A program made the translations under genes and the position numbers. A stretch of DNA of 7,335 bases, taken from a virus (taxonomy: Duplodnaviria > Heunggongvirae > Uroviricota > Caudoviricetes). The notes beneath the pieces were generated by a model, which was not told the DNA's origin, made no database searches, and saw nothing but the letters and a program-made list of their open reading frames with translations. The stretch is from the IMG/VR virus record IMGVR_UViG_2547132252_000008, one strand, 5' to 3'. Shown one piece after another: positions 1 through 7,335 of the stretch; position 1 is the first letter of the stretch; the number at the start of each line of letters is the position of its first letter.

Positions 1-414
1 ATTGTGCCGCGACTGGCCGGGGCCGGAAAGGGCGGACTGCAGATTGTGCTGGGGGCGGCAGCCATCGTGGGCTCTTTCTTCACGGCCGGGGCATCAATGG
101 CGTTATGGGGTTCAGCCCTGGCAGCCGGTGGTTTTTCTGCCACCACGATGCTGTTTTCACTTGGAGCCAGCATGATTCTGGGCGGTGTGGCCCAGATGCT
201 GGCCCCGAAGGCAAAAACACCGGATTACCGCGCAACGGATAACGGCAGACAGAACACGTACTTTTCCTCGCTGGATAACATGATTGCCCAGGGGAACCCG
301 ATGCCGGTGCCTTACGGGGAAATGCTGGTTGGCTCCCGCCGTATATCCCAGGACATCAGCACCCGTGATGAAGGTGGGGGCGGAACGGTCGTGGTTGTCG
401 GGCGACAGGGATAA
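1..414 (+). CDS. Tail assembly protein I-like, C-terminal fragment (5' end outside the window or deleted). It is a diverged paralogue of the I gene at 1873-2550.
   Basis: Frame 1 is open from the window edge to TAA at 412-414. The translation (IVPRLAGAGKGGLQIVLGAAAIVGSFFTAG...GEMLVGSRRISQDISTRDEGG...) aligns along its length with the C-terminal ~137 aa of the I product at 1873-2550. By eye the nucleotide identity is roughly 85-90%, with mostly synonymous or conservative changes, which argues for a functional gene from a different lambdoid lineage rather than a decayed copy. Confidence 0.75.
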   Translation: MVPRLAGAGKGGLQIVLGAAAIVGSFFTAGASMALWGSALAAGGFSATTMLFSLGASMILGGVAQMLAPKAKTPDYRATDNGRQNTYFSSLDNMIAQGNPMPVPYGEMLVGSRRISQDISTRDEGGGGTVVVVGRQG

Positions 415-426
415 AACATAAAAAAA

Positions 427-453
427 TCCCGCAGTGATCGCGGAGCTGCGGGA
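427..453. other. Conserved stem-loop downstream of the I-like fragment (stem TCCCGCAG / CTGCGGGA, 11-nt loop), preceded by an A-tract.
   Basis: Perfect 8-bp inverted repeat at 427-434 and 446-453. The same stem recurs at 2562-2588 with a different loop. On the + strand there is no T-tract after it, but on the - strand it is followed by TTTTTTTATGTTTT. Confidence 0.4.
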
Positions 454-468
454 CAGACAAATGATCGT

Positions 469-503
469 ATAACTTACGTATAATGTATGCTATACGAAGT
501 TAT
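469..503. other. loxP-like site-specific recombination site (Cre/tyrosine-recombinase target), carrying a 1-nt insertion in the left arm.
   Basis: The sequence is ATAACTT[A]CGTATA-ATGTATGC-TATACGAAGTTAT. The right arm (491-503) and the 8-bp spacer (483-490) are identical to canonical P1 loxP in its reverse-complement orientation. The left arm matches all 13 positions but has one extra A at 476. Two 13-bp inverted arms around an 8-bp asymmetric spacer that also match loxP are very unlikely to occur by chance. Confidence 0.7.
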
Positions 504-527
504 TACGATAGAGCAGGTGGTGAACTG

Positions 528-1226
528 ATGCAGAATATTCATGAAGAAAGCCTGAACGAGTCGGTTAAGTCAGAGCAGTCACCGCGGGTGGTGCTCTGGG
601 AAATCGACCTGACGGTGCAGGGCGGTGAGCGGTATTTTTTCTGCAATGAGCTGAATGAAAAAAGGGAGCCGGTGACCTGGCAGGGGCGGCAATATCAGGC
701 GTACCCGATTGAGGGCAGTGGCTTTGAGATGAACGGAAAGGGCAGCAGTGCCCGCCCGTCGCTGACGGTGTCCAATCTGTTCGGTCTTGTCACCGGGATG
801 GCGGAGGATTTGCAGAGCCTGGTGGGTGCCACGGTGGTCCGCCGCCGGGTGTATGCGCGTTTTCTGGATGCGGTGAACTTTGTGGCAGGCAATCCGGAGG
901 CCGACCCGGAGCAGGAGCTGAGCGACCGCTGGGTGGTGGAGCAGATGTCAGAGCTGACGGCCATGACAGCCTCGTTTGTGCTGGCAACACCGACGGAGAC
1001 GGACGGAGCGCTGTTTCCCGGTCGCATCATGCTGGCGAACACCTGTATGTGGGATTACCGGGGAGATGAATGCGGTTATCACGGTCCTGCGGTGGCGGAT
1101 GAGTTCGACAACCCCACCACGGATATCCGGAAGGACAGATGCAGTAAATGCATGCGCGGGTGTGAGATGCGCGGCATGGTGGCTAATTTCGGCGGTTTCC
1201 TTTCCATTAACAAACTTTCGCAGTAA
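528..1226 (+). CDS. L: Tail tip protein L (lambda gpL family), 232 aa.
   Basis: The ORF starts MQNIHEESLNE...VVLWEIDLT..GGERYFFCNE.NEK.EPVTWQGRQYQ and ends ...GNFGGFLSINKLSQ, matching lambda gpL as I recall it and at the same length. It has the C-terminal Cys cluster (CMWDYRGDECGYHG...CSKCMRGC) that fits the Fe-S-binding region of gpL. ATG 528 is preceded by AGGTGGTG and overlaps an upstream-frame stop (TGATG). The ORF-track start at 483 lies inside the lox spacer and has no ribosome-binding site. Confidence 0.9.
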   Translation: MQNIHEESLNESVKSEQSPRVVLWEIDLTVQGGERYFFCNELNEKREPVTWQGRQYQAYPIEGSGFEMNGKGSSARPSLTVSNLFGLVTGMAEDLQSLVGATVVRRRVYARFLDAVNFVAGNPEADPEQELSDRWVVEQMSELTAMTASFVLATPTETDGALFPGRIMLANTCMWDYRGDECGYHGPAVADEFDNPTTDIRKDRCSKCMRGCEMRGMVANFGGFLSINKLSQ

Positions 1227-1231
1227 ATCCA

Positions 1232-1975
1232 ATGACACAGACTGAATCAGCGATTCTGGCGCATGCCCGGCGGTGTGTGCCTGCGGAGTCGTGCGGCTTC
1301 GTGGTGAGAACGCCGGAGGGGGAGTGGTATATCCCTTGTGTGAATATTTCTGCAGAGCCGGAGGCGTATTTTCGTATTGCACCGGAAGACTGGCTGCGGG
1401 CAGAGATGCAGGGGGAGATTGTGGCACTGGTCCACAGTCATCCCGGTGGGCTGCCCTGGCTGAGCGAGGCTGACCGGCGGCTGCAGATAAAAAGCGCACT
1501 GCCCTGGTGGCTGGTCTGCCGGGGTGACATTCATAAATTCCGCTGTGTGCCACATCTGACAGGACGGCGCTTTGAGCACGGGGTGACGGACTGTTACACG
1601 CTGTTCCGGGATGCTTATCATCTGGCGGGGACTGAAATGCCGGATTTTGAGCGTGAGGATGACTGGTGGCGCAACGGTCAGAACCTTTACCTGGACAATA
1701 TGGCGGTCACCGGCTTTTACCGGGTGCCCCTGTCCTCTGCACAGGCGGGCGATATCCTGCTGTGCTGCTTTGGCGCATCGGTGGCCAATCATGCCGCCAT
1801 ATACTGCGGCAACGGTGAACTGCTTCACCATCTGCCTGAACAACTGAGTAAACGGGAGAGGTATTCCGAAAAATGGCAACGACGAACGCATTCTGTCTGG
1901 CGTCACCGCCACTGGCACGCATCTGCCTTCACGGGGATTTGCAACGATTTGGCCGCCGCCTCAGCCTGTACGTGA
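1232..1975 (+). CDS. K: Tail tip assembly protein K (lambda gpK family) with an MPN/JAMM domain and an NlpC/P60-type domain.
   Basis: 247-aa ORF directly after L. It carries a complete JAMM motif, HSHPGGLPWLSEAD (HxHx7Sx2D), followed by a Cys/His region (DCYTLF...NHAAIY) typical of NlpC/P60 peptidases. The 3' end overlaps I by 103 nt in another frame, as in lambda. The true start could be an internal codon; lambda K is annotated shorter. Confidence 0.85.
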   Translation: MTQTESAILAHARRCVPAESCGFVVRTPEGEWYIPCVNISAEPEAYFRIAPEDWLRAEMQGEIVALVHSHPGGLPWLSEADRRLQIKSALPWWLVCRGDIHKFRCVPHLTGRRFEHGVTDCYTLFRDAYHLAGTEMPDFEREDDWWRNGQNLYLDNMAVTGFYRVPLSSAQAGDILLCCFGASVANHAAIYCGNGELLHHLPEQLSKRERYSEKWQRRTHSVWRHRHWHASAFTGICNDLAAASACT

Positions 1976-2550
1976 ACACGGCAGCGGAAGCCATCCGTGC
2001 CCTGTCGCTGCAGATGCCGGGATTCCGCCGTCAGATGAACGAAGGCTGGTACCAGATACGTATTCGCGGTGAGGACACGGCACCGGAGGCGGTGTACGCC
2101 CGTCTTCACGAACCTCTGGGTGAGGGGGCGGTCATCCATATTGTGCCGCGACTGGCCGGAGCCGGAAAGGGCGGACTGCAGATTGTGCTGGGGGCAGCAG
2201 CCATCGTGGGCTCTTTCTTCACCGCCGGCGCAACGATGGCGTTGTGGGGCGCAGCCCTGAGTGCCGGAGGGCTGACTGCCACCACGATGCTGTTCTCACT
2301 GGGTGCCAGCATGATACTGGGCGGTGTGGCCCAGATGCTGGCACCGAAGGCAAAAACACCGGAGTACAGGGCGACGGATAACGGTAAACAGAACACGTAT
2401 TTTTCGTCACTGGATAACATGATTGCCCAGGGGAACCCGATGCCGGTGCCTTATGGTGAAATGCTGGTTGGTTCACGACGGATATCCCAGGACATCAGCA
2501 CCCGTGATGAGGGCGGAGACGGGAAAGTGGTGGTTATCGGGCGGGGATGA
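1873..2550 (+). CDS. I: Tail assembly protein I (lambda gpI family), 225 aa.
   Basis: ATG 1873 is preceded by GGAGAGG. Its length is close to lambda gpI (223 aa as I recall). It has a Gly/Ala-rich hydrophobic core (GAAAIVGSFFTAGATMALWGAALSAGG...) and a conserved C-terminus (PMPVPYGEMLVGSRRISQDISTRDEGG). Its position between K and J matches lambda synteny. Confidence 0.9.
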   Translation: MATTNAFCLASPPLARICLHGDLQRFGRRLSLYVNTAAEAIRALSLQMPGFRRQMNEGWYQIRIRGEDTAPEAVYARLHEPLGEGAVIHIVPRLAGAGKGGLQIVLGAAAIVGSFFTAGATMALWGAALSAGGLTATTMLFSLGASMILGGVAQMLAPKAKTPEYRATDNGKQNTYFSSLDNMIAQGNPMPVPYGEMLVGSRRISQDISTRDEGGDGKVVVIGRG

Positions 2551-2561
2551 AAATAAAAAAA

Positions 2562-2588
2562 TCCCGCAGAGTTAGCGGAGCTGCGGGA
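2562..2588. other. Conserved stem-loop downstream of I (stem TCCCGCAG / CTGCGGGA), preceded by the A-tract at 2551-2560.
   Basis: Same 8-bp stem as at 427-453. Read on the - strand it is a hairpin followed by a T-rich run, which is the form of an intrinsic terminator. On the + strand it has no U-tract. Confidence 0.4.
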
Positions 2589-2595
2589 GAGAACG

Positions 2596-2715
2596 ATGAA
2601 GATTAACGTTATGGAGTTATTTTTCAGGCATCAAAAAAGTAATGCAGCGTCATTATTGCGGCTACAGGCAATTGCCGGAAATGTGAAGAGTTTCAGAAAT
2701 TTTATTCCGTCATGA
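2596..2715 (+). CDS. Hypothetical small basic protein (39 aa), candidate moron ORF between I and J.
   Basis: ATG 2596 to TGA 2713-2715 encodes MKINVMELFFRHQKSNAASLLRLQAIAGNVKSFRNFIPS. There is a GGGAGAGA purine run 6-13 nt upstream, and the strong terminator hairpin follows immediately. It is below the size cut-off of the ORF track, and no homology is known to me, so confidence is low. Confidence 0.3.
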   Translation: MKINVMELFFRHQKSNAASLLRLQAIAGNVKSFRNFIPS

Positions 2716-2716
2716 C

Positions 2717-2747
2717 ACAGGCACCCTCCGGGGTGCCTGTTGTTTTC
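2717..2747 (+). terminator. Rho-independent terminator-like hairpin just upstream of J.
   Basis: Perfect 10-bp stem ACAGGCACCC (2717-2726) / GGGTGCCTGT (2731-2740) with a UCCG tetraloop (UNCG class), followed by TGTTTTCT. Confidence 0.6.
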
Positions 2748-2790
2748 TGGCATAAACAGATTCAGACATCAGACAGGAGAGGGGGACAGA

Positions 2791-5700
2791 GTGGGTAAAG
2801 GGGGCGGCAAGGGGCACACGCCGGTAGAGGCAAAGGACAATCTTAAGTCCACGCAGATGATGAGCGTGATTGACGCCATTGGTGAAGGGCCGATTGAAGG
2901 TCCGGTGAAGGGGCTGCAGAGTATTCTGGTGAACAAAACCCCACTGACGGACACGGACGGCAATCCCGTGATACACGGTGTGACCGCGGTCTGGCGCGCC
3001 GGGGAGCAGGAGCAGACACCGCCGGAAGGTTTTGAGTCATCCGGCTCTGAAACCGCACTGGGCGTGGAAGTGACGAAGGCAAAGCCGGTGACGCGCACCA
3101 TTACGTCCGCGAACATTGACCGCCTGCGGGTTACCTTCGGGGTGCAGTCACTGGTGCAGACCACCTCACAGGGTGACCGTAACCCGGCATCCGTCCGCCT
3201 GCTGATTCAGCTGCAGCGTAACGGTAACTGGGTGACGGAAAAGGATGTCACCATTAACGGCAAGACCACCTCACAGTTCCTCGCTTCGGTGATTCTGGAT
3301 AATCTGCCTCCCCGTCCCTTTAACATCCGGATGGTCCGGGAGACGGCGGACAGCACCACGGACCAGCTGCAGAACAGAACGCTGTGGTCGTCATACACCG
3401 AAATCATCGATGTGAAACAGTGCTACCCGAACACGGCGATTGTGGGGCTGCAGGTGGATGCGGAGCAGTTTGGCGGTCAGCAGATGACGGTGAACTACCA
3501 TATCCGCGGTCGCATCATCCAGGTACCGTCAAACTATGACCCGGAAAAACGCACGTACAGCGGCATCTGGGACGGCAGCCTGAAACCGGCATACAGCAAC
3601 AACCCGGCCTGGTGCCTGTGGGACATGCTGACTCACCCGCGCTACGGCATGGGAAAACGCCTGGGGGCCGCGGATGTTGACAAGTGGGCGCTGTATGCCA
3701 TCGGGCAGTACTGCGACCAGACGGTCCCGGATGGTTTCGGGGGCACAGAGCCGCGGATGACCTTTAATGCGTACCTGTCACAACAGCGTAAGGCGTGGGA
3801 CGTTCTCAGTGATTTCTGCTCGGCGATGCGCTGTATGCCGGTATGGAACGGCCAGACGCTGACGTTCGTTCAGGACCGCCCGTCGGATGTGGTGTGGCCG
3901 TACACCAACTGCGATGTGGTGGTGGATGATAACGGCGTGGGGTTTCGCTACAGCTTCAGCGCCCTGAAGGACCGCCACACGGCGGTGGAGGTGAATTACA
4001 CCGACCCGCAGAACGGCTGGCAGACCTCCACGGAACTGGTGGAAGACCCGGAAGCCATACTGCGCTACGGGCGCAACCTGCTGAAGATGGATGCGTTCGG
4101 CTGCACCAGTCGCGGTCAGGCCCACCGTGCCGGGCTGTGGGTGATAAAGACCGGACTGCTGGAAACGCAGACGGTGGATTTCACGCTCGGGTCTCAGGGG
4201 CTGCGTCACACACCCGGTGACATTATTGAAATCTGTGATAACGACTATGCCGGGACCATGACCGGCGGACGTGTCCTGTCCATCGATGCCGCCAGCCGCA
4301 CCCTGACACTGGACCGTGAGGTGACCCTGCCGGAGACAGGTACACCGACGGTGAACCTGATTAACGGCAGCGGTAAGCCGGTGAGCGTGGCCATCACTGC
4401 ACACCCCGCGCCGGACCGGATACAGGTCAGCACCCTGCCGGATGGCGTGGAGACATACGGTGTATGGGGACTCTCCCTGCCGTCACTGCGTCGTCGCCTG
4501 TTCCGCTGTGTCTCCATCCGGGAAAACACGGACGGCACCTTTGCCATCACGGCGGTGCAGCACGTACCGGAAAAAGAAGCCATTGTGGATAACGGGGCCA
4601 GCTTTGAGCCACTGTCCGGTTCGCTGAACAGCGTCATCCCGCCGGCTGTGCAGCACCTGACGGTGGAGGTGAGCGCGGCTGACGGTCAGTATCTGGCACA
4701 GGCGAAATGGGACACGCCGCGGGTGGTGAAGGGCGTGCGCTTCAGTCTGCGCCTGACCAGTGGTAAGGGAACGGATGCCAGACTGGTGACCACCGCCATC
4801 ACCGCAGACACGGAGCACCGTTTCAGCGGCCTGCCGCTCGGGGAATACACCCTGACGGTGCGGGCGATAAACAGCTATGGCCAGCAGGGTGAACCTGCCA
4901 CCACCACCTTCCGGATTGCCGCACCGGCAGCACCGTCGCGGATTGAGCTGACGCCGGGCTATTTTCAGATAACCGCCACGCCGCATCTTGCCGTTTATGA
5001 CCCGACGGTACAGTTTGAGTTCTGGTTCTCGGAAAAGCGGATTGCGGATATCAGGCAGGTTGAAACCGCAGCCCGCTATCTTGGCTCGGCGCTGTACTGG
5101 ATAGCTGCCAGTATCAATATCAAACCGGGCCATGATTATTATTTTTATATCCGCAGTGTGAATACTGTTGGCAAATCGGCATTCGTGGAGGCTGTCGGTC
5201 GGGCGAGCGATGATGCGGAAGGTTACCTGGATTTTTTCAAAGGAGAAATCGGGAAAACACATCTGGCCCAGGAGCTGTGGACGCAGATTGATAACGGTCA
5301 GCTTGCGCCGGACCTGGCTGAAATCAGGACGTCCATTACGAATGTCAGCAATGAAATCACGCAGACCGTCAATAAAAAACTGGAAAATCAGAGTGCGGCA
5401 ATCCAGCAGATACAGAAAGTTCAGGTTGATACAAATAATAACCTGAACAGCATGTGGGCCGTGAAACTGCAGCAGATGCAGGACGGACGCCTTTATATTG
5501 CGGGTATCGGTGCCGGTATTGAGAATACGCCAGCAGGAATGCAGAGTCAGGTGCTGCTGGCGGCAGACAGGATTGCGATGATTAATCCTGCGAATGGCAA
5601 CACAAAGCCGATGTTTGTTGGTCAGGGCGATCAGATATTTATGAATGAAGTGTTCCTGAAATATCTGACGGCTCCCACCATTACCAGCGGCGGTAATCCT

Positions 5701-6264
5701 CCGGCATTTTCCCTGACACCGGACGGGCGGCTGACGGCGAAAAATGCCGATATCAGCGGTAACGTGAATGCGAACTCCGGGACGCTCAACAACGTCACGA
5801 TTAACGAGAACTGTCGGGTTCTGGGAAAATTGTCCGCGAACCAGATTGAAGGCGATCTCGTTAAAACAGTGGGCAAAGCTTTCCCCCGGGACTCCCGTGC
5901 ACCGGAGCGGTGGCCATCAGGAACCATTACCGTCAGGGTTTATGACGATCAGCCGTTTGACCGGCAGATTGTTATTCCGGCGGTGGCATTCAGCGGCGCT
6001 AAACATGAGAAAGAGCATACTGATATTTACTCCTCATGCCGTCTGATAGTGCGGAAAAACGGTGCTGAAATTTATAACCGTACCGCGCTGGATAATACGC
6101 TGATTTACAGTGGTGTTATTGATATGCCTGCCGGTCACGGTCACATGACACTGGAGTTTTCGGTGTCAGCATGGCTGGTAAATAACTGGTATCCCACAGC
6201 AAGTATCAGCGATTTGCTGGTTGTGGTGATGAAGAAAGCCACTGCAGGCATCACGATTAGCTGA
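2791..6264 (+). CDS. J: Tail tip host-specificity / central fibre protein J (lambda gpJ family), about 1157 aa.
   Basis: A 3.5-kb ORF. From GTG 2791 the N-terminus reads [22 protein letters not shown], matching the lambda gpJ N-terminus as I recall it, and is preceded by GGAGAGGGGG. The TTG at 2740 used by the ORF track lies inside the terminator stem and is unlikely to be the start. The gene sits between I and lom. Confidence 0.9.
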
Positions 6265-6282
6265 ATTTTATAACCCAGATAC

Positions 6283-6308
6283 GGGCGCCAGAAATGGCGC
6301 CTTTTTTA
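6283..6308 (+). terminator. Rho-independent terminator after J.
   Basis: Stem GGCGCCA (6284-6290) / TGGCGCC (6295-6301) with a GAAA loop, followed by TTTTTT (6302-6307), 19 nt after the J stop. Confidence 0.65.
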
Positions 6309-6331
6309 TTGCAGAAAAGCGAGAGGTAATT

Positions 6332-6931
6332 ATGCGTAAATTATGTGCTGTTATTTTGTCCGCAGTAGTCTGGCAGGTCGCCGCTGCTACGCCAGCGAGT
6401 GCAGCAGAACATCAGTCCACGCTGAGCGCGGGGTATCTCCATGCCTCGACGAACGTTCCCGGTAGTGATGATCTGAACGGGATTAACGTGAAATACCGTT
6501 ATGAGTTTATGGACGCGCTGGGGCTGATTACGTCCTTCAGTTATGCCAATGCTGAGGATGAGCAAAAAACGCGCTACAGCGATACCCGCTGGCATGAAGA
6601 TTCCGTGCGTAACCGCTGGTTCAGCGTGATGGCGGGGCCGTCTGTACGCGTGAATGAATGGTTCAGCGCGTATGCGATGGCGGGTGTGGCTTACAGCCGT
6701 GTGTCGACTTTCTACGGGGATTATCTCCGCGTAACTGACAACAAGGGGAAAACGCACGATGTGCTGACCGGAAGTGATGACGGTCGCCACAGCAACACGT
6801 CTCTGGCGTGGGGAGCTGGCGTGCAGTTTAACCCGACCGAATCCGTGGCCATTGATATTGCTTATGAAGGCTCCGGCAGTGGCGACTGGCGCACTGACGG
6901 TTTCATCGTGGGTGTCGGTTATAAATTCTGA
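6332..6931 (+). CDS. lom: Lom-like outer-membrane beta-barrel protein (Ail/Lom/PagC/OmpX family), 199 aa.
   Basis: N-terminal signal peptide (MRKLCAVILSAVVWQVAAATPASA-AE). The C-terminal third (AWGAGVQFNPTESVAIDIAYEGSGSGDWRTDGFIVGVGYKF) closely matches lambda Lom as I recall it and ends in a terminal Phe, as outer-membrane barrels typically do. GAGAGG lies 5 nt before the ATG. Its position between J and stf matches lambda. Confidence 0.9.
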   Translation: MRKLCAVILSAVVWQVAAATPASAAEHQSTLSAGYLHASTNVPGSDDLNGINVKYRYEFMDALGLITSFSYANAEDEQKTRYSDTRWHEDSVRNRWFSVMAGPSVRVNEWFSAYAMAGVAYSRVSTFYGDYLRVTDNKGKTHDVLTGSDDGRHSNTSLAWGAGVQFNPTESVAIDIAYEGSGSGDWRTDGFIVGVGYKF

Positions 6932-6957
6932 TTAGCCAGGTAACACAGTGTTATGAC

Positions 6958-6985
6958 AGCCCGCCGGTTCAGGCGGGCTTTTTTG
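6958..6985 (+). terminator. Rho-independent terminator after lom.
   Basis: Stem AGCCCGCC (6958-6965) / GGCGGGCT (6972-6979) with a 6-nt loop, followed by a T-run (6979-6984), 27 nt after the lom stop. Confidence 0.7.
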
Positions 6986-6995
6986 TGGGGGGAAT

Positions 6996-7335
6996 ATGGC
7001 AGTAAAGATTTCAGGTGTACTGAAAGACGGCACAGGAAAACCGGTAGAGAACTGCACCATTCAACTGAAAGCCAGACGGACCAGCAGCACGGTGGTGGTG
7101 AACACGGTGGCCTCTGAAAATCCGGATGAAGCCGGTCGTTACAGCATGGACGTTGAGTACGGTCAGTACAGCGTCATTCTGTTGGTGGAGGGCTTCCCGC
7201 CGTCACATGCCGGGACCATCACCGTGTATGAAGATTCTCAACCCGGTACGCTGAATGATTTTCTCGGTGCCATGTCGGAGGATGACGTCCGGCCGGAGGC
7301 ACTGCGTCGTTTTGAACTGATGGTGGAAGAAGCGG
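6996..7335 (+). CDS. stf: Side tail fibre protein Stf, N-terminal 113 aa (3' end runs off the window).
   Basis: ATG 6996 is preceded by GGGGGG. The translation (MAVKISGVLKDGTGKPVENCTIQLKARRTSSTVVVNTVASENPDEAGRYSMDVEYGQYSVIL...) matches the lambda Stf N-terminus as I recall it. The frame is open to the window edge. Confidence 0.85.
   Translation, partial: MAVKISGVLKDGTGKPVENCTIQLKARRTSSTVVVNTVASENPDEAGRYSMDVEYGQYSVILLVEGFPPSHAGTITVYEDSQPGTLNDFLGAMSEDDVRPEALRRFELMVEEA

Follow-up and report, generated by a model that had tools for sequence, protein, structure and literature searches.

Gene content and extent of the insert

The window, by which we mean the whole 7,335-nt stretch of DNA analysed, carries part of a lambdoid tail operon in which genes L, K, I, J and lom follow one another and end in a fragment of a tail fibre gene (Table 1). 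Ahead of gene L lies a partial "tail assembly protein" CDS and, between the two, a 35-nt sequence (469-503, ATAACTTACGTATAATGTATGCTATACGAAGTTAT) that an earlier note had described as loxP with exact spacer and right arm and one A inserted at 476. Global alignment with the 34-nt loxP confirmed this description, since all 34 positions are matched and the inserted A is the only addition; the spacer is the wild-type ATGTATGC. An ungapped search of the window for loxP, exact or with up to 3 mismatches, returned no match because of the indel at 476, and gapped alignment is needed to detect the site. In a shuffled-sequence control no match was obtained in 200 shuffles, even at 3 mismatches, and chance cannot account for the 34-nt match.

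The element was also said to lie at the breakpoint between two tail-module homologies, and this was borne out: native homology on the left stops at 464 and on the right starts at 504/505, and the site breaks the otherwise universal H-M-L gene order. It follows that the foreign insert runs from 465 to about 507. The coordinates first proposed for the site therefore hold for the loxP core, but the complete non-native segment, framed by TCGT at 465-468 and TACG at 504-507, had been missed. At the flanks the native sequences are ...AATGA|AGAT... on the left and ...TTGC|ACGATAG... on the right, so that five bases outside the lox core are non-native (TCGT at 465-468 and T504). The ACG at 505-507 fits the insert as well as the genome, which makes the right-hand boundary ambiguous by 3 nt. 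The gene calls contained no cre-like ORF in the window, in agreement with the earlier note, and neither cre nor any other recombinase gene was found in the window or across a 20.7-kb stretch of the scaffold. It was also observed that an ATG within the lox spacer opens an ORF (483-1226) that adds a spurious 15-codon N-terminal extension (483-527) to gene L, whose true start is at 528.

Table 1. Positions of genes and sequence features in the 7,335-nt window
Feature	Position	Strand	Basis
3' end of tail assembly gene I (CDS fragment 4-414) with the 50 nt that follow it, interpreted as a misjoined segment	1-464	+	Alignment with E32511
Paired-end linker of Roche 454 GS FLX Titanium, used for Cre/lox circularisation: TCGTATAACTTCGTATAATGTATGCTATACGAAGTTATTACG plus the extra A (very probable assignment)	465-507	none	Match to published linker
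Left loxP arm, 14 nt with the extra A	469-482		Global alignment
Inserted A (TT[A]CG)	476	none	Global alignment
loxP spacer, exact, wild-type	483-490
Right loxP arm, exact	491-503
Last ~20 nt of gene M and start of gene L, interpreted as the proximal end of a mate-pair fragment	505-856	+	Identity to A-type prophage
Minor tail protein L, genuine gene	528-1226	+	Gene call, PF05100
Tail protein K (JAB/NlpC-P60 peptidase)	1232-1975	+	Gene call
Tail assembly protein I, "B-type" (Sp15/VT1-Sakai-like), the genuine I of this prophage	1972-2550	+	Gene call and comparison
Tail tip/host specificity protein J	2791-6264	+	Gene call
Lom outer membrane protein	6332-6931	+	Gene call
Tail fibre gene fragment, reaching the downstream 20-N gap (contig end)	6996-7335	+	Gene call

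Identity of the insert

Comparison of 465-507 with the 42-nt Roche 454 GS FLX Titanium paired-end linker (TCGT-loxP-TACG) matched all 42 positions in order with one base inserted. [quoted passage not shown] Since TCGT and T504 are native at neither flank, they lend specific support to the linker over and above the lox core. The agreement of ACG at 505-507 with both linker and genome is a coincidence of roughly 1-in-64 and was counted against an artefact. A second lox site, which had been proposed for the search, was found neither in the window, where no other lox arm occurs at up to 2 edits, nor in the 20.7-kb scaffold stretch, where no further copy of the linker occurs at up to 4 edits. Taken with the flanks, the assembly and the recurrence described below, it is almost certain that 465-507 is an untrimmed synthetic Cre/lox linker of a 454 Titanium paired-end library left in a draft Escherichia coli assembly. 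The loxP string is present in the record, yet it is almost certainly no real feature of phage or bacterium; the linker would mark a chimeric join and be part of neither genome.

Origin and geometry of the flanks

The reference used for both flanks was the "A-type" lambdoid prophage ("prophage A") of the O157:H7 strain E32511, a strain different from the source of the window, and this difference was likewise counted against an artefact. The left flank (1-464) is 99.8% identical to E32511 2618471-2618935; against the I gene that the window itself carries (2140-2600), identity falls to about 84-90%. The sole difference from prophage A in these 464 nt is a run of GGG at 449-451, 15 nt from the linker, where E32511 has GGGG; this difference in the G run is consistent with a homopolymer undercall at low coverage. 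The partial CDS at 4-414 is very probably misplaced in this contig. The right flank is 100% identical to prophage A over 352 nt (505-856, L002 7361 onward), with the first mismatch at 857, and all 25 sites that distinguish A from B in three bins spanning 505-804 agree with A.

Both flanks map to the same strand of prophage A, where the left one stops at L002 9465 and the right one begins at L002 7361-7364, a span of 2.10 kb. The order in the window is circularly permuted: the distal end comes first, then the linker, then the proximal end. As both flanks are 99.8-100% identical to prophage A, they point to one A-type source, as one fragment of about 2.1 kb would give, and this span would fit the nominal 3-kb library class.

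Further downstream (857-1900), the L-K region changes repeatedly from prophage-A-like to Sp15/VT1-Sakai-like (B) sequence and back. No finished genome matches 505-2000 at more than 98.5%, and the K protein of the window was found in one contig only among about 15 billion proteins. The L-K alternation may represent a collapsed-paralogue consensus instead of a real mosaic.

Assembly context and error profile

The window is identical to L007 8770-16104 and lies in scaffold GL896790.1 of the draft assembly GCA_000215165.1. Runs of 20 N flank it on both sides (L007 8750-8769 and 16105-16124), so that it represents one complete contig. Between the linker and the nearer contig end there are 464 nt, roughly the length of one pyrosequencing read. 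The A-type and B-type I genes first differ about 20 nt downstream of position 1, and it is there that the repeat graph of an assembler would break. Beyond the upstream gap the tape-measure gene H is cut short; where a finished genome has about 1.15 kb comprising the 3' end of H and the whole of M, the scaffold has the gap and a 507-nt chimera. The downstream 20-N gap cuts the tail fibre gene.

The upstream contig (L007 1-8749) is nearest to prophages of O111:H8 and O145:H28 STEC, not O157. Against the finished strain 2013C-4081 it shows eight 1-nt indels, seven of which are changes in homopolymer length (draft positions 1290, 5656, 5681, 6113, 6122, 7601 and 8725), the remaining one being a spurious T[C]G insertion. 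These indels fragment the portal, protease-capsid, major-tail and tape-measure genes, and their pattern fits the errors of pyrosequencing. From this profile and from the linker itself, we infer that GCA_000215165.1 was probably produced on the 454 platform with a lox-linker paired-end library.

Occurrence in other genomes and records

In 5,426 finished E. coli genomes, no locus covers at least 80% of window 380-600, and the 35-mer has no exact match in IMG/VR. Nor was the site seen in the 283 phage records that share the tail cluster: their top matches align in at least two pieces that skip the site, and VT1-Sakai, the one phage record inspected individually, has no lox at its M/L junction. 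The possibility that the sequence might be a conserved natural element of unmanipulated lambdoid phages was accordingly not upheld, as it was not seen at this junction in the phage records and is absent there from the finished E. coli genomes.

The exact 42-mer is found in 121 copies in 94 stretches (L008-L101) of whole-genome-shotgun draft records from unrelated phyla, including Paracaedibacter, Legionella, Gemmata, Leptospira, Kitasatospora, Streptococcus, Paenibacillus and Xenorhabdus. For 109 of these copies the distance to a contig end or N gap is below 600 nt, a count in which the ends of the 8-kb loci retrieved are not always contig ends. An identical 42-mer spread across phyla and clustered at contig ends marks a technical contaminant, not biology. 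Dozens of linker copies were observed in Candidatus Paracaedibacter symbiosus PRA9 and in Legionella tunisiensis LegM, and in Litoribacter populi the linker forms tandem arrays with a spacing of about 129 nt. The Nonomuraea gerenzanensis record NZ_LT559118.1, labelled complete, holds 8 copies of TCGT-loxP-TACG. At one of them (9789165-9789230, L004) the flanks are near-duplicates of one another (…GCCGTGGGCGCCGCCGCGCTGAGCGGCGGGG…), which suggests a linker-mediated misassembly there too.

loxP was also observed in the context GCGGCCGCATCGAAT-loxP-TAGCGATGAGCTCGG in Rahnella aquatilis pMEM40-2 (CP036489.1, L003, 23921-23966) and in an Alicyclobacillus fastidiosus plasmid (NZ_CP104070.1). These lox-bearing "plasmids" are 40-49 kb in size with an IncFIA replicon and ParB, and the context of their loxP resembles a BAC/fosmid vector backbone. 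Both records may be cloning-vector or fosmid contamination.

Alternative explanations

An engineering scar left in vivo by Cre, through excision of a marker or a deletion or duplication between tail modules and with a mutant LE-like lox as its remnant, would account for an artificial and near-perfect loxP at the breakpoint of two tail-gene homologies, and cre would be absent as after curing of a Cre plasmid. The frame around the lox core, however, is that of the 454 linker and not of a scar with cassette priming sites, and no remnant of a cassette is present. The topology also disagrees: a deletion would leave upstream-lox-downstream, whereas the order observed runs from downstream to upstream over 2.1 kb. 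Only a tandem L-K-I duplication fits this order, and what lies upstream is a scaffold gap that falls within the truncated tape-measure gene. Additionally, the site is near a contig end, the identical 42-mer is scattered through unrelated draft genomes, and the left arm is without substitutions of the lox71/lox66 type. Because of the flank topology, the linker frame, the place at a contig end and the missing cassette remnant, a scar of this kind was rejected, and we regard it as very unlikely. The recombinase or engineering scar proposed in the earlier note thus survives in part, as the loxP is artificial and the join a product of Cre, but the recombination would belong to the test tube and not to the cell, and the topology of a deletion is contradicted. 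It is more doubtful still that the source STEC strain truly has a lox site in its tail operon, as a laboratory-made or escaped Cre/lox rearrangement (a tandem L-K-I duplication with a lox at the joint) whose flanks would equal the 454 linker by coincidence.

A further alternative is that a cloning vector with a lox site (BAC, fosmid or P1 vector) contaminated the assembly and was built into the contig. In its favour, loxP stands in a vector-like context in the Rahnella and Alicyclobacillus records. Here, however, only 39-43 nt are non-native with no backbone beside them, and the flanks equal the 454 linker and differ from the vector context (GCATCGAAT-loxP-TAGCGATG). Such an origin was rejected on these two points and is extremely improbable. 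The idea with the least credit, a chance close to nil, is a natural lox-like target of a phage tyrosine recombinase conserved in lambdoid tail regions, which the earlier note had also raised. P1-like phage-plasmids do have a natural loxP beside a tyrosine recombinase gene, but their native flanks differ (CTTAAT-loxP-TAGGTC), there is no recombinase within 20 kb of the present site, and a universal gene order is interrupted by it. A natural target was rejected on the lack of a recombinase within that distance and on the absence of the site from related prophages, and it was not seen in the related phage records either; the searches of finished genomes and IMG/VR reported above speak against it as well.

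Proposed origin of the misjoin

In the 454 paired-end protocol, sheared genomic fragments are given lox-bearing adaptors and circularised in vitro by Cre, so that the two ends of a fragment become joined through a single loxP flanked by TCGT and TACG; the circles are sheared again and read across the junction. For the linker at 465-507, the source fragment would be a piece of about 2.1 kb that begins at the M/L junction of an A-type lambdoid prophage and reaches 50 nt beyond its gene I. One or a few reads with a one-base error in the linker may have escaped recognition and trimming, and the assembler would have taken them as ordinary sequence, gluing the 3' end of I (1-464) ahead of the M/L junction (505 onward). 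Scaffolding would then have placed the chimeric contig in a paralogous prophage, at the yehV/btsS site. If the join is such an artefact, the true continuation 3' of 1-464 would be the I-J intergenic sequence (...AATGAAGATCAATG...) and that leftward of 505 would be gene M (...TTTCAGTTGCACGATAGAGC...). The misjoined stretch (464 + 43 + at least 350 nt) exceeds one Titanium read, which speaks against the artefact to the extent that ordinary shotgun reads must have extended the chimeric read both ways. Since the site would lie outside the real genome, no recombination would take place there in the cell.

The additional A at 476 is most likely a sequencing error in the form of a 0-to-1 overcall in an A flow, or else an error of oligo synthesis, which agrees with one of the two readings that the earlier note had offered for it. 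A check of the flow order showed that a false-positive A flow in the T-A-C-G cycle could yield the extra base whichever strand was read, and the T[C]G insertion in the neighbouring contig is comparable. The inserted base probably accounts for the failure of the trimming software to recognise the linker.

Consequences for the use of the record

The importance of the locus is one of data hygiene only. Bases 1-507 are to be treated as a misjoin, with about 1.15 kb of real sequence missing from the scaffold, and it would be wrong to read recombination, engineering or an exchange of tail modules into this point. Because the linker is common in public drafts and reaches even one "complete" genome, a screen for TCGT-loxP-TACG with 1-2 errors allowed is a cheap filter, and genome scans that go without it would keep reporting "loxP sites".

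Comparison with known systems

In LE/RE mutant lox sites such as lox71 and lox66, which are used for irreversible integration, 5 nt of one arm are substituted at its outer end. These variants share with the present site one deviant arm and a wild-type spacer, but the deviation here is a single-base insertion inside the arm with nothing pointing to design, and the proposal of an LE-type mutant was for this reason abandoned.

The native Cre target, P1 loxP, has the identical 8-nt spacer and 13-nt arms, because the linker was designed from loxP. The site differs from it in length (35 vs 34 nt), in the absence of an adjacent cre, in its flanks and in its setting, a lambdoid tail operon in a draft assembly. 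When plasmid records were searched at high sensitivity, the loxP of P1-type plasmids shared only the core with it. The native module, an exact 34-nt loxP with a neighbouring cre in a P1-like replicon, is therefore not what lies in the window.

The closest counterpart is the 454 Titanium linker, which the insert matches at all 42 positions and which, as expected from circularisation, stands between the two ends of one fragment of about 2.1 kb in circularised order. The insert lies no more than one read length from a contig end in a draft scaffold with errors of the pyrosequencing type, and identical contaminants are found in many other draft genomes; the inserted A at 476 is what distinguishes the present copy from the published linker.

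Follow-up and report, generated by a model that had tools for sequence, protein, structure and literature searches.

The small RNAs (sRNAs) that most closely resemble the element analysed here have been described from prophages of two pathogenic Escherichia coli strains. PasB of EPEC strain E2348/69 is an 83-nt RNA encoded in prophage PP6 on the minus strand of NC_011601 (1466343 to 1466261), with the tail assembly gene E2348C_1436 (I) and the tail tip gene E2348C_1437 (J) as its neighbours (Pearl Mizrahi et al., 2021, table S6; PMC8550237). It was detected as a discrete RNA both by Northern blotting, for which the probe was AATCCCGCAGTGATCGCGGAGCT, and by RNA-seq, and its dependence on Hfq was apparent from log2 fold changes of -6.8 and -2.4 in a Δhfq background (PMC8550237). 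In the RIL-seq data PasB was recorded with a U-tract of 7 and 37 interaction partners, being the second RNA in ~99-100% of its chimeras, which involve many mRNAs, and its base mean in uninduced cells was 482-1082 compared with 5-15 for I and J (PMC8550237). A later survey places PasB inside an operon of phage structural genes and reports variants that differ by few nucleotides (Zhu, Shabalina and Storz, 2026, preprint). In EHEC strain Sakai, EcOnc22 (Sp15), EcOnc23 (Sp14) and EcOnc24 (Sp11) were reported as homologous Hfq-CRAC peaks (Tree et al., 2014; PMC4104026, table S2); EcOnc22 ran at ~85 nt on a Northern blot, which cannot separate the three identical Sakai copies, and was destabilized in Δhfq (PMC4104026). 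The field for an EHEC homologue of PasB is blank in the 2021 table (PMC8550237), and the EcOnc names are absent from the 2026 preprint. No physiological target or phenotype has been published for PasB/EcOnc22, the targets of EcOnc22-24 being given as unknown in a 2021 review and the function as not elucidated in the 2026 preprint.

The window, by which we mean the whole 7,335-nt stretch of viral DNA that was analysed (Caudoviricetes; IMG/VR record IMGVR_UViG_2547132252_000008), carries in order the 3' part of a first copy of I (copy 1), a short junction, L, K, a second I (copy 2), a spacer, J, lom and the start of stf. Copy 2 of I ends at 2550 and J starts with the GTG at 2791, the latter following the annotation of the identical VT1-Sakai, which leaves a spacer of 240 bp. 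The I gene of lambda ends at 15444 and its J gene starts at 15505, and the I-J gap is 60 bp (15445-15504); the comparison made in the initial annotation of this DNA, 240 bp here against about 60 bp in lambda, was correct in both figures. E2348/69 again has 240 bp between I (1465575-1466255, plus strand) and J (from 1466496, plus strand). We propose, with a probability of about 0.85, that the I-J spacer is a non-coding regulatory cassette known in prophages of pathogenic E. coli and that it holds an antisense sRNA gene of the PasB/EcOnc22-24 family. The pasB/EcOnc22-24 locus, with its sense terminator-like hairpin, is already known.

A 351-base query made up of the spacer and its surroundings matched 150 phage records, 138 of which cover at least 80% of the query. 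Most are Stx-converting phages; VT1-Sakai is 100% identical, and the window spacer itself is 100% identical to those of Sakai prophages Sp15, Sp14 and Sp11. Our comparison set consisted of 81 I-J spacers, drawn from 80 viral contigs encoding close relatives of I, plus reference loci. Spacer length was 234-260 bp in 54 of the 81, with longer classes of ~342, 424, 715 and 851 bp, and it is the 60 bp of lambda that is the outlier among the lengths compared. The insert was found in 79 of the 81 related spacers, the natural parent of copy 1 included, and the suggestion that it is specific to this module can therefore be set aside. In 12 of the 81 related loci the I-J gap holds a complete antisense Cu/Zn superoxide dismutase gene (sodC), which makes this gap a genuine cargo ('moron') site.

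Three blocks can be distinguished in the spacer alignments. Block (a), a terminator directly past the I stop codon, consists of an invariant A7, T, CCCGCAG, a variable loop and CTGCGGG; block (b) begins with a moderately conserved core that gives way to a highly variable, indel-rich middle; and block (c) is a near-invariant stretch, AAATGTGAAGA..TTCAGAA.TTTTATTC.GTCATGA, leading into a sense-strand hairpin. The features of the spacer exceed chance, and its conservation belongs to a minus-strand RNA gene and to the sense-strand RNA hairpin, not to the open reading frame (ORF) of 39 codons that lies between them. The published PasB probe is the sense strand of block (a), that is, of the hairpin that follows the I stop codon, and it is found verbatim in copy 1 of the window (427-449).

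Homology to E2348/69 PasB places a predicted pasB/EcOnc22-type, Hfq-dependent sRNA gene of ~76 nt at 2555-2630 on the minus strand. The 5' end was set by homology to the annotated 83-nt PasB, and the primary start possibly lies up to ~15 nt further upstream (~2645); the predicted length of the window sRNA is accordingly 75-76 or ~91 nt, compared with ~85 nt on the Northern blot. The homologue lies in the I-J spacer on the strand opposite I and J and is identical to the mapped PasB (UGCCCGAGUAACAAAAACAACUCCUUCACAUUGAUCUUCAUUUGUCUGUCCCCGCAGCUCCGCGAUCACUGCGGGAUUUUUUU) in 63 of 83 aligned columns (76%), with a deletion of 6 nt. Both RNAs occupy the same slot, starting 5-6 nt past the I stop codon in a 240-bp spacer, and they share the terminator stem with U7 and a conserved core (AACUCC...AUCUUCAU), whereas the window allele is 6-7 nt shorter, has another terminator loop and has a weaker -35 region. 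As the PasB variants of the 2026 survey differ by few nucleotides, the window allele may fall outside the set that it covered. The sRNA homologue overlaps just the first 35 nt of the 39-codon ORF, in antisense, and lies for the most part outside the core interval of the initial annotation (2596-2747). That annotation had allowed that the DNA may encode a small RNA rather than a protein; this was right as to the kind of product, but strand, extent and terminator were all wrong.

The intrinsic terminator of pasB (2555-2588, minus strand) was recognized from a minus-strand terminator scan, from folding and from conservation. Its stem, CCCGCAG/CTGCGGG, pairs 2563-2569 with 2581-2587, with one more pair possible, around an 11-nt loop, and the U7 tail is the complement of the A7 at 2555-2561, which begins 5 nt past the I stop codon. 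Read on the minus strand, this GC-rich stem of 7-8 bp followed by U7 has the standard form of an intrinsic terminator, and PasB has the same stem and U7. This terminator is present in 79 of 81 spacers, its stem invariant across 38 distinct variants and its loop represented by 10 different sequences of 10-16 nt. Next to it, conserved alignment columns mark a single-stranded core (AAUAACUCC...UUAAUCUUCAU..., 2588-2622, minus strand), which is probably the seed region, and the sRNA body as a whole takes at least 10 allelic forms across prophages. When the window and the Sakai and E2348/69 loci were compared with Rfam 15, in which no PasB/EcOnc22 model exists, nothing in the I-J spacer was matched; the only matches were AgvB and STnc100, at the Sp10 control locus.

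For the EHEC RNAs the positions had to be recalibrated, the coordinates in the 2014 table being those of an older genome version. The offset was inferred from two landmarks: AgvB1, located with Rfam at 1.94 Mb, gave +137 to +146, and StxS (EcOnc15), located through tR' at 2.93 Mb, gave +123 to +130. After any offset in this range the EcOnc22 peak corresponds to 2644-2561 on the minus strand of the window, on the PasB homologue, and in the current Sakai record EcOnc22, EcOnc23 and EcOnc24 all fall within I-J spacers on the strand opposite I and J. Taken at face value the published coordinates would put EcOnc22 at window positions 2707-2767, antisense to the sense hairpin, a placement that we rejected on the AgvB1 and StxS/tR' calibration. 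The three Sakai loci have a 240-bp spacer identical to that of the window and are Hfq-crosslinked and antisense to I and J, and at the sequence level there is no difference between them and the window. EPEC PasB and the three EHEC RNAs, EcOnc22/23/24, are allelic members of a single family that occupies one fixed position.

The predicted promoter elements of pasB (2636-2657, minus strand) were inferred from the spacer alignment. A candidate -10 element, TACTTT (2641 to 2636), keeps the TAnnnT motif in all variants and predicts a start at G2629, in agreement to within 1 nt with the annotated 5' end of PasB, which is a coverage-based annotation. An alternative -10, AATAAT (2657 to 2652), would place the start near 2645, ~15 nt further upstream, and at this alternative position a promoter scan found TTCACA-16-TATAAT, an 11/12 match, in the E32511/E2348-type allele. 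For the window allele the scan gave no promoter above its thresholds, the -35 region (TTCCGG) being poor.

Within block (c), a consensus match identified a CRP-like box, AAATGTGA-AGAGTT-TCAGAAAT, at 2679-2700. This sequence, AAATGTGAAGAGTTTCAGAAAT, agrees with 13 of the 16 specified consensus positions and is the sole match in the window to AAATGTGA-N6-TCACATTT at three mismatches or fewer, where 0.01 would be expected by chance. Its half-sites, TGTGA and TCAGA, are invariant in 24 variants while the central spacer varies, and in both the window and E2348/69 the centre of the box is at -60.5 from the predicted start, which is G2629 in the window and again a G at the equivalent position of E2348/69. 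CRP-dependent class I promoters have a site centred near -61.5, and Spf is repressed by CRP. In EPEC, PasB was up in non-activating medium and Spf was up in activating medium (PMC8550237). Set against the control of Spf, this opposite response is indirect evidence consistent with CRP activation of pasB, and the putative box at -60.5 suggests that pasB is activated by cAMP-CRP.

A second hairpin, with a U-rich tail, occupies 2717-2750 on the plus strand, just upstream of the J ribosome-binding site, and was identified by folding and covariation. The stem-loop at 2717-2740 has 10 perfect pairs (7 of them G-C), a TCCG loop (UCCG in RNA) and the tail TGTTTTCTGG, with 6 U within the first 10 nt; the perfect 10-bp stem, tetraloop and U-rich tail 1 nt past the ORF stop had been correctly described. 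Folding of its 61-nt context gave -27.5 kcal/mol (z = -5.4), a stability that no sequence in 200 shuffles reached. In an alignment of 23 distinct sequences, pairing is kept in 98.3% of cells, a single base pair switches between C-G and U-A in 8 sequences, with U-G intermediates, and there are 12 further G.U cells, at which the minus strand would have C.A mismatches. Because of this covariation and of G.U pairs that exist in the plus strand only, we take the hairpin to be selected in the sense (I to J) RNA. It terminates neither the ORF, as had been supposed, nor the sRNA, and is an independent, conserved structure of the sense transcript; the terminator of pasB is the hairpin with U7.

Non-homologous GC-rich hairpins with U-rich tails are found at this position in two other settings: the one in lambda folds at -17.8 kcal/mol (z = -2.8) and the one in the 342-bp spacer class at -32.2 kcal/mol (z = -6.3). 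The lambda hairpin (AAACCGCC-UGCG-GGCGGUUU followed by UGUCAUUU) is likewise GC-rich, on the sense strand and just before J, with a U-rich tail, but it has no sequence homology to the window hairpin, and lambda is without pasB. The element is not universal, since in the 851-bp class, which carries sodC, J is not directly preceded by a terminator-like hairpin. With its GC-rich stem-loop, U-rich tract and conserved RNA structure, the hairpin at 2717-2740 has the make-up of an intrinsic terminator and is probably an operon-internal intrinsic terminator or insulator. In the lysogen it would halt non-antiterminated transcription before J, lom and stf, and during lytic growth Q-modified polymerase would read through it.

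We propose that the sRNA is made in the lysogen from its own promoter, and that it would be transcribed antisense to the tail operon from ~2630 (possibly 2645) to 2555, stopping at the invariant hairpin and U7. The RNA would be bound and stabilized by Hfq and would act mainly in trans, the single-stranded core upstream of the terminator base-pairing with mRNAs. An extension of this proposal, which we consider unlikely, is that the whole I-J gap works as a three-part switch, in which a cAMP-CRP-activated PasB/EcOnc22 would regulate host mRNAs in trans and also pair with the late transcript across the I-J junction, and in which the sense terminator would help to gate J, lom and stf between lysogeny and induction. 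Another possibility is a PasB that works chiefly in cis, where it would pair with the late-operon mRNA over the I-J junction and either direct cleavage of that mRNA or alter J translation, and in this way tune tail-tip output. The ~76 nt of the sRNA are fully complementary to the late mRNA, and its position 5 nt past I is fixed in 79 of 81 loci, although this fixed position may simply reflect inheritance. Moreover, uninduced lysogens, in which I and J are barely expressed, contain the RNA in abundance, and its trans partners are numerous; we regard a mainly cis-acting PasB as quite improbable.

It could also be argued that the spacer produces a sense-strand sRNA, as a primary transcript or by processing of the 3' end of the I mRNA, which would end at 2717-2740 and serve as an sRNA, a sponge or an antisense partner of PasB. 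The hairpin is selected in plus-strand RNA, the ~40 nt upstream of it are nearly invariant, and convergent or overlapping sRNA pairs are common in such prophages. No sense-strand Hfq peak or RIL-seq candidate has been reported for the spacer in Sakai or E2348/69, however, and neither a scan nor inspection by eye found a plus-strand promoter for a sense sRNA or for the ORF. The CRP box and the upstream pasB promoter DNA explain the invariant block at least as well, and we give a sense-strand sRNA little chance of being correct. The antisense PasB/EcOnc22-type gene remains our preferred reading of the spacer.

The initial annotation was built around the 39-codon ORF (2596-2715, plus strand), which runs from the ATG at 2596 to a stop ending at 2715 and specifies 39 amino acids, MKINVMELFFRHQKSNAASLLRLQAIAGNVKSFRNFIPS. 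Both the ORF and the purine-rich stretch upstream of it are present as stated, and the ORF appears to be a chance reading frame. Among the 79 spacers that have the conserved first hairpin, a frame of 39-41 codons is intact in 17; the ATG is absent from the homologous site in 36, where ACGAAGAT or CAAAGAT is found instead (ACG or no start); and in the other 26 the ORF is frameshifted or truncated, the commonest allele (MKINHREFCFYW..., 31 codons) being one of these. The distance from the start site to the TGA, taken modulo 3 between fixed anchors in unique variants, was distributed 13:8:13, which is to say that there is no frame preference, and several of the in-frame variants have internal stops or no ATG. 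Since few spacers keep the frame, the ATG is often lost and the frame is random across variants, we take the ORF to be non-coding, and by these comparisons it is no gene. Neither the 39-aa peptide nor an overlapping 40-aa minus-strand ORF had a credible match in Pfam or PHROGs (best E = 0.26), and the position of the ORF is without an annotated gene in VT1-Sakai, Sakai, E2348/69 or the other listed records.

The gene-like appearance of the ORF can be traced to the RNA elements on either side. Its 'purine-rich RBS' (GGGAGAG) is formed by the 3' arm of the first hairpin and by the sequence complementary to UCUCUCCC of the sRNA, its ATGAAGAT pairs with the conserved AUCUUCAU of the sRNA as its complement, and its conserved C-terminal codons overlap block (c). 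The look of a ribosome-binding site followed by an ATG arises because anti-Shine-Dalgarno and anti-start motifs (CUCC, UCUUCAU) abound in the sRNA core. These observations bear directly on the idea of a protein-coding moron, in which a basic 39-aa peptide with its own ribosome-binding site would form a unit closed by the terminator at 2717-2740. The ORF, the purine-rich stretch and the strong hairpin 1 nt past the stop do all exist, and a few divergent variants retain a 39-41-aa frame ending in ...NVK(S/I)FR(N/I)FIPS. Against this, besides the loss of the start and of the frame in so many alleles and the lack of a family match, curated annotation or recognizable plus-strand promoter, the putative Shine-Dalgarno sequence lies within the 3' arm of the first hairpin, and the 'residues' conserved at the two ends of the peptide fall on the sRNA body, the CRP-like box and the hairpin flank. 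A protein-coding moron is very unlikely and is already largely refuted by the comparative data. Also very unlikely is a type I toxin-antitoxin-like pair, in which cis-antisense PasB would mask the ribosome-binding site and start of a sense ORF toxin. The sRNA does overlap the ORF in antisense, with perfect complementarity to its ribosome-binding site, its start codon and the 11 codons that open it. The ORF, however, lacks conservation, most alleles losing it yet keeping the sRNA; the peptide, being basic and amphipathic, does not resemble a hydrophobic membrane peptide; and PasB is an Hfq-dependent sRNA with many trans partners.

It had also been noted that homology between the two copies of I ends exactly at the ATGA of the ORF. 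Similarity does stop at the ATGA (461-464 in copy 1), but the cause is a lox-like insert at 465-503 and not a private insert in copy 2. Copy 1 is followed by a truncated second pasB copy of the E2348/69-type allele (420-464, minus strand), which has been cut down to the terminator with its U-tract plus ~12 nt of the body and in which AAAAAAATCCCGCAGTGATCGCGGAGCTGCGGGACAGACAAATGA contains the published PasB probe. At the junction between copy-1 I/pasB and the last M codons there is a 39-nt foreign insert (465-503) with a loxP-like site; it consists of TCGT followed by the site, ATAACTT[A]CGTATA ATGTATGC TATACGAAGTTAT (469-503). An exact loxP (13-bp arms ATAACTTCGTATA, spacer ATGTATGC) is absent, the left arm having one extra A (ATAACTTACGTATA); the spacer and right arm of the site are exact. 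Natural homology, as judged from O157 prophages, ends at window position 464 and resumes at 504-505 in the last M codons, and we conclude that the junction at 465-503 is non-natural. E32511, a natural relative of copy 1, continues with ATGAAGATCAATGTTAAGGAG..., which is homologous to copy 2 of the window, and in natural relatives of copy 1 homology runs through the whole ORF-equivalent region. The homology between copies 1 and 2 thus ends at the ATGA because the 39-nt lox-like insert replaces the natural sequence, and since the natural relatives of copy 1 continue, the insert between I and J is not private to copy 2.

Prophage sRNAs of other families were considered as relatives and rejected. 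The AgvB/AsxR anti-sRNA family resembles the present one in comprising short, prophage-borne, Hfq-binding sRNAs that are located in a late-operon gap and whose terminator module is conserved while the 5' part varies more. Its site is the PR' moron site downstream of Q/PR', however, and not the tail module, its sequences are unrelated and its Rfam models had no match here. PasA, PasC and PasD were rejected on location, being near Q, holin and an esterase gene, and HnrS (EcOnc10-12) and svsR belong to different loci.

The moron concept is said to go back to Juhala et al. in 2000, with lom and bor of lambda as the reported examples. Like those lambda morons, the I-J insert separates two genes that are direct neighbours in a related phage, has a terminator of its own and is expressed from the prophage. 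The minus-strand terminator is clear, and the promoter is predicted, at 11/12 in E32511-type alleles and weakly in the window allele. It differs from the lambda morons in that its cargo is a non-coding RNA on the opposite strand, while the same gap can carry sodC as a protein moron. The description of the insert as moron-like therefore stands for the extra DNA and for a true cargo site but fails for protein-coding cargo, the unconserved 39-codon ORF not behaving as a protein-coding gene under selection.

What looked like a neat unit of ribosome-binding site, ORF and terminator is a known antisense sRNA gene seen in mirror image, together with an unrelated sense hairpin, and recognizing this averts a mis-annotation. 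For EHEC, the coordinates of the 2014 table have to be shifted by ~+128 to +140 nt to fit the current Sakai record. The link between PasB and EcOnc22-24 is stated neither in table S6 of the 2021 study nor in the 2026 preprint. The CRP-like box ~60 bp upstream of the predicted pasB start offers a directly testable idea for how the sRNA may be controlled. If the three-part switch outlined above were true, the allelic sRNA bodies, of which there are at least 10, would give different prophages different sets of host targets.

The 39-nt foreign insert at 465-503 of the window consists of TCGT followed by a loxP-like site, ATAACTT[A]CGTATA ATGTATGC TATACGAAGTTAT, whose left arm carries one additional A. 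It bridges sequence from two prophage types, with I and a truncated pasB of one type on one side and the last codons of M, leading into L-K-I-J, of another type on the other. As natural genomes place the matching L upstream of the matching I, the I'-lox-M'L order of the window is not a natural one. The insert resembles a scar left by Cre/lox or recombineering, or alternatively the junction of a duplication or a circle. The pasB copy that abuts it (420-464, minus strand) is a second copy, of the allele type found in EPEC strain E2348/69, and is incomplete because it is cut off by this lox-like junction; it has lost the promoter and the 5' part, and all that is left is the U-tract with the terminator and some 12 nt of body, a remnant that includes the sequence of the published Northern probe.

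A candidate regulatory site for the pasB copy between I and J was recognized by sequence match as a CRP-consensus-like box, AAATGTGAAGAGTTTCAGAAAT, at 2679-2700. The box has its centre at -60.5 relative to the start predicted for pasB, and its half-sites did not vary in 24 spacer variants; none of the publications consulted mentions it. We note that the coordinates in table S2 of Tree et al. (2014) are shifted against the current Sakai RefSeq sequence, NC_002695.2, by about +137 to +146 nt when AgvB1 (at 1.94 Mb) is the landmark and by +123 to +130 nt when it is StxS/tR' (at 2.93 Mb). If these positions are used without correction, EcOnc22-24 are assigned to the wrong element inside the spacer.

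Strong, GC-rich sense-strand hairpins with a U-rich tail also lie just before J in the 60-bp I-J spacer of lambda (15454-15504; L003 1455-1505) and in the 342-bp spacer class (L004 1212-1270). These two hairpins and that of the window share no homology with one another, only their location, which suggests that the position before J is one where terminator-like hairpins recur. One variant (L013, ~2100-2141; alignment A3, columns 101-128) has additional tandem copies of a heptamer, TCAGACA/CAGACAT, in the stretch that separates the hairpin from the ribosome-binding site of J; the window has two copies (~2771-2784).

Downstream of J, lom (6332-6931) has the usual self-contained moron layout, being flanked by strong plus-strand intrinsic terminators at 6283-6302 and 6958-6979. 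Cargo is also found between I and J. In the 851-bp spacer class (12 of the 81 loci; L041 1882-2732), the gap also holds, between the pasB unit and J, a complete sodC-like gene for a Cu/Zn superoxide dismutase, which lies antisense and has a terminator of its own, and these alleles have CATCCTCCC in place of the upstream TATAAT-type -10 of pasB. The presence of this gene demonstrates that the I-J gap is a genuine site of cargo insertion.

Follow-up and report, generated by a model that had tools for sequence, protein, structure and literature searches.

Mosaic cassettes and a compositional step in the distal third of a lambdoid gene J with a putative OmpC-directed tip

Introduction

Exchange of the C-terminus of J is a classical determinant of host range, as exemplified by lambda/434 hybrids, and the swap of J between lambda and 434 changes the receptor from LamB to OmpC (PMC3509688). 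Lambda gpJ (P03749; PDB 8IYK, 8XCJ, and 8XCK) uses LamB, whereas A8 gpJ (PDB 9wca and 9wcb; natural counterpart, PhiR70_1) and J of phage 434 carry OmpC-binding tips. An OmpC-directed chimera, gpJ 1A2, was engineered by fusion within the beta-prism stretch, at lambda aa 964, and its hub, FNIII domains, short shaft, and prism up to this residue are those of lambda (Brodel et al., Nature 2024, PMC11338833). When lamB/ompC-deleted cells were complemented, this chimera delivered DNA if OmpC-EDL933 was supplied, whereas OmpC-MG1655 did not support delivery; delivery to lamB+ MG1655 was poor (5% at MOI 50) (PMC11338833). Thus, 1A2 accepts OmpC of the EDL933 type only, whereas A8 accepts OmpC of both K-12 and EDL933. 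A literature search on the PhiR phages yielded nothing relevant.

Here we describe gene J in a stretch of viral DNA of 7,335 nt (IMG/VR record IMGVR_UViG_2547132252_000008), the whole of which is referred to as the window. Among the closest known relatives, prophage VT1-Sakai (Sp15, AP000400) is 97.7% identical in nucleotide sequence over positions 512-7335 and 100% identical over 5246-6264, from the shaft to the receptor-binding domain (RBD), and two PPompW-type O157 prophages are also 100% identical to the window over 5246-6264. VT1-Sakai shares the gene order L-K-I-J-lom-stf, and its J allele is essentially that of the window. However, VT1-Sakai J is annotated as split by mutation, whereas J of the window is a single intact frame of 1157 aa.

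Results

Identity and setting of gene J

Gene J, which encodes the tip attachment or central tail fibre protein, occupies positions 2791-6264 of the plus strand as an unbroken frame in the list of open reading frames. It begins with GTG, and the homologous J of the RefSeq phage 1717 is annotated with the same start. In a global alignment, the protein was collinear with lambda J over its full length. Six Pfam gpJ domains were detected in the expected order (FNIII-A_GpJ, Phage-tail_3, Ig_J, Ig_J_second, Phage_Tail_Tip, and Ig_GpJ_C), all above the curated cut-offs with E-values of 2e-31 to 9e-41. By homology to the solved lambda and A8 structures, the product probably forms a trimeric tail tip that triggers DNA ejection on receptor binding. 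Overlapping open reading frames in other frames or on the opposite strand (4483-5262, 5631-5927, 5168-5446, and 5768-6046) had no Pfam match, and an Rfam scan of the window gave no match.

The gene context, L-K-I-J-lom-stf, is that of a lambda-type J, except that gene M is absent because of a lox junction. The loxP-type site lies at 469-503; its 8-bp spacer, ATGTATGC, and its right 13-bp arm are exact, an extra nucleotide is inserted in the left arm, and the flanks are identical to those of a scar in the engineered K-12 strain GM4792. The junction was not found in genomic or viral contig collections, nor did it occur contiguously among the complete E. coli genomes and phage records listed as matches. 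The scar indicates that the window derives from an engineered strain, and the locus taken as a whole therefore departs from its natural configuration.

Segments, breakpoints, and flanks

A protein homologue search with J returned only partial J fragments that were 90-100% identical, and therefore provided no diversity. The detailed comparison set comprised 15 J genes, namely that of the window and 14 others. The initial annotation had suggested, chiefly on the basis of GC content, that the distal part of J, from 5090 to 6264, is a horizontally exchanged receptor-binding module. Comparison with the 14 other genes, rather than GC content alone, supports a mosaic reading, in which relatives, breakpoints, and synonymous divergence shift along the gene; all segments described below are on the plus strand.

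Segment 1 (2791-4905) comprises the hub domains and FNIII-1 (Pfam FNIII-A_GpJ, Phage-tail_3, and Ig_J), has a uniformly high third-position GC content (GC3) of 0.76, and belongs to a Stx-prophage clade; it is 94-96% identical in nucleotide sequence to phage 1717, Stx1_8100, and JNE122137, and 74% identical to lambda, 21, and 434. Segment 2 (4906-5244), assigned by nucleotide identity and synonymous divergence (dS), is a lambda-like allele of FNIII-2 (Pfam Ig_J_second). Its identity to lambda, 3W, 434, phage 21, and R70_1 is 90-94% overall (92% for lambda) and 95-100% in the core, but it is just 67-71% for most of the phages with which segment 1 is shared. Segment 3a (5245-5454), delimited by alignments and by the breakpoint at 5244, is the alpha-helical shaft, a domain name taken from PMC11101478. 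It is a Q/N-rich "coil" of the medium-length allele, 91-95% identical to phage 21, R70_1, EH2201, and 1717 and essentially unalignable with lambda. Segment 3b (5455-5784) is the central straight fibre, or beta-prism (Pfam Phage_Tail_Tip), recognised by identity and by its conserved 3' end (~5620-5800), which would serve the RBD cassette as its upstream homology arm. The shaft and prism together are 95% identical to those of PhiR70_1. Similarity to JNE122137 begins at 5679-5721, within segment 3b. Segment 4 (5785-6264) is the RBD (Pfam Ig_GpJ_C, aa 1027-1157), 97% identical to Stx2a_JNE122137, 90% to PhiR40_1, and 54-67% to others; identity, breakpoints, the match to gpJ 1A2, and the predicted fold all mark it as a "1A2"-type unit.

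Maximum-chi2 analysis detected breakpoints at 4912-4918, 5244, 5679-5721, and 5828-5853, each of which exceeded all 1000 permutations; at 4912-4918, chi2 was 253-274 compared with a null maximum of 18. The breakpoints coincided with Pfam domain boundaries and agreed with the domains delineated in the cryo-EM study of lambda. At the first one, aa 712 is the last residue of Ig_J and aa 714 the first of Ig_J_second. We used dS since it is insensitive to protein constraint. Over the five modules, dS was 0.94, 0.18, 1.86, 1.11, and 1.83 against lambda (0.94 in segment 1 and 0.18 in FNIII-2) and 0.21, 1.59, 1.38, 0.98, and 0.11 against JNE122137, and synonymous divergence thus differed 5-15 fold between adjacent segments. 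Clustering at 85% identity gave approximately two allelic types in the hub, four to five in the shaft and prism, and seven to eight in the RBD. No signal of gross positive selection was seen, because domain-averaged dN/dS was just 0.02-0.35 in every comparison.

The variable cassettes are bounded by conserved islands at ~4950-5040, at ~5620-5800, and from 6201 onward. The last of these is the downstream homology arm (6201-6931, plus strand), which consists of the last J codons, a terminator-like hairpin (6283-6302), and lom (6332-6931; Pfam Ail_Lom, 1e-123). In phages with other RBD types, homology of 91-93% returns at 6201-6226. The incongruent neighbours, the sharp differences in dS, and the conserved flanks usable as homology arms together point to cassette exchange. 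Horizontal exchange of the host-range domain was thus borne out by incongruent identity, breakpoints, and dS; rather than one module, however, the distal third contains at least four cassettes that assort independently of each other, namely FNIII-2, the helical shaft, the beta-prism, and the RBD, and the variable RBD core starts at ~5830-5850 (maximum-chi2 breakpoint, 5828-5853; Ig_GpJ_C from 5869) instead of 5090. Nor is the C-terminal region equally similar to lambda throughout, as identity differed by segment in the alignments.

RBD type and receptor

J residues ~990-1157 of the window match the graft of gpJ 1A2. Of 168 C-terminal residues checked against the supplement of Brodel et al. (2024), 155 were recovered as exact 5-mers; the supplement is a machine-read PDF with frame-breaking errors, and the 13 unreadable residues coincide with these errors. 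The graft codons were recoded and are 67% identical to those of the window, which are natural. The comparison was therefore made at the protein level, plain tblastn being misleading for the same reason, and exact 14-mers of the natural RBD DNA were not found in that supplement. The matched graft sequence indicates that the window RBD is probably of the OmpC-specific "1A2" type. The rest of the protein differs from the chimera, which has a lambda hub and a short shaft, whereas in the window the hub is of the Stx type and the shaft has 28 additional residues.

The LamB-binding RBD of lambda was considered and rejected, its residues ~975-1132 being just 43% identical to the window RBD; the initial annotation, which had proposed a comparison with the LamB-binding domain, was thus off target in this respect. 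The RBD is 64% identical to that of A8, which was solved with OmpC EDL933 (9wcb) and is the best PDB sequence match to J (E = 6e-118), and 46% identical to that of 434. A single-sequence AlphaFold2 (AF2) model was unusable (pLDDT 53, TM ~0.45) and was superseded by a model built from a 28-sequence alignment (pLDDT 84), which superposed on 9wcb with a TM of 0.83 and on lambda 8xcj with a TM of 0.87. The window J and lambda gpJ are thus predicted to share the same RBD fold as well as collinear domains. The most variable RBD stretches (5890-5913, 6004-6021, and 6079-6102) fall between strands of the predicted model, and another weakly conserved stretch lies near 6166-6210.

Given the OmpC dependence reported for the lambda-1A2 chimera, the window RBD is expected to use OmpC of the EDL933/O157 type and not LamB. 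Full-length J of the window presumably behaves like this chimera, which has the lambda hub and not the hub, shaft, and prism of the window. Of 5426 complete E. coli genomes, 3350 (~62%) carried the RBD cassette.

The drop in GC content along J

Along J, GC content falls from 61% to 50% and GC3 from 0.76 to 0.57. In 60-nt blocks, mean GC was 0.608 over 2791-5090 (range, 0.50-0.70; 1 of 38 blocks at or below 0.50) and 0.501 over 5091-6264 (range, 0.37-0.65; 11 of 19 blocks), a difference that was significant (Mann-Whitney p = 1e-5). The drop in the 3' third that had been estimated by hand is thus real, as are both of the A/T-rich strings quoted for it (5131-5150 and 5428-5443) and the Q/N-rich peptide, which is present in the J translation. 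Composition was not uniform across J, and the maximum-likelihood change point (log-likelihood ratio of 23 compared with a permutation maximum of 8) was at codon 699 for GC3 (4887/4888) and at 4959 for all bases. The boundary therefore lies ~130-200 nt 5' of ~5100, where the initial annotation had placed it. This compositional change point (4887-4960, plus strand) corresponds to the first recombination breakpoint and to the FNIII-1/FNIII-2 junction in Pfam.

The drop could be a fixed ancestral property of the J family, for example a gradient ending the high-GC structural arm, and would then be silent on exchange in this gene. Consistent with this, hub GC3 was 0.70-0.76 in all 15 J genes and GC3 dropped significantly in 12 of them. 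In lambda J, the best change point was at the equivalent codon (709 compared with 700), although it was weaker and not significant, and the drop in the window J begins within FNIII-2, which is 92-100% identical to lambda in nucleotide sequence; the string at 5131-5150, which encodes HDYYFYI, lies in this segment. Since most J genes share the drop, lambda more weakly, it is largely a family property and does not distinguish the window J from lambda. The shared codon and the start of the drop in a nearly lambda-identical segment mean that GC content cannot date or orient any exchange, and the GC signal by itself is ambiguous. However, the amplitude and position of the step vary with the allele. 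In J of the 434 type, R12_2, and R40_1, the main GC3 step is at the RBD boundary, with GC3 of 0.44-0.51, whereas GC3 remains 0.61-0.68 in RBDs of the 1717 and lambda types; that cassette GC3 follows the allele rather than the position is a trend among the 15 genes. Further, the incongruent identity and dS demonstrate exchange without recourse to composition. The family-property account is therefore a partly true description and not an alternative to mosaicism, and as the sole explanation we consider it rather unlikely.

The drop was mainly at synonymous sites: GC3 fell by 0.19, compared with 0.06 for GC1 (0.61 to 0.55) and 0.04 for GC2 (0.47 to 0.43). This bears on whether protein composition, that is, a coil and beta-strands rich in N, Q, K, and I that force A/T-rich codons, could account for the drop with no separate history. 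The quoted A/T-rich strings do encode Tyr/Phe/Ile-rich and Asn-rich peptides, and amino-acid composition contributes to the local dip, as GC2 of the helical shaft is as low as 0.30. However, the GC3 drop persists in FNIII-2 and the prism, in which GC2 (0.48 and 0.46, respectively) is close to that of the hub (0.47), and differences in dS between modules cannot arise from amino-acid content. We thus regard protein composition as a very improbable explanation of the drop as a whole.

Discussion

We consider it very probable that the distal part of J is a string of exchangeable cassettes, that the GC drop is their compositional signature, and that the RBD tip is OmpC-directed. In this model, the cassettes of lambdoid distal J would be set apart by conserved linkers, namely FNIII-2, the end of the beta-prism, and the last J codons with lom. 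Homologous or homeologous recombination within these linkers may reshuffle the cassettes among co-resident prophages, a route that we infer. In the window allele, a hub of the Stx-prophage type is joined to FNIII-2 of the lambda type, a shaft and prism like those of phage 21, and a "1A2"-type RBD. The hub two-thirds would retain the uniform high GC3 seen in all J genes compared, and the distal cassettes would carry a lower, allele-specific GC3. The GC3 of the distal cassettes is close to the composition of E. coli itself. The predicted docking site of the RBD trimer is not LamB but the EDL933/O157 type of the porin OmpC, and docking may set off a rearrangement of the shaft and prism, such as that described in the literature as opening the lambda tail.

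A laboratory origin of the mosaic J might be suspected from the Cre/lox scar, at which a partial I gene from one prophage is joined to L from a different one. Such an origin is scarcely credible, since the scar is 2.3 kb 5' of J, the natural prophages VT1-Sakai and PPompW carry the same J arrangement, the RBD cassette is abundant among E. coli genomes, and the engineered 1A2 gene, unlike the window J, has a lambda hub and recoded codons.

The observation of an exchanged host-range domain is correct in outline but ordinary, because the RBD cassette is very common and of an already characterised OmpC-binding type; in gpJ 1A2, the same RBD has already served to redirect lambda particles towards the OmpC of O157 strains. 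Further, as the GC step within J is for the most part shared across the gene family, it should not be taken to indicate that a transfer was recent or out of the ordinary. The predicted recognition of O157-type OmpC bears on the strains that can be infected by such prophages, a group that includes Stx-converting phages.

The initial annotation also took the length of J (1157 aa compared with 1132 aa in lambda) as a sign of a variant C-terminal region. The figures are right and this region does vary in length; however, the excess sits in the helical shaft, which is 28 aa longer and, less three single-residue gaps, gives the net difference of 25 aa, and not in the RBD. A single heptad register for the shaft was not supported, as at best 11 of 22 a/d positions were hydrophobic. 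It is conceivable, though doubtful, that the FNIII-1/FNIII-2 junction is a family-wide border between a vertically co-inherited hub and a shuffled "fibre supermodule" (FNIII-2, shaft, prism, RBD, lom, and stf), with the shaft then perhaps acting as a length adaptor whose size suits either the surface layer of the host or the type of RBD. Neither such a border nor such an adaptor appears to have been systematically described before. Among J genes, the helical shaft occurs in forms of 42, 70, and 143 aa, with a unit of ~40 aa.

Gene content of the window and domains of J

The window covers a lambda-type tail-tip region with the gene order I' (partial), L, K, I, J, lom and the start of stf. The closest phage record was the prophage VT1-Sakai of E. 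coli O157:H7 (97.7% identity over 512-7335 and 100% over 5246-6264). J, the tail-tip gene (2791-6264, plus strand), encodes 1157 aa from a GTG start, and the homologous GTG is annotated by RefSeq in phage 1717. The annotation of the near-identical VT1-Sakai J (locus L002, positions 5285-8757) gives two CDSs, both truncated 'by a mutation', whereas the window J is one intact 1157-aa frame. Pfam assigned six domains: FNIII-A_GpJ (residues 86-207), Phage-tail_3 (330-498), Ig_J (609-712), Ig_J_second (714-816), Phage_Tail_Tip (870-998) and Ig_GpJ_C (1027-1157). Terminator-like hairpins were located directly 5' of J (2717-2740; strong), directly 3' of J (6283-6302) and 3' of lom (6958-6979). ORFs overlapping in other frames or on the opposite strand had no family match, and an Rfam search of the window gave no match.

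Base composition changes within J

When J was divided into 60-nt blocks, mean GC was 0.608 across 2791-5090, where 1 of 38 blocks did not exceed 0.50, and 0.501 across 5091-6264 (range 0.37-0.65), where 11 of 19 did not (Mann-Whitney p = 1e-5). The GC of J is thus not uniform, confirming the distal drop described in the initial annotation; both A/T-rich strings and the peptide quoted there were present, the latter's Q/N-rich segment being the helical shaft. The drop is mainly synonymous, as GC3 fell from 0.76 to 0.57, GC1 from 0.61 to 0.55 and GC2 from 0.47 to 0.43. Maximum-likelihood analysis with a single change point placed the GC3 change at codon 699 (4887/4888) and the all-base change at 4959 (log-likelihood ratio 23 versus a permutation maximum of ~8). 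Therefore the boundary lies ~130-200 nt upstream of 5090, where it had been drawn.

J is a patchwork of several cassettes

In a codon alignment of the window J and J extracted from 14 other phages, the nearest relatives of the window J switched four times along the gene. The hub and FNIII-1 (2791 to ~4905) were closest to 1717, Stx1_8100 and Stx2a_JNE122137 (94-96% nucleotide identity), with lambda, 21 and 434 at 74%. FNIII-2 (~4906-5244) was closest to lambda, 3W, 434, 21 and PhiR70_1 (90-94%; core 95-100%), with most Stx-type phages at 67-71%. The shaft and prism (5245 to ~5700) were closest to 21, PhiR70_1 and Stx2_EH2201 (91-95%), and the lambda shaft was unalignable. The receptor-binding domain (RBD; ~5700-6264) was closest to Stx2a_JNE122137 (97%) and PhiR40_1 (90%), with all others at 54-67%. 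Maximum chi-squared breakpoints at 4912-4918, 5244, 5679-5721 and 5828-5853, each above 1000/1000 permutations, coincided with domain boundaries.

Uneven identity might instead reflect protein constraint that differs along J. This was excluded, because synonymous divergence itself differed between modules: dS over five successive modules was 0.94, 0.18, 1.86, 1.11 and 1.83 against lambda, and 0.21, 1.59, 1.38, 0.98 and 0.11 against Stx2a_JNE122137. Distal J is thus mosaic and its host-range domain exchanged, as had been proposed, although as a multi-cassette patchwork rather than as a single module from 5090. At an identity threshold of 85%, 14 phages had ~2 alleles of the hub, 4-5 of the shaft and prism and 7-8 of the RBD.

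The variable RBD core (~5850-6200), which begins ~700 nt further downstream than the receptor-binding part had been placed, was bounded by conserved sequence on both sides. The upstream flank was the end of the prism (~5620-5800); downstream, 91-93% homology returned at 6201-6226 and continued through lom even with a different RBD. This layout is that expected for cassette exchange, which would occur by recombination in the flanking homology.

The J of lambda was collinear with that of the window, with very uneven similarity. DNA identity was ~74% in the hub, 92% in FNIII-2 (95-100% in its core), ~75% in the prism and ~54% in the RBD (43% in protein), so that the C-terminal region is not equally similar throughout. 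The shafts were essentially unrelated. The greater length of the window J (1157 versus 1132 aa) had been read as a sign of a variant C-terminal region; the excess is real, but it consists of 28 additional shaft residues minus three single-residue gaps and does not come from the RBD.

The shaft was ~42 aa in lambda, 3W, 434 and Gifsy-1, ~70 aa in the window (5245-5454) and most Stx phages, and ~143 aa in PhiR40_1. The PhiR40_1 shaft contained at least two significant copies of a ~40-aa unit (scores 98 and 75 versus a shuffle maximum of 56), present once in the window; shaft length therefore varies by unit duplication.

The GC drop is largely a family property

Hub GC3 was 0.70-0.76 in all 15 J genes, and that of the distal cassette was allele-specific (0.44-0.74). 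A significant GC3 step was detected at window-equivalent 4744-4984 in eight genes including the window; the main step lay at the RBD boundary in four (434, 2851, R12_2 and PhiR40_1) and was weak or borderline in lambda, Gifsy-1 and Stx1_14040. The drop is therefore largely a property of the family, common to most J genes compared, and in the window it begins inside a segment nearly identical to lambda. Accordingly, exchange in this J cannot be deduced from the drop alone. The GC of E. coli is roughly 51%. Since the window GC3 change point is at most ~30 nt from the first recombination breakpoint, the drop is consistent with distal J having come from a reshuffled pool of different composition, near E. 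coli GC.

The RBD is predicted to be of the OmpC type

For residues 819-1157, the solved structure most similar in sequence was 'A8 gpJ 713' (9wca, 9wcb; E = 6e-118), ranking above lambda J; 9wcb captures the open state with E. coli EDL933 OmpC bound. The chimeras A8 and 1A2 were made by joining the C-termini of natural prophage J proteins to lambda J at residue 964, in order to switch the receptor from LamB to OmpC (PMC11338833). A8 was functional with the OmpC variants of both MG1655 and EDL933, whereas 1A2 gave efficient delivery only with that of EDL933, in cells deleted for lamB and ompC (PMC11338833). In the supplementary 1A2 sequence, which is recoded and was machine-read with errors, 155 of the 168 RBD-part residues of the window J (~990 to the C-terminus) were found as exact 5-mers; the unread positions were sites of frame-breaking reading errors. 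The A8 graft was 64% identical to the window RBD and 100% identical to that of PhiR70_1. The 434-type RBD, 46% identical to that of the window, is also OmpC-specific (PMC3509688). From these matches, the predicted receptor type of the window is OmpC, not LamB, and 1A2 is a closer reference for the tip than the LamB-binding domain of lambda suggested initially.

An AlphaFold2 model of residues 985-1157 (28-sequence alignment; pLDDT 84) gave TM 0.83 to 9wcb and 0.87 to the lambda-LamB complex 8xcj, indicating a conserved fold in the model. The most variable stretches (1034-1041, 1072-1077 and 1097-1104) and a further weakly conserved one near 1126-1140 lie between predicted strands and may be receptor-contact loops.

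The RBDs of PhiR70_1 and Stx1_8100 matched A8 gpJ (9wca, 9wcb) at 100% and 98%, and an OmpC receptor is therefore predicted for both phages.

Neither the J allele nor the RBD is new: the former is known from the prophages VT1-Sakai and PPompW, the latter from gpJ 1A2. Of 5426 complete E. coli genomes, 3350 carried the RBD cassette (5830-6200) with 80% or more of its length covered (median 2 and maximum 9 copies per genome), and 1026 records reached an identity of 99% or more. The family is narrow in sequence space, with only 141 matching representatives (50% identity) among 1.84 billion proteins. Of the 120 database proteins closest to 5455-6261, nearly all were incomplete J sequences derived from draft assemblies; short-read assemblies are probably broken by this repeated 3' part of J.

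A lox-like junction and the I-J spacer

A second I gene is represented at positions 1-464 by its 3' end together with ~50 nt of its downstream spacer. O157:H7 strain E32511 carries a prophage with 99.8% identity to this stretch, whereas identity to the VT1-Sakai I gene is only ~88%. A lox-like site at 469-503 (TCGT + ATAACTT[A]CGTATA-ATGTATGC-TATACGAAGTTAT + TACGAT), which corresponds to loxP carrying one extra nucleotide in one arm, joins this segment to the final 16 nt of M, followed by the beginning of L; gene M is otherwise absent from the window. The flanks of the site matched exactly those of a scar in the engineered E. coli strain K-12 GM4792, and among the matches listed neither a phage record nor a complete E. 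coli genome contained the junction. This loxP-type scar and the absence of the junction from those records suggest a strain or construct engineered with Cre/lox as the origin of the window.

The I-J spacer (2551-2790) is 240 nt long, versus 60 nt in lambda, has low GC (~0.45) and is closed by the hairpin immediately before the J start. In Stx2_EH2201, sodC lies on the opposite strand immediately upstream of J, and the spacer may therefore be a site for insertion of extra genes. A short hairpin and T-run motif (TCCGCnnnnnCTGCGGG ATTTTTTTAT, minus strand) follows both I copies (428-444 and 2563-2579), as would be expected if the two I-J spacers were paralogous and came from different prophages.
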